In this document: positions 1-64,000 of the stretch, piece by piece
Numbering within the stretch: position 1 is the first letter of the stretch
Layout: the number at the start of each line of letters is the position of its first letter
DNA from: a virus
Taxonomy: Duplodnaviria; Caudoviricetes
Strand: one strand, 5' to 3'
Virus record (IMG/VR): IMGVR_UViG_3300028048_000065
Span: 85,499-149,498 of that record
Length of the DNA stretch: 64,000 nt
Position numbers and translations under genes: made by a program
The notes under the pieces: model-generated
What the model saw: the letters and a program-made list of their open reading frames with translations, nothing else
What the model was told of the DNA's origin: nothing
The model's database searches: none

Positions 1-3000
1 TTTCAATGCCGTCTGCATAACCTTTTTGAGCCTTATCGAGTTCCTTCTTCTGATTTTGAGCCCAAGCTTTTTGACCAGCAGAGCCATTTTTGATAAGATT
101 GTCAAGGTATTTAGACTCATTATTATAATCTGTTTTGGAGTTGTAAGGACTGCTGGAAGAGGACTTTTTGCTTCCCCCGCCAGAAGAGCTTCCACCACCC
201 CAAGTAGCGTTGCTCTGCCCATAGGTCTTATTATAAGAAAGTCCCTCATTGTCAATCTTTTCATTGCGAAGACCCTCAAGACTATCTATTCTTGCTTTAG
301 CGTCAGGTAGAAGTTTTCCATCAGACCCATAATTGCTCTTGTCCCCAAGAATATCATTAATTATAGATTGGTAGTCAGATGCGTAACTATAAGAACCTAA
401 AGAACCACCCGCTCCTCCTCCAAGAGTTGTAGTCCAACCCCGTGGAATAGGAATATCTCCATGATTATTAAGTCCAAGATATTGAGCGCTATCCATAAGA
501 GCTAAAGCTTGACGCTGAAGTTCAGCAAGCTAAAGAACTAATGCTGTATATTCTTGTAAGAAATTAGAGAAAATCCCGATATATTCTTTATAGCTTCCCT
601 CACAATTAGCGTTAAATTTCGTCATATCATTAAAGATTCTATCGTAAATCTCTTTTTGAAGGTCAGCATTAGACATTGATTGGTCAAGTCCAAACAATTC
701 TGCTAATAAACGGTCACGTTCTATACGTTGAGCTTCATTATAACGCCAATCTAACGCTTTAAGATAGAGGTCCCATTGTTCTATACGTTCATTAAGATTT
801 GCAATTTCGGCATCTTTGGTCTTCTCTAAATCATCCAGCCTATCTTGTCTATAGAAGTCATCAATTTCCTTGGCATTTTCTTTGCGTTTATCTCTTGGAG
901 TTTCATAGGTCCACCCAATACCACTTCTGTAAACTCTCTCCTTCTCTCTCGCTAAGGATTTTTTCGCGGCAAGCAAATCTTCCAATTTAGCTTGTCTCTC
1001 TAATTCATCGTTTACATCTTGAATTGGTTTTACTTCTTCTTCATAAGCTTTTTCAATAGCATCTATCGCATCTTGAATTTCATCCTTATATTCATTAACC
1101 TTAGAAACAATTGCATCATATTGAGAATCTTTATAATCTTTTTGGTCTTGTAACAAATTGATTTGGGCTTCTCTCAATGCCACAGTAACATCATTAAGTT
1201 GGTCAACCAAATCTTGAACTTGTTCATCAGTCAACATAGAAACATCTTCTAATTGCTCTCTAATTAAAGTAGCTTTTTGTTCAAGATAATTTATGTTAGA
1301 GCTATAATAATTCTCAATTTGGTCATAAGCTCCCCATTCATTAGGCTTACTCTTTTCAAGAAGGTCAAGCTTCTTTTCAAGAATATCAAGCTTATCATTA
1401 AGGACATCAAGAGGAATAGAAGCCAACTCTTGATATGTTTCAAGCCACTGCTTAGTCTTATCACGGATTTCTTGTTCAACTTCCTTAGAACCGCGATATT
1501 GTTTAGCTTCATCAGATTGGTCATAACGAATCCAATTAAGTCTTGCTTCAATGGTATCGAGGTCAGTTTGGAGAGATGTTCTCTTAGCAGCGATAAGAGA
1601 CTCGTATGCGCTTGTATCAGGAGTGCCTTTCTCATATTCAAGAGCAACATCGGCAATCTCACGTTGCCATTTTTGAACATCCATTTGGAGTTCAATTTGT
1701 TGCTTAATAAGATTATTTATTTCTTTTCTACGAGAAATTTCCTCTTCAAGAGTATCAGAAGTAGCAAGAAGCTCTCTTTGAGCAGCAATAAGCTGGTCAT
1801 AAGACACATCTTGAAGCTATAAAATGTTGATTTTATCTTCTACTCGCTCGTCATCAAGATTCTTTAATTTTACATAAGCTTCCTGATATTTTTGAAGATA
1901 CCCAAGCCCTTTTTCTGTTTCCTCATTTGCCAAAGGAGCGTATAGTTTCATTTGACGTTCGTATACTTTCGCAAGTTTATCATATTCTTTTTCGTTGTTA
2001 AGTCCATAATAATTTGCGCCCATATACATATCTTGAGAAGTTGCGCTAATATTTTCTTTAATAGATTTAAAAGCTTGCATTAAATAATACTCTTTGTTGT
2101 AAATACCTTCAAGTGCGCTTAAAAATTTCTCAAGAGTTTCTGTCGCATCTTTTAAATCTTTCGTATCAGGAGTAAAGAAACCAGCGCCAGCAGTTCCTAT
2201 ATCTATACCCTTGTCTATCATTTCTTGAAGGTCATTCATAATAATTTTACGAGCATTTATTCTCTATTGTAAACGTCCTTTATCTTGATTAACAAATCCC
2301 TCATCAGGGTCCCATTCTCCTAATTGGTCTTGAATATATTTTTGTCTGGCCTGAATATAAGTAGTATCAACTTTATAGCTGGAATCAGTTTGTTCTACCT
2401 TACCTGCGGCTTCAACTAAAGCATCCTTACTCTTCATCATTTGTTCAGCGCCTTTAGTATCTCCCGCTTTAGCCATATTAACAGCTTGGATTGAAGCATA
2501 TAATTCAGTATATGCCTTAGTTAAATCATTCGTAGAAACAATTTCATTATTATTAGCTTCAATCTTTTCATTGGTTGCTGTACCACTTGTTTTAGAAAGT
2601 TCAAGTTCTTGCCATTCTCTTTCAAGTTGAGCCTTAGTCATTTCATCTTCAGCATTAGCAGCTTCCATATTAGCTTTTAATGCCTCAAGTTGAATACGAG
2701 TCATTTCTTGTGTCGCATTTGCTTTTAACTTCAAAGAGCCTGTTGAGGTGTCAAGAAGTTCAATATAATTTTCATTTTCAGCTAACATACTGATAACAGT
2801 TTGAGTGCTTAACTTACCATAAGCATCTTGTTCTTTCTAAGCTGCGCTTAAAGTGTCATAACTATCTTTAACAGCATCTACGACAGTTTTTAATTCAGCC
2901 CATGTTGCAGCAACTCCCTCTACGCCATCAATATCTCCAAAAGCATCTGAAAGCTTAAACTCAGCAACCTTAGATAAATCTTCTTGAATAGAAGCAAGTT

Positions 3001-6000
3001 GTTGCCACGCAGTATCATAAACCGCATCCTGAACAGCTTCTTGCATTTCTTTTACCGAGCCCTCAAACTTTTTAAGTTCCTCAGAACTTGCAACTACTGC
3101 ATTTCTGACATTTTCAGGCAAATCAGAAAATTCTTTCCCTATTTCTTCATTAGAGCCTTCTTTTTTACCGCGAATCACGTCACTGTAATAAGATTTAAGT
3201 CTGTCTTGTAAAGAATCATAAGAATTTTGTTTTTGCTGGGCTCGATTAAAATAACCAACTTCAGAATCATAAGTTCTATCAGCATTAATCATGCGGATAA
3301 TATCTACATCTTCTGTTGTCCTGCCTATCCATCCAGAATTTGCCATTTTTGTAACTTTTCCAAAATCTTCGGATGAAAGTTGATTTAACAAGTTATTTAC
3401 ACTTGATGAAACAGTTACATCTTCTCCCAAAGCTCCTTTTACAGCTTCTTGTATTTGTTCTTGAAGAGTTAAAACAACGGCTTTACCAGATTGGGCATCA
3501 TACTTTAATCCTAACGATAATAACAGTTCATTTTCTTCGACTGAAATCATACCGTCAGACATGAATGCTTCTATTAATGCATCTTTAAAACTATCTTTCA
3601 GTGCTACGGCTTCTGAAGCTAAAGTTGCATCATCAGTTCCATAGTAAACATCTGCAATTACAGGGTGTTCTTCAAGCAACTTAGTCATAGCATCTGTGAC
3701 TTTTAAAACTTGTTCTTTATATCCTTCTTCATTAATTGTCCCCTAAGACAACCTTCTATTAATTGTTGCCTGAGAAGATTGAACCAAAGCGCTAACCATA
3801 TTGTTTTCATCAGTCGCAAGAGAACTCATCCTATCAGAAAGACCAGTATATTGAGCATATTCTGCAATATAATCCGCAGAAGAAACAAGTTGTGAATTAT
3901 AATCACTTAATTGCTAATTCAACCGCTTTATTTGTTTCTACTGAGTTTCAAGCTCGTCTTTCCAAGCATTTATATTTTTTCTTTGTTCCTCATAGCCAGC
4001 TTCTTCAGGAGACATCGTGCTTAATGTTTGTTCAGCCCCGAAAATTTGACCTTGTAACTTTATCTCATTTGTTCTTGCTTTCTTGTATTCCTCAATAGTA
4101 GATTCCAAATCCACTCCAAAAGGAGAAACACTAAAACCAGTAAATATTTTATGCAACGCCGCACTAATTCCATCTGGATTTTTAAAGAGAGCAACATTTG
4201 CTGCTTTCTCGGCGCTATCAGTTAAATCGTTTATAGCTTCTGTTACTTTGCTAACTCGTCCCTCAATGCCTTCTGGACCAACCAATTTGTTTCCAAATTC
4301 ATCCGTTCTAACAACTAATTCAGGAAAAACTTCAGCAATATCATTACTTAATTCAAGAAATTTGTCATACTCCTCAGAAGTTAAAGAAACATTGCGTCCA
4401 AGATAATCTACTCCATTTGCGAGCTCATCAAATTTAATTGCATTTGCCGAAGCACTTTGAGCCGAATCATAAAGTTCAGTAGCTTTTTTAAATTCCTCTT
4501 GAGCTTTTTCCGTCGCTGCTTTCAAGGAACTTACATAAGCATTATATACAATCGCCGCAAAAAGTACCGCTGCATCAGTTACTAATTGAGGACTTGCCAA
4601 TGCACTCCAAAAAGCTTTAGAACTATGTTTAGCTGAATTAGCAAATTCTCGATTAAAAGCTTCTGATGCTGTTAATCCTTCTTTTGCATAATCCCATCCT
4701 AATGCTTCTGACATAGACATACCACTGTTAAGCTTTCCAATAGTGGATTCATACCAAGCATTTTGGTTAATAGTTGCCGAAGCTTTATAATTAGATATTC
4801 CTTTACCAATAGAATCTGATAACCTTGTACCAAATTTCCCTCCTACTTGTCCTATTAACATAGCGCCAAGCATAGAGCCTACTAATTGTCCGCCTTCACC
4901 AAAATTCTTACCTATATTTCCACCAGTGGTTGTACCTAAAAGCCCACCTACTATTGTACCCGCTCCTGCCACAAGTGATTGACTATAAGACTGAGTAGAA
5001 GATTTACTCAAGTTTTTACCTAATGCAGTTTTATATTTTTGTTCTTGTTGAGTAAGTTCTTCTGCCGCAAGTCTTTGTCTTGCTCTGGTTTCAACAAGTT
5101 TTGCCTACTCTGCTGTTAAAGTCTGGTCTTGTGTAATCATTCCCTATTCAACAGCAATCTAATGTTGCATCGAAGACAATCTTTGCTCAGAAACATTCAT
5201 TGTTAAAGCATTTAAACTTTCTCTACTAAGTGAAGCAACTGTTTCCTCGGTTATTGTTCCCGTTAAAAGCTCTTTGGCAACGGCTGCTTGCTTATCTTGT
5301 GACTCGTTTAATAATGCTGACTGTGCGCTTAAGAGATAAGACTAAGTTACTTCTTGCGCTCCCTTAGTTGCTTGACTTAAAGCCGCACCATAACGTTTTT
5401 GCTGAGAAATAATAAAGCTCTCTTCTGCATATTCTTTATATTCATCAAGTTGTTTGCCAAGATATTCTCTCCCCTCGGAAGTATTTATACGTCCAATTCC
5501 ATACGTTAATTGACCCGCAGAAGAAATAATATCCGAAATTTTTCCATACCAATTACTTGCCACGTTAATTAAAGAATTACTATTCATTATTGCTGCGATA
5601 GCTATTATAGCCAATCCAAATTTATCTAAATTGTAAATTACTTCAGCAATAGTGTTATATAATTTCTTTTGAACACCTTGTAGATTAACGTTAAGAGTTA
5701 ATTTTTCAGCTGCAACTTGAATTCTCTTTTGAGCCGCTTCAATAGAATTAGTATAAGCTTCCATTTTTTCTACTGCTGTGCCATAAGAATTGGAAGCAAT
5801 TTCTTGATATTTAAGAACAGAATCCCAGTTTGAAAGCATGGCAACCAAATTTTCTCTTTGTCTTGTTCCTGCAAGAGAAGCTGCAATACCAGCCTGTTGT
5901 ACTGTAGAATAAGTGTCCCATTTAGAGGCTATTTCATCCAAAACATCATCAAAACTTCTAAATGAACTAACGGTATCACGAAGTTGAATACCCACTGCTC

Positions 6001-9000
6001 CAAGAGAAGTTTCAACGTCGTTTAACCGCGCCCAATCTTCCGCATTATAGTTTTCAGACTCAATATCTTCCTGAGCCGCTACAAATTTTCCTGCGGCCAC
6101 ATTTTGATACCTTGCATAAAGACTTTTCATAGATTCGCCAATACTGGCCTCGCTCTTTTGTGTTACGTCAATCATTGTAGTAACATAACCAATAAATCTA
6201 TTCATCTCCGTTCCTGCAAGCTACGCCGAATTGTTTGCACGGCTCATTGCTTCTGCAATGCCACCCGCGCTTGCCTGTTGTGTTACCTTATATTTTCATA
6301 TAAGCACTGACTATATCTTCACCCATTGCTGGGGTACACTACTTCGATTTGTTATCTACGTTTAGTCGATGAGGACGCTTCTCATTAAAAGCTTTCCTGC
6401 TGATTGACCAATCTTTATAATTTTTAAACCGTCACATTCAGACTTATTTCATTCTCCTGTTGTGGTTTATAAAGCTCTAAGGTGTTTTCAGCATTTCAAT
6501 GTATTTTCCTTATATGTTACCATATTTGCGACCTATTTATTTTAAGCCGCCGCCATGTCTACTGCGTTATGTTTACATTTAGTCGGCTATTCTAAATGCG
6601 ATTTAAATATAAAATTAAATCCACTTCCTTTCGGAACGTGACCAGACTATTTCTTCACCCTTTAATTAAAGGGGCAAACTATTTCGGATAACTTTTAAGC
6701 CTTGTTACCCTACCTTTCTCTCAAAAGATAGTCGTTGAAAGCAACAAATCATTATGCATAACAATTTGTCCACTTGCATGAACATCCATTATTACGAATA
6801 CTTAGGATTTAACCTTATATTCATCCTTACGTTTTTTCTACTTTCGTCCCATCACGCTTATCATTACTGATTACGTTGTGGTGTAAGGCTTTAGGATTTA
6901 CCTGCTTTTAAGTTTGTGTCCTATGCCGATTACTCGACATACGCTGCATATTGTTACAGTTAATTTATCGACAACTCCCATGACTTCACTGGCTTCGATT
7001 TTCCAGCCCTTCAACACGCTAATCAAATAGCTCGTTGCATCAGCACTTTCAATCATACCAAGCGTACTTAAATACATAGAAGCTTTAGTTAAATCACTTG
7101 CTTCCTTACCTTGATAACCTGCACGAAGCCAATCATTTGCCGCAACAGCGACTTCTTGTGTACTCTTTCCAACTTCTTTAGCAAGATTGTTAAATTCATA
7201 CATCATGTTTTTAACATCACTATAACCCATTCCAGCCGCTATTTGTAAATCTACCATAGCCGCATCAAGGTCTTTTGTATATTGCCAAACTTGTTGTAAA
7301 GAATTTTTAATATAACCAATTGCTACATAAGCTAAACTATAGTCTGTTAAATTTCTAAGAGAAGCTTTGAAACCATTTGCAATTTGTTGAATTAATCCAA
7401 CACTTTCTTTTTGTCTTAAATTAATTTTTGCAAGTTTTTCTTCTTGGGATGCTTGAGAATTTTCTATCTATTTGTTAAATTGAAGTCTTTCTTGTTCGCT
7501 TAATTGGGTTCCATCACTAAATTTACCAGTATTACTATCATAGCTAACAGTTTGATTCTTGATAGCTTGCAATCTGGATTGATACATCTCAACTAATTTT
7601 TGTTGCTCTTTGCTACGGGGTCCAACTTGGTCATCCATAGAATTTTGGAGAGTGAGCATATCTCTCTCAATTTTTTGTTGTTCCTTAAGAGATTTTAAAT
7701 AATTTTTCTTTAACGCATCAGCTTGCTTAAGTTGAGCAACTTCCTATTGTTGCTTTGCTTGAGCTGTATCGTAAGCTGTCTGAAGTCCACTTAAGAAATT
7801 TTGAATTAGTTGCGCTGCTTGCTGATTAAAAGGAGTAGGAAGTTCAAGATTGTGTAATTTATCTTGTATCCCAGTTCTATCCGCAGCGTCCACCTAAGCC
7901 TGATAAGTCTCTTCTAAACTATCCTTTTGAGAATTTAAAACTTGTAGCTCTCTTTCTAAAGTTGCTAAACGGACTTGATTTTCTTCATTATCGCTTCCGA
8001 TAAGATTGCTACGCTCTTCCTCTAAAGTTTTAATTTTAAGAGTTACCTCGGCAAATTTCCCGTAAGTTTTTAAGGCTGAACGAAGATTAGATTCAAAATC
8101 TTTCATTTGTCCAATAAGATTATATTGACCTTCATGAACAGCAGTATTATTTTCTTGCTCATTGAACAAGTTGTCTAAATTACGAGGGGCTCTTAGTGCT
8201 GGGTCTACAGAATCATTTCTAAATCTTCTACCATTATAAGGTAAGTTAGACTAATCTCTGGGAGCCTCAACATTAGGAGAACGATTTCCACCTTCTTCAA
8301 GTTCATCTATTCTTTGTTCGTATTCCTTTACTTGTTCTTGAAGAACCTGAATATCTCTACGCAATTCAGAATTGTCATTTCCAGTTGCAACAGAAACAGT
8401 TTCTCCGCCAAAAGTAAAAGGCAATTCACTTTCTTTTGCGGCTTCTCCTTCTACCTTTAAGGCATCAGACAATTTTCCCGCGACTTCTAATTTATCTTTT
8501 TCAGCTTGAACAGCTTTTTGCACAGCTTCAGCATGAGAGTTAAAAGCTTCAGTAGAATCTTTTATAGAAGCAGTTTCGATAGACAATCCATTCGCACCTG
8601 AAACTGTAGTAGGAGCAGTATTTTTTGGTTCATCTGGAACGTAATATTTTCCACTATCTACCAAAGATTGATAACGATTCATTAACCCAGTTAAAGGGTC
8701 TTCTTTTTTTACTTCAGTTGTAACACGACCATCAGATAGCCCTTTAAAATTACCTTCTTGATTCATTCGGGCGGTAATAGCTTCCTAATATTTTTTCTCA
8801 GCTAAAGCCATTTTTTCTTCCATACTTAAAGCTTTAACTGTTCCCTTGCTCTGTCTTTCTTCTAACGCTCCCTTTAAAGTTAATATATCTGCACAAACAG
8901 CTTTATAATAAGCTCTTTTAACTTCTAACTCGTCTTCGCTTGCCGTTAAAAGGTCTTGTTCTATTTGTTCTCTTTCTTTTTGAGCATTAGTTAATTGGTC

Positions 9001-12000
9001 TTCAATTGTGCTTCCACCATAAATTGTTCCTGTATATCCCGCATGATAAAGAAGCTGCGTTTTTGCGACATTACTCAATTCTACATCTTCTAATGGAGTA
9101 TTATGAGTTCCTTCTCCTTTTATGCCATTTTTTTGATAATAAGAAACACTATATTTATTTGGATTCTCATCAGCATCCGTAGATAAACGTCCCAATAAAT
9201 TCTGCTTAAAAATGTCTTGTTCAGAACGTTGAACAGGAATATCTATTTCTTCTCCTGTATATTCATCTATGCCTTTACCAATAGTGGTAATTTTAGTTGT
9301 TAAAGATTCGTATAAGTTTTTTAACTTTTGAACAGGAGTATAGCCAGTTTCAAAGAATTTTTCAAGAGCTTTATCAATATCTCCATCTTCCATTTCCTTA
9401 TCAAACTTGCTACGGCCTTCTTTAAGCAAATCATATTTTTTCCCTAAACGGGGATTATTTGCTTTCCATTGTTCAATTAATTTATCGGCAGAAACGACTT
9501 CTTTTCCAGTTTGTTCATTAATTGAACTGGCTTTCTTTTGAGCAGAAAGTTCAACCATTTCAGGATAATAAAGAAGATTTGCTAATTGATTATACGCTGT
9601 GCTGGAATTGGTGCGTTTATTTCCTAAATTAGCAAATGCGTATCCATTACCACCAGCTTTGTCTATCATAGCCGCCACTTTTTCCGCTGCCGCAACAACT
9701 TTTGAAGAAGTATCATCATTGCCTTTTCCTTCATTTTTGGTTATTGTACGGTCTAAAGCTTGAATTGCTGACTCGGAAAAAGTAGCCTCAACTTCTCCAT
9801 CATCTTTTGATTTCCCATATTCAAAATCTGCGCCATAAGCTTTTGAATAAAAAGCTTCTTTATTAGTTGTCCAAGAAGAATATCCAAAATCATTATCTGT
9901 CCCATATAAGTTACCCATAACAAATTGGCGATTTTTCTTGTAGCCAAATTTATTAGCCGCATTTGACAATCCCTCTTCAGGAGAAGACGCAGTAGAATAA
10001 AACTTTTGCATTAAAGATTTGGCGTTTTCAAACATCTTTAAAAGATTCTGTGCATCTTCTGGTTTAAGGTCAGAAGTTGAATTAACAACGTCAATATAAC
10101 CATCCATTAAAGAATCAAAAGCGGCTTTAATTCCTTGTGGATTAGCTTCTCCTGCTTCGACTTTTTCTTGAAAATTTTTAATCCATATAACAATAGCATC
10201 ATAAATTAATTTTACTTCATTCAAATTAGATTTTATTTCTGCTACCTATTGCTCATCTACTTCGTCTAACTATTGTTGAAAATCCGCAGTTTCATCACTT
10301 AAATTATTAACTTTTGACGTTCCCATGTCACCATTGCTATATTTTTTTGGAGCGTCAAGACTATTCGCAGAAGCTTGATTCTACAAAGCAAGATTTTCTT
10401 CGCTTACCCCAGTATAAACATCTCTGCCAGTTATTCCTAAATTTTGAGCAAGTTCAGGATTCAACCGTTCAACAATATCTTGCGCTGTAATGGCGGCTCC
10501 TTTATATCCTTCTTCATAAGCTTGTTGCAAAGCATATCCTAAAATTTCTTCTACTGCTTCAGCAGTACGCCCCTCATTATCTTTTTCGCTCCAATTGCGA
10601 ACCATATCCAAAACTTCTTTTTGAATTGGCATAGAAGCTAATTTTTCTTCAATTAATTTATTTAACTTTGTGCTTTCTTGAGACCTTTTTTGTTGGTCAC
10701 TATATTGAGATTGATGTTCTCCCGCAGATTGATTATCTGTTTCTCCTAATTGGTCTCCATTATCCCACCGCACTCGAATATCACTTAAAGTTTGAGCGAC
10801 TGCCCCTTTTCGACTTAAAAGCATATCACGCAAAGTAGATAAGCCTCTTGTCTAATCAAACTAATTAGCTCCGCTTAATCCTGCTTCAATATTTGCTTGC
10901 TCTCTATCAAAAAGTCCGCCAGCATCAACTTTTTTAATATAATTGCCATTTTCATCCATGAAAGCATTTTCCGCAACTGCAATTTTACCTGTGAGCAACT
11001 TACGCAAATTAGGCTCAAGAGTATTATTAAATGCTTGTTCAATAGTTGTTAAAATATCATTAATAGCTTCTTGTGCCGCTTTATAAAAAAGAGAAGTTTC
11101 AGGAACAGAAGCAAGTTTTTCAACAAAATTATTCAATTGGAAAAGAGATTGATTGTTAAAATTCGTAATAGGCTTCCGATTATAATCGACAATTCCAACT
11201 TCTTTAGCTAAAGCGGAAGAAACTTGCATTCCGCTTTCACTTCTAATTGCCGCAGTTAAATTTGGACGAGCCGCACCAGTTTCATCTCTATAACTCCGAG
11301 GAATTACAGTTTGCACTCCATTTTTATCAGTCGTTACAAAACTACCAAATGCACGAGATGTAATTATAGGCTAAGTAGAATCTTTTGCTGTACCTTCTCT
11401 ATATAAATAAGCTTTACGTTTAATCCGTGGAACAAAAGTTTTTGTTTCTCCTCTTAAGGCTTCTATATCCTAAGATTTTGCTTGTCTCCACTCTCTTAAT
11501 ATGGACTTATCTGTAATATCTTTAGAAGAACGTAAAATCTAAGCATTAGCTTCAACCCTTTTCTTTCGTTCACTTTCATGCATAGGACGTTGTAAAGATT
11601 TTAATTCTTCTTCTGCTTGCTTTTGTTTTAACTCTGCTACTGCTTTTTGAGCTTTATCTCCAGCAAGTTGAGCTTCCATTGCTCTTTTTGCTTGAGCGTC
11701 ACGCTCTGCCATTAATTCTTTGTTCTTTTTGTGATATGCCTCTAAATCTCTCTGATATTCTTTATCATAATATTCTTCTACATAATCCTTTGAAGAAGGT
11801 CGAGATGCAACTTTAGTAGTTGCTGGCGTAATTGTCGTAGGAACTTTTTTCTTGGCTTCTTCTACCGCTTTATTTAAAGTCCCCATATTTCTTTGCAGAT
11901 TTACAATCTCACTTAAAATGGACCTATATTCTTTTAATTGGTCTATTGTTTTATTATCTATCTTTACTAAAACAGCTTCTCTTTCCTGTAGTTGCTGTAT

Positions 12001-12108
12001 AGTTGTTTTAGCTTTTTCTAATTCCGCCTCCGCTTTTTTTATAGCATCGGTTTTCATTTGAATATCAACATCAGCCGTTACTTTAACAGTCTTTTTTTCA
12101 TCTGCCAT
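1..12108 (-). CDS. Tape measure protein, partial (runs off window start); exons 12108-6957, 6564-6545, 6274-<1; TAG read as Gln
   Basis: Track fragments 12108..6898 share one frame and 6205..530 share another. The breaks I traced are TAG (>20). Removing two group I introns gives ...VVDKLT-AVDMAAA-ASAGGIAEAMSRANNSAQ..., a typical TMP core. Coiled-coil rich, GYADG-like motif near position 20, ~3,800 codons. Confidence 0.9.
6275..6544 (-). mobile_element. Group I intron (TMP intron 2), 270 nt, no ORF
   Basis: Core motifs AAATGCTGAAAA (P), AATCAGCAGG (Q), TCATCGACTA (R), AAGATATAGTC (S). Exon GCGGCU pairs with intron GGUCGC with terminal U-G. Ends in G; removal restores the frame. Confidence 0.9.
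6565..6956 (-). mobile_element. Group I intron (TMP intron 1), ~392 nt, no ORF
   Basis: R (TTCAACGACTA) and S (AAGAAATAGTC) motifs and the P5-region extension shared with other introns here. Removal gives KLT-AVD. Boundary ambiguous by one G. Confidence 0.85.
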
Positions 12109-12126
12109 TATATATTAAACCTCCAA

Positions 12127-12825
12127 TCATAATTTCAACCGATACTTTTTCTATATCTTCGGCTTGATTTGAGTAGTAAATTCAGTATTAAATCGTGTCA
12201 ACGCTTTATAACGTGCCATTTTATAAACTTCTGCAACACTTACTGCACCCGTTATCCTTTTCATTGTATTAACAGGAACAAATTGTAATGAGCTTGCTGG
12301 AATTTTTTCTTGTTTTTTTAAATCATCTAATGCATCTTGTACCAAACTATATTCCTAATCATCCTCATCTTTTTCACTATCTTCCCAATATTTTGGGTCA
12401 TCTTGCCAAAAGTTTTCTATGTATCCCGTCACATATTCTTCGGGGTCTCTATATCCCTAAAAATTTGCTTGACTTTTAGAATTCAAATTATTATTATCTA
12501 TTCCATCTATTTTATCCAATATTCCCTAAGTAAACAAGAATTTTCTTTCATCATAGGAAAAATCAGGACGGAAATTATTCCTTTGATAATACTAAATGGA
12601 TGAAATTAGCGCATTTACATCATAATTATTTCCATAATACTAATCAAACACTTCAATAAAAGTTGAATTAACAATTGCCACAAATTGCCCTAAAATATCT
12701 GATTTAATCTAAGATAAATTAATTACAGATTTTTGCTTTGCTTCTACCTCAACTGCTTTAAATTCTTTTTCTATTTTTGCTTTTATAATTGTTTCCAGTT
12801 GAGTCATGTCAATAAAAGTCTCCAT
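12127..12825 (-). CDS. Hypothetical tail-region protein, 232 aa with TAG=Gln
   Basis: ATG 12825 with RBS; frame open to TGA 12127 apart from several TAGs. Confidence 0.75.
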
Positions 12826-12847
12826 TTCGTTCTGTCCTTTCCTATAA

Positions 12848-12891
12848 TGAAAATGAAAATGAGACTAACTTAAAATTAGTCTCATCTTCAT
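12848..12891 (-). terminator. Intergenic hairpin, probable terminator
   Basis: Inverted repeat ATGAGACTAA...TTAGTCTCAT. Confidence 0.5.
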
Positions 12892-12955
12892 TAGAGGATA
12901 TACCCTCTTTCTATTAAGAGGTATTATAACACCGTAAATACGGGTTTAGCCTATT

Positions 12956-13768
12956 TTATTTTTTATTTGTTTTAACTTTTTTCTTTTCTTTTGGGACTTT
13001 CAATTCACTTTTACCTTTTGAAGCAGAATAAATTTCATCTGCCAATTCTTTTTGTACTGTATCCAAAGTTTTCTTAATTTCAGGATTTGTAGTATTTATA
13101 ATATCAGCTAAATTCTGAATTGTCTTTTTATCCTTCTTAAGCCCCTCAAGAAGAATTTCGATTTCTTTAGAGTTTTTAGCTAACTTTTGATAATCAATAT
13201 TAGACATAAGTTCACTAAGCTCTTTAAGATGATTAAGATTCAAACTATCTTCAAACATTTTTTTGAACTCGGTATAATCATAAGTACAATACTGAAGAAG
13301 AAAAGGACTAAATATGGGATAAAGCAAATCATATGCAGCATAAGTTTTTAATTCTTCATTAGAAACATCTACCATTGCATACAAACCCAGTAACACATCA
13401 AAAAACAATGTTTTATAAATATTTGCAATACGAACCTCATGTGTTTCAAGCGGGTCGTTGTCTAATTTATAAATTAATGTCATTAAAGAACGGACTTTTT
13501 CAATCATAGGGATATAAGAACGAATTGTCATCTTATTCCCAAAAGCATCCAATTCTTCCATTGTAATTTTGCCGCGAACAAAATTACCTGCAATATTAAT
13601 TAGTTCTTCTAATTTTAATTGTTCAGACTTTTTATCTTCTTTTTTGTCTTCAGCCAATTCAATTTTAGTTGTATCTGAAATATCAGAGGTTTTACTCAAA
13701 GGAAGTTTTTCTGTGACAGCCTCTTCTTGCACAGAAACTTCATTTCCCAAAGTTTTTTTATCTTCCAT
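12956..13768 (-). CDS. Hypothetical protein, possible tail assembly chaperone
   Basis: 270-aa ORF with RBS; position upstream of TMP only. Confidence 0.6.
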   Translation of the reverse strand: MEDKKTLGNEVSVQEEAVTEKLPLSKTSDISDTTKIELAEDKKEDKKSEQLKLEELINIAGNFVRGKITMEELDAFGNKMTIRSYIPMIEKVRSLMTLIYKLDNDPLETHEVRIANIYKTLFFDVLLGLYAMVDVSNEELKTYAAYDLLYPIFSPFLLQYCTYDYTEFKKMFEDSLNLNHLKELSELMSNIDYQKLAKNSKEIEILLEGLKKDKKTIQNLADIINTTNPEIKKTLDTVQKELADEIYSASKGKSELKVPKEKKKVKTNKK

Positions 13769-13820
13769 TTATATTTCTCCTTTTAAACCTTTTATTTGTG
13801 TATTTATCCAATTTTATGCA

Positions 13821-14813
13821 TCACAAAGTAATTCCAAACAAATCTTCAATATCTTTATCTTCGTTATTCTGGGCATAGGATAACGTGGTTTGAGAACTTG
13901 AGTGGTGAACTAATGTTTTAATTTTCTCCAATGGAACAGCCCGAAGATTCATTTCTTTGCATAAATAATGACTACCATCAAGCATATTGTTCACATAGCA
14001 ATGTCTCCATGAGTGTGGACTGAGCCGAGTATAATCTTTTCCCGTAAGCTCTGTAAGCTCTTCTCCCCACTTCTTTATCCATTCATAAATATTTCCCGCT
14101 GTAGCTGGTCTATTTTCACTATTTACAAATAACATCTCATTGTTATCCGTTCTTGTTGCGTCATACTTTTTAAACGCTTCTTTAGTGCGAGAAAAATAAA
14201 GGACTTTAAATTTTTTACCGCGCTTTCCTACTACTACAGTATCAGTAGAGTTTTTATCATCTGCAATATCAGTTCTCTTTACTTGTAGAATCTCATTGCG
14301 CCTTACACCAGAATCATATAAAATAGCTAATAAAGTTGCTTCTTTATATCTCTCTTCATTCATTAATTTATCATAAAGCATTTTAATTTCATCATCTGGA
14401 ATAAAAGTAATTTCTCTAACACTATCTTTAGGAACACCTTTTATTTTTTCACTGGCGTTACGCTCATAATCTTCATATAAGTCTTCATCTTCAGTTGCCA
14501 TATCCAACATCATATGAACAGCACTCAAAATTCTATTACAACGTGCCGCACTCATATTCCACTCATCTTGACAATAAATCATAAATTTACGATAATCTCT
14601 TTTTGTTAATTTTAAAAAAGACTCGTTATTACAATTTTCTAAAATCCAAATTGCAACACGTCGTAAATCCGCAAAATACTATTTCTAAGTCCCCTCAGAC
14701 CTACGTTTAGCTTTACATTCTGTAATAAAATCATCTATTAAATCTTTATTTTCTTGATTAACGTTATCCCATTTTTCAGGAGAGAAGGTTTTATTATATA
14801 CCTACTTACCCAT
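13821..14813 (-). CDS. Tyrosine recombinase (XerC/D-like), 330 aa with TAG=Gln
   Basis: GVRRNE, HSWRH, HHSS..TLSY catalytic motifs. N-terminal domain restored across three TAGs from ATG 14813. Confidence 0.85.
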
Positions 14814-14818
14814 TTCTA

Positions 14819-15370
14819 TCACAAGTCTCCCTTCTGCTTTATAATCTCCTCAAAACCGTTTTTGGTTGCGTATGTAAATTGCGTCCTTTTTCGGCTGCTT
14901 TCTATTTCAATTCCGCCATATTCAATTACTTCTTTCATGTTGATGCTTCTCTTATCACTTTCAACCATGAATCTGCTAAAATCATCAATACTTAAAAAGA
15001 AAGTTCGTTCTTCTAAATCATGCTTTTCGTCCATCTCTTGACGAAAATTAAGCACAAACCGCGAAATAATTCCATCATACAAACCCATATTTACCAAACT
15101 ATTAATCTGGTGATAATGAATCATACCATCTGGTAACTTAGGGTCTCTCTAAAACGAAAAGTTCTTACCTTTCGTATTCTTCAACTCAAGCGTGAAAAGA
15201 TAACCATTGTAATATACAATTAAATCCGCAGGTTGTTTAATTGTAAATCTCGACCTCAAATCCTTGTTTGGATTAAAACTGAGGTCACTATCAGTCAATC
15301 TCAAACAAAATATTCCATCATTTTCACACGCCTATTTAAAATTATGCTCAAATTTCTTGCCTTGATTCAT
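14819..15370 (-). CDS. RecU-like Holliday junction resolvase, 183 aa with TAG=Gln
   Basis: MNQGKKFEHNFK...PADLIVY...ELKNT...IHYHQI pattern once two TAGs are read through. Confidence 0.75.
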
Positions 15371-15510
15371 AATATATTTTCTCCTGTATCTCCTTTTAAA
15401 CCTTTTATACCCTTTTATCCCCCAATCTACTGAGGTTAAAAAAAGGAAGCGCAAGCAGTAAGGACAACCTTACCACTTTACACTTCCTTTCTTGTCAATT
15501 CAATTAAATG

Positions 15511-15732
15511 TTAATTAAACTCATCGTAATAATCATCATACCTGTCTTTTTTCTTAAAAGCCTTCTTTTGCTCCCATTTGTTCTTAGCTTTACTTTTCTT
15601 AATCTCTTGCTCAGAAAAGAACTCTTCTTCAAAAGACTTTTCTTCCTTTACGGGTTTGGAAAACTTCTTTTTTCTAACAATTTCAGGCTCATCAAACTAA
15701 GAAAAGTTACAGTTTTTATTCTTTTTACCCAT
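15511..15732 (-). CDS. Small charged hypothetical protein, 73 aa, one TAG
   Basis: ATG 15732 to TAA 15511 in frame; absent from the ORF track. Confidence 0.55.
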
Positions 15733-15779
15733 TTTTCAAACTACCTAATAAAATTCTCTTTTTATTTTCTTATTTTATA

Positions 15780-17081
15780 TTAATCAAGATTGGCAAAGAA
15801 TACTTCTTCCATGCCATCTATATCATCAATTAAAAACGAACAACTTCTACGCTTTGCTGATGTAAAACCAGTTTTCGCTGTCCATGCATCTGCCGCTGTT
15901 AAAGATGGAATAGTCCATGTCTCAATTCCATTTGCTTCTTTTACCGCCAAATGATGCAAATGTCCAGTAATCCAAATATGATTCTCTGTAAGTCCCCAGC
16001 CCATCTTAGCCTCAGTCTGCATTAAAGAACCAAGTCGTTCCTTTTCATCAGAACCATGAGTGAAACCTACAAGTGTATTACCAAGCTTCACATACTTGCG
16101 ATACCTCGGTGTAGCATCAACTGTTACCAGAGTATCATTTCTGAAGTAAGATTCAAGCAAACGCCCAAATACAAGCTCCTCAAAGCGAGAATGGTTCCGC
16201 TGGACAATAATCACATCAACAGGAGCAAGAGAAGTAAGCCTATCAATAGCATCAATGATAATCTCTGTAGTCTTATCAAAAATCTCCATAAATGCCGCAC
16301 AATTATCTTGCTGATGCTTACCTGAAGAAGTATATCCATTAGCGGCGCTATTCATCAAATCCTGTCCTACACAGAACACAATTTTCTTAATAGACTTTCC
16401 TGTATAATGGTCAATATACTTTTCTACATTTTGCATAATCTCTTTCTCTGCGATTTCAAGATTGTACTTCAAACCTGTCTGAGCTTCATAAGAAGCGCGA
16501 CCAATATGCAAATCAAAAAGATTAATAATCAAATACTTTGGATTCTTTGGCTCTGGACGAAAAGCTACTCTCTTATGACTTGGCTTGAATTTTTCAAACT
16601 TCTTCATAAGCTCATCTACATCAATTCCAGTTTCGGTGGGCTTAACAGTAATCTTAGAAGAATAAAGATTCTTTAAACCACCACTACCATCACCCATCTG
16701 CCACTTAGAATTTCGTGCAGAAATAAGCTCCCAATTAATAGGATTAAATCCATGAGCCTTAAGCAAAGCTTCCTTTGAATTAAGTTCATCTTCTGAAAGC
16801 TCAATTACTTTCTCAGAACCCCTACTACCATCTGCATTAAGAGAAGTTGTAGACTGAGGAATCTTTGTCCCTACTGGGGGATTAATCCATCCCATAGTTA
16901 AATATTCATCAAGCAAAAAAGCTCCACCTTTAATGGTCTTCATTGCTACTTGAGGAAGGTTATATTTAGCACGAATACCTACAGCATCAGCCCAACAACG
17001 TTTTCCCTCATTTATATCTTTGCGAAGCTAAAGCATTTCCTGTAAATATTCTACAGGATATTGAATGTCTTTTATAGCCAT
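15780..17081 (-). CDS. Calcineurin-like metallophosphoesterase
   Basis: DLH, GQD, RNH (usually GNH), HG and GHLH motifs. Start extends to ATG 17081 across one TAG. Confidence 0.8.
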
Positions 17082-17113
17082 TGTTTTTTATTTCTTCCTT
17101 TTAAATATTTTTA

Positions 17114-17764
17114 TTAGCCAACCAACTGAGCAATATTATCAATTACTGTATCTGTAAGACCATATTGAATCTGTTGGTCAATATAGATGTACCACTCTTT
17201 CTTCATTTGCTTTGTCAAATATGCCTTATCAATAGTAGAATGTTCAAGAATATTCTCCTTAAGCATATCCATCAAACGCTTATAGTTTTCAGTCTGAGCT
17301 ACAACTTGTTCATAACCACCTGAACTACCACCAGACCGACTATGCAAAAGAACTGTAGACTTTGGCATAGCAAAACGCTTATGACCATTAATGTAAATTA
17401 GCGCAGCGGCACTCATGGCCGTGCCAAAATTGTATGTGTATAGTGGTGTAGTGCTAATTTTCATTACATCAAGCAAAGAGAAACAACTGTCAAGGGTTCC
17501 TCCGTAACTCTGTATAAAGAGACGGATGGGAGTTCTTTCCTCAACTGGAATCTTATTTTTTTCGTCTTCTCGATTATACTGAATAATCTGACGAATTTCA
17601 TTAAACAAATCTGAATCAATGTCTTTATCAATCCATACTACCCTCGCTTTTCGGTCGAGATAGTATTGAAGCAAAGAGGGAGTCGGGAGCTAAAGATTCC
17701 CCTCTGGCTCAATTTCATCCATCGGCACGAGAAGGTCCAGTACATCATTTTTAATTTTTTCCAT
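17114..17764 (-). CDS. ClpP-like serine protease
   Basis: IQSYGG, AMSAA (catalytic Ser) and LLH motifs. Start extends to ATG 17764 across one TAG. Confidence 0.85.
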
Positions 17765-17799
17765 AATATCTTTTAATCCTTTTAAACAATTAAAAATTA

Positions 17800-18290
17800 T
17801 ATTAAAACTTACAATAGCTTGTAAGTTAAAATCTCGCTTTTAAGTTTCCAACCGCTTTTGATTAGTAGCGACACAATGTTTTAGAAGTGATTGCAACTTC
17901 ACTATTAAGAGCTTAACCTTTTATATACCGTCATATATTTCTATATAAGCTAAGTAACGGTAATCTCTGTTGGATTTAAAGTTTAGCGCTGACAGCTTGT
18001 AAATCAATGCCAAGTACAGGTACTCCGCTCTTCTAACTTCCACTATCTAAAGTTTGTTCAAAAAGCCATCAAGTGTGCTCTTTCAAGCCTATAAGTGGCT
18101 CAGACTCGCTTTACGCCTCCGTAAATTTGGTCTTCTTTAAATCCTCACCCCGTGCTCATGGACACCACTTTTCAAGATTTATGCCGACATCTTGAAACGC
18201 CTTTCGCTTCCGTTTGAAACCACGCATGAAAGTATGTTGGTCGGTTAGTTTTTAAGCTAACTATATATTTCCACATCTAAAAGATGTAAA
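17800..18290 (-). ncRNA. Candidate large structured ncRNA (~490 nt)
   Basis: No track ORF, higher GC than other spacers, many hairpins (e.g. TTCAAGAT..ATCTTGAA, TTTACG..CGTAAA, AACTTACAA..TTGTAAGTT). Family not identified; strand assumed from context. Confidence 0.45.
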
Positions 18291-18296
18291 AACCTA

Positions 18297-19757
18297 TCAA
18301 AGCAAAATTTCTGTTGATTTATTTACAATAACAACCTTATCTGTTCTATTGCGTTTTTCAATTTCTAATTTTAACTGCTCTGCAAATTTCACTTTTCCAT
18401 CAAAGTCACCATGAACAAGCGCAATCTTTTCATAAGTTGCTTGACCATATCCTCCACTTAATAGCTTCAGCAGTTCATCATGTTGGATATGACTGGAAAA
18501 ACTCTGTAAATTAATTACGTTTGCTCGACTTGGAATACTCTTTCCATTAATAGTAACAGTTTTTGTTTTCTTTTGCTTTATTTTCCCAGCAAGACTTGTA
18601 GGAGTAGCATATCCACAGAAAGCTAAAATATTTTTAGCACTTGGCAAAAATTTTTCAGCCAGATACACCGAGTACCCTCCAACCATGAAGCCACTTGCCG
18701 CCAAGTATATCGCACTTGTTCCTTCTTTTTGATGCTTATTAACAATTGCTTCGAGAGTATCAAAATCTTTTATATATTGAACAGAACTCCAACCACGAAC
18801 CATTTTCCATTTTTCAGCATCTTCTCCACTCAAATGAGTGTCAAAAATATCACAAATTTTACACGCCAATGGAGATGCTACATAAATCGGACAAGTGAAT
18901 TTTTCATCATCATAAAACAAATCGTATAACAAACTTAAAATAATTTGAGTTCGCATAAAACTAAAAGTGGGAAAAAGAATTTGTCCACCTTTTCTATCTA
19001 TAGCATAATCATAAACTATAGACTTAATTTTTTCAACATCTTTTTCTCTATCTTTCCCATTGGCACTTCTTTTAGCGTCCGCATAAGTTGTTTCGCTTAC
19101 CAAAAGATTAGCACTTTGGATAGGTTGAAATGTATTTGTATACATTCTGGGCATTGCGATATTACCCATATCTCCCGTAAAAGCAATTTTACGAGTTGTA
19201 TTCCCATTTTTAATATAAAGAATAATAGATGAACTATGAATAGTATGTCCAGCAGGAATAAATTCTACTGTTACTTCATCATCTAATTTAATCTTTTCAT
19301 TAAAATTACATTCATGTAATTTATCAAGAGCATTATATACATCTTGACTTTCGTAAATAGGAGGATAATTTCTTTTCATTTTTTTGGTTAAGTCAAGTGC
19401 ATTTCTTTCCATAATATTAGCACTATCTAATGCCATAGGCTTAAAAATATCTACGAACCCCTGTGGCACATAAGCATTCCCCGTAAATCCTCTTTTTACT
19501 ACTAAGGGAAATAATAAACTATGGTCTCCATGATTGTCTGACATAAACACATAGTCAAGATTTTTAGCCTTAAATTTAAAATTTGCATTATTTGCTTGAT
19601 ATTCACCAAGCAGACTTTTTTCACCTTGAACCAACCCCGCTTCTACTAAAATAGAACGCTGGGGCTTTCCCCAAGTAATCAAAGTCATTGAACCTGCAAC
19701 ACTTGTTGCATTATTGCCTATAAAGCTAATACGAATCTTGTCTTTTGACTTACCCAA
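18297..19757 (-). CDS. Metallo-beta-lactamase/beta-CASP nuclease
   Basis: HGDH, AGH, FTGD, ETTY, FSSH and LVHG motifs; 486 aa. Confidence 0.85.
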   Translation of the reverse strand: MGKSKDKIRISFIGNNATSVAGSMTLITWGKPQRSILVEAGLVQGEKSLLGEYQANNANFKFKAKNLDYVFMSDNHGDHSLLFPLVVKRGFTGNAYVPQGFVDIFKPMALDSANIMERNALDLTKKMKRNYPPIYESQDVYNALDKLHECNFNEKIKLDDEVTVEFIPAGHTIHSSSIILYIKNGNTTRKIAFTGDMGNIAMPRMYTNTFQPIQSANLLVSETTYADAKRSANGKDREKDVEKIKSIVYDYAIDRKGGQILFPTFSFMRTQIILSLLYDLFYDDEKFTCPIYVASPLACKICDIFDTHLSGEDAEKWKMVRGWSSVQYIKDFDTLEAIVNKHQKEGTSAIYLAASGFMVGGYSVYLAEKFLPSAKNILAFCGYATPTSLAGKIKQKKTKTVTINGKSIPSRANVINLQSFSSHIQHDELLKLLSGGYGQATYEKIALVHGDFDGKVKFAEQLKLEIEKRNRTDKVVIVNKSTEILL

Positions 19758-19905
19758 AACAGATTCCTCCTTTAACTCTCAGGTAGGACCGCAATAGGGG
19801 ATATTCCACCCCTATCGCAGTAAATACAACTAAAATCTTTTTTCGATTCTTAGTCGTAGATTTTAATTAAATTTTACTTTTTAACCTTTTACCTTTAAAT
19901 CATCC

Positions 19906-20337
19906 TCACATCTTCTCAATAAGAATCTGTGGCTTCTTCTCAGGCATCTTAGTCGTAAAATAAACAAACACCAATCCATCCTTGGCTTCATACTGAATCT
20001 TCTCAACATTATTAAGAATTTCCTTGGAAATAGGAAGCTCAACATACTGAGAATAAGTAATTCCCTTAACCTCTGTCTTACCCTGAACAATTACGCAATC
20101 GTCCTTAAGACTAACAGAAACATCTTCTTCAGCAATACCAAGACACTTAACTACAGCATATACACCCTTAGTTACAGGAATCTTAGAATCTTTATCTCCC
20201 TCATCTTCCTTCCAAATATACCACTTTGCAGGACGCATATCAAGTACACCATCCGTATTAAAGCGAATATTTCTCATAGAAGGGAAAAAGAGACTATCAT
20301 CAAAAATGGAATTTACAGCGTTCATCAAATCATACAT
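19906..20337 (-). CDS. Hsp20/alpha-crystallin-like small heat shock protein
   Basis: 143 aa; EDVSVSL...VQGK...ELPI...AKDGLVFV pattern and C-terminal IxI-like ILI. Confidence 0.7.
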   Translation of the reverse strand: MYDLMNAVNSIFDDSLFFPSMRNIRFNTDGVLDMRPAKWYIWKEDEGDKDSKIPVTKGVYAVVKCLGIAEEDVSVSLKDDCVIVQGKTEVKGITYSQYVELPISKEILNNVEKIQYEAKDGLVFVYFTTKMPEKKPQILIEKM

Positions 20338-20586
20338 AATAAAAATCCTCCAAAAATTAAAAAATAGAATTAAAAAATAATAAAAAATGAAAAATATAAA
20401 ATAAAATTATATCAAACACAAAGAAGAGATTACTACCAATTCGGGCCGTGCGACCAATACAATAGCCATAACCTTTTGAATTACAAATCAACTTTTCAAC
20501 TTTCTGGAAAATCCAGATAGTTCATTCAGTCAAATTTACACTTCCCAATCCGATAGATTTATTGTCTCTTTCTTGAGTTTAGGTGA

Positions 20587-20615
20587 ATTATAACACAATA
20601 TCTTGTGTTTGTCAA
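20587..20615 (-). promoter_or_regulatory. Consensus sigma70/sigmaA promoter
   Basis: TTGACA-17 nt-TATAAT on the minus strand, upstream of the Hsp20 block. Confidence 0.8.
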
Positions 20616-20757
20616 GAAAATTTTTCCTTAAAAATATATCCATTTTAAACGGAAAATAAAACCAAACTTTTATTGGTATTGAACTTTAAAAAAAGAGAGA
20701 ATGTTAACAGTTTTTACTATGTGCATCCTCTCTCTTTGTAAAACTTAATACCTTCTC

Positions 20758-21222
20758 TTAAATCTCGAAGTCAAGAATATCGCCTATTTTTGCATTAGGA
20801 TAACCGTACTTCATAACAAATTCACCGTTGTCAAGATTTACGGCAATATCACCATTGTCAAATACACAACGAACCTTACCTTTAATGGTATTCTTCTTCT
20901 CTTCAACAATGGCTTCCTTTTCCTCGAAGACTTCTTCCTTTGCAACAGGAATCTCTTCATCAACTTCATTCTTCACTTCAAGGACTTCCTCAGCCTTAGA
21001 CTCAAGAGCAACCTTTTCAGGCTTTTTGTAATAATTCTTATTTTTCTTTTCGTCCATATATTGATTACTCCTTTTAGTGCATTTATTCATTGCAGGAGAG
21101 TTTTCCCATGCATTAGATAAATGACAATATTTCTAATATGGACACATTGGAGGAGCTTCACCCTCCCCCAATGTGCATATTAAGCGTCTGAATTTGTTAT
21201 ACTCCGCAAAATTACAGAGCAT
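20758..21222 (-). CDS. Hypothetical protein; Cys-rich N-terminus joined across a TAG, second RBS/ATG at 21057
   Basis: Single frame from ATG 21222 to TAA 20758. Confidence 0.55.
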
Positions 21223-21258
21223 AGTTTAATTCTCCTATTCTTTTACTTTCCTTCTTAA

Positions 21259-22296
21259 TTACGCAACCGTAACCTTAAGAGAAGCAGAGAGTGCAGGGAA
21301 CTTAGCAGCAGTGATAGCGATATTAAGAGCGCCAGTAGCACTATTGCTAATCGTAATAACACCATCAGCATAAGTATAACCCTCACCAGTTGCAACAGTA
21401 ATGTCACTATTAGCAAGCTTTATAGGAGCGCCATCAACGGGACAAGCATAAACAGCGATAGGAAGCTTGTCACCCTTTGCAGCAGTGCGTTCAGCATCCT
21501 CAACAATAAGAGCAGAGAAGCTGTCAGCAGAAACATTGGTGAAAACCTGAGTAATCTCAGCATAAGCGCCATCACCGTCACAACCTTGGCAACCATACGC
21601 GAGAGCGGTACCCTCCAAAGAGGTCTGAGCCACGCCAGTAGCGGTCATGGAGAAGTCCTGATTACCGTTAAGCATGAAACGATAAATCTTAATCTGGATA
21701 GAACCAGCAAGAGTAGAGGTCTCCAAATCACAAGAACCGCCTGAATAGAGGTTGGCAGTCAAAATAATGCTAAGAGTCTTAGGAATGAAGTTGGAGCTAA
21801 TGACCATCTTGGAAGCATAGTCATTGTGAATCATGTAACGAAGGCAATATTCAGTAGAAGCCTTTTCAACAGTAATGCTATTATCAGCCTTTGCAACTTC
21901 ATAAGCAACATAAGTGGCATTAGTACCAGACTCGAAAGCATAAGCAACAACCTTAGCATTCTCACCACCGAAAACAGGAACTGCGGTCTGAGGAAGAACA
22001 ATCTTCTTCTGAGCGTCAGACTTAATCTTACCAGTAGCAAAAACATCGCCACCAAGCTCAATGTCAGAACCAGTATTCATGGCAAGATACTCAAGATTGA
22101 ACATAGCATCAGTAAGTTTAAGACCAAAGGTAGCATCGTGAGCGTAACGGCCATAGAGCTTATTGCCCATACCGCCCTTGACATCTTCCATAGTCAGGCC
22201 AATGGTAATGGAACTATCGACCAAAGTATTAGCAGTAGCCACAAGACGTTCGCCATCCATGATGACTGCGTGGCCAACACCAGCAATAAAAACCAT
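21259..22296 (-). CDS. Major tail (tube) protein with probable C-terminal Ig-like domain
   Basis: 345 aa, beta-rich, strongly biased codon usage, position after neck genes. Confidence 0.7.
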   Translation of the reverse strand: MVFIAGVGHAVIMDGERLVATANTLVDSSITIGLTMEDVKGGMGNKLYGRYAHDATFGLKLTDAMFNLEYLAMNTGSDIELGGDVFATGKIKSDAQKKIVLPQTAVPVFGGENAKVVAYAFESGTNATYVAYEVAKADNSITVEKASTEYCLRYMIHNDYASKMVISSNFIPKTLSIILTANLYSGGSCDLETSTLAGSIQIKIYRFMLNGNQDFSMTATGVAQTSLEGTALAYGCQGCDGDGAYAEITQVFTNVSADSFSALIVEDAERTAAKGDKLPIAVYACPVDGAPIKLANSDITVATGEGYTYADGVITISNSATGALNIAITAAKFPALSASLKVTVA

Positions 22297-22332
22297 AGTA
22301 TATCCTCCTTATTTTATAATTACTATAACTTC

Positions 22333-23346
22333 TTACGTTACAGCAGCAAATTTCTTTTGAATATCATTCAAAGTCATAATCTCTTTAGACATATCTTTCT
22401 TATCATCTCCCCAAAGCCAATGAGTAGGTTGTTTCCCTTTAAAATCAACTAATCCTGTCATCTAAGCTTGGACTTGAGCATAATACATCTTTTGAGAGTC
22501 TATCATTTTTAACATTAAAGCTAATTTTCTTAGTGTTACTTCATTCATTAATTTATCAAAAGTATATGGAGCACTAATACAAATTCCCGTCATTTGTTTT
22601 TCAAGACTTGGAGCAGTATAGTTCTTGTTTTCCAATTCCTTTTTTAACTCTAAATCTTTTTTCAAGTTAGGGTCTACATATTTATCTCCATCATACCCTA
22701 AAATATTATAATGTGTGATAATTGCGGTAAGTTCTTCTAAATCCTTATTAGTTAAAACTACATTCTTTATCATCAAATTCTTCTACCCGTTCTCGTTCTT
22801 AATACTATAAACTTCACGCATCTATCCACCACATTCACAAACACTAAGCGATTGTAACATCTACAGTCTTTTAAGCTATCTATCTTCATCGGAAATGTCT
22901 TCTCCAAGATTAGCTATTTCTTTATCTAATTCTATTAACTTTTTTGCAATCTCTTCGTCTTCTATCTTCTTCCCACATTTAGGACAATATAGCCGATTCT
23001 TTTCATGTAAACAAAGTTCAAATATCCGAATCACTTGACTGGTTACAAATCCACCAATCTTTTCATCTTCCATTTGTTTAATTAAATAATTCATATAGCT
23101 CATTGCAATTCCTTCTGGATTCGCAACTTCTTTTTCCTTTTCAATTCCATTTTCGTCAACATATTTAACTTTTTTAACAGTTTTATCCTATGTTAAACAA
23201 CCAAGAGTGCTATAAAATTTATAATAATCTCGTGCCATAACAGGATAAACTTTTAACCCTCCCTTAAAAGGTACTGGGTCGTCTGTCTAAAAGTAGGCTT
23301 GCTCGTAAACAGTTATCTTTTGTTCGAGTTCTTTTGAGATTATCAT
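22333..23346 (-). CDS. Tail-region hypothetical protein with CxxC motifs, 337 aa with TAG=Gln
   Basis: Track fragments 22876..23103 and 22462..22776 join in frame from ATG 23346 to TAA 22333. Confidence 0.75.
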
Positions 23347-23352
23347 GTCTTA

Positions 23353-24009
23353 TTAAGACACCCCACTCATCCAACAACCCATTACAACTTTAATTCCTTC
23401 AAAGTTTCTATTATTCCAAATGCCATATTGAGCTTGCTGAAAACGACTCATCGTTCCAGAAAATTCCATCAATCCAACACCTTGAACATTAGCACCATTA
23501 AGCAAAGAAATTATAGCTTGTGTTAAAACAGATATTCTACTTTTAGTCTCGACATAGTATTCAACACCATCAACAATATCAATGGGCAAACCTTTGTCTT
23601 CTTCATTAGCAGCTATATTAATACACTTATTATGAGTGATAATATCTATACCGACATTAACAACTGCTTTATATGGGTCTTTAGGAATAATACCATCTAT
23701 ATAGACCTTAAGCAAAGTTGCCTCTGTCAAAAAAGCGTCTTCAAAATGAGGACTTCTAAAAATCCTCTTATCCGTTTGTGTTATATCATCATTCGCAATC
23801 AAACCCACAACTTTTTTATAAGTGGGCAATTTCTTGTTTAAAGCATCTCCCGTATTATAAGTTAAAAGTTTCCATATCGTGTGAGTAGCTTTTAACTCTT
23901 CTTCCGTCTTATTATTGGGAGACAGTAAATAATAAATAATCCTATCCTCAATTCCATCAAGCGTAACAAAACGGTTTCGAGCATTAGGAGCAAAAGTATT
24001 ATCTAACAT
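23353..24009 (-). CDS. Putative tail completion/terminator protein
   Basis: 218-aa ORF; function from position only. Confidence 0.5.
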   Translation of the reverse strand: MLDNTFAPNARNRFVTLDGIEDRIIYYLLSPNNKTEEELKATHTIWKLLTYNTGDALNKKLPTYKKVVGLIANDDITQTDKRIFRSPHFEDAFLTEATLLKVYIDGIIPKDPYKAVVNVGIDIITHNKCINIAANEEDKGLPIDIVDGVEYYVETKSRISVLTQAIISLLNGANVQGVGLMEFSGTMSRFQQAQYGIWNNRNFEGIKVVMGCWMSGVS

Positions 24010-24011
24010 AA

Positions 24012-25268
24012 TTAATAAAATCCTCCCAATTTAAAAGTATAATTTTGAATAACGGGCTATGCTTGAGCAGTCAAATCTTCATCGACGCATCTTAACTCCA
24101 CATTAACAACCCCTCTATTGCATTGTTTGAGATTCTTAATTGTAAATACGCAAGTTTCTTCATCGAAGTTACATTTGAAATATTTATTCCAATTTTCTTG
24201 CTTAATTCCTCCCAATTTAGCCTCAAAAACAAACTTATGTTTGCCATCAACTTTTTCGCCGTTAAAAGCAAGATAAACTCTAAACTCCGCCATTTCTCCT
24301 AACATGAGGTCAGTTGTTACATCGGGCTATACTGTTTCTTCGGTTTCAGCATTTTCCATTTCGATATAATATTCATAGACAGGATTCTCTTGCTCAACTT
24401 TATAAAGAGGAGCTTGATTGGGAATGCGATTTATTAAATCGTCTCCATCTGCTGCCTCATCTTTATCAAGTGCTAAAATAATCAACGGTATATCTTCTAT
24501 ACTCGTCTGATTATTTCGAGCAAAAGTTTTTTGAGAATTAGCTTTCACCACAGCCTTCACTTGATATACAGAATTATTTTCTCTGTCTTCTACATCACTT
24601 AAACCCAGAATTAATCTATCATTGATTTTAATAAAGTTAGTAAAATAATTTAACTGCAAATATACATACCATTCTGCCTGTGGAACTACAAGGGTCTGAT
24701 TGTAATATTTGTTCATATATCTAAGTTCGGTTACTTGAATGCATGGTTCATATCTTGCTTCGGTAATATTTTGGTAAGACCTGTCAGGAGAACCTACCAA
24801 TGCAATATTTCCATTGCACCTACGAACTACGCAGTTCCTCCGTGGAGCAACAGGATTTTCATTAATCGCAAGCCAAACACTTGTATCATAATGCTTTTCA
24901 TCCTCTGTCATTTTTGTCATGTCTGGAAAATCAAGAGAAAATCTATACCTTTTGCCTACACCAATTGGATAATTTAAATCTCGGAAACTAAGCTCCTCCC
25001 AATCTGTACTAAGGTCTTCTCCTCTTTCACCTTTTACAGAACGTATTACCACATCCACAGGTGTATAAGCGGGAAGTTCGCAAGTATACTTCAAGGGTTT
25101 AGCTATTTCTTCTTCAATCCCAACCACATTATATCTATATGCCCAATCTTTGTTTCTCTTATCCTGTAAATTTTCAATATAATAGTTTTCTCCAACCATG
25201 TTTTTTGGGAGTTTTGCTTTCAAATACATGGAGCTATCTATTACATTCGTTGTATTAATTACAGCCAT
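24012..25268 (-). CDS. Putative head closure/neck protein, 418 aa with TAG=Gln
   Basis: Two track ORFs join across TAG 24327 and 24057, ending TAA 24012. Confidence 0.6.
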
Positions 25269-25271
25269 AAC

Positions 25272-25632
25272 TCACTCCTTATCAGACTCTTTTTTATCCT
25301 TGTAAGAAGAAAGTAAGAACTCAACATAATTTACAGAGTCAAAAACAAGCTTTTTAATTTGCGTTTTCTCCAATTTATTATTTAAAATTGAAGTCATATT
25401 AACAACAACACTAACTAATTCGCCATTGAATAAATAATTGCTTGAAGAAATATACATGGCAACGCCACCGCAATAAATGCGATAATTATATTTTGAGTCA
25501 GGTTCTAAAGAACGGTCATAGACATAAAGAATCTTCTTTAAACGAACTACAAGTTCTTCTAAACATTTAATCTTTTCATCTAAGGACAAAACAATTTTAA
25601 AATTATTTTCTATCTTTTCCATTTCTTCCATT
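25272..25632 (-). CDS. Hypothetical protein (start approximate)
   Basis: Track ORF; start at MEEMEK avoids overlap with the upstream gene. Confidence 0.55.
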
Positions 25633-25636
25633 CGTT

Positions 25637-26344
25637 TTATCCCCTTCCCAAATAACTTGAACCCCGCATAAAGCGAATCATCCAAGCCAACCTTCCTTGA
25701 TATGTTGCAATTTCTTCATTCATTTGAGCTATCCATTCATTTTTAGCTTTTAAAATACGGTCATTTGACATAATTTTGAAGTCGCTATCTTGCATAATAT
25801 TGCGTATATCTAACAGCATATTTCTTTCTTCCTCAGCCCATGCTTTTACAAGCAAACGAGCGAGGATGTCTTTAATATATCCTATCGCAACTGCATTACT
25901 GCCTTGCACATTATTATTAAAGTCTTTAAATTCATCTGTAAATTCACCAATATAATACTGTTCAATGGAATATTGCTGTCCTTCTGGAATAATATCAGGA
26001 AATTCAACAGTGCGATTTTCCTTATCTAATTTAGCTTGGACAACAGCTTCTCCTTCAATATAGTAGTAAACACTATTATCAAGTATCTCAAAATCGGGGT
26101 CAAGTGTAAATACTTTATTTACACCATCCCCATTAAAAACTTCCATTGTGCCATTTGGTTCTTTATAATTAGATAAACGCAACGATACTGAAAGAGGATT
26201 GTCAAACATAGCAATCGCATTCTGCAAGTAAGTATACATCAATTTATAAAATTGAAGTTGATTCGTCTCGTAAGCACGAGTTATCTTCGGGTCATCAAAG
26301 AGGGCGATTGCCTTTTTATAAATATCGCTAAATAAAATACCCAC
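25637..26344 (-). CDS. Putative head-tail adaptor protein
   Basis: 235 aa, GTG start with strong RBS, position downstream of capsid. Confidence 0.55.
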   Translation of the reverse strand: MGILFSDIYKKAIALFDDPKITRAYETNQLQFYKLMYTYLQNAIAMFDNPLSVSLRLSNYKEPNGTMEVFNGDGVNKVFTLDPDFEILDNSVYYYIEGEAVVQAKLDKENRTVEFPDIIPEGQQYSIEQYYIGEFTDEFKDFNNNVQGSNAVAIGYIKDILARLLVKAWAEEERNMLLDIRNIMQDSDFKIMSNDRILKAKNEWIAQMNEEIATYQGRLAWMIRFMRGSSYLGRG

Positions 26345-26373
26345 AGATATTTTAATCCTCCTTCCTTTTAATT

Positions 26374-27240
26374 TTACTGAATAGATTTAAAGTTCATCTC
26401 TACAATATAATTTGTAAAGGGGTGCTTAGGGTTGAGACGATTTAGAATCTCAATCTTTCCGCGATTAATATAGTTCTGGTCTCCACTATAACACTTACCC
26501 AGCCAATAAGAACAAATAAAGTCCTTATCTTCATCAGTGAGGTCTTGATAAAAGTCTTCAAGCTCACGTTCAGGCTTCCGATAAAGTGTGCGAAGGTCTT
26601 CCTTGGTAATAATACGCTTACCATCGCGATTCAAGCAAGGCACATTATAACGCTCCGCAATATCCGCAGATTCAGGGCCAAGAACAATGATTTCTTTGTC
26701 AAACCAACGACGATACTTAGAAACACACTCTTCGAATTGTTGCCAACTAAGAAGACGTTGCTCGCCAAAAGTATGGAAATCAATTGAAAGACCAGTCAAA
26801 CGCAGAGCAGTTGAGCCGCCACCAATAATCTCACGATTATGGATTAGAACAACTTCTTTCTCAGATTTACGATTTGCAATAATGTCAAGAAGACGATTAG
26901 TAGTGCTTTCAGCAGTGGAATCTTTTGGCTCAGGAATCATACTGGCTTTCTTTTCAGCCTCCTCAACCTTTGTGTTTGCTTCTTCAATCTGAGCTTTAAG
27001 CTCTTCATTTTCCTTTTTAGCATTTGTCAAATCTGTCTTAAGAGAATCAATAGATTCTTTCATAGATGCAAACATTGCCATAAGGTCAGCCATAGAAGGC
27101 TGTTCCTGCTTTGCGGAGGTTTTTTCTGCCTCTGCTATTGCGGAAGCCGAAACCTCCGCAACAGCGGGCTCATTAATTTGAACTTCAACCTTTTCAGTTT
27201 TAGTAGTTGTACTGTTTTTCTTAGATACTGCCATTTTCAA
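26374..27240 (-). CDS. Hypothetical coiled-coil protein downstream of capsid
   Basis: 288-aa track ORF. Confidence 0.65.
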   Translation of the reverse strand: MKMAVSKKNSTTTKTEKVEVQINEPAVAEVSASAIAEAEKTSAKQEQPSMADLMAMFASMKESIDSLKTDLTNAKKENEELKAQIEEANTKVEEAEKKASMIPEPKDSTAESTTNRLLDIIANRKSEKEVVLIHNREIIGGGSTALRLTGLSIDFHTFGEQRLLSWQQFEECVSKYRRWFDKEIIVLGPESADIAERYNVPCLNRDGKRIITKEDLRTLYRKPERELEDFYQDLTDEDKDFICSYWLGKCYSGDQNYINRGKIEILNRLNPKHPFTNYIVEMNFKSIQ

Positions 27241-27360
27241 GTATCCTCCTTTTAAACCTTTTAAATCTGTATAAATTTATGATTTTATCTTAATGAATAA
27301 AAATCATCTTTTATTTCTCCTTTCGGAGTTTCTTCTTTGCTTTAAGCTATTAACTTAAAA

Positions 27361-29865
27361 TTACTGAAGCTGGATGCAACCGATTTTGGAACCAATCACA
27401 ATGCCAACACCGAGACGCATATCAACGGTGAAGCCATAAGTATGGTCAGCGGCATACATCGGGTCACGCTGAACGCTAACACTATTGCCTTCCATGACAA
27501 CGTGAACAGGCTTGTTAAAGCCAAGAGGAAGCATATAAATAATATCATCATCAAGGACAACTTCAGGAGTGCCGTTGATGGTGTTAGGAACGAGGCAATT
27601 ACCAAGCTCGATTAGAGGAATCTTCTTGTACTCAGGAAGATAACCATCACGAACGATAGAACCAGCCTCACCATAACGGAAGGACTGAGCATCAGCAGGA
27701 AGAACGTCAGCAAGAGCAATGTTAGTACCAAGAGCATAAACCTGAGCACCACCATTGGCAAGAGAAACGTTACGCGCCGTAGTGAGCCAGTTAGCATCAG
27801 TCATACCATTAGCGATATAGCCAGCAATGCCGTGCTCACCAGCGGTGGTGATAACATCGGACATAACCTTAGCGACACGACCCATAACATAAGCGGCAAA
27901 GGAAGCGCCAACCTTGGCAAGAAGAGAACCCCAATTTAATTTTCCTGCGGAAACGTGGTCGAATTTTGTTTAATTATTCTTTTTTATTTTCTTCTTTTAA
28001 ATATTCATCAAGAAAGATTTGCTCAAAATATCTTTCTGTGTGAGTTAAAATTTCAATTTTTTCTTTTAATTGTTCTATAGTTGGAATGTTATGACCGCCT
28101 TTTATTCTTAAAGTTTTATAACCCAGTTTTAATAAAGCTTTATCTCTGGCAAAATCACGTTGCTTATCTTTATGCCAAAACCAACCATCATATTCAACAT
28201 CTATTTTTACTCCATCTATTTCGATAAAACAATCCAAACTTAAATTACTTACGGGATAATTTATTTCAACTGTTTCATATTCATTTAACAACATCTCATA
28301 AATTTGCTGTTGTGGCTTTGATATAGGTATTTTTCCAGATTTAGCAAAAGCCGCTTGCATTTTTTCTCTTATTTCAGGAGACTGACAAATATATTCTACC
28401 CCGTACCTCTCTAAGCACGTCGTTTTACTTTTCTCTCTAACTTCTGGAATGCTAAAAGCGCTTATTACCCCATATTTATCTAACATAGCTTGCTGTGATT
28501 TTTCTTTCATTTCTGGAAGCTAAACAACATATTCTACGCCATAACGTTCTAAATTTGTTTTCTTTATCTTTTCAACAATTTCTGGAACTTGCATAAAATT
28601 TTCTGTCCCATATTTTTCTTTGCAAGTATTTTTAGCCTTTTCCTTTGAAGATTCAAGTTTGGCTGGATTACTTACTCCATATTTTTTTAAACAAGTTTCA
28701 CGAGTCTGATTTGCTTTTTTTGACAATTCTTCTTTATTAGAATTAAAACATTCTTTGCAAAAATACTTACCGTCATGTTTAGAAATTCTTTTTAAATAAA
28801 TTCGATAAGTCATAATTAATTCCTTGCCACACTTATCACAAATGGCAGTAATTTCACGACAACTTCCTTTTGACAAATCTTCTACTTTTACTTCTAATTC
28901 TTTTTTATTTGTCCAATCATATCCTAAATCTGTAAATCTACGATATGCTGTAGCAGTTAAAGGAATTGTTAAAGTTTTTTCTTTTATCATGTTTTCTCCA
29001 CATTTTTATATTAAAAAAGAATAATTTATCTTTGCTTTTCAACAAAGTCAAGACTATATCATCATCATTTTCAGATGCTTACCATATCAGAGAATTGAGC
29101 ATTTCTCTTACTCTTTAAAAAGATAGTCGTTGAGCCTAAATCTCATTAAATTTTTGGCTGCTGATTTACTATTATTAAAGCACTTAGGATTTAACCTTAT
29201 GCCATTCAACTAATTTTTTCTACTTTCGTCACCGTCACGCCTAAGCTTATTTCATCTTTACGTTGTGGTTTAGCTGACTTTAAGTATTTCCAGCAATTAA
29301 GTAAGTTTATTAATATGTATATTTCTATACACTCTGGCTACCATGCTTTTCCGCATTAAGCAATTTTTAACCAGTCACAATAGAGGCTAATGGTCTGACG
29401 TTGAGCCTGAATGGTGTATTCAGTGTTGCTTGCAGTCTGCTGCGCACCATTGCGGATACCTTCAGCAAGGTCATTAACAATGAAGAGCTCATTGCTCTCG
29501 ACTTGGAAAGCTGCGGAGTCGCCAAAACCAACCTGAGTTACATCATAGAGCTGGTCATAGCCAGAAGCGACAACAGTAGGAATAACGGGAGTAAGAATCT
29601 GAGCAAGAACGACATCGAACTTCTCAAGGAAGGAGCTATTCTTGTGAACCATAGGATTCTTAATATCCTCAAGACCATTGTAATTCATAACATTACCCTC
29701 GGCGCAGAACTTCATGAGAGATTCATTGAACTGCTTGTTAGCTTCGGAATACTCATGAGTATTGCCCTTGCCCTCAAGGAAAGCCTGAGTCAGAGCATAA
29801 CCAGATTCAACAATGCCGTCAAGAGCTTCATCGTTGAACTTATTGTAGCTAAAAATGTGTTTCAT
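27361..29865 (-). CDS. Major capsid protein, exons 29865-29370 and 27959-27361 (364 aa)
   Basis: Splicing gives ...SLYCDW-Y-HVSAGKLNWG.... Size, codon bias and position after protease and decoration genes fit. Confidence 0.85.
27960..29369 (-). mobile_element. Group I intron in capsid gene carrying a homing endonuclease (1,410 nt)
   Basis: AATTGCTGGAAA, AATCAGCAG, TCAACGACTA and GATATAGTC motifs. Exon CUGGU pairs with GCCAG; ends in G. Confidence 0.9.
27974..28990 (-). CDS. Intron-encoded homing endonuclease (Zn ribbon, KYGV repeats, Vsr/DUF559-like nuclease), 338 aa
   Basis: Two track ORFs join at TAG 28520. CxxC pairs and EYDGWFWH motif; lies 3' of the S element. Confidence 0.8.
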
Positions 29866-29935
29866 AACAACATAATCCTCCTTAATCTAATCTTTTTAAG
29901 TATATATTCAAAACCATCTCATCTATCCGCGAGGA

Positions 29936-30457
29936 TTAGACGGACAGAACGGTGCAGTAAGCCTTCTTACCAGCATTGACCTGACCCATAATTTTATCGG
30001 TCACATACTCAACCTTAAAGGTAAAGCCCTCACCCTCAGTACCAGCAACATAAGAACCATCAGCGGAACCAGTGTAGACAGTACCATCAACGGGAGCAAC
30101 AGAGAAGTTGTCATCTGCGAGGTAGAACTCATCACCGACTTGAGGAATACGAACGCGAGTGTTCTCATTAGCAGGAACGGGAAGACCGCAAATCTTGCTA
30201 CCAATACGATAAACTACGCCAACAATCGTACCCTGAGGAACACCAACATAGTCAACAATACCATAGCGCTTGCCCTTGGTATAACCAGCGGTAAGCTTAC
30301 GGGCATTCATATCCTTAACATTCTTATAAACAGCATGGTCGCAGAGGTCGCCAATAGTAACGATAGAACCATCGGCAAGCTCGTTTTCGCAACGACCAGT
30401 CACGAGATAGCTCTGAACATCTTCGGAAGCCATCAGGATTTTCTCGATGAATTTCAT
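29936..30457 (-). CDS. Putative capsid decoration protein
   Basis: 173 aa immediately upstream of capsid with the same codon bias. Confidence 0.6.
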   Translation of the reverse strand: MKFIEKILMASEDVQSYLVTGRCENELADGSIVTIGDLCDHAVYKNVKDMNARKLTAGYTKGKRYGIVDYVGVPQGTIVGVVYRIGSKICGLPVPANENTRVRIPQVGDEFYLADDNFSVAPVDGTVYTGSADGSYVAGTEGEGFTFKVEYVTDKIMGQVNAGKKAYCTVLSV

Positions 30458-30480
30458 AATATTATTTCCTCCTATTATAG

Positions 30481-32475
30481 TTAAATTTTATTGAGATTTG
30501 CAATAGCATTCTTCAAATCCTCCATACTATTCTTAGCAGTATTAGCCACAACAGTAGAAGTCTCTTTGATTATGCTTACGCTAAAGTCTTTTTCAACTTT
30601 AGAGCTTTTAGCCATCTTTTTTTGCTGATAAAGAGCATCAGCAATAAGATGTTCAGCGGCTTCCTGAGCAGTCTCATTTGCACTATAGGAGCTCTTATCG
30701 CAATTCTCTTTCATAGCATTTTTAATAATATCTTTATTTTCAGCAGTAAGGTCTTCCTCACTGTCGATAACAGAACAAACAAAAGAGTAGATTTCTGCAT
30801 TCTTAGTAGCGGCAAATTTTGCCTCATAATCAGCAATAATCTCACTCATCTTAATGAACTCAGCTTTGAATTCGTCCTCAGTATAAGTTTTATCCCCAAC
30901 GGTAAAGACAACTTGCTCTTTTTCGGGCTCATTAGGAATTTCCTCGGAGCACTTTTCAATAGCGCCAACAGACTCGGCAGACTCTTCCTCTTTCTTATCT
31001 TCATCGGAATCATCGCCCTTATCATCTTCATCCTTATCATCTTTATCGTCTTCGCTCATCTTACATTCATCCTCAGACATCTTGCACTCATCATTTTCAG
31101 ACATCTTGCATTCGTCTTCAGAAGCAGATTCGCAGTCTTTGTTTTCCCCGTCGGAATTTTCAGCACACTCTTCCTTAGATTCACACTCACAGCCATCTTC
31201 ACTCATCTTGCACTCATCCTCAGACATTTTACATTCCTCTTCAGGCTAGCAAGATTCACACTTCTTTTCCTCAGCAGATTCGTCTTCTTTCTTTTCGTCA
31301 GTAGACTCTTCTTCCTTCTTATCTTCGGCTTCAACTTCTTTATTTTCACAAGACTCTTTTTCCTTTTCAGGCTCATTAGTCTTTTCCTCAAAGTTTTCTT
31401 TTTCTGCCTCGGCTTCGTTCTCATCATACTTTCTCCAAGAACGAATAACAGACTGTTTTGCGCTTTCATCGACAGAAATAACAGCTTTACCGTCTTCACC
31501 AACCTCAAAAGAATAAGGCGCGGAGAAAGTACCTTCGCCTTCAATTTCATAATAAACTTCGGTTTCGCTTATATCCACAACCCAGACATAGCGATTATCA
31601 TTGGTTAAGAAATCCTGTAACATCTGTCTTTTTTCATTAAGCGTATACATTGGAACTGTTTCTCCTCCTCTCTCGTCATTATCCATTTTAATTTCTTCCG
31701 TATCTTCGTTATTAATAGGAGAATCGGAGAAATTTGATTTATTTATATTTGAATTATCATTTGATTCAGGAGTAATACCAAGAGACTTATCGAGTTCTTG
31801 ATAAGCAAAAGTTAAGCTCTTCTTACGCATCTGATAAGATTCAGTTCCCTCAAGTTCAGGAATAGAAATATTCGCATTAGGAATAGCCTCTGTATAATCA
31901 GAGCCAAGAATGGTAATACCCATTAGGCTAAATTCATCAATAACTTCAATACCATCATTATCAATATGCGACTTAGTAACTTCTACCTCAACAGATACTT
32001 TTTTACCTTTTGATTTCAGAAGCTTTTTAACTTGACGATAAGAATAATTAACCCAAAGTGCAGCAGAGAGAGAAATCCACTTAAGTCCATCTTTTTCAAT
32101 CAATTCAACACGGTCTTTAGAACGCACAAGACCAAGCGGAACTTCATTGCGGCCACCAGTTGTATCTTCATGCACTCCATATTCGTCATGAATTAAAGAA
32201 GTATTATGTCCTAAATAATCTTCTTTTAACGTATCAAAAGCACCAAGAATAGGCTTCTCATAGAACGTAGGAATAGCATTCCTCATAGAATCTTCTGTAA
32301 AATAACTCTTATTGCGATTTGGATAAACATTTGAAATAGCCATTATATCAACTGCTAAAAACTCCTTATTTAAAAGCGTTTTAATGCGGAGTTGTTCAGG
32401 AGAAAGTTCAAAAGTTAATTTCTTTTTACTTTCGTTCAATAACTTTTCCCTCCTTTCCTCAAAAATAAAACTCAC
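30481..32475 (-). CDS. Prohead protease-scaffold protein, 664 aa with TAG=Gln
   Basis: N-terminal protease-like region (NRNKSYF, GH, VSVEV, GITILG) and acidic C-terminus; joined at TAG 31246. Confidence 0.75.
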
Positions 32476-32565
32476 CTTTTATTACGTTCATCCACCTTTC
32501 GTAATAAACATCCATCTCAGGAATAATTTTGGAGTAAGGTTTACTTATATTTATATAAAACATAT

Positions 32566-33135
32566 TTAATTTTCTTTTAGTTTGTTTAATTGCTTTTGCC
32601 TATGTTCTTCATAAGATTTCTTTATTTCGTTAATACTATTTACTGCCACACTATTTTTAAAATTTGGATGAGCGGAACAATATTCTTCATAGTTATCACA
32701 GCATCCTAAAATTTCAACATAATGTTCTTCACCATGAGGAATATTATTTAAAAGTTCATCACTAAAGCGCAAAATTCTGGCTCTGGCTTGTTTGGCTTCA
32801 TTTTCATCAACAATATTTCTTAATTTATCTACTTTTCCGCCTATACCGTTTATATCATTTTTCATAGTATTAACGTCTGTTTTAACCAAAGCAACGTCGC
32901 TGTGCAACGTGGCGACATCTCTTTTCATGCCTCCAATGTCTTCCTTTACGCCACTTAAGTCCCTTTTAAAACCATCCATTTTCTCATTTAATTCAGCATT
33001 CATCAATCTGCCTAAAAACTTAAGCACAGAATTCCAAGGATTGATTTTAATGGGAGCGATTTGAATTAAAGTGAGAAGTATGATTAAACCCCAACCAGAG
33101 TTGGAAAGTAAATCCTTCAATTGAAGTAAATCCAA
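32566..33135 (-). CDS. Membrane-anchored coiled-coil protein, possibly lysis related
   Basis: N-terminal TM segment with IKINPW, heptad repeats. Confidence 0.55.
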   Translation of the reverse strand: MDLLQLKDLLSNSGWGLIILLTLIQIAPIKINPWNSVLKFLGRLMNAELNEKMDGFKRDLSGVKEDIGGMKRDVATLHSDVALVKTDVNTMKNDINGIGGKVDKLRNIVDENEAKQARARILRFSDELLNNIPHGEEHYVEILGCCDNYEEYCSAHPNFKNSVAVNSINEIKKSYEEHRQKQLNKLKEN

Positions 33136-33172
33136 GCTAATCTCCTCCTTCCCTTAATAATCGTCCCAACTA

Positions 33173-33691
33173 TTAAATCACAGTGAAATCTTCAAAATCA
33201 ATGTCGAATTTATAGACCTTGCCATCATTTAGATATTTTTTTGCTTTTCCACGCCAAATGTCACTTTGATGGACAAGTCCGCTCATAATACGAGCAAACT
33301 CTTCAAGTTCCAGCACCAAAACCTTACAACCTTTTTCATAATCTAAAATCTCAATAGCATTAAGAACAGAATCTTTTAGGGTTGTAACATTGCGATAATT
33401 ATCCTCAAAAGCATCTACTATATTTGTATATTCCTCATCGTTTCCAGCTTGAGAACCCCTGTGAGGAACGATGCCTTCATTTACAAGAATTTCGCTCCAA
33501 TGGTCAGCGAAAGTATCTGAAGGCCAAATATGAGCAAACTTTAGATGATAAATACTCGAAGCTTTAGGGCATTCGAGATAACTATCTAAAGCATACGCAA
33601 TATTATCGCAGTCTTGATTCATCTGAAAAAATGAAGTTAATAAGTCATTGCACAGTTTTTTTATTTCTGGGGTAAAATTATTTTTAACCAT
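33173..33691 (-). CDS. Hypothetical helical protein, possibly ferritin-like
   Basis: 172 aa with His/Glu/Asp spacing typical of a four-helix bundle. Confidence 0.45.
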   Translation of the reverse strand: MVKNNFTPEIKKLCNDLLTSFFQMNQDCDNIAYALDSYLECPKASSIYHLKFAHIWPSDTFADHWSEILVNEGIVPHRGSQAGNDEEYTNIVDAFEDNYRNVTTLKDSVLNAIEILDYEKGCKVLVLELEEFARIMSGLVHQSDIWRGKAKKYLNDGKVYKFDIDFEDFTVI

Positions 33692-33717
33692 ACTTAACTC
33701 CTTTCCTACATTTTTAC

Positions 33718-33912
33718 TTACTCTTCACTATATGAACCGTCACTATTTTGCACAAACTTAAAACCTTGATTGCAAAGTTTACACACGCAAATTAATGTCG
33801 GAGGAACAGTCATAACCCTTTTAGGCAGAATTCTAAGAGTATTATTTTCACAATTTAAGTCGTGAACACACACATCTTTATTTTCTACCACCATTTTTTT
33901 AATCTGTTTCAT
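33718..33912 (-). CDS. Small Cys-rich protein
   Basis: 64 aa, CxH and CxxC. Confidence 0.55.
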   Translation of the reverse strand: MKQIKKMVVENKDVCVHDLNCENNTLRILPKRVMTVPPTLICVCKLCNQGFKFVQNSDGSYSEE

Positions 33913-33914
33913 TT

Positions 33915-36900
33915 TTATTCATCCTCTTTGTCTTGTTCACCTTTTATGCCCATAACTTCTCGAATACGCTCATCATATTTTTCTTCCAAACATTCATCAC
34001 AAATACCTTCTTCGCCATAATCCAGCTCTTTGCCACAAATAGCACATTTAGCTACGCTAAATTCCTTGATGTCAGAAACATTAGTCCCATTGTCCGCAGA
34101 AGTAGCAGTAGAATCGTTTGTTATTTCATCTTCATCAAGTTTAGGTCTGCCAACATTATCTTTAGAAGTTACTTTCTCCTCAGAAGTTGTAGTTGTAGTT
34201 TTAGCAGAAATTTTGTTTGTTGCGGTCTTTAACGCGAGCCTATTCGACTCTTCAACATTTTCTTGAGCGAGAACCTTTTCAACTTTAATATTAAGTTCTT
34301 TCATCCAAGAAGTTGAAGTAGAATAATCAAGGACACTCATTCCCATAGCAGAAAGCAGTTTCGGGAACATCCCTTCAACACCAGAGAACACCAATTCTTT
34401 AAGTTGTTTAGTTTCCTCATTATGAGTGAAAATACCACCCCAAAGATAGATTCTCCATTTATATTTTAAACCAAGAGTATTATTAATTATATAATTCATA
34501 TAGCTTTCATATTGACGAACCATATAATCAACACGAGACTCTTGAATATATTGAGCCGCCTTAACAGATGCGATACTGGGCTTATCAGTAATACTCATAA
34601 GAGCAGAATTGCCAGATGTTGCAATCAAATCACGAGTACGGTCATAAATAATATCCATATTCTCAGGTTGATTTTCAAGTGTATGTAATTCAAATTCTTT
34701 AAAGGGAGCAAAAAAGCTCATAATATTAGAAGATACGCTGGAATTAAATAGGTCACTATAGCCCATTACTGTATCTGCGCTAATTGCTGTAGAATCCTTA
34801 CCCGCACTCGGGTCTTTCCATTATTATTTGTTTAGTATTAGAATATTTAAATTCCTGAGATTATCAATCTCAATACCGTTACTTTCGTAACCACAATATT
34901 TCTATTGTGTGCAGACTATATCTTCATCTATTTAAATAGATGTCTACCACTTCGGTTTGATTGATGAAGTCAAACCTACTCCCCTAAAGGGATAGTCGTT
35001 GAGCCTTCTCATTTAAGAGCTTGGCTGCTGATTGTCCATTTCAGTTACATTTTCTAAATAAAAAATAAATTTATGTCCTTTGACAGCATTTAATTTCCCT
35101 TTACAAACTTTCAAAATACCAGACGAGTCAACATTTAAATCTCTACCCGCATCCGCTGCATTGTTGTAAATCTTACCAGATTCGACTTCCTATATTGGGC
35201 GATAAGGACGACTTTCCAATTTAGGATTATAATTGCCAGATAAATAATCCTTTTGATATGCAAAACGATGTCCCCCTGTAGTAATTCGGATACCTCTACA
35301 TACGTCTCTTATTTTTATCATATTAATCCCTAATTTTTCAGACGCTTCTTTGGCAGATTCATACACTTCTCCCGTATCAATATCTATTATTCTTTTATTC
35401 TTACCTCTGGTTTTAATTTCATAATCCCCCGTTAAATAATCTTCTAAATAACAAAATTGATAACCGTTTGCAGATTTAGCTCTTCCTTTGCAACAAGCAG
35501 TAATATTAGATGCCTGAATAATTTTTAATAGGCGAGCGGCCTCTTCCGCACTTGGATAGATAGTGCCAGCAATTAATTCTACGACAGGTTTCCCATTCAT
35601 CTGCTAACTCAATAAAGCCGCACGAGACTGCGCTTCAGCATAATCTTTAACACTTACTTTGTAATATCGTTTTGTATCCCCGTCCGTTTTGTGACACATT
35701 AACCACCACGCAAACTATAAAGATTTTACGTCTGGATTTTCTATTGCCAAAAGTTTATGACAATAATAATGTTCTTCAGGGAAAAGAATAATAATATTAT
35801 CTTTATTATCTTTTCCTCCCATGCATTTTGGAAGAATATGATGGCCTTCAGTATAAATATTTTCAGGTCTGTTTTTCTTTCCTAAATTTCTAATTGTTTT
35901 CAACCTGTTAATATAATCCTAATACGACTCGTTTTCGTTAGGTTCTATATACATTGCATAAGTCATAATATTCCTCCCCTCTTATTTATTTTTTGTTTTA
36001 TTTTTTATTTAGTAACTCTCTTCCGTAGGTTTTAACCATAGAAGAATCTTAGTCATTATTTCTCTTTTCAGAACCCTTTAAGGTTGACTAAGCTTTAGGA
36101 TTTTCCAGCATTTCGATAGATAATTTTTCGAACATATTACTATGAACGTGGTCTATTTTTTCTAAACCAAAGGAACTTCAGCAGTAAGAATACTTGTAAC
36201 ACCCTTACTTAACAAATTAGCCTGTAACCAACGATAATCATCAAGTTCATTTAAGTCATTAAACAAACCGATAGCATCAGGCAACATATTAGGATGAGCA
36301 CCATCACTATAGAAAGTGTAACACAAATCTTGAGGAAGTTGTACCCAATAAAAATAAGCATCTCCCTTACTCTCAAGAATACCCCCACGAGGCAATTTAG
36401 CTCTTGGATTTACTTTCTTGTTACCCTTTTTATCCTCAATGATAATTCCACTTTCAAGCATTTCTGCCCAAGTATCTCTAATAAACTAAGGATATTGGTC
36501 AACACTATACGCAGGTTGTAAAAAAATCATCATATTAAAGCTTGCAATAAACTTCTATCTACTACCAAATCCAGTCATTTTAATCATGTCTGTATTTAAT
36601 TTCTGCAAACTCCAAAAATCAACAGAATCTTTATCATAACTTAATCTTGTAAGATAGCTACTTTTACCCTCAAGACTTACTTGAGTGGTAACAGTTTTCC
36701 ATGTTAAATTGGGCTCAAAAGACTTAATAGCCTTGTCAACCATTTCAGCTTCTTTTTTAAAATCATCTTTCTTTAAATCAGCTTCTTTAACATACTAAGG
36801 GAGATAATACCAATTATACTTTGCAGTATCACGGTTCAGTTTAATTAATAGATTATATACATAATTTGTATAATAGAGCCACATACTAAGTTGCATAAGT

Positions 36901-37238
36901 GGCTTTTCACTATTTTCAGGATTAGACAAAGCATCTTGAACAACTTCTTGGTCTAATTTCTTAGCAGGAGAATTGATTTGCTTAATCCTCGCATTTTGCA
37001 AAAATGGATTATTGAGTTGGCTCCAAGCGCCATTCCAATTTGCAGCAATCGTCTTAAAATCAGAATTTGCGTAGGCACTAAAAACTCTTTGCCATCTTTC
37101 CTGAACTTGAGATAAAGTAATTTTTTCTTCTCTAACTTGTTCAGAAGACATATTTATAGTTTTAGATTGCTCATTTTCAACAGAGCTAACTTCTGGCTCT
37201 TTTTTCTTGGGGCGACCCCTTTTTTTCTTTTCGTCCAT
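33915..37238 (-). CDS. Portal protein, exons 37238-36165 and 34817-33915 (~658 aa), TAG=Gln
   Basis: Three fragments join across TAG; splice gives AEVPLV-KDPSAG. C-terminal GRPK motif; position upstream of protease. Confidence 0.8.
34818..36164 (-). mobile_element. Group I intron in portal gene carrying an HNH endonuclease (1,347 nt)
   Basis: P near 36105, Q near 35028, R near 35000, S near 34920. Exon UGGUU pairs with GACCA; ends in G. Confidence 0.9.
35013..35966 (-). CDS. Intron-encoded HNH homing endonuclease with NUMOD1-like repeats, 317 aa
   Basis: EGHHILPKCMGG...N...EEHYYCH and three helix-turn-helix-like repeats. Several TAGs; own RBS. Confidence 0.85.
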
Positions 37239-37247
37239 TCGAAAAAA

Positions 37248-37640
37248 TCATTCCTCCTTTCCATCATTTTCTTTCAAAGATTCTTGCATCTTTTCTTCAA
37301 AAATATCAATAGCTTTCATAGCCATCTTTAATTTTTTTTGATTCTCAATTTCATAGCGTTGTCTATCAATACGAACAAGATTTTCTTTACACCAATCCTA
37401 ATAAAAAGGAGTTTCTTTTCCTAAATTATCTTCTGTAATTTCAATAGTAAAATAATCTTTAGCAGGTTTTAAAGTTTTCTTTAACACTTCTAAAGCTTGC
37501 TCTCTATTTACATAGTTGGCTACAGCAATATAAAGCACCCCATCGGCATAAACAAAATAAAAATATTCTTTTAATTTATCAAATATTTTTACAAGACGCT
37601 CATCTTGATTAAAATTTCCTATGATTTTATAAACCAGCAT
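37248..37640 (-). CDS. Hypothetical protein, 130 aa, one TAG
   Basis: Continues past TAG 37398 to TGA 37248. Confidence 0.65.
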
Positions 37641-37789
37641 TAATTTGCCCTTTTAACCTTTATCTTTTTATTTTTGAGGAATCCATTTCATATCCTCTAT
37701 AACGACCTCGAAGCAGGAGATAGGCTTCAAGGCCGCTAACAAGATACGAACGTTCTTATCTCACTCTCTCTTATAACATAGAGAAAGCG

Positions 37790-38140
37790 TCAGTCTCCCA
37801 AAATTGTTTGAATAATGGGGGTGATGGCCTCGATGCCATATTTATCGGCAGTTTCAGCAATGAAACCTTGTGTAATCTTAAGTTTATTTTCCGCTTTAGA
37901 CTTATAAGCATAGCAACCCGTATAAACGCCAGTTTCGCCCCAACATAAAGCGCAAAGAGTACCAAGAGTTGAAGTATCACCAAGGCCCATTACACAGCAA
38001 TAAATTGTAACAAGAGTCACAACAATAGTTACGGTCCAACTTGCATAACCCCACTTTTTCATTGTGGGCGTTTTTACCTTAACTGTAATTTCAGTAGTAT
38101 TATCTTCGGTCTTTTTATCTAATGTAGCCAATGGAATCAC
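37790..38140 (-). CDS. Two-TM holin-like membrane protein
   Basis: Two hydrophobic segments followed by YAYKSKAEN. Confidence 0.55.
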   Translation of the reverse strand: MIPLATLDKKTEDNTTEITVKVKTPTMKKWGYASWTVTIVVTLVTIYCCVMGLGDTSTLGTLCALCWGETGVYTGCYAYKSKAENKLKITQGFIAETADKYGIEAITPIIQTILGD

Positions 38141-38352
38141 TCCTCTCCTCCGCTATTTCTTTCTACAGCATCAGAAATCTTTTGTGTCTGAGTACCAAAA
38201 TAGAAAGCAACAATAGTGGTAAATATGGCGATAAACTGTTCACCAGAAATAATCTAAACAATCGCCAAATAACAAAAAACAATTGTAGTTAGAATTGTGA
38301 CAATGCTTTTTACAGAAAGCAAAGCCGCAACTCTTTTTCTCATATAATCCAT
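38137..38352 (-). CDS. Holin-like protein, 71 aa, TAG between the two TM helices
   Basis: MDYMRKRVAALLSVKSIVTILTTIVFCYLAIV-Q-IISGEQFIAIFTTIVAFYFGTQ; GTGA overlap with next gene; absent from track. Confidence 0.7.
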
Positions 38353-38370
38353 AAAATGAACTCCCTTTAT

Positions 38371-38712
38371 TCAGAGTGGCAATGTTTTATATTTCATTAC
38401 CCTGTTTCCATCTTTTTCAACAAAAACATTTTTTTCTTCATTAACCTAATTAATATAATCTATTAACTCCTATTCTGAGGCAAACCATTCTCCTCCGCTT
38501 CTCAAGCGTAACTTACCAAATCTCCTATGGAGTTTAGATTCATCTTCCATTGTTCCTTGAAAATATCCCAAACAAAATATTTTCTTTGCCGACCCTGTGG
38601 ATAATTGTTTAATGCGTTTTTCAACTGTTTTTGTTGTAAACCCGATTTTGATGTATTCTCCATCAGATAGAAAATACACCTTCCCTTTAACATTTTTCTG
38701 CAAAATAATCAA
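38371..38712 (-). CDS. GIY-YIG family (T5orf172/MUG113-like) protein
   Basis: VYF...IKIGFT...RIKQL...E..LH..F...GEWF; extends across TAGs to TGA 38371. Confidence 0.75.
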
Positions 38713-39212
38713 CCCTCGCTTTTCATTTTAGCCAAGCGAGTTTTGCATACTTGACAATATTTATTAATCCCAATATGATAATGAGGTTTTTCTCCGCCTT
38801 GAACAACATATCTTATCCAGTCAAAGATAATAATACCAAAAACAGATAAAATAAGCCAAATAGCAGAAAATTCTAAGCAAATCTACCCCATTAAATTAAA
38901 AGGGAGGTCACTATAGTCCCATATGCCAAGTTCAAGCCATACATTTAAAATTAATCCAGCTACAAATTCAGTAACAGTAATAACTAAAGTACAACAAATA
39001 GACTATAACCATATAGGCATTTCCCAAACTAACTCAGCACCACATCTCTCTAAAGGAATACAAAGAATCAAAGCAAGGACAAGCATCGTCCAGCTTATTC
39101 TTTCAGGATGATGAGTTAATGTTTTATACACAACTTCGCAAAAGAAATAAAATGTTCCACCCCAAGTCCAGAGCAAAAGGGATAGAACCCAATTACTCAA
39201 CTTGTTATTCAT
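38709..39212 (-). CDS. Multi-TM membrane protein (DUF1113-like), 167 aa with TAG=Gln
   Basis: WDYSDLPFNLMG-Q-ICL motif restored by TAG=Gln. Confidence 0.7.
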
Positions 39213-39214
39213 AA

Positions 39215-39937
39215 TTAAGCCTCAGTCCCCGTAGAATCAGTAGCGCTCTGCTTCTGAAGATTAGCAAGAATCTTCTGCATCTGAGCCTCAGCTTTGCCCA
39301 TCTCAGCATCATACGTTGCTTTCCAAGTTTCATTAAGCTCATCACCATAATGAATATTATTAACTTCCTCCTCAGTAGGAATTTCATTAATCATACCCTT
39401 AAGCATATTGTTGTAAGTCACTTGAGAAGTAATGAAAGCCTGAGCAGTAGTGTAAAGCTTAATAATATCAGCCTTTGGCATTTCAGAACACTGTTCGCCA
39501 TCGGCATGATAAGGATAACCATCAGCACCAAGAAGAATAGCATTAAACATATTACTAATATTAGCTTGGTCATTAGATGTTAAGCTGTAATGTTTCACAG
39601 CGCCACCAATCTCACAATCAACTCCCGCTTCAATAGTCTGATTGCAAGCCTTGCTCATTTCAGCAATCTTATTCTCACGAGCGGCAAGAACAGGGTCAGG
39701 AAGTGTTGCAACATAAGCGTCATAAGCCTCGTCGTTCCAAATGACGGAAGTAACAGTCTTAGTATCCTCATCAGCCTCATATTTTACAAAGCCCGCGACG
39801 CGCTTCCCTTGAGGATAGAAAACACCAAAATATTCATTTGGATAGAAATAATAACCAGTGGGGCAAGTCTGAGAATGCCACTCCTGAAGGGGGGGATAGC
39901 CACCACTACCGTTAGCAGTTGCAGAAATAATATACAT
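39215..39937 (-). CDS. Tail fibre-associated protein (DUF4376-like C-terminus)
   Basis: KIAEMSKACNQTIEAG...YSLTSNDQANI...YHADG pattern. Confidence 0.6.
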   Translation of the reverse strand: MYIISATANGSGGYPPLQEWHSQTCPTGYYFYPNEYFGVFYPQGKRVAGFVKYEADEDTKTVTSVIWNDEAYDAYVATLPDPVLAARENKIAEMSKACNQTIEAGVDCEIGGAVKHYSLTSNDQANISNMFNAILLGADGYPYHADGEQCSEMPKADIIKLYTTAQAFITSQVTYNNMLKGMINEIPTEEEVNNIHYGDELNETWKATYDAEMGKAEAQMQKILANLQKQSATDSTGTEA

Positions 39938-39995
39938 AATTATACTTATCTCCTTTTCATTTATTGAATAAATTTAAATCTTTACGCTAAACTCC

Positions 39996-40024
39996 TTGAA
40001 ATTTTGTAGAGTTTGCACTATAAT
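39996..40024 (+). promoter_or_regulatory. Sigma70-like promoter for the serine recombinase
   Basis: TTGAAA-17 nt-TATAAT. Confidence 0.6.
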
Positions 40025-40071
40025 AGTAGTTAGCAACCCAATTATTTTTTCTTTTGAAAGGACACTAACTT

Positions 40072-40782
40072 ATGAATTATGGTTACATCAGAGTTTCCAC
40101 CGACAAGCAGACTGTCGAAAATCAGCGTTTTGAAATTCTTCAATTCTGTCAACATGAAGGCATTAAAATTGACGGTTGGATTGAAGAAACCGTATCTGGT
40201 GGAAAAGCGCCTGACAAGCGCAAATTAGGATTACTCCTAAAAGAAGTCAAAGAAGGCGATTGGATTATCTGTTCCGAACTTAGTCGTCTTGGACGCAGTT
40301 TATTTATGATTATGAACATACTTTCTCTCTGCATGGAAAAAGGTGTTATAGTACGTTCAATTAAAGATAACTTCACTTTAGGAGACGATTTGCAATCCAA
40401 AGTCCTCGCTTTTGCTTTTGGTCTTTCCGCAGAAATTGAAAAATCTCTTATATCGGCCAGAACAAAAGCAGCTCTCGAAGAAAGAAAAGCTCAAGGGGTA
40501 GTCCTTGGAAGACCAAAAGGTAGTAAAAATAGTAACAACAAACTCATTCCGCACCAAGACGTTATCAAGACTCTTATTAAACAAGATAATACTTATGCTG
40601 AAGTAGCTCGTTTGTTTCATGTTAATCGCTCAACCATGAAAAGATTTTGTGACGAATATAACATTAAACGTCCCTTTAATCGCAACAAAAAATCAACGAA
40701 TTTTATCGTTGTCAACAAAGAACCCGTTTCTGACAACAATAATGAACAAACTGTTAATAATCTATTAACAATTAAAATTTAA
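40072..40782 (+). CDS. Serine recombinase (resolvase/invertase family)
   Basis: YGYIRVST, SRLGR, GRPKG and C-terminal HTH; the only convincing plus-strand gene. Confidence 0.9.
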   Translation: MNYGYIRVSTDKQTVENQRFEILQFCQHEGIKIDGWIEETVSGGKAPDKRKLGLLLKEVKEGDWIICSELSRLGRSLFMIMNILSLCMEKGVIVRSIKDNFTLGDDLQSKVLAFAFGLSAEIEKSLISARTKAALEERKAQGVVLGRPKGSKNSNNKLIPHQDVIKTLIKQDNTYAEVARLFHVNRSTMKRFCDEYNIKRPFNRNKKSTNFIVVNKEPVSDNNNEQTVNNLLTIKI

Positions 40783-40833
40783 GAACTTATAAAAACATAT
40801 TAATTTAATATGCTTTTATTAACCCTTAAACAG

Positions 40834-40862
40834 AGGGAGACTCAATTAAGAGTCTCCCTTTT
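40834..40862. terminator. Hairpin terminator between convergent units
   Basis: AGGGAGACTC-AATTAA-GAGTCTCCCT followed by T run. Confidence 0.65.
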
Positions 40863-41340
40863 ACTAATCTTTGGAACGCCTTAAATCAATTACTTGCTAA
40901 GAACAGCAAGAAAAGCATTAACATAAGACTGCATAAGAGCAACAAGCTCCTTGTTATTGGGGTCGCCAGCGTTAAGAGTCTGCTCACCAGTAACAATATT
41001 AACCTTAGCAACATTAATTGTTCCTTTTTCTGCAACAAAATTTCGCCCAAAAGAGCAACAAAAATCCACTTTTGTGCCAAACAAGTTGCAAAAAACATAC
41101 GATTTAGGGTGTTTTCAACCCAATAAAATATCCATTTTATTGATTTTTATTGAATTTATATACTATATAAGCACTATAAATCGCAAATTATTTCGTAGAA
41201 ACATTAAACCACACGGAGTTTGGCTTTAATTTTAAGACTCTTGCTTTGCTATTTCATATTAAAACTTCTAAATAAAAAATGGCTATTTTACTCTTACTAT
41301 ATTCAATACCCTTATCCCTTTATGCCAATCAGTTGAAGAA

Positions 41341-41775
41341 TTAGCCGATTATAAAATCGTAATCTTCTTGGGAAAATTTGTTTTTCTTTAGCAGGTCATT
41401 AAGTTGGTCTTTTCTAATATTACCAACTTTATAAAGTTCTTTAAAAGTCTCTTTCTTAAGAACTATACCATTCTCAATTAACTCATCCATCAAATTTTGA
41501 GATGCAATCATCGAACTAATTTTCTCGTCAGCCATGGTAAGTGAAATTATCGTTCCTTGCTCCATCAATTCACCCGCGCCATCGGTTTCAACAAGAATTA
41601 CCTCACCCCACGAACCATCCATCGCTTGCCCCTCTAAGCTATAAGGAGTGCTATTATACGCAATCCCCTCAGCCTCCTTTAGAACACAAGGAACAAAAAC
41701 ACCATCTTGCTTCTTAATATAAGTGGGAACATCAACTTTTCCAAGGAGCTCTTCCCGTTTGTAAATTCGATACAT
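41341..41775 (-). CDS. Hypothetical protein
   Basis: 144 aa, overlaps the upstream gene, has RBS. Confidence 0.65.
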   Translation of the reverse strand: MYRIYKREELLGKVDVPTYIKKQDGVFVPCVLKEAEGIAYNSTPYSLEGQAMDGSWGEVILVETDGAGELMEQGTIISLTMADEKISSMIASQNLMDELIENGIVLKKETFKELYKVGNIRKDQLNDLLKKNKFSQEDYDFIIG

Positions 41776-42223
41776 TTTTTCCTCCTTTCACTATTTGTAA
41801 AATAATTTTCAAATTGTTTATTGAAGTATTATAAAACTCATAGTTCCAAAGCCAAAAATCTGCATGGTCTTCTCTTTTGAAAGGAAGACAAAATTCGCTA
41901 CTCCAAACTCTATCCCAAGCTTCTAATCTCTTTTTAGATTCTGCTTCTGAACTATTTGGCTTATTTACTAAAATAGAAAAAATCTCATCTATGATTTTTC
42001 CTCTTTCCATACCCTTTCCATCATCGTTTGTAGTGAAATAATCTAAACTAACCTGCGAAGTTACAAATGCAAGGGGAATATCATTATAAAATAGAATATC
42101 TCCCTTACATGAAAGTATAGACCGAGCGGGTATGTTTACATTATCTCTGTTAAGAGATAAACCTCTATATCTCTTACGCGCGACAAAAGTTTTAAAATTA
42201 CTGTGATTATTCTGGGTAGACAT
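41732..42223 (-). CDS. DGR-associated hypothetical protein, paralog of the RT C-terminal domain
   Basis: Aligns by eye with the last ~150 aa of the RT. Confidence 0.75.
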   Translation of the reverse strand: MSTQNNHSNFKTFVARKRYRGLSLNRDNVNIPARSILSCKGDILFYNDIPLAFVTSQVSLDYFTTNDDGKGMERGKIIDEIFSILVNKPNSSEAESKKRLEAWDRVWSSEFCLPFKREDHADFWLWNYEFYNTSINNLKIILQIVKGGKNVSNLQTGRAPWKS

Positions 42224-43937
42224 ATTTTTTATTAACCTTCTTTAAAATTTTTCTTAATTCTTTTTCTGAAGCAAACCACAATGACCTTTTCCAAATCCAT
42301 TCCTTCTCATTCTTTGTGCTTAATCTGTAAGCCTTTGCCTCCTCGCAATTGTTTAGAGCCTTCCATTGTTTTAATCTCGCAGACATCTACTGTTCCACCG
42401 TATACTGAGTCTATTCTAAAATCTTACAGATTAAATTTCCTCTTCTTATTCCATGTCCATCATTATTGATACAATAATGGTTATAAAATGTTTCAGACCC
42501 TATTACACAAATAGCTTTATTCTTTCTAACAAGAAGTCCTTTTCTGCTTTTCAAGCGGGTGTTTCTGCTAATAATAACAGTATTACCAAACAGGTCTTTT
42601 CCGCTAAATGGTCTGTAACAAACATATTCTTCACCTATATCATGTCTATTCTCTTCCATAATTCTATCAATCTCTTTAAACAATTCTGGATTTTTCTTTT
42701 TCGCGTCATTATAATTATACATAAACACATCATCGTAATCGAAACCAAAATACTGTTTAAACATTTTCATTAGCTTTCCTTTTCGATAACTATCGTTCCA
42801 GTTATCATAATAAGAAAAAGAAGATTGCGCAAAGCCTCTTAAGCTTTCGTATGTTCTATTCCCAAGTTCTATCTCTCTTTTAAACATTCTTAATCTTCTT
42901 ACTGCGGCAGGATAAGACTTTTTACTTCCTTTCGTTAAAATCTTTCCGCTTTCTAATATCTTAAATTTAATTTTACAATATCTAAAACTTTTAGTAAAAG
43001 GTATATAAACCGTTTTCTTTAAATTTAAGTTCATTCCATATTCTGAGGCTTTGTCTTTTATCTCTTTAATAAGCTTTTTATAATCAGTGTTTGGAGGAAC
43101 GATTATCCTGTAGTCATCCATGTAATGTGCAGACATTTTAAGTTGCTTTTGGCATAGTAACCAAGTATCCAACAAGGATGGAAAATGTATCATTTCAGCC
43201 TAACTTGGTTCTAACCCTAAAGGCATCCCCTTATCATTCAAGTCAGTTTCATCTAAAACTCTTTCACCCTCGCGGTAAACATAATTACCATTTTTGTCCT
43301 TTAGATACATTTTACCTTCAAAATGTGGATACACATATGCTTCTAAAGCATCTTTAATATTTTCATCAAAGAAATATCTATTATGGTGTTCTTTAATTAC
43401 TTTCTTGTCAGCAGATGGGAAATACTATGAAAAATCTATCAAAATAATCCGACCTTCACGCCCGTATTTCTTATAATGCTCTACAAGGTCTTCTTTTAAA
43501 TTGCTTAAAGAAAAGTGAAATCCTTTTCCGTCAAGACTTGCTCCATTATCATATACCATATGCTTAGTGTATATTGGAAGCAATATTTCTTTTGTGATAA
43601 ATTTGTCTGATTGTCTATCTTGTACTCTTGGTGCAGAAATATATCTTTTCTTTCCTCTTTCTGTTAAATAGAACTTATCATATGGAAATCTAAGATGAAT
43701 ATTTTCTTCAAACTTTTTAATGTTCCTTGCGGTAGAAGAAAATAATGTACTTTTAAAAAGTTGCACACTTCTTTTCCAAGAAACACCAGTGATACACTTT
43801 AAACCATAATAAAACATCAAGGTAAAATCTTTTATCTTATCTTGTAAATTAAGCTATTCGTAATCAGACTTTCTTTTATCTAACCTTTTTTGCTTACGTC
43901 TTTGATAACGCTTTTCTTTACGTTCAGACGAATTCAA
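42207..43937 (-). CDS. DGR reverse transcriptase with C-terminal extension, 576 aa with TAG=Gln
   Basis: TTG start with AGGAG RBS; ERGKKRYI..P..QDR, IDFS, GMPLGLEPS-Q(TAG), HYMDD; ends TAA 42207. Confidence 0.92.
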
Positions 43938-44345
43938 ATTTCGCTCTCCTTTTACTTTTTTATTTTGTTTTTTGCTTATTAAGTTTACTAAAACAGTCAC
44001 CCACGACTACAACCCTAAAGCCCCAAGAACGAAAGAAAAATAAAACCCTTTTGACCGATGAGCAATCCACTGCTCAAAAAAATACTATTTTTTAATTCAT
44101 TCCATTGCACAAGGATAAATCGCTTAAGATTGATACCTGAAATTAAAGAGTGTGCGCCCTTTAACCAGACCAGAAGTGTCCGTATCTCTCTGTGATGACA
44201 TAATTTCGCTTCATAAAATCTATGAAGACGGGAAACATTTCTCCCTTCAATTGCGCTTTTATTCCCCTTAGAACAAGCGCATTAACCCCCTACTAATTCT
44301 AAATTAACTTTCGAGGGGTGGATTGCTCCTTAGTCTTGAAGTCCA

Positions 44346-44473
44346 CACCGCAAAACCAGTCGAGCTGTTCGCGTTGTTATTGTTCGCGTTGCCGTTGTTG
44401 TTCACATTACAGAAATTGTTGGTGTTCGTGTTGTTACATTACACGGAACGCTCCCACCAATTGTTCGCGGAAC
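44346..44473 (-). repeat. DGR template repeat (TR)
   Basis: 128-bp ungapped match to 45256-45383; all 22 mismatches are at TR adenines; AAC/AAT rich. Confidence 0.95.
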
Positions 44474-44510
44474 GGCGGACAGTAATAAACAGAAATGCAC
44501 CCAAGATAAA

Positions 44511-45098
44511 TTAGCCCAATGATGTATAACTATTGACAGAAACATCATAAACTAAGTTTTCTTTCATACCTAAAATTGTATATTGATTTTCTATAATTTT
44601 TCTAAGTAAAGGAGTATAACAAACACCATCTTCCACTTCATTGTATTCCTCTCCAACTTTTTTCTTTATAGCGATTCTAACCTATCTTAAAACGCCTTCA
44701 AGAAGTTTAATTTCCTTTGTCATCATATCACAAATTTTTAAAGCCTCTCCGCTTGAAGGGAGAGTTTTCTTAGCTCCTTCAAATCCGTTATTTGTAATGC
44801 TAATATCATACCCTATACTAAACCAGCTATCCATATTCTTAACTGCACCAATGGCATGATAAATCAACTGCTCTTTATAATATAATCCTTGCAAACTCGT
44901 ACTTGGGGTATAAATTGTATTTATTTCAGACACGGTGTTCATTAAAACATTTAAACTATCTTTTATGTTAGAAAACACAAATTTTTTAGTGTTTGCAGAA
45001 AATCGGTCATAAGACTGACCGACCGCTATTGTTAGATTATATGCAGTATTAATAAATTCTGCTGTACTAACTTTTCTATCTGAGGCGAGAACACTCAT
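44511..45098 (-). CDS. avd: DGR accessory variability determinant (Avd-like), 195 aa with TAG=Gln
   Basis: Helical protein between target and TR starting MSVLASDRKVS; continues past TAG 44682 to TAA 44511. Confidence 0.7.
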
Positions 45099-45169
45099 GC
45101 TTATTATAGTCTCCTTTACTTTTTCATTCTTTATCTTTATTAAGAATTCTTCAGTTTTATCTCAACCGT

Positions 45170-45235
45170 TACCACCGCTCGCTATACCGCCATTCGCTTG
45201 CGCATCACGGCGGCTCCGCTTCGCTACGCGGTTTT
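45170..45235 (-). other. GC-rich hairpins just downstream of VR (probable target-recognition element)
   Basis: CCGC..GCGG and CCGCCGT..ATGGCGG stems present after VR, not after TR. Confidence 0.6.
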
Positions 45236-45240
45236 TAGAG

Positions 45241-46263
45241 TCACACCCTGAAGGCCACCGCAAAACCAGTCGAGCTGCTCGCGACGCTACCGGCCGCGCT
45301 GCCGTTGTCGTACACAAGACAGAAACGGCCGGTGCTCGTGGTGTCACACCACACGGAACGCTCCCACCAATTGTTCGCGGAACTCTGGCTGGTGGACTGA
45401 TACTTTACTCGACTGTTGCCAAGTTTGTAATACTCAACCTGAACCTGATGGTTTTGTTCGTAAGAATTTGCATAAGTTCTTGCTCCAAAAATCTCAAACT
45501 CGGCAAGCAGATAAAATTTGTCTTGCGTTGTTGTTACATATGAAGCATTATTATTTTGACTTCCACCAGTATAGTTATGAGAATAAATTGTTGATGTTTT
45601 AACAACATTCTTCAACTCAGAGGGAATTGCGCTCTCAAATTGCGGAATTATATTTTTTCTCATGTGGCAATCACGCCACCCACCATCTGTGATACCTGAT
45701 GTATTCATTTGGAAATTGGAGAATAAGGCGATGTCTTTCTTTTCTGTTAGATTGTTTTTAAAGCTATGGAATAAAATACCGCTTCCCTCGACATCTGGGT
45801 TATGGCTAAAACTTGCGATAAATACACCATAAGAGTCGTTAAAGGCTGTATTTGTTATTGTGCCATTTATGGCGACCATCTTTATATCACCAAGAGACCA
45901 CATATTCTAAGCCACTCCTTTGAAAGAGACTTCAGAAATTTGACTCCATGTGCATTCGTCTAAAATTGATGAATAAGGAAATGCTACCACTTCATATAAT
46001 TTACTTTCCTTAATTTCTTTTGTAATAGTATTTATGTTTACCCCATCTGTCGCCGTTATGGTATATTCTCCATATCCCGCTCCATAAAAATCATGGGTTC
46101 CATCCGAAGAAAAGATATAGGATTGTCCCCGTCCATTAAGAGAACAAGTCACTGTGGTCCCCGCCAACGAGGTAACTCTAATTACAATTCCCTCTCCAGC
46201 AGGAATGAGCATATCATACCCCTCCGCTGTTTTTTCCATCATTTGTATTACTTTTGTTGCCAT
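45241..46263 (-). CDS. DGR target protein (DUF6273/C-type lectin-like C-terminus), 340 aa with TAG=Gln
   Basis: Two ORFs join at TAG 45907; WWERS...FCLV...GFAVAFRV C-terminus contains the VR. Confidence 0.85.
45256..45383 (-). repeat. DGR variable repeat (VR)
   Basis: Adenine-specific differences from TR at the 3' end of the target gene. Confidence 0.95.
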
Positions 46264-46476
46264 GATTATTTTGCTCCTTTATAAAATATTATTTTAAAAG
46301 GGATTTTAATTAAGATGGATTGGCAAACATCTTAACATGGCAATGAATATTTTTATAAAAATAAAATGCGAATTTTATTTAACAGTTTTAATACTGAAAA
46401 TAGAAAAAATGTATCAAAAATCCCCAACTTTTGCAACTTTTACGCTGCAAAAGTTAGGGATAAATTTATTTTATTT

Positions 46477-46749
46477 TCATTTTAACTTTTCGTCAGCAAG
46501 TCCTCCATCCCAAACAAGGTCAATCGCTTCATCAGCTATTCCCCCGTCAAGAATGTTTTCAATAGACCCACCACTTAAAGCTAATAAATAGGCTTGGTCA
46601 AATTCTTCTTTTGTTCCAGTATACCCAATGCTCTTAGCATATTCATAAGGGTCCATACCAGAGCCACTTCCACCCCCACGCTTTAACGCTGCCATTGAAT
46701 ATATTAAAGCTGGGTATGAAATATAATTACCGTGATAAGAAGCACTCAT
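46477..46749 (-). CDS. Small virion-associated protein
   Basis: YEYAKSIGYTGTKEEF motif and DGG repeats. Confidence 0.6.
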   Translation of the reverse strand: MSASYHGNYISYPALIYSMAALKRGGGSGSGMDPYEYAKSIGYTGTKEEFDQAYLLALSGGSIENILDGGIADEAIDLVWDGGLADEKLK

Positions 46750-46767
46750 TTAAAATACCTCCTATCA

Positions 46768-47058
46768 TTAACCAATTAATGTGCTTACTACACCGTCTTC
46801 GGGAGCACCATTATTAGTTAGTTTTATCGAATACATACCCGCTACCTCGTAAGTAGTAATTCCCGCTTCCGCTGTATCAGATACATCTAAATTTGCCTTT
46901 ACCCCAGAAAGTTGAACATATTGCTCTTCTTTCGTCATGCGTCCTTCTACCTTTACTGCTCCTGAAGGGAGAGAAATTTTCATCATTGCGACAGACCTTG
47001 AAACAAAAAATTCTCGCTCATTATTAGCGAACTTAACCTTAACTTGACTTATAACCAT
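46768..47058 (-). CDS. Hypothetical beta-rich protein
   Basis: 96-aa ORF with RBS. Confidence 0.6.
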   Translation of the reverse strand: MVISQVKVKFANNEREFFVSRSVAMMKISLPSGAVKVEGRMTKEEQYVQLSGVKANLDVSDTAEAGITTYEVAGMYSIKLTNNGAPEDGVVSTLIG

Positions 47059-47079
47059 ATGTCCTCTCCTTTCTTAATA

Positions 47080-47544
47080 TTATACAACTTTAAACCATAA
47101 GTCTCCAACTTTTTGCCCTGTTGGAGTGTTCGCTTGTACTGGAATGGAACTTCCACCAGCTTCAATTGTTACAGCACCAGTTTTTCCATTTACAGAAGTT
47201 ACAGGATACGGTGGAGGATTACTTGCGGAGTATTGCTTTACATTATCAACATTGCCTAATCCTACATCGCTTTTACTTGGAGTCCAAGTAGATGGGCGAG
47301 CACCAACGTCAGTAGCCGTTAACGTAACTGCCCCTGTCTTAGAATTAACAGACTTTACTGGATACGGTGGAGGATTAGATGATGAATATTGTTTTACATT
47401 ATCAACATTACCTAAACCAATATCAGCCGCACTTAAAGTTATCGCTGTACCTGTTTTATTGTTAACTGAATGCACAGCAGAGGGGTCATAAATATCATAA
47501 CTTTCTGTAACATTTGGCAACTTAATTCTCTTAATATACGCCAT
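47080..47544 (-). CDS. Fibre-like protein with internal repeats
   Basis: Two copies of GLGNVDNVKQYSxSNPPPYPVxSVNxKTGAV. Confidence 0.7.
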   Translation of the reverse strand: MAYIKRIKLPNVTESYDIYDPSAVHSVNNKTGTAITLSAADIGLGNVDNVKQYSSSNPPPYPVKSVNSKTGAVTLTATDVGARPSTWTPSKSDVGLGNVDNVKQYSASNPPPYPVTSVNGKTGAVTIEAGGSSIPVQANTPTGQKVGDLWFKVV

Positions 47545-47775
47545 TGTTGATTTTTACCTCCTTTACTTTCTTTATTCTTTACTTTTTACTTCTTACTTTT
47601 CCTTTTTGAATATACTTTCGCTATTCGCTATTACTTTCACTTTAAAAAAGTAAAAGTGATAAAAATTTTGTTTGTAAATTAAAAACCGAGAGAAATAAAA
47701 AATATTCCTCTCGGTGATTTGTATCAATCATTTGTAAACCCTCTCATCGTTTGCAAACAATTAATTTGAGAGTTA

Positions 47776-48921
47776 TTAATCGTTTGCTTTATTGTTTACA
47801 TCATCTTTAACAAATACAAAATAATAGCCGTGATATGGTTTACCGTTTTGGCAATGAGGCTTTAATCCTGTTACATTAATTTCTTCTCCCATTGTTTTCA
47901 TTAAACGAACCATGTCTCGATATGAGCTCGCTTCACCTTTTAATTGCCCATCTTTATTATAAACTCTAATTAACTACGGTTCAGAGTACACGCTCGCTTG
48001 ATAAGAACATAATCCAGCTTTTGAAGCTCTTTTCAAATATTTCCTTACTACCTAATGGTGAATTCCCAATTCTTTTGAAATTTGTTGCTAAGATAAACCC
48101 ATTTCGTATAATTCCACAACTTTTTTAACTAAACTTCCAGAAGATAGTTTCCCTATTTCTATCCACTACTCTTCTGTTATTTGAAACATCTGACCCAAAA
48201 TAGAATTATTTATATTGTTTTTAATATAATCGAAGTCACTTTTGTAACAATTTATATAAATAATATCTATTCCATGTTTTTTAGCTAACTATTTTTTCTC
48301 TTTGTCTACATTTTGAGTTTCTTCTTTAGAAGCCCAAGCATCTTTATAATGCTACCCACCTTGCATTTCTATTATATATTCTTTACCATTTTTTACAAAA
48401 TAACCATCATACTATCTATTGTTTGACCAATTAAAAGACTTTTCAAACTCAGAATTGTCTACTTTTGAAGATAAAACTTTAAGAAACGCTCTTAAAATTT
48501 TATTAGGATAACTTACCCCATCTCCACAAATCCTACAAGAAAAACCTCTAACAACTAAGTCATTTATTGTCATCATTTTTCTTTCTCCACAATCGGGACA
48601 AACTAAATTAACTTTTTGGTTAGAATGTAGAGCAAATTTATATGCATCGTTTTTGTCTTCAAAATGTTTAATTAAATCTGGTCGTAAATCTCCTAAAGTA
48701 TTAAAACCCTTTTTAATTATTTCTCCTCTGCAACAAAGACATCCTTTATATTTTCTATGAAAAATTGTTGCTGGTGAGACTTGATAAGTCTATTTACATT
48801 TATCGCAATATACAGTCATTAATTGTTTGTTATTAGTGTATTCTTTTAAAGTTAAATTCTTATCTATTTTGCTTAGTTTTTCTTTAGCTTCTAAGAAAAC
48901 TTCTACTTCTTTATCTGTCAT
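47776..48921 (-). CDS. Free-standing Zn-ribbon / Vsr-like endonuclease / HTH protein, 381 aa, 8 TAG codons
   Basis: Open from ATG 48921 to TAA 47776 with TAG=Gln; CxxC pairs and IIEMQGG-Q(TAG)-HY motif. Confidence 0.8.
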
Positions 48922-49134
48922 CCTGCACCACCTTTCATTTTTATAAATGAGTGGAGTATATTGCAACTCCACTCATATAAAAATCACTTTATGTCTCTCT
49001 CATCGGGTTCTTCTATCCCTAAAAGTACGTTTATTACATGACGTAAATATTCGTCTTTTATTTGATAGGTCTCCCGATTTGGGAGCTGAACCTTAGATAT
49101 ATCCATAACTTAAGCTATTTTTAAAACTTGCTAA

Positions 49135-50802
49135 TTAAGCTTTAGCGACAGGAGTAACCTCAACATCAATGGTCTTAGCAGTCTTGGTAATAACGTCGGT
49201 CTCAGGAGTGACAGCAACGCTAAAGGCAGCAGTAGCATCGGCCTTGTCGTACTTAACACCAGTAACAAGAGCGCCTACAACCTCAGTACCAACGAAGCCA
49301 AGATTAGCAGCAGTACCACTGAAGGTAGCGGCATCAATCTCAGGCTTGACATACTCAACCTTATTAACGATAGTGGCGCTATTAGTAGCGGTAAAGGCAA
49401 CATCCTTAAGAGCAGTATCAGAAGTGGTAGAAACGGAATAACGCTTACCAGTAAACACAGGAGCGTTAGCAAGAGCAGCGGCAGAAACTTCGCTTACTTT
49501 ACCAGTAGTAGCAGTCTGAAGTTCATTAGCAACGAAGGTATCAGCGGCCTTAGAACCACCAGAGAACTTAGTGATATCAATAACAGTAGCAGAACCGCCA
49601 TTGAAAGTACCAAAGTTAACATTACCAGCATTGAAGGCGCCCTGAGCGGTAACAGCATCAGCGGTAACAGCGGCGGAGAAAATCAAAGTTTCAGCGTCCT
49701 CACCAGAACCAACATTAGCAACAATACCTTCAGAAGCAAACTTTGCCTTAGAAGCCTCGCCCATAGTAGGAGCAGTATAATCAGCGCCAGTCCAAGTAGC
49801 GGCCCTACCAGCGGTATAGAAACCGGCCTGAATTGCGGCGGGAGTAAAAGCACCCTCGGTAAAGGAAGCAACCTTACCACCAGTCAAACCAGTAGCGACA
49901 GTAGCTTCTTTAGAGGTAAGTGTAATAGCAGGAGCGCTAACAGTACCCTCAATCAAAACGCCACCAGTCTCAACTTCACCAAGAGTAGCAGTCTTCAGAG
50001 CAGAGAAGGAACCACCCGCCTTAGCGGCGATAGTGCCAGTGGGAGTATAGGTAGTAGTACCAAGGTCAGCCTCAGTCTTGGTAGTAGAATCTTTAAGAGT
50101 AACAGTAATGCTACCCCCAGAAATTGCCGAGCCTGAAATTGTACCCGCAGGGGTATAGTTAGCCTTGGTAAGATTAGCATTAGCAGTCTTAGAAGTAACA
50201 GCGGCATTACCAGCAACAGTAACTTCCTTCATGGTGATGCTATCAATGGTCTGAACAGTGCCAGAACCAGAAGCCTTATCAGCGTAAGCCATAGCACCAA
50301 GCTTAAGAGCATTCTGAAGTTGCTCAACAGTAATGTTCTTATCGAGAGCAATACCAGCAATAGTAGTGGTCTTATCAACCTTGCCAGAAATATCAATGGC
50401 AGTATCGCCAATCAGTTCCCAAGAATAAGTATCGCCATTCTTAACAGTGATATATTCCTTATAAATATTCTGAGCAATACCAGTGGCGGAAGCCTTTACA
50501 AGATAAATCTTGTGGAAAGTAGCGGCAGAGGCAGTAGGAAGCTCTTCACCATCAGCAACAATAACAACATCAAACTCAGGAATAGTCTTAATCTGAGCAT
50601 CAACATAAGCCTTAACAACGGAAGCAGTAGGAAGAGCTTCTCCACCACCAGAAATATCAGCAGCAACAGCCTTCCATGCAGCAGCACCAAGAGCGCCAAG
50701 AGCATGACCACCAAGCAGTTTGGTCACATCAGCACGACCCTGAGCATCCTTAATAGTTACAGTAGTACCATTTGCAAGCTTAATCTTAGAAATTTCAGCC
50801 AT
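49135..50802 (-). CDS. Ala/Thr/Gly-rich fibre or appendage protein
   Basis: 555 aa, YTPxGTI repeats, strong codon bias. Confidence 0.65.
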   Translation of the reverse strand: MAEISKIKLANGTTVTIKDAQGRADVTKLLGGHALGALGAAAWKAVAADISGGGEALPTASVVKAYVDAQIKTIPEFDVVIVADGEELPTASAATFHKIYLVKASATGIAQNIYKEYITVKNGDTYSWELIGDTAIDISGKVDKTTTIAGIALDKNITVEQLQNALKLGAMAYADKASGSGTVQTIDSITMKEVTVAGNAAVTSKTANANLTKANYTPAGTISGSAISGGSITVTLKDSTTKTEADLGTTTYTPTGTIAAKAGGSFSALKTATLGEVETGGVLIEGTVSAPAITLTSKEATVATGLTGGKVASFTEGAFTPAAIQAGFYTAGRAATWTGADYTAPTMGEASKAKFASEGIVANVGSGEDAETLIFSAAVTADAVTAQGAFNAGNVNFGTFNGGSATVIDITKFSGGSKAADTFVANELQTATTGKVSEVSAAALANAPVFTGKRYSVSTTSDTALKDVAFTATNSATIVNKVEYVKPEIDAATFSGTAANLGFVGTEVVGALVTGVKYDKADATAAFSVAVTPETDVITKTAKTIDVEVTPVAKA

Positions 50803-50852
50803 AAATAAAAACCTCCTAATTTAATTTAAATCAAATTACATATCAAGAAAAA

Positions 50853-51380
50853 TCAATCCCAAGGCAAATCAAGAACAAGACATTCTTTATCAGAATCATC
50901 TACTTTTAATTCAATAGAATTTACACCATCAGTAATGGCTTTCTGACTCATTGTGCCATCTTCATTCTGCCCAGCAGATTGATATAATTTCATTAAACCA
51001 GCTACAGTTTCTGTAGCATATGGAGTGACAGCTTCATATGCTGAACCATTCCATACATATAGTGAGCCAGCTTCATTTTTATTTTTATAAATATGATGCT
51101 CACCTTTTTCAAGTTCTACAGTATAAGTGCTATCAGTATAAAAATTACCATTAAAATAATATCCAACAAGAATAACATTATTATTCTCATCCGTATACTC
51201 CAAATTAGCAAAACTGGTAAAACCATCACCGATTTTAGCTCTTAAACCATAAAACTCAGTATCAACAAGACAAACCTCTCCCTTTTTAGGAATAAATCTG
51301 TCTGCAACCAACAAATATTTTGCTTCGGCATCTCTCCTAAGAGAGATTCCATTTACAACAATTCTTTTTTCAGTAGCCAT
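50853..51380 (-). CDS. Fibre protein with Mtd/hyaluronidase-like N-terminal domain
   Basis: LRR...FIPKKGE...KIGDG...LEY, paralogous to the N-terminus of 51797..53140. Confidence 0.65.
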   Translation of the reverse strand: MATEKRIVVNGISLRRDAEAKYLLVADRFIPKKGEVCLVDTEFYGLRAKIGDGFTSFANLEYTDENNNVILVGYYFNGNFYTDSTYTVELEKGEHHIYKNKNEAGSLYVWNGSAYEAVTPYATETVAGLMKLYQSAGQNEDGTMSQKAITDGVNSIELKVDDSDKECLVLDLPWD

Positions 51381-51396
51381 ATCTCAGCCACCTCAC

Positions 51397-51780
51397 TTAT
51401 ACTTCAGGAGCAGAGCCACCGTCAATCCAGACGTTTTCCAAAGTCTCCATCACATCGCCAGCAACTTCATCTGCCTTGGCAATCTTATTTAAACTTCCAT
51501 CTCCACCTACAATATAGCTATTCCAATCACTTGTCGCAGCATCGAAAATACTAATATTGACACCTGAATAATCATATTTAGCAACCCAAAGCAATGCCTC
51601 AGCTTGACTTGCAAATGCAGTCTTCTTTACAATGCTTTTTAAATTGCCTTTTTCATCATAGTAACTTAATTCGGCATCCTTGTTATCATTATTAGTCACA
51701 ATCAAGCTCTCTTGGGGGATGACTTGCTGTGCAATACTGTTCTCAATCTTTGCCTTATCTACATACGCTAATTTAAACAT
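51397..51780 (-). CDS. Hypothetical virion protein
   Basis: 127 aa, C-terminal IDGG. Confidence 0.55.
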   Translation of the reverse strand: MFKLAYVDKAKIENSIAQQVIPQESLIVTNNDNKDAELSYYDEKGNLKSIVKKTAFASQAEALLWVAKYDYSGVNISIFDAATSDWNSYIVGGDGSLNKIAKADEVAGDVMETLENVWIDGGSAPEV

Positions 51781-51796
51781 TTGTCATCCTCCTTTC

Positions 51797-53140
51797 TTAA
51801 GCTTTTGCACTTACTACATAATAGCCATCAACATACTTCTGTTCATAGCCTTCTGCAATATATTTCTCAGGTACAACAGCACTAAACTTACCACCCTTAA
51901 TAACAACTTCAGGCTCTTCGCCACCACCGTTGTGCTTAAAGTTAACTTCACCATTGCTGTAGAATGTACCACCTTCAATGAGCAACTTACCAGAATTCAT
52001 TACATCATTCAATTTACGCATACCAATATTGTAAGTACCATCAGTAACTTTGAAATTACCACCCTTAACAACCATTTCGTAACCATTGTTAAAAATAGTG
52101 CCATAGAAGTTACCGTTGTTAATATAAAGCTTACCATTGTCATCATTCTTAATAACATAGAAAGCGTTAATAAATGTACCACCATTAATAGTCAATTCAG
52201 GATATTCTGCCATTTCACCAGCTTTGTAATCCGTATTGTAATCATAATAGCCATTGTCAATCATACTCGAAATAACCCGAGGAGCTTGGAAAATACCATC
52301 GTTAATTACAATATTACCATGGTTGACCATTGTATAATAAGAATTATTCTTCTCATCAACACTACGAGTATAACTACCATTCTCAATAATCAAATTACCA
52401 TTGTTGTTAATAGCAGGTTTGCCATGCTTATTACATTCAACACTACCGTTACCAGTAAGGGTCAAATTGCCATTAACACCAACATTAACAGGAGTTTTTT
52501 CATTATCTACAATTACTGCACTATTCATATCAAGAGTAAGCTTCTTATCAACATTGATTACTTCACCTACTCCAAGACCACCAGACATCTTAACTGTACC
52601 ACCATCAGGAACAGCATTAATAGCCTCGCTTGCAGTATCATACTTTACCCCATCAACAGACATGGACGTATCTTCGGCAACAGAATCGCCATAAATCTTA
52701 ATAACATCAAGGTCTGTCTTTAAAGCATATTTGTTAAGCTCTTCGTTAATTTCATTCTTAAGAGCATTAACTTCTTCTTTAGTTGCATATCCAATTAAAT
52801 CAATAGCATGGAAAATTTCCCAGCTATCGCCATCCCAGATATACATCGTGCTATCTTCGATTACCTGATAAATATCACCAACATTAGCAACTTCAGGAAG
52901 TTCAGCTTTAGTCTGAACAGAACCCTTAAAATTAAGAGCACCCTCAACTACGCCAGCATATTTAAGCTCACCCCAAGGGGTAGTACCGTCACCGATTTTA
53001 ATCTGACCTTTGTTTTTTCCGTCAAGTGTTACACAAGGCTCACCAGCTTTGGGGATAAAAGTGCCTGCAATCGCATCCCATTGAGCCTGAGTTGCACGAC
53101 GAAGAAGTATAGTTGTTTTTAAAACCTTAACATCTGCCAT
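51797..53140 (-). CDS. Fibre/spike protein: Mtd-like N-terminus plus beta-helix-like region
   Basis: LRR...IPKAGE...KIGDGTTPW and repeated I-x-G-G-x-F units. Confidence 0.7.
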   Translation of the reverse strand: MADVKVLKTTILLRRATQAQWDAIAGTFIPKAGEPCVTLDGKNKGQIKIGDGTTPWGELKYAGVVEGALNFKGSVQTKAELPEVANVGDIYQVIEDSTMYIWDGDSWEIFHAIDLIGYATKEEVNALKNEINEELNKYALKTDLDVIKIYGDSVAEDTSMSVDGVKYDTASEAINAVPDGGTVKMSGGLGVGEVINVDKKLTLDMNSAVIVDNEKTPVNVGVNGNLTLTGNGSVECNKHGKPAINNNGNLIIENGSYTRSVDEKNNSYYTMVNHGNIVINDGIFQAPRVISSMIDNGYYDYNTDYKAGEMAEYPELTINGGTFINAFYVIKNDDNGKLYINNGNFYGTIFNNGYEMVVKGGNFKVTDGTYNIGMRKLNDVMNSGKLLIEGGTFYSNGEVNFKHNGGGEEPEVVIKGGKFSAVVPEKYIAEGYEQKYVDGYYVVSAKA

Positions 53141-53235
53141 TACTTAATTCTCTTCTCCTTTCTTTAAAAACTAAAAATCAAATTTGATAAAGCACTTTTA
53201 TATTTATTTATATGTCAACATTAATTTCTTATATC

Positions 53236-53559
53236 TCAGAAATCAACGTTACCATCTAACACAATACCAGAATAATATTCTTCAAACTACTTATTTTTCC
53301 ATTTCTTATCAGCTTTATCATATATTAACAAATCACCCTCTTTAAGAGTCTCCTTATTAATATCAATATCTTTCATATCAGAAATATTCTTATCAGACTT
53401 AACTTCTTTTACCCCCACATTTAAAACACCCTTTAACCCATGAGTGCATTTTGAAGAAGTTGTTTTTATATTTTCTGGTTTATCTTGTCCAAGAAGGTTT
53501 GTACCCTCTGGCTCATAACTAAATTGCAAACTTATATCTTTATCTTTTTTCTTTGCCAT
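53236..53559 (-). CDS. Hypothetical virion protein, one TAG
   Basis: MAKKK start; GDLLIYD..KWKN motif; ends TGA 53236. Confidence 0.6.
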
Positions 53560-53578
53560 ACTACACTCCTTTCCATCT

Positions 53579-53923
53579 TTATCCGATTTCATAAAGGAGT
53601 TCGAGCATACCACTACAGATAGTATTTACATCTCCATCTTCAAAGAAAAATTGACAATCCCATAAATATTTTCCATATTCAAGAAATTTTGTGTCAATCG
53701 ACTTAATTTCTACCATCCATTGCCCTGTCTCACATTGATAAAATTCTCTTTGAATCACAGGTTTTGGAGTAGGTTCTTTTGAGGGCTAACGTGATACTGA
53801 AAATACTATCCTTTGCCCTTTACTTGGAGTATATAATGTACCATCTGGTTGATAAACATCTATCGAAAAAATTGCATCGTCACCACGAGTTAATTTTATA
53901 CTTGAACCTTTAATCTGTAACAT
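53579..53923 (-). CDS. BppU-like small baseplate protein, 114 aa, one TAG
   Basis: IKLTRGD...DTKFLEYGKYLWDCQ; absent from track. Confidence 0.65.
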
Positions 53924-54323
53924 CTGCGGTACTTAACTCCTTTCTCGTGTTGTCGTAATTATTTACTCAAAAAAATTTAAGTCTAAAAACCTTTTAACTC
54001 TAAACCTAAATTTTTGTCAATAAATAACCTTAATAAGTTCACGTTTAATTTTCAATTTAAATAAACAGGAGATTCCCCCACCCAAAAGAATCTCCTGTCT
54101 CTCCTGTGCGCCACCATATACCACACAGGCTCGCCGCATTTTTTATTAGTTTAATAGTTATTATCCTACAATTCCCCATAAACTCAGATAATAACTGTTG
54201 TGCTGATTAGCTTCTGTGTAAGTTATCAACAGTACCTTTTTAGTATTTTTTTCTTGTTAATTATAGAATATAAAATGTTGCTGTTAGCGACGAATTATTA
54301 ATTATTTTAAAATCGTTTAGTTA

Positions 54324-57300
54324 TTATCGTTTACTGTACTTCGTAAACGGATTCGCTCCACCTTTATTCGCAAACGGATTTTGCGAAGCCTTTGAAGCTG
54401 TTCCAGAACGCCTACGTTGAGCTAATAGGTCTGTAAACGCTGTTACTGGCTTCTCTTCGAGAGTGAGAGCTTCTTGTGCTCGAAGCTCCATAATAAAATT
54501 ACCAAGCATTGCACAACAGTCTACACGGTCGTCATGAAAATTACGTTGCTTCGCATCAGGTGACAATTCAAATACTATCGTACCATTCGGTCTCTTTGTC
54601 TTTTGCATAGCTACAACCTCTTCTTTTAAAAGGTCAATTTGAGCTAAACTTATCATATCTTCATAGCCAGCTTTTTCATATCTTAACTGAGTAGTACCAT
54701 CAGCAGCTTGCTCTTCAAATTCCATTTCATTACGAGCGTTCAAGGATTTCGGAAACATAATCAATCCTTGGTTTATTGCTTGTTGAGTACGTTCATAAGC
54801 CTGTACTTTATCACGCTTAAAGTTAAAAAGAACTAACTTTTTTATAGCTTCTGGATAATCGTCAAGTCTTAATTTCATATATGGGTCGTTTTCATCAATA
54901 ATACCATAATGAGATTTTCCTTGCTTATCAGTCCATGTATTTAAAAGCACTGCCGCAGCATCAAATCCGCCACCACCTGCACCAGCATCAAATTGTATAG
55001 TTAAAATATTATCATAATCTATTGCGCCCCTGTTATAATCAAGAAGCATCTATTTGACTATTTCAATTTGTTCTGGTTTTTGTATTACCATCTTATCTCC
55101 ATTTGGCAAAGTCTCAATTAAGTTTACACCATTTACTATTTTTGCCATCCAACCTCTTACTTCATCATGAATAATCTCTGCTATAAGAACAAATGAATTA
55201 TCCAATTTGGAAGCAGGGTCCCAGAAAATTGCGTATTTCTTTTCTCCATCATTGGCATATACTGGATAATAAGAATAACTATTTTTTAAAATTGTTGAAC
55301 GTTTTACAAAAACGTCCTCGCCACCATCTCTATCAAAACGATTATTATCAATAAATATATCATATATTAATATTAGACTATATCTTCTTCCCAAAAGGAA
55401 GCTCACCACTGAATTTCTTCTTTAGTCGTTGAACCTTTTCCTATTCGGAACTTGGATGCTGATTGTTTATTATTCCAATGTTTAGGTTTTAACCTTGCAT
55501 CAATCTTTATTTTCTTTCTACTTTCGTTGCATTCACACCTATTTCTTTCGAAATTATGTTGTAGCAATAAAGATATTAAAACTTTCCAGCAATTCAATGA
55601 GTTTAACATATTTCTATTAAAAATATGTGAGCTAACTTTAACTCTCTTTCCGCTTTGTAAGGATTAGTAGCAAATGCGTTATCCACCTCATCTTGTGTAA
55701 TCAAAGGTCTCATCGGTTTTCCATTCATCATTGGATGTAATGAAAAACTACAATCTATATCACACACAAAATAATTAGGGTCGCCTTGTAACATTTTTTC
55801 AAATGCCATTTTATATTGGTCAAAAAGTTCACTATCAATTCCTTCTGCCGAAGATAGCAATAACTTTTTGTTCGGTAATTGTAATGGATAAAGGTCTGTA
55901 TTTATTCCTTCACCCGTTATAAAGTTGGTATCTTGTGCTGTAAACGGACGTGACAGGGCATAGAAATTCCTGTCGATTTTCAATTATATTAACTTCTTTT
56001 CTCAAAGAAGATTAGACTATATCTTCGCTTTTTGCGCTCCCTGTTTCGGATTATTCCTATTAGTCGTTGAACCTCTTCCTCTTCGGATTTTGGCGGCTGA
56101 TTGCCTAAATTTAAATATTTTTAAACCTTCACACTTGACCTTTAAAATCTATGTTGTAGTTATTTAAATATAAAGGGATTCCAGCCATTAAGGGAGTTCG
56201 GGCAAATCTTCACCCGCTTCGTCATAAACCATTTTTATATTAGCTTTTTCTCTCAAAAAAGATTAGACTATATCTTATTCTTTTCAGAATCTTTCCATTA
56301 CGAAAAATCTTTCGTCTTAGTCGTTGAATCTTACTCTATTCAAGTCTTGACTGCTGATTATCTATTGATACAATTTTTAGGATTTAACCTTGAACCATCT
56401 AAACAATTTTTTCTACTTTCGTCGCATTCACACTTGCTTCTTTCGAAACTATGTTGTAGCTTGTTTAGCTTTAAGATTTTCCAGCAATTAAAAAAGTTAT
56501 TTTTCTAACATATTTCTATGAAAGTTAGCGTTTTTTCACTAAAATTGGACCTTATACCAACTATATTTTTAATAACACTGTTCAAAGTGTTAATTGTGCT
56601 ACCATTATATAATTCTACACTATAGCTCTGTTTTGCATGAGTAAACGGGTCTGCCGTGGAATTCATTCTTACACATTCATCCAAAAATACGGAACTCACT
56701 CCTATAACAGATGCAATATTTCCTTTTGCAAGGTCTTCAAGCTTTGTAAATGTACCTTGAGCCTGACCTCCGCTTGGAGCCATAATATATGTATTTGTGT
56801 TTGGAAGTAATAATGCTCTTGCCATCATAAATGGAGTCACAAGATAACTATTATGCGTTACCGTGTAATTATTACCACAGAGAAACAACCCCGATGGATT
56901 ATCTACTGTAATACAACGCATTGCTATTTTGTTTCCAGTTTTTCTTATGGCTTTTATTTTCTTTTTTCCTTCTTTTACTTTCGGGACAAAAAAGCGAGAT
57001 TCCTATCCCATCTTCTTTAAAATAGCCCCAGTTTCCAATGTTTTCCACTTATTATCGCAAGAATCAAACACTTTCCACAGATGTTCAGAATTGCAAGAAA
57101 TCTTCTCTCCATCTTCAAATTCAACAACATATTCGTTTTCAATAACGATTGGATTAAGATGGATTACTTCTGTTAAATTTCCACTTTCATTATATATTAC
57201 ATCACCAACTTTAAGGTCTCCAATTGTTTTCTTTTCTATTTTTTCACCTCTGTCAGTTGTGCGATAATATACAGGAGTATCAAGCGAAACGGCCTTGCCG

Positions 57301-57515
57301 CTGTTTCTGCCCATAAGCCAAACAACATTTGCAGGAATCCAACTGCTCATTAACACATATTTCTACATATCTGTTAATTGCAGTTTAAAAAAATCTTCAA
57401 TAAATCTGGTGGGATTTGCTCGACCCCATCTTATAATTTTACAGTATTTATCAAAAATCTCTTTTCTTTTTGGTAAAATCTCACAATCAAGCAAATTAAA
57501 AATAGGGCTAACCAT
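54324..57515 (-). CDS. terL: Terminase large subunit; exons 57515-56538, 56229-56212, 55980-55641, 55348-54324; contains an intein; ~638 aa mature
   Basis: Q motif LTDM-Q(TAG), Walker A GRNSGK-S, Walker B VYDEAG, REY, nuclease WDPA and HDDRVD reconstructed after splicing. Confidence 0.92.
55349..55640 (-). mobile_element. Group I intron (TerL intron 3), 292 nt
   Basis: P/Q/R/S motifs; exon GAGU pairs with GCUC; splice restores AERE-Y-NNRF. Confidence 0.9.
55981..56211 (-). mobile_element. Group I intron (TerL intron 2), 231 nt
   Basis: AATGGCTGGAA, AATCAGCCG, TTCAACGACTA and AAGATATAGTC motifs; exon CGGGU pairs with GCCCG; ends in G. Confidence 0.9.
56230..56537 (-). mobile_element. Group I intron (TerL intron 1), 308 nt
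   Basis: P/Q/R/S motifs; exon UUAGU pairs with GCUAA; ends in G. Confidence 0.9.
56850..57293 (-). mobile_element. Class 3 mini-intein in TerL (148 aa)
   Basis: Starts with Ala (AVSLDTPV) right after the Walker A Lys, ends VTHN before Ser. WCT signature (EHLW, MRCITV, THN); no endonuclease domain. Confidence 0.88.
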
Positions 57516-59173
57516 TAGTAACCACCCCATTCTGAACCGTTTTCTTCAGCTATTTCTTTTGCTTTTTCTTCCAAATCTCTTTTTGTCATTTCATATTTTA
57601 ACTTGCGATTCTCTTCTTGAAGAGCATCTTTTTCTCTCGTAAGTTTTTGAATCCTTTGTAATTGCTCAGTACACTGTTTAGCATATTCCGCATCACTCAT
57701 ACTAAGCTGATTAAAAATAGCTTTAAAACTTGCATTGGCGGCTTGTTCAATACTCTTACTTGTTTCAATGTCATACATATTAAGTATAGCATCTTCATAT
57801 TTCATTTCATTCATCTTAGCCATAATGCCAGTAAACGAATTTTCACCCTTAGCTTTAGCTATAGCATAACGCTCACCAAAGCCATTATCACGACTAAATT
57901 TAGTAATTGTATCAAGTTGTTTATTTTTCAGGTCAGCTAAATTTTTCAATTCAGCTACACTTCCATCGCCAGACATCATTCGTCTTTCTCTCTCGTTTAA
58001 TTCACGAATGCGAGAAAAAGCTAAAACAATTTGACAAGCAGCTTGGACTTTCAAACCATCAAGTTCCATACCAGCTTCAAGCATACCCAACAAATCCTTG
58101 TAAAGTATTTTACGATTTTCCTCTGGTTCAAAATAAAACGGGTCATAGCCAACATTTTTCAAAACTAATCTTTTAGCTTCTAAATCTTGCTTGCTCCACC
58201 CATTTTCAGTATCATCACCAACACTACCGTCTTTGCTATTAATAATCTTTTTATCTTTATCCTGTCTACCATTACCATTTACTCCACTGCTACCAATCAT
58301 TCCTTGAATATCTTTACTTTCAAGAAATACTTTTCCTTTAGCAGTAGCACTTTGATTCATAATAGACATATAACTATCAATAATATGTTTTTTACTATCT
58401 TTTTTAGAACACTCTTGTTTGGCCTATAGATAAATTGTCTCATCATAATAAATATTCAAAGCACTACAAAACCACATCATCGCAACTTGACCATCTTCTT
58501 TTGCTTTTTCAAAAAACAAATATTCATATAGTCTTTTACAACAATCTTTACATAAATGAGTGTGCATTTTACCTGTTGGTTCAACTCTTGCCAAATCCAT
58601 CTCATTATAATTGAGATAATATTCGCCTTGGGGCAAAGGTCTACCACAACAAGTACAAACATATTTGTTGTATAATGGAACATATCTTCCAAAATATTTC
58701 ATCCATACTGTATAATATTTTTGTAAATATTCAGGAACATTAATTCCATCTTCTTTTTTCTTTTTACTTTTACTCTTTTTGCCAGAGTTTATTTTTTCCA
58801 TTATATCAGGAGTAACATAATCTTCATCCGCAATAATTTCATTTTGCTCATCAATGCCACCCTGAAAAGCCTTTTCAGCGTCTAAATAAGTTTGAAAATC
58901 AATCTTATTTATTTCGCCCGTTTCTTTATCTCTAAAGAATTCAATTGGCTCTAAAAAAGCATTTATATCAATAGAATCTTCAAGTTTAGGTGCGCCATCA
59001 TTACCAATAATTTCAAGCATGGCTTTTTGTCTTTCTGTGCCAAGGGCTTTTTTCCAGCCTTCACCAAAATTAGCCTTTTTATTTTGAAGTTCCATTTTCT
59101 TTTGAATAGCATTAATTTCCTTTTCAGCTTTTTGCTATTCTCTAACTCTGGCAGCCTGACCTAATTTAGCCAT
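57515..59173 (-). CDS. Zn-finger protein upstream of TerL, possible small terminase, 552 aa with TAG=Gln
   Basis: Fragments join across TAG 58424 and one near 59135; CTCC..CKDC; TAATG coupling to terL. Confidence 0.65.
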
Positions 59174-59228
59174 AAGTCACCACCTTTTAAACCTTTTACA
59201 TATCCTAAGATAAAAATTTTATTAAATC

Positions 59229-59525
59229 TTATTCAATGACTTTGTACCATAAATCGCCAACCTTTTGATGTTTAGGTTGTTCGGTACTAATAACGACATC
59301 AACCATATCTTCATACACTTCTGTAATTTGTCGATTGGTATCGCTATAACTCTGTTCAAATTGAGTCTTTGTATTATCAAAATTAGTATTACCAGTAGTA
59401 CGGAATTCGTTTGCTGGACCAACTTTTAACTCTCCAATCTAAATAGAAGACGAAGGCATGGTAACTTCCGCGCCAGTGTCCTTATCAATAATCTTACCTG
59501 TAGTTGCATCATAAATTTTTGCCAT
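59229..59525 (-). CDS. Hypothetical virion-associated protein, 98 aa, one TAG
   Basis: ATG with GGAGG RBS; ends QKVGDLWYKVIE, like gene 47080..47544. Confidence 0.65.
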
Positions 59526-59553
59526 ATCTTCTAACCTCCTTCGTCTATACATG

Positions 59554-59578
59554 AAAAGAGGGTCAATTAAGACCCTCT
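59554..59578 (-). terminator. Terminator after endolysin
   Basis: AGAGGGTC-N6-GACCCTCT plus T run on the minus strand. Confidence 0.65.
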
Positions 59579-59594
59579 GCTATTTTATTCTTTC

Positions 59595-64000: not shown

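Follow-up and report, generated by a model that had tools for sequence, protein, structure and literature searches.

A DGR reverse transcriptase (RT) of a gut-type phage carries a C-terminal domain that resembles the product of the gene immediately downstream. This raises the questions of what the domain is and whether it belongs to the DGR. To our knowledge, how DGR cDNA finds and replaces VR is still unknown, and Avd is the only accessory factor with a defined role. We analyzed the whole 64,000-nt stretch of phage DNA containing the locus (hereafter the window; all coordinates are window-numbered). TAG is read as glutamine in this phage.

The C-Terminus of the RT Is a Copy of the Downstream Gene

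The RT gene, which we call RT::X, contains five in-frame TAG codons (Q28, Q171, Q246, Q509, and Q517) within a single open frame when TAG is read as Gln (Table 1). It starts with TTG just 3′ of an AGGAG-type ribosome site read off the sequence, and its N-terminus matches up with residue 3 of an unfused homolog. The initial annotation of the gene as a DGR RT was confirmed by the LGLEPSQ and YMDD motifs, by matches to RVT_1 (Pfam, E = 1.6e-9) and the RT family phrog_1423 (PHROG, E = 5.7e-38), and by the adenine-specific TR/VR differences described below. The RT core is 41% identical to an unfused 389-aa DGR RT across its full length. As this end-to-end alignment stops near RT::X residue 404, RT::X carries roughly 170 extra amino acids, beginning with a linker (residues 406–434).

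The annotation had also called the RT unusually long. It is indeed longer than its unfused relatives because of the C-terminal domain, but extensions of up to ~150 aa have been described in about 20% of DGR RTs, without their nature being identified (Wu et al., 2018, PMC5758913). Those extensions have the same position after the thumb and the same size as the domain seen here. Unlike them, the window extension could be traced to a gene family that also exists in free-standing form, of which it is a copy. The similarity to the downstream 163-aa protein, originally seen by eye, was significant in a BLASTP alignment with RT residues 400–576 (E = 1e-9, 22% identity, 143 columns) that included the motifs picked out by eye. 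The paralogous stretch comprises RT::X residues ∼435–570. Both proteins match phrog_29409 in the PHROG HMM search, the RT with residues 453–570 (E = 2.4e-11). The function of this family is unknown in PHROG, and we refer to it as X. The free X gene overlaps the RT::X stop by 17 nt.

TABLE 1. Features of the DGR locus and the genes downstream of it.
Feature	Coordinates	Strand	Description
DGR target gene	45241..46263	−	340 aa, tail/receptor-binding type, one in-frame TAG
VR	45256..45383	−	128 nt, 3′ end of target gene, 83% identical to TR
Avd-position protein	44511..45098	−	195 aa, helical (predicted), between target gene and TR; phrog_30516 E = 4e-4
TR	44346..44473	−	128 nt, adenine-rich, 41 A
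RT::X gene (P0001)	42207..43937	−	576 aa + stop; readable whole only with TAG = Gln
RT core, residues 1–405	42723..43937	−	Fingers, palm, thumb; LGLEPSQ and YMDD
Fused X domain, residues 435–576	42210..42635	−	Diverged phrog_29409 copy
Free X paralog (P0002)	41732..42223	−	163 aa, zero TAG; phrog_29409 E = 3.3e-31
144-aa gene with XkdX-like C-terminus (context)	41341..41775	−	Weak Phage_XkdX match, E = 0.024

The (I/L)GxxxSQ motif is a hallmark of DGR RTs. TAG codon 246 sits at the Q of LGLEPSQ, which supports the reading of TAG as Gln. This Q is invariant among 22 homologs (Q216 there), as are the other residues of LGLEPSQ and those of YMDD. TAG also bridges many other long ORFs of the window, within which no tRNA genes were found. 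Since in-frame TAG codons occur in the RT but not in free X, production of RT::X would require that TAG be decoded as Gln. The fusion had been described as hidden under code 11. This is true of the full protein, which is split in pieces, but a code-11 ORF (43193..42411, 260 aa, residues 249–508, recorded as P0032) already spans the palm and thumb of the RT together with the initial half of the extra domain, and bears both RVT_1 and the X domain. The fusion is thus independent of recoding. It is reproduced in six other loci (L004, L005, L102, L111, L100, and L101), and also in a cluster for which 193 member sequences are on record.

The RT Is Part of a Complete DGR With Active Relatives

The window DGR is complete, with a VR-containing target gene, an Avd-position protein, a TR and the RT. 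The target ends in a C-type-lectin-like DUF6273 domain (Pfam E = 3.8e-11; phrog_37900 E = 1.4e-41), VR falls in the last ∼45 codons of the gene, and about 60 related loci have a homologous target gene at the corresponding place. All 22 mismatches between TR and VR are at TR adenines. The Avd-position slot is likewise filled by homologs in nearly all related loci. The family gave no match to Avd in Pfam (15 members) or to bAvd among PDB sequences, and its pI is 6.5–9.4 (mean 7.9) versus 9.5 reported for Avd. The 195-aa protein is therefore Avd-like by position and predicted helical character only.

The order of target with 3′ VR, small helical gene, TR, and RT on one strand is that of the DGR of Bordetella phage BPP-1 (mtd-avd-TR-brt; architecture B1, PMC5758913). 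The two types also share adenine-specific TR-VR changes, the LGxxxSQ and YMDD motifs, and a phage target of the lectin-fold, receptor-binding type. The window system differs in the extra ∼140-aa C-terminal domain of the RT followed by a free paralog, in an Avd-position protein that is unrecognizable as Avd by sequence and near neutral in charge, and in being written in the TAG = Gln code.

Ongoing diversification was read from two close relatives of the window phage, not from the window phage itself. L004 and L005 both carry RT::X and free X, and their RTs are 89% identical to that of the window. Their TRs are identical, and of the 32 differences between them in 7 kb, 25 lie in VR, every one at a TR adenine. 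This pattern indicates that the fused RT works in nature.

X Is Predicted to Adopt an SH3-Like Fold

The X family comprises about 490 representative clusters. Its members are mostly 125–145 aa long, have a pI of 7.6 ± 1.5 and are thus not consistently basic. They share an N-D-D-G-x-G-x-x-R-G loop and a W-x-W-N motif. The AF2 model of free X (pLDDT 91) predicts a six-strand SH3-like barrel and a small helical domain. Searches of Pfam (with 99 members), NCBIfam, and PDB sequences gave no significant match to X; weak S100 and EF-hand hits (E∼0.8), explained by the NDDGxG loop alone, were discarded. We likewise set aside the name “isoaspartyl peptidase,” carried by X in RefSeq and in the Atlas, which was unsupported in any library searched, including Pfam and NCBIfam.

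A Foldseek comparison of the model with PDB structures gave zero matches at E ≤ 0.001. SH3 domains were returned with probabilities of up to 0.9, though with E > 0.1. VIA aligned the barrel half to many SH3 domains across ∼50 residues (Z 5.0–5.5), with the RecD2 SH3 domain as the best match. Structure matches in BFVD were to uncharacterized phage proteins only. The SH3 resemblance of the model is generic and says nothing on function, and neither the fold nor the motifs of X indicate a specific activity.

X Is Linked to the RT Across Relatives

In an RT-seeded search, X was found directly 3′ of the RT in 78 of 79 relatives with enough downstream sequence (52–100% identity). Conversely, the RT lies just upstream in about 85–90% of the X-seeded loci with enough upstream context, a set collected with a 5-sequence alignment and hence biased to closer relatives. 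All loci derive from a single broad Clostridia-phage group; they do not count as independent samples. X also follows RTs that are only 28–30% identical to the rest (L118 and L120). In L118 it closes the DGR cassette, and a lysogeny module on the opposite strand comes next in place of the late-gene block. X is absent from one RT of the clade (L171) and from more distant DGRs of the same layout, such as that of Roseburia phage Shimadzu.

Among the 150 best family matches, five representatives are long, and each of them consists of RVT_1 with a C-terminal X; no partner other than an RT was found among long X proteins. A first RT tree permitted one origin of the fusion, which was overturned by adding L111, L114, L118, and L120. 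Fused L101 is now sister to separate L114, at least two switches between the fused and the separate state are required on the tree, and a single clade of fused RTs is rejected by the AU test (p = 5e-53). This phylogeny points to fusion or fission having occurred at least twice.

The fused X domain has a dN/dS of 0.05, equal to that of the RT core (0.05, each measured against L004), and free X has a dN/dS of 0.09. The family motifs are retained in every fused copy. L102 and L111 likewise combine a fused and a free copy, with RTs that share only about 51% identity with that of the window. In the X tree, the fused domain of the window groups with those of L004 and L102 in a supported clade, which suggests that the duplication is old. 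The free X of the window groups with crown-group free copies and not with its own fused domain.

X Is Also Maintained in Phages Without an RT

About one-eighth of the X-seeded loci with enough upstream sequence are without any RT. An RT is absent nearby at L032, L035, L036, L037, L044, L086, L094, L006, and L116, and PF00078 was absent from the five whole RT-less records searched, including that of a 100%-complete phage with terminal repeats. RT-less copies occupy four separate places in the X tree and thus represent at least four lineages. Their upstream genes differ (DUF6273, CBM_5_12, or RuvC-like), and in one RT-less phage X starts 3 nt past the DUF6273 gene. X in an RT-less clade has a dN/dS of 0.09–0.29 and intact motifs. 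As it is under purifying selection in these phages, X is not solely a DGR part.

In both the window and L039, X is part of a block of small late genes, conserved downstream of the fiber gene, that is made up of X, XkdX-like, DUF4376, and CmpB-like genes; the L111 equivalent of the 144-aa XkdX-like gene matches with E = 8e-7. With X placed in this block, much of the co-occurrence could follow from adjacency alone. The initial annotation had suggested an additional DGR component and proposed co-occurrence with DGR RTs as a check. Seen from the RT the expectation holds, as X almost always adjoins the RTs of this clade or is fused with them, and selection on the fused copy is strong. Seen from X it holds only in part: the family persists where there is no RT, which goes some way toward the refuting circumstance named in that annotation, a family widespread without DGRs.

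Proposed Role of X and Alternative Explanations

We propose that X is a putative binding module coupled to the RT, with a further role independent of it, a reading in which our confidence is evenly balanced. X would be a non-catalytic module used by this RT clade. Most members would provide it in trans, from a downstream gene that is closely packed against the RT gene and often overlaps it. In several deep lineages it would come in cis, as the C-terminal domain of the RT, and the window lineage would keep both forms. The step involved may be nucleic-acid handling, or tethering of the RT, after or alongside cDNA synthesis, by analogy with the post-thumb DNA-binding domains of group II intron RTs and with domains of the SH3-like type that bind DNA. 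In addition, the family would have a role that needs no RT. A more specific version, which we offer tentatively and consider possible but doubtful, is that phrog_29409 constitutes a new DGR accessory class beside Avd, HRDC, MSL, and CH1. In that case X would serve as an adaptor with an SH3-like and a helical part, would bind the RT or the nucleic acids on which the RT acts, and would be required for mutagenic retrohoming to proceed efficiently across a large clade of DGRs in Clostridia phages. It would act in trans or fused to the RT, and in the window lineage its fused and free copies would work together.

It is very improbable that the extra domain is instead one of the described accessory families or that the fusion is an artifact. 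MSL is the closest parallel: Wu et al. (2018, PMC5758913) describe it as a free gene and, in three RTs, as a C-terminal extension with weak likeness to MutS_I. Like X, Msl proteins are small, roughly neutral and found with avd, either free or RT-fused (PMC5758913; Bacteroides DGRs, bioRxiv 10.1101/2024.11.15.621889). [quoted passage not shown] An hhalign comparison of a 99-sequence X profile with five MutS_I domains (PF01624) gave a probability of 0.1% with one aligned column, and MutS_I had no match in P0001 or P0002 and is absent from the 25 families listed for the 99 X members. The predicted fold of X, an SH3-like barrel with helices, is probably also unlike that of MutS domain I; the structural matches listed for the model are SH3 domains, although absence from such a list does not by itself exclude a family. 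HRDC (PF00570) had no Pfam match in P0001 or P0002 at E ≤ 0.1 and is not among the families listed for the 99 members. CH1 proteins are 160–169 aa long, acidic (pI ∼4.7) and found only in DGRs without avd, HRDC and MSL (Wu et al., 2018, PMC5758913). Compared with X by this description only, they disagree in size, in pI and in the Avd-position partner that accompanies X in nearly all loci. X matched none of the described classes that could be tested, in keeping with the initial annotation, which did not recognize it from described systems. The C-terminal region of the Hankyphage RT and the ORF downstream of it were also rejected as relatives of X (profile-level probability ≤ 1%). An assembly or frameshift artifact was rejected as the source of the fusion because of its recurrence in independent contigs and in the 193-member cluster.

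A stronger competitor, although still rather unlikely in our judgment, is that X is a backbone late gene located between the receptor-binding-protein and lysis genes and unrelated to reverse transcription. The avd-TR-RT cassette would then be gained and lost next to it, and RT::X would be a tolerated by-product of packed genes. The selection on X in RT-less phages, once directly behind a DUF6273 gene, fits this explanation, as do the conserved downstream block and the grouping of the window free X with crown-group copies away from its own fused domain. L006, which is close to L007, keeps X behind a different fiber-type gene with neither target gene nor RT. Related gut phages differ in whether they carry a DGR cassette (bioRxiv 10.1101/2024.10.15.618418), and Wu et al. 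(2018, PMC5758913) cautioned that such neighbors may be merely conserved phage genes. However, a functionless appendage should decay, especially beside a free copy, whereas the fused domain is as constrained as the RT core and has been kept across ∼50% RT identity. Recurrent fusion or fission with the RT as the sole partner seen, and the position of X in L118 at the end of the cassette before an opposite-strand lysogeny module, also argue against it. The slot directly after the fiber gene is typical of fiber accessory genes. Accordingly, X might serve the diversified receptor-binding protein, as an assembly factor or adaptor for its DUF6273 lectin-like tip, and be linked to the DGR via that protein only. 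A DUF6273 gene is upstream of X in nearly all loci with enough upstream context, including most RT-less ones. This explanation seems to us improbable: X occurs without a DUF6273 gene nearby in L006, L113, and L116, it shows no likeness to known fiber chaperones in sequence and BFVD structure searches, and a chaperone fused to the RT under strong selection would be hard to explain.

If X is an RT-coupled binding module, a domain that is repeatedly fused to the RT and strongly selected in an active element would be a concrete candidate for a missing DGR step. One type of unexplained C-terminal extension of DGR RTs gains an identity, and standard-code gene calling will hide such fusions in TAG-recoded phages. 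If X is a backbone gene, the locus is a caution that conserved DGR neighbors in phages can belong to the backbone. The role of X is testable in E. coli DGR platforms under development for directed evolution or in cultured phage-host pairs of the Faecalibacterium phages Taranis, Roos, and Pioen. The FP_Taranis DGR (gp68 target, gp70, gp71 RT, and gp73, which is X) and those of Roos and Pioen have the same cassette as the window, with X downstream of the RT. In these phages there is no fused copy, and X is encoded separately, one or two small ORFs from the RT. The Taranis-type X is among those labeled “isoaspartyl peptidase” in RefSeq.

Organization of the DGR and fusion of the RT

The source of the window is a 149.5-kb virus record. 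Dozens of long minus-strand ORFs in the window are continuous only if TAG specifies an amino acid (12 in-frame TAGs in a frame of 2,082 aa and 13 in one of 1,736 aa), and the genes around the reverse transcriptase (RT) were listed from a TAG=Gln translation of the minus strand. The template repeat (TR) and the variable repeat (VR) differ by 22 mismatches, of which 22/22 are at template adenines. The RT carries the motifs YMDD and LGLEPSQ. In the latter, a DGR-type motif, the Q corresponds to TAG codon 246 and does not vary across 22 homologues; the identification as a DGR and the reading of TAG as Gln both gain support from this. As a target with a VR, a TR and a DGR-type RT are all present, the element is a complete DGR. 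Searches of Pfam and of PDB sequences did not recognise the helical protein in the Avd position as Avd, and members of its family have a near-neutral pI (6.5–9.4) and are not strongly basic.

The initial annotation had claimed that the C-terminus of the RT resembles the protein of the next gene, and this was borne out. RT residues 1–404 match an unfused 389-aa homologue over its full length with 41% identity, so that ∼170 residues are extra. The pairwise alignment of these residues with the downstream protein is significant (BLASTP, E=1e-9), and both match phrog_29409, a family of unknown function here called X (RT residues 453–570, E=2.4e-11; free protein, E=3.3e-31). Even under code 11, an open 260-aa ORF spans the junction, and the fusion is therefore independent of recoding. 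In this DGR, the RT has acquired a copy of the unnamed family encoded next to it, and retains it. The RT gene contains five TAG codons, read as Gln, and the free X gene contains none, from which we infer that the fusion protein, RT::X, can only be produced while TAG suppression is active.

Features of the DGR region in the window (X, phrog_29409 family; RT::X, RT with a C-terminal copy of X)
Feature	Length	Position	Strand	Basis or remark
DUF6273 protein (DGR target)	340 aa	46263..45241	-	TAG=Gln reading
Second copy of the repeat (VR), 3′ end of DUF6273 gene	128 nt	45383..45256	-	
Helical protein, Avd position	195 aa	45098..44511	-	TAG=Gln reading
Adenine-rich repeat (TR)	128 nt	44473..44346	-	Repeat
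Reverse transcriptase (RT::X)	576 aa	43937..42207	-	TAG=Gln reading
Free X	163 aa	42223..41732	-	17-nt overlap with RT stop

Codon 34 of free X (42122–42124) is the sole CGG of the gene, at a position where the family consensus is glycine (VNIPxG-T); this would fit a reading of CGG as Gly on top of TAG=Gln, although it is a single data point. In the RT, the one CGG (codon 163) occupies a variable position.

The X family and known DGR accessories

An exhaustive profile search (E≤1e-3) yielded 488 representative clusters of X, whose members are mostly stand-alone proteins of 125–145 aa, with a family mean pI of 7.6 ± 1.5. The AlphaFold2 model of free X, based on a 99-sequence alignment, is confident (pLDDT 91) and predicts a six-strand SH3-like barrel (residues ∼10–67) followed by a small helical domain. 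Nearly invariant residues include Y13, S56, D68, G71, R74 (NDDGxGxxRG loop) and F130, and a W-x-W-N motif is likewise widely retained. X had no match in Pfam, NCBIfam or PDB sequences, and structure searches returned generic SH3 matches for the barrel (Z ∼5.5) and uncharacterised phage proteins, nothing else. The RefSeq name “isoaspartyl peptidase” of the FP_Taranis homologue was unsupported in the libraries searched.

Avd, HRDC, MSL and CH1 have been described as DGR accessories, and ∼20% of DGR RTs are extended at the C-terminus by sequence that is unexplained, with a weak likeness to MutS_I in three cases (Wu et al., 2018; PMC5758913). Because MSL, like X, occurs fused or free, we tested it as the identity of X. 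This was rejected: hhalign of the X profile against a MutS_I alignment built from host MutS genes gave a probability of 0.1%, and MutS_I had no match in the RT::X or free X protein of the window and was absent from the families listed for 99 X members. CH1 is set apart by its description, as it is acidic and restricted to avd-less DGRs, and X fits neither. The C-terminal region of the Hankyphage RT and its downstream ORF showed no profile similarity to X. No paper found in our literature search presents X as a DGR component; Wu et al. also list tentative neighbours (PAG1–4), beyond the accessories considered here. Several giant open frames (1,500–3,600 aa) with an N-terminal MutS_I-like domain were seen in Oscillospiraceae host genomes (loci L108–L110; further places in genomes G006, G007 and G010), and G007 has eight MutS_I-like matches beyond its true MutS.

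Linkage of X to the RT

Our X-first sample comprised 96 loci from viral and bacterial contigs, with Oscillospiraceae, Christensenellaceae and other Clostridia as named hosts. Their conserved gene order is DUF6273 target, Avd-position gene, RT, X, and three cultured Faecalibacterium phages (Taranis, Roos and Pioen) have it as well. When searching from the RT, 79 relatives had sequence reaching far enough downstream, and in 78 of them X came immediately after the RT, mostly overlapping it or only a few bases away. It also follows divergent RTs that are 28–30% identical to the others (L118, L120). As all loci belong to one broad phage group, these co-occurrence counts are not independent events.

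All long X proteins among the best 150 family matches (5/5) consist of RVT_1 with a C-terminal X, and a separate search for longer X proteins found RT fusions only. An RT tree of 34 rows requires at least two changes between the fused and the separate state, a single fused clade is rejected (AU test, p=5e-53), and the fused locus L101 has L114, with separate genes, as its sister. The fused-plus-free layout recurs in L004/L005, with an RT 89% identical to that of the window, and in L102 and L111 (RT ∼51%). The X tree groups the fused domains from the window, L004 and L102 in one supported clade, which indicates an old duplication. Between the window and L004, dN/dS was 0.05 for the fused domain, 0.05 for the RT core and 0.09 for free X, approximate values with dS near saturation. 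L004 and L005, which come from different samples, have identical TRs. Of the 32 differences between them over 7 kb, 25 are in the VR, every one of these at a TR adenine; the fused enzyme therefore works. A second, small cluster of six differences between these near-identical contigs, in an upstream gene (L004/L005:971–1028), is mostly C/T and not adenine-specific, and is thus probably not DGR-driven.

Two further arrangements were observed. In L054, a 144-kb phage with other in-frame TAGs, RT and X share one frame with a single TAG between them (4864–6417), so that decoding could determine whether this DNA yields RT alone or RT::X, and the TAG could act as a switch. In L012 (3837–6002) the RT frame is open across a ∼580-nt spacer up to the X start, and the RTs of sister loci end ∼580 nt earlier; this may be a further extension or fusion variant, or a frameshift.

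X without the RT

Several loci carry X and no RT. In L032 the DUF6273 gene and the X start are 3 nt apart. X follows a CBM_5_12 protein in L006, where target and RT are both missing, and follows a RuvC-like gene in L113; in L116 there is no RT within 6 kb of X. PF00078 is absent from five whole X-bearing records, one of them a complete phage with terminal repeats. RT-less copies of X fall at four places in the X tree, and in an RT-less clade dN/dS is 0.09–0.29 with the motifs intact. Conversely, one RT of the window's RT clade (L171) lacks X, as do more distant DGRs of the same layout, such as that of Roseburia phage Shimadzu (RT 33% identical). These loci argue against an exclusive DGR role of X. 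The suggestion of the initial annotation that X is an additional DGR component thus holds in part: RT adjacency and the recurrent, selected fusion support it, whereas the RT-less phages with X and the DGRs lacking it speak against it.

Possible roles of X

The fact to which we attach most weight is that the fusion, in an active DGR, is under selection, recurrent and persistent. A roleless appendage should decay, especially with a free copy present, and we therefore favour X as a module used by the RT. We give about an even chance to a reading in which X would serve the RT clade as a binding module, a molecular step that we infer, supplied in trans by the free gene or in cis by the fused domain, and would also have a role independent of the RT. 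The main rival, less likely although still to be taken seriously, is that X is a backbone late gene and the RT fusions are by-products of adjacency. Behind X, the window and distant relatives alike have a conserved set of small late genes (XkdX-like, DUF4376 and CmpB-like), which allows X to be seen as belonging to the phage backbone, but the fused copy is kept under selection where a roleless one should have been lost. That X works with the diversified receptor-binding protein seems improbable, and that it is a known accessory, or the fusion an artefact, very improbable indeed. The RT::X/X system is a good candidate for experiments in the cultured Faecalibacterium phages.

Other genes in the window

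On the opposite strand, a serine recombinase gene (40072–40782, plus strand; resolvase-like N-terminus by eye) sits between the XkdX-like and DUF4376 genes and interrupts a late-gene block that is otherwise conserved. L102, a related phage that is also recoded, likewise has a Resolvase gene close to its DGR. A 154-aa ORF (47080–47544) contains a 101-nt direct repeat (47168–47268 and 47324–47424, 78% identical) coding for a doubled GLGNVDNVKQYS..NPPPYPV motif, probably a fibre-type repeat. The T5orf172/MUG113 (GIY-YIG-related) gene at 38371–38712, which contains two in-frame TAGs, lies amid late and lysis genes.

Follow-up and report, generated by a model that had tools for sequence, protein, structure and literature searches.

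A DGR template repeat with an in-frame TAA codon in a clade of phages that read TAG as glutamine

The DGR of Bordetella phage BPP-1, with the gene order mtd-avd-TR-brt, combines a reverse transcriptase (RT) carrying GxxxSQ and YxDD motifs with a template repeat (TR) dominated by AAC and AAT codons and with a variable repeat (VR) at the 3′ end of the target gene, and the differences between its two repeats are adenine-specific. The idea that a template should hold no stops is used in DGR-finding software, in the form of AAY filters, and in the engineering of templates for directed evolution. AAY codons in DGR templates avoid stops (PMC4159848; bioRxiv 10.1101/2024.11.15.621889), and stop-prone codons are strongly depleted in natural TRs (bioRxiv 10.1101/2025.03.24.644984). 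The DGR (diversity-generating retroelement) described here, from a gut phage, resembles that of BPP-1 in its gene order, the adenine specificity of the differences between its repeats, an AAC/AAT-dominated TR, the GxxxSQ and YxDD motifs of its RT and a VR at the 3′ end of the target. Unlike in BPP-1, one codon of its TR is not AAY but an in-frame ochre stop. This codon breaks the AAY rule in the strongest way, since it is itself a stop, and it is inherited by a whole clade in which the DGR is, on comparative evidence, still active. In the literature searched, the coverage of which is incomplete and no proof of absence, no paper was found that describes a TR with an in-frame stop. The element departs from BPP-1 in other ways as well. 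It is carried by a phage of about 215 kb that reads TAG as Gln, which turns one nonsense outcome into sense; its accessory protein has no match to an Avd family model; its RT has a C-terminal extension of about 120 residues; and the domain of its target is DUF6273, the best structural match of which is not a classical DGR lectin-fold protein. The TAA codon is real, inherited throughout its clade and in functional use, and it represents an unusual form of a well-known system and not a new kind of system.

All genes of the cassette lie on the minus strand in the order target (with a C-terminal VR), accessory gene, TR and RT. The features below are numbered along the window, which is the whole stretch of 64,000 nucleotides of DNA that was analysed.

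45241-46263, minus strand: DGR target of 340 aa, among them one TAG-coded Gln (Q119); an N-terminal Ig-like beta domain and a C-terminal DUF6273 domain
45256-45383, minus strand: VR, the last 128 nt of the target coding sequence before GCC TTC AGG GTG TGA, from the TR/VR alignment
45349-45351, minus strand: VR codon TGG (Trp305), opposite the TAA of the TR in the TR/VR alignment
44511-45098, minus strand: accessory gene at the place of avd, encoding 195 aa of which one is a TAG-coded Gln, recognized by position and conservation
44346-44473, minus strand: TR, non-coding and adenine-rich (runs of AAC/AAT), from the repeat alignment
44439-44441, minus strand: TR codon TAA, in the reading frame of the VR, from the TR/VR alignment
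42207-44012, minus strand: ORF of the DGR RT with six in-frame TAGs and a C-terminal extension, matching RVT_1, phrog_1423 and phrog_29409

The RT carries GLEPSQ at residues 266-271 as its GxxxSQ motif and YMDD at residue 297 as its YxDD motif. The VR sits at the 3′ end of the target gene, 13 nt before the stop codon, and the non-coding TR adjoins the RT gene. In the comparison of TRs and VRs over the whole clade, differences are found at 7 of 1180 non-adenine positions as against 55% of adenine positions. Immediately beyond GCGGTG the sequences of TR and VR part ways, which is what IMH and IMH* would lead one to expect. Looked at for a hairpin, the G+C-rich sequence that follows the VR folds no better than shuffled sequence (z = 0.55). 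With an adenine-specific TR/VR pair, RT motifs of the DGR type and a VR at the 3′ end of the target, the element is a DGR. The accessory protein is kept at 79-95% identity in relatives; it has no match in Pfam or NCBIfam, and its PHROG match is weak only. The C-terminal extension of the RT occupies window positions 42207-42640 and matches phrog_29409, and a 163-aa gene at 41732-42223 overlaps it downstream.

The C-terminal domain of the target is assigned to DUF6273 (PF19789, E 3.8e-11). The AlphaFold model of the protein has a pLDDT of 80 overall and of about 61 over the VR. In a VIA-align search the best structural match of residues 97-340 (45241-45975) is the N-terminal domain of the Thomasclavelia ramosa IgA peptidase, 9qa6, which superimposes on the predicted DUF6273 domain with Z 12.6 and an rmsd of 3.4 over 178 aligned residues at 20% identity. 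The Bacteroides fimbrial protein 4eps follows with Z 6.4 against the same residues. Among the structural matches listed by VIA-align there is neither Mtd nor TvpA, and no clear relative of the C-type lectins. Foldseek against the PDB gives matches to the N-terminal Ig-like domain of the target only. The last 36 residues of the target hold three beta strands of the domain in the AlphaFold model.

A repeat search of the window finds TR and VR as a 128-nt direct repeat pair (44346-44473 and 45256-45383) with 83% identity. Aligned without gaps on the minus strand, the copies differ at 22 positions. All 22 fall at adenines of the lower-coordinate copy and none at a non-adenine, which makes that copy the TR. 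On the minus strand the TR reads CGT TCC GTG TAA TGT, with TAA at 44441..44439, and the VR reads CGT TCC GTG TGG TGT, with TGG at 45351..45349; 44439-44441 are the plus-strand positions of this minus-strand codon. The TGG encodes Trp305 of a target of 340 codons and the TAA stands in frame opposite to it, so that an unaltered copy of TAA would delete residues 305-340, 36 residues in all. A preliminary description of this DNA had pointed out the codon, its frame and the truncation that a faithful copy would cause, and all of this is confirmed. The other variable codons of the window TR comply with the AAY rule, being AAC, AAT or single-adenine codons that are unable to give stops. Two ordinary roles for the TAA were considered and rejected. 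It does not terminate avd, which stops at its own TAA 23 codons upstream, and it does not terminate a small ORF, as the short frame between is not conserved in the clade of relatives that have AAT at this site.

The phage reads TAG as Gln, as is seen from a tRNA with the anticodon CTA (CUA), located outside the window at G000:C1:23348-23422 of the same virus record, and from in-frame TAGs in conserved genes. Six of these are in the RT and others are present in avd and in the target. One of them encodes Q271 of the hallmark GxxxSQ motif of the RT (window 43200-43202, minus strand), and a TAG-coded Gln in the conserved SQ dipeptide of an RT means that TAG stands for Gln here (code 15). The amber suppressor is part of a cluster of ten tRNAs (G000:C1:23348-30546, outside the window), in which it lies near tRNA-Gln(TTG). 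Recoding of TAA itself as a sense codon was considered and rejected. No tRNA with the anticodon TTA (UUA) is found in the 149.5-kb virus record, which is estimated to be 69% complete, and TAA is the main terminator, closing 110 of 155 long ORFs, and is therefore still a stop in this phage.

The exact DNA pattern around the site has no match in IMG/VR. By RT protein, two IMG/VR relatives are found at 85% identity, L001 and L002 (the latter on a 215-kb contig), and their TR reads GTT AAT TGC. A pattern of the TR core yields 51 loci, and the 48 further IMG/VR loci belong to a smaller phage family whose TRs read CCT AAT TCC at the site, with AAT in 46 of the 48 and TAT and GAT in the others. Further contigs of relatives were gathered through the target and the conserved accessory protein and by one metagenome scan; they come from IMG/VR, ENA and Logan and represent several assembly pipelines and different samples. 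Within the TAG-recoded clade to which the window belongs, TAA is present, as GTG TAA TG(C/T), in all 25 complete TRs and in one partial TR (L088), which together comprise 8 haplotypes from about 25 samples. AAT is found at the site in 17 loci among these contigs; it is the codon of a sister clade (16 loci) and of L090. A maximum-likelihood tree was built from the 774 nt that separate VR and TR. A branch with 100/100 support divides its TAA loci from its AAT loci, and on the TAA side the distance between lineages reaches about 0.09 changes per site.

The DGRs of the sister clade (L001/L002, L060, L062, L064 and L091-L100) share with that of the window the cassette, the target family, the recoding, the mutational spectrum, the preference for aromatic residues and a near-identical TR. 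They differ in having GTT AAT TGC in the TR and in the residues of their VRs at the site, which are Tyr, Phe, Cys, Asp, Gly, Arg, Asn and His but never Trp or Gln. The frozen VR of L089 reads GTG AAT TGC here, again with AAT. The presence of AAT in the sister clade, in the distant phage family and in the frozen VR of L089 indicates that TAA is the derived state. TAA arose once, in a lineage that had already recoded TAG. TAT is a plausible intermediate between AAT and TAA. The preliminary description had considered that TAA might track with code 15. TAG stands for Gln in the sister clade just as in the TAA clade, so that recoding does not predict TAA. Nor is the codon a recent lesion of the TR, as was also suggested there, or a change private to one genome, since it is clade-wide and borne by all 8 TR haplotypes. 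The tree length within the clade, of about 0.07-0.25 changes per site, corresponds to 0.2-0.75 expected changes in three bases, and the conservation of TAA within the clade is thus no more than neutrality would give.

Two observations on these relatives stand apart from the question of TAA. In the smaller phage family, L040 and L036 have TAT or GAT at the homologous TR codon, so position 1 of the codon varies there too. The locus L089:1146-2271 is without accessory gene, TR and RT, and its VR is frozen with several non-adenine changes (GAG, GAA and CCC codons). Its target is followed by homologues of two genes of the window.

41732-42223: the 163-aa gene, whose homologue comes directly after the target in L089
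41341-41775: a 144-aa gene, whose homologue likewise comes after the target in L089

The codons that stand opposite TAA in the VRs of the clade were counted over unique VRs, 19 of which begin with T at the site. All VRs are from consensus assemblies.

TGG, Trp: 6 unique VRs, two of them known from proteins only
TTT, Phe: 4 unique VRs
TAT, Tyr: 3 unique VRs
TCT or TCG, Ser: 3 unique VRs
TAG, Gln: 2 unique VRs (L058 and L080)
TTA, Leu: 1 unique VR
CAT, His: 1 unique VR (L088), which requires a non-adenine change
TAA, stop: 1 (L059), a chimeric assembly

The VR therefore varies at this codon, and TAA gives access to Trp and, through TAG, to Gln, beyond what AAY can reach; the access to these two residues had been anticipated in the preliminary description. 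TGG, TAG, TTA and TCG can be reached from TAA and not from AAT, so that a TAA template must have been the source of many retrohoming events. Turnover of the codon is rapid. Six loci from the runs SRR32995889-SRR32996354 encode the same Avd protein and have TTT, TCT, TGG, TCT, TAG and TGG at the site, although the avd regions (774 nt) of five of them are identical and that of L077 is only about 0.1% different. Identical avd regions next to VRs that differ at TR-adenine positions are also comparative evidence that the DGR is still active. In a protein collection searched for homologues of the C-terminal half of the target, four have Trp at the site and two end exactly after ...WWERSV.

The two exceptional codons are accounted for individually. 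The apparent stop of L059 was considered as a real off state and rejected, as the contig is an assembly chimera of VR and TR. It has no difference from L071/L072 over 450 nt upstream, mutated VR codons included; a 21-nt run that is common to the TR follows, and beyond it there is only unmutated TR, up to the end of the contig after another 50 nt. In L088 (1141-1180 and 2051-2090), CAT opposite TAA is a change of T to C and hence a non-adenine difference. It may be a point mutation, or it may be an older codon that stayed in place because the 5′ junction of a retrohoming event lay downstream of it; DGR mutagenesis is known to have an imprecise 5′ boundary (PMC5758913).

The outcomes expected from a T-N-N codon can be calculated from the bases found in VRs at the other TR adenines, which in 14 fully aligned unique VRs are A 0.45, G 0.33, T 0.13 and C 0.09. 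This spectrum is a rough proxy for the raw one, as the VRs from which it derives have already been through selection. It predicts that 35% of T-N-N codons are stops (TAA or TGA) under code 15, and 50% if TAG were a stop as well. Among the 19 unique T-first VRs no stop is observed (P = 3e-4 against the expected 35%), which suggests that truncated forms are removed and that the last 36 residues are needed. The sense outcomes are biased too. Aromatic residues occupy the site in 13 of the 19 VRs (expected fraction among sense outcomes 0.36; P = 0.005), with a weak enrichment of Trp taken alone (6/19, expected fraction 0.17; P = 0.08). Of 14 unique VRs of the AAT clade, 7 have Tyr or Phe where a fraction of 0.075 is expected (P = 3e-5), and at the homologous column of the protein family Tyr is the commonest residue, in 46 of the 102 homologues aligned. 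An aromatic residue is thus preferred at the site in both the TAA and the AAT clade as well as in the protein family at large, and selection repeatedly picks a T for the first position of the codon. A template in which this T is fixed has an aromatic yield per event of about 24%, as against about 8% from AAT.

The TAA is probably a working variable codon, fixed for T and biased towards aromatic residues, the nonsense products of which are purged by selection. In mutagenic retrohoming the T would be copied faithfully and both adenines would be randomised, so that the VR would receive T-N-N. This set would offer Phe, Leu, Ser, Tyr, Cys and Trp, and also Gln, since TAG is decoded in this phage by the amber-suppressor tRNA. 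TAA and TGA outcomes would be true stops leading to the loss of the last 36 residues of the variable domain, and genomes that received them would most likely be removed by selection. The T at codon position 1 would roughly triple the yield of aromatic residues and the A at position 3 would add Trp, which is out of reach of AAY. The cost would be that about one third of the products are nonsense. The raw nonsense rate in this scheme is an estimate, the truncated protein is presumably non-functional, and the aromatic bias would be the cause for which TAA has persisted. From a TAT template the outcome would be more strongly aromatic still (Tyr, Cys, Phe and Ser), and no stops would arise. TAA is therefore not optimal for aromatic residues, and Trp, Leu and Gln are its sole unique gains. 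It is possible, if on the doubtful side, that the template stop is itself a selected design, a nonsense-gated codon that is enriched for aromatic residues, reaches Trp and Gln and automatically discards faithful or half-mutated cDNAs.

The main alternative is that TAA is a tolerated lesion, a single change from AAT to TAA in the ancestor of the clade that has been carried along without benefit, retrohoming being rare and nonsense cheaply removed. This explanation and that of a T-fixed codon with purged nonsense differ only in whether selection favours TAA. A persistence that stays within neutral expectation is what a lesion would show, as is a template that serves the aromatic preference less well than TAT would, and both the mutated fraction and the spectrum are alike in the TAA and AAT clades. 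However, TAA has been kept in at least 6 diverged lineages from about 25 samples although seven further positions of the TR have changed, and Trp, the main residue that only TAA provides, is the commonest outcome at the site. The loss of one third of events to nonsense would moreover be a real cost where the protein is of the tail or receptor type, and one back-mutation, to TAT or to TAC, would suffice to abolish this cost. A mere lesion is accordingly regarded as rather unlikely, though it deserves to be taken seriously.

The codon has also been proposed to be an on/off switch, by which retrohoming would toggle between the full-length target and one of 304 residues, reversibly because the 3′ homing signals stay in the truncated gene. 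Codon arithmetic lends this some appeal, as the same 35% or so of events should write TAA or TGA. Against it stands the absence of any off state from the consensus genomes and from the T-first VRs counted above, the only target contig bearing TAA being the chimeric L059. For a protein of the phage virion, an off state is also more likely to be a dead end than a useful phase, and a switch is improbable. The further proposal of a mutagenesis filter holds that the stop admits only cDNAs mutated at this codon and thereby enriches heavily diversified VRs. Unmutated copies are eliminated as a matter of logic, and correlated mutations at neighbouring adenines have been described in a reconstituted DGR (preprint 10.1101/2025.03.24.644984). 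Yet the fraction of TR adenines changed per VR has a mean of 0.55 in the TAA clade, with the stop codon, and of 0.54 in the AAT clade, without it, over similar ranges, and VRs of the TAA clade such as those of L079 and L081 retain long unmutated runs of AAC. A filter is therefore very hard to credit, more so than a switch. An error of sequencing or assembly, or a change private to this genome, can practically be dismissed, given that different pipelines, in independent assemblies, recovered TAA in one partial and 25 complete TRs, and given VR codons (TGG, TAG, TTA and TCG) that cannot be derived from AAT.

A natural phage DGR that is still active thus keeps a stop codon in its template throughout a clade and is an exception to the no-stop rule. 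The site truly serves as a variable position, in which Trp, Phe and Tyr abound, and stops are absent from it in consensus genomes. The recoding of TAG to Gln takes the harm out of one nonsense outcome among three, and the locus links two unusual features of the phage, codon reassignment and targeted hypermutation. It is a concrete case in which the nonsense load that a DGR can bear may be measured. It also suggests that template codons can be tuned to the chemical preference of a site, and that T-first codons could serve in template design as a natural aromatic bias for libraries.

Some minor observations concern variation elsewhere in the repeats and in the target gene. In L066, L069 and L070, near position 1230, one VR from three samples shows a change of the otherwise invariant WWE motif to WWV (GAG to GTG) at a TR adenine, which implies that mutagenesis extends upstream of the usual variable block. 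The TR of L063 (L063:2060-2190) is without 15 nt, one AAC AAT AAC AAC GCG unit, that is still present in its own VR, either through deletion from the TR or as a collapsed repeat of the assembly. Between L071 on the one hand and L066-L068 and L073 on the other, the 450 nt that lead up to the VR, in the 3′ half of the target, differ by about 15%, while the accessory-gene regions are identical or nearly so. This pattern points to recombination, or mosaicism, of the target gene outside the VR.

Follow-up and report, generated by a model that had tools for sequence, protein, structure and literature searches.

The window analysed here is a 64,000-nucleotide stretch of an IMG/VR record of 149 kb (~69% complete), and its minus-strand gene at 57515-54324 is terL, which encodes the large terminase of a gut phage with TAG reassigned to Gln. 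The gene is interrupted four times, as a sequence-only reading of this DNA had proposed, by one mini-intein and three ORF-less group I introns (I1, I2 and I3); the interruptions are now supported by three matches to the Rfam family RF00028, profile and structure matches of the intein, joints in RNA and an intron-less allele (L002). After RNA splicing, the precursor ORF comprises 786 codons plus a stop, and the mature protein minus the intein is 638 aa. Uninterrupted homologs of 631-642 aa align by tblastn as five collinear blocks on the gene, including a 7-residue block on 56229-56209, and the joined product is collinear with 13 uninterrupted homologs. The uninterrupted homologs match PHROG_2 ‘terminase large subunit’ with E values of 1e-21 to 1e-28, and in an alignment of the family profile with T4-type gp17 (3ezk, E 3e-7), both the Walker A and the Walker B segments correspond. 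The features of a TerL with a T4 gp17-type ATPase and a nuclease, including the Walker motifs A (GxxxxGK[ST]) and B (hhhhDE), are all present.

Exon 1 (56538..57515; 978 nt) includes the intein coding sequence, and its extent is fixed by the tblastn blocks, the P1 helix of I1, the RNA joint and L002. Its start ATG overlaps the TAA of the upstream gene (TAATG), while its 3’ end reads ...AAT TTT AGT (SNFS) with 56538 as the last base; ends at ...SN or ...SNF were rejected on the basis of homolog length, P1 and the RNA joint. Exon 3 (55641..55980; 340 nt) corresponds to a tblastn block and encodes KIDRNFYAL...NPYKAERE, its last base being the first of a Tyr codon. Exon 4 (54324..55348; 1025 nt) encodes the nuclease half of TerL, contains one in-frame TAG and ends with the stop TAA at 54326-54324. 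For exon 4, there are 57 full-length homologs with E values down to 1e-142, and a tblastn search of the same exon against 50,697 phage records yielded zero matches, which indicates that this TerL family is unrepresented among deposited phages. All of the exons retain the reading frame as well as every invariant residue of the family.

Micro-exon 2 (56212..56229, minus strand) consists of only 18 nt, GTTTATGACGAAGCGGGT, and encodes VYDEAG, which contains the Walker B Asp and the catalytic Glu and aligns with ‘yiDEcaF’ of T4-type gp17. Homologs read NVYDEAGKI at this position, and within the family E182 is invariant and D181 nearly so. That two introns flank this segment, as originally proposed, is borne out by the tblastn blocks, an RNA contig and L002. 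These introns are I1 (56230..56537; 308 nt; RF00028, 52.5 bits) and I2 (55981..56211; 231 nt; 61.5 bits), both of which exceed the RF00028 gathering score of 50 bits, whereas I3 (55349..55640; 292 nt; 32.2 bits, E 1.7e-5), which is likewise on the minus strand, falls below it. I3 is 73% identical to I1 across 269 nt, while I1 and I2 share a 42-nt 3’ end that is 90% identical. Over their cores, the introns match group I introns from Staphylococcus, Clostridium and Bacillus phages at 72-77%.

Read from the sequence, the P1 of I1 is UUAGU/GCUAA, in which the last exon base forms a U.G wobble, that of I2 is CGGGU/GCCCG and that of I3 is GAGU/GCUC. The corresponding 5’ sites are AGU/G (I1), GGU/G (I2) and AGU/U (I3), and at each of them the U before the splice site forms a wobble pair with intron base G9 in P1; the terminal intron G lies at 56230, 55981 and 55349, respectively. 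Aside from the covariance score of I3, all three introns therefore exhibit the marks of RF00028 membership: the score, the 5’ U.G wobble and terminal G, and exact excision with ligation of the exons. I1 has a P10 in which GUUU at the beginning of the micro-exon pairs with AAAC; no clear P10 was found for I3. The first 4 nt of the micro-exon form the P10 of I1 and its last 5 nt the P1 of I2, with no overlap, and the 18 nt would consequently serve both the upstream and the downstream intron. I3 splits a Tyr codon (T/AT, 55641/55348), confirming in RNA the suggestion that the third intron divides the Tyr of REY. The I3 3’ site (55349/55348) is 12 nt past the end of the Rfam alignment; a site at that end (55361) was rejected, as it would insert IFID, which is absent in 13/13 homologs, and the RNA joint lies at 55348. 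An exact-pattern scan of viral contigs for this Walker B followed by the start of I2 recovered only the window’s own record.

The RNA evidence consists of assembled contigs from two metatranscriptome runs (X3 and X4) of one bovine-gut sample, and all three exon-exon joints are present among them at the predicted junctions. One contig runs from exon 1 through the micro-exon into 12 nt of exon 3 (56538 to 56229; micro-exon to 55980), while the joint created by removal of I3 (55641/55348) occurs in contigs of both X3 and X4. Another contig, from X3, covers exactly 55641-55980 (exon 3), and a further contig (54313-55348) covers exon 4. These joints are identical to the contiguous sequence of L002, which reads ...AATTTTAGT GTTTACGATGAGGCTGGT AAAATCGAC... 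and ...GAGT ATAATAAC... across the predicted splice positions. The existence of such intron-less alleles, together with a diverged relative lacking I3 in a pig-gut DNA run (X7), raises the question of whether the joints derive from contaminating DNA of a co-resident intron-less phage, since RNA libraries can contain DNA. We consider this very unlikely. The contigs match the exons of the window with zero base differences, and the joined micro-exon carries the window allele’s own synonymous codons (GTTTATGACGAAGCGGGT), whereas L002 and L001, another relative, differ from it at 4/18 and 3/18 positions, respectively. Furthermore, intron-bearing contigs are present in the same runs at a lower depth than the exon contigs. 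Two additional apparent joints, 56976 to 57540 (14 foreign letters, 21-nt sides) and 55438 to 56406, were not regarded as isoforms; they are attributed to other contigs with short stretches of similarity to A-rich sequence or to intron cores.

The micro-exon is in phase 0 at both sides, as had been noted, and its omission would remove VYDEAG without disturbing the frame. One could accordingly envision it as a regulated cassette, in which I1 and I2 compete and exon 1 is on occasion ligated straight to exon 3; the resulting TerL would be in frame but devoid of ATPase activity, and such a subunit would poison the packaging motor or delay its action. The common 3’ end of I1 and I2 could let one intron core use the 3’ site of the other, and in SIOphi and Twort orf142, exons between tandem group I introns are reported to be skipped (PMC11878797). 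Splicing also appears to be ordered, because the matches listed include contigs with I2 removed and I1 kept, and none with I1 removed and I2 kept, although contigs drop rare forms and such an absence is not evidence. In a kinetic version of the same idea, ordered splicing with occasional use of the I2 3’ site by I1 would tune or delay packaging, and the cassette would then act in a phage that already gates its late genes by TAG decoding. Both versions seem improbable to us. The skipped joint (56538 to 55980) would read ...AATTTTAGT followed by AAAATCGACAGG..., and it is found in none of the contig matches listed; this carries little weight for the reason just given, and contigs from one sample can neither quantify isoforms nor exclude rare alternative joints. 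More pertinent is that AAAC, the P10 partner in I1, is complementary to GUUU at the start of the micro-exon and not to AAAA, with which exon 3 begins, while alleles that are 96-99% identical exist without such introns, which suggests that the arrangement is recent and dispensable and argues against a conserved regulatory design.

The fourth interruption is a class-3-type mini-intein of 148 aa (56850..57293, minus strand), inserted between Lys74 and the Ser of the P-loop GRNSGK/S. Its first residue is A75 (57293), directly after the Walker A Lys as previously claimed, its end reads ...THN/S (56850/56849), and L001, L002 and the 631-642-aa homologs lack an intein at exactly that point. Class 3 inteins are defined by the absence of Cys, Ser or Thr at position 1 and by Trp B:12, Cys F:4 and Thr G:5 (PMC5050341). 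The terL intein has Ala1, the WCT triplet W73/C127/T146, a terminal Asn (...VTHN/S) and a +1 Ser, as well as a predicted HINT fold, and W73, C127, T146, H147 and N148 do not vary among 20 homologous TerL inteins. A profile search retrieved class 3 DnaB inteins (6bs8, E 5e-23), with W73, C127 and T146 aligning to HQW, RCVEV and PTHN of 6bs8. Likewise, its AF2 model (pLDDT 93.7) has class 3 DnaB inteins as its top Foldseek matches (6bs8, 6riy and 6rix), led by that of M. smegmatis (TM 0.77/0.88).

Three in-frame TAG codons lie within the coding sequence. The first (57363..57365, codon 51) corresponds in the family alignment to a Gln conserved without exception among 30 members (D.QKY). The second (57003..57005, precursor codon 171) was placed from the translation and sits inside the intein, in a stretch of lower, still confident model quality (mean pLDDT 83, residues 91-100). 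The third (55050..55052, exon 4, IVK-Q-MLLDY) corresponds to Gln from a non-TAG codon in L002, which conversely has a TAG six residues upstream where the window has a Gln codon, bringing the TAG/Gln codon swaps between the two alleles to two positions. Throughout the window, reading TAG as Gln extends ORFs, one of them to 2082 aa with 12 TAGs, and a tRNA with anticodon CTA, a putative suppressor tRNA(CUA), is encoded at genome positions 23348-23422. TAGs in many genes, the tRNA and alignment of TAG with Gln are the attributes of genetic code 15, and the sequence comparisons identify TAG here as a genome-wide reassignment to Gln. The sequence-only reading was thus correct that packaging needs RNA splicing three times, protein splicing once and the decoding of TAG, whereas its term read-through should be replaced by reassignment in view of the tRNA(CUA) and the Gln codon swaps.

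Comparison with relatives reveals how variable these elements are. The uninterrupted L002 gene is 96.7% identical, with 617/638 residues the same as in the predicted mature protein and no indel; this alignment to an uninterrupted TerL, together with the collinearity of the 13 homologs, had been suggested as a check and bears out the inferred structure. L001 lacks I2 and has one different intron 11 nt upstream (28-bit group I match), L003 has the intein only, L007 (57% identical) has the intein and, at the I1 site, a group I intron scoring 79.5 bits, and L004-6 carry another insertion at aa 423/424. A search of six related loci with Rfam at E <= 0.001 returned no hits, which is a filter effect, since narrower searches did match L001 and L007. 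Within this one TerL family, of which ~200 members were retrieved, introns occupy three different sites inside a 29-nt interval around Walker B, and their clustering together with the P-loop intein supports the notion that homing elements concentrate on catalytic motifs. Since element presence varies among near-identical alleles and there is no sign of a regulatory role, the elements are most plausibly regarded as selfish invaders that have presumably piled up at conserved sites, rather than as a conserved switch. Given the density of interruptions, and a record incomplete enough that a second terL is possible, one might also ask whether the gene is a decaying pseudogene while another terminase packages the genome. 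This is the least probable of the alternatives, because all exons are in frame with all invariant family residues, the introns are spliced in vivo, the intein retains every catalytic residue, and the same architecture is kept in pig and cattle samples from several studies.

Chance is excluded as the source of this interruption structure. With a probability of roughly 0.9, we interpret the locus as a functional terL in which four independent mobile elements, all self-splicing, have accumulated at the ATPase motifs, and whose phage decodes TAG as Gln. The gene would be transcribed from the minus strand, probably jointly with the upstream gene given the overlap between the stop of the latter and the terL start codon. 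The three ribozymes would then excise themselves, each with its 5’ site after the U paired with G9 and its 3’ site after the terminal G, and homology suggests that they could do so without protein helpers. Translation of the 786-codon mRNA would follow, with the phage tRNA(CUA) inserting Gln at all three TAGs. By homology, the intein would leave by the class 3 route, initiated at C127 (Cys F:4) and involving Ala1, Trp B:12, Thr G:5, the terminal Asn and the +1 Ser, thereby restoring the P-loop GRNSGK-S in a 638-aa TerL that is likely to be active as an ATPase. One observation that we count against this interpretation is that an Arg replaces a Walker A Gly in each of the intein-less alleles L001 and L002.

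The terL gene is the main marker for phage phylogeny. Ordinary annotation misses the gene described here, because standard-code gene calls break it into fragments and its separate exons lack Pfam matches; a Pfam search with the individual exons and the intein of the window gave nothing meaningful. The present case shows a route for recovering terL from recoded, intron-rich gut phages. It also illustrates, in a natural gene and with RNA support, the small size that an exon flanked by two group I introns can have: 18 nt, of which 4 nt contribute to P10 and 5 nt to P1.

Many of these features have precedents. Among the Bastillevirinae, a group of Bacillus phages, multiple introns occur in terL and DNA polymerase genes, and terL is divided by two or three of the group I type (PMC11878797). 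In that work, cDNA reads alone revealed a small exon that lies between two introns, splicing was demonstrated both in vitro and in vivo, and tandem introns were reported to give rise to exon skipping. The terL described here is similarly split by several group I introns with a small internal exon, but the Bastillevirinae introns average ~800 nt and often contain HNH or other endonuclease genes (PMC11878797), compared with 231-308 nt and no ORFs in our case. In addition, no intein or recoded stop codon is described for the Bastillevirinae (PMC11878797), whereas both are found here, and the internal exon of the present gene is 18 nt long and constitutes the Walker B core. In Escherichia phage rV5, terL is reported to exist in three segments (Kropinski et al. 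2013, PMC3606486). The parallel is a TerL cut into several segments by introns. The rV5 gene is reportedly of an unrelated TerL lineage, in a phage with an Enterobacteria host and the standard genetic code, and one of its introns contains an HNH endonuclease. In Staphylococcus phage Twort, a single late gene, the tail tube gene orf142, reportedly contains three group I introns without ORFs and undergoes exon skipping. The number and kind of introns in Twort thus resemble those reported here, and the host gene differs (tail tube versus terL).

For the intein, the closest precedents are the P-loop inteins at site TerL1-a of mycobacteriophage TerL and the class 3 inteins (Kelley et al. 2016, PMC5050341). 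The insertion point, which separates the invariant Lys of Walker A from the next Ser/Thr, is shared, and the present intein further resembles class 3 inteins such as PDB 6bs8 in having Ala1, WCT at B:12, F:4 and G:5, a mini-intein size and a HINT fold. Unlike the mycobacteriophage case, it resides in another TerL family, in a gut phage that reads TAG as Gln, has a TAG within its own coding sequence and is only ~28% identical to 6bs8. Lastly, code-15 gut phages of animal-gut origin with suppressor tRNAs have been described in which TAG aligns with Gln in terminases, and mobile introns were seen, ‘in rare cases’, to break terminase genes into fragments (Borges et al., bioRxiv 10.1101/2021.08.26.457843). 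That preprint used the largest terminase fragment and left such genes unresolved, whereas the full exon-intron-intein structure is resolved here with RNA support. This terL is therefore an extreme instance of a known phenomenon and introduces no new mechanism.

The large terminase gene (terL) occupies 57515-54324 of the minus strand and appears only as short ORFs if the standard code is used. When TAG is read as Gln, frames are open throughout the window, including ORFs of 2082 aa (12 TAGs) and 1736 aa (13 TAGs). A search using exon 4 as the query identified 57 full-length relatives. Those of 631-642 aa are uninterrupted and match PHROG_2 'terminase large subunit' (E 1e-21 to 1e-28), while the longer ones contain inserts, most commonly at the P-loop. 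With five uninterrupted relatives as tblastn queries, terL resolves into five collinear blocks, one of which covers 56229-56209, and homologs read GIRSNFN-VYDEAG-KIERDFYAL and REY-YNK-FDNDGG at the joints. The gene is accordingly composed of exon 1 (57515-56538, 978 nt), intron I1 (56537-56230, 308 nt), exon 2 (56229-56212, 18 nt), intron I2 (56211-55981, 231 nt), exon 3 (55980-55641, 340 nt), intron I3 (55640-55349, 292 nt), and exon 4 (55348-54324, 1025 nt), all on the minus strand. After removal of an intein, the joined product is 638 aa and aligns to 13 uninterrupted homologs without a single indel, a comparison that the sequence-only reading had suggested as a check. An alternative end for I3 at 55361, the limit of its Rfam alignment, was rejected, as it would add IFID, which is found in 0 of the 13 homologs. 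A 30-member family profile aligns with T4-type gp17 at both Walker A (lsRqlGKT) and Walker B (miyiDEcaF vs. nvyDEagfi), which places both the Asp of Walker B and the catalytic Glu in VYDEAG, the micro-exon product.

Six related viral contigs were retrieved as an independent check at the DNA level. The protein of one allele, L002, is uninterrupted and identical to the window TerL at 617 of 638 positions, and its DNA matches the predicted joints exactly at all four interruption places. A second allele, L001, has an exon 4 that is 99% identical and lacks the intein, I1, I2, and I3; it carries a single different insertion of 271 nt, which precedes the I1 site by 11 nt and has a weak group I match. 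L003 contains the intein and no other element. In L007 (57% identical), the P-loop holds an intein, and the I1 site is occupied, at exactly the same position, by a group I intron scoring 79.5 bits. L008 has a ~320-nt insertion slightly further upstream, and in L004, L005, and L006 TerL is interrupted at residue 423/424 by 1.4 kb of inserted sequence with group I core similarity to I1-I3. This insertion (L004:3072-4500 in a relative 64-71% identical) has room for an endonuclease gene. Occupancy therefore differs among near-identical alleles, and at least three insertion sites fall within 29 nt around Walker B.

Of the words sampled from the stretch, half or more occur in each of sixteen runs from cattle and pig gut, two of which, X3 and X4, are metatranscriptomes of one bovine sample (0.99 and 0.91 of words, respectively). 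In both, contigs skip exactly 292 nt at joint 55348/55641, in agreement with the proposed third intron in the REY region. A contig at 56537 is preceded by 29 letters that, once reverse-complemented, correspond to the micro-exon and the initial 12 nt of exon 3, and thus reads exon 1, exon 2, exon 3 with one joint base ambiguous; another contig equals exon 3 exactly, end to end. The RNA contigs exhibit zero exonic base differences from the window, and the micro-exon in joined RNA uses the codons of the window allele, which differ from those of L001 and L002. Hence, the joints derive from the RNA of this phage rather than from intron-less DNA. Each intron is also retained in RNA contigs at lower depth. 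One X4 contig runs from exon 3 (12 nt) through the micro-exon and I1 into exon 1 (29 nt), indicating that some molecules have I2 removed and I1 retained. Among the contig rows listed, neither the reverse intermediate (I1 out, I2 kept) nor a skipped exon 1/exon 3 joint is present, which does not count as evidence of absence, and isoform ratios are not obtainable from contig depths. Skipping of the micro-exon is possible, but unsupported. A 5-kb RNA contig also extends from exon 1 into the upstream 552-aa gene, whose TAA stop shares bases with the terL start ATG (TAATG, 57513-57517), an overlap that suggests coupled translation.

Within terL, Rfam group I matches at 55993-56235 (61.5 bits) and 56244-56547 (52.5 bits) exceed the gathering score, and a third at 55361-55650 falls below it (32.2 bits, E 1.7e-5). 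At every 5' site, the exon terminates in a U paired with intron G9, and the pairings read from the sequence are UUAGU with GCUAA (I1), CGGGU with GCCCG (I2), and GAGU with GCUC (I3); all three introns end in G. By our reading of the sequence, the GUUU that opens the micro-exon can form a putative P10 with the AAAC immediately preceding the I1 guide sequence, and the five bases at its other end take part in P1 of I2, such that 18 nt could serve both introns with no overlap. I1 and I3 are 73% identical and I1 and I2 have a common 3' end that is 90% identical; the three introns are paralogous and lack ORFs, with cores resembling those of Clostridium, Bacillus, and Staphylococcus phage introns. 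Further minus-strand matches occur at 6287-6554 (54.5 bits), 29030-29393 (45.9 bits), and 34892-35131 (51.2 bits), and all six of the genome record fall inside the 64-kb window.

The intein (57293-56850, minus strand; precursor residues 75-222) is inserted directly after the Walker A Lys, as had been proposed, and before the Ser that comes next; it is missing there in L001, L002, and the short homologs. Among 20 homologous TerL mini-inteins, position 1 is Ala, or rarely Cys, and W73, C127, T146, H147, and N148 are invariant. The intein profile matches the class 3 DnaB inteins of M. smegmatis and M. chimaera (E 5e-23), which are also the best structural matches of the AF2 model (pLDDT 93.7). 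Class 3 inteins are described as being marked by the WCT triplet, and the site is the 'classic' P-loop site of mycobacteriophage TerL1-a (PMC5050341). From these features, we infer protein splicing of the intein. Both intein-less alleles carry an Arg at a Walker A Gly position (GRNSRKS in L002:3607-5523 and RRNSGKS in L001:3336-3858 vs. GRNSGKS in the window), which could be, among other explanations, an intein homing-site change, tolerated variation, or damage.

The TAGs are read as Gln by reassignment, not by occasional read-through. The genome record (149,498 bp, ~69% complete) encodes a tRNA with anticodon CTA, the first TAG aligns with a Gln invariant across 30 family members, and TAG and an ordinary Gln codon are swapped between the window and L002 at two positions six residues apart. 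TAGs are still present in the RNA contigs. The same reassignment occurs in code-15 gut phages (bioRxiv 10.1101/2021.08.26.457843). A ten-tRNA cluster outside the window (C1:23348-30546) includes the TAG suppressor and tRNA-Gln (TTG).

Just downstream of terL, 54060-54290 (minus strand) may encode a highly abundant small RNA: an X4 contig (54252-54131) has a depth of ~15,000 vs. ~118 for terL, with a promoter-like CTAACA-16-TATAAT at 54287-54260 and two strong hairpins plus a U-run terminator at 54129-54063 (z -5.75). The region matches no Rfam family at E <= 1.

The sequence-only observation is confirmed and its interpretation supported: the four interruptions stand (three Rfam introns plus an intein, with L002 uninterrupted at all four places), as does the 18-nt micro-exon, upheld by homolog blocks, L002 joints, and an RNA contig. 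The gene holds a stack of selfish elements, each belonging to a known kind. In Bastillevirinae, terL genes can contain as many as three group I introns, with reports of a small exon flanked by two of them and of exon skipping, and exon skipping is likewise reported for Twort orf142 (PMC11878797); rV5 terL is split into three segments (PMC3606486). Beyond these systems, the present terL has a shorter exon, introns that are paralogous and lack ORFs, and an alternative genetic code, and it is supported by RNA from a natural community.
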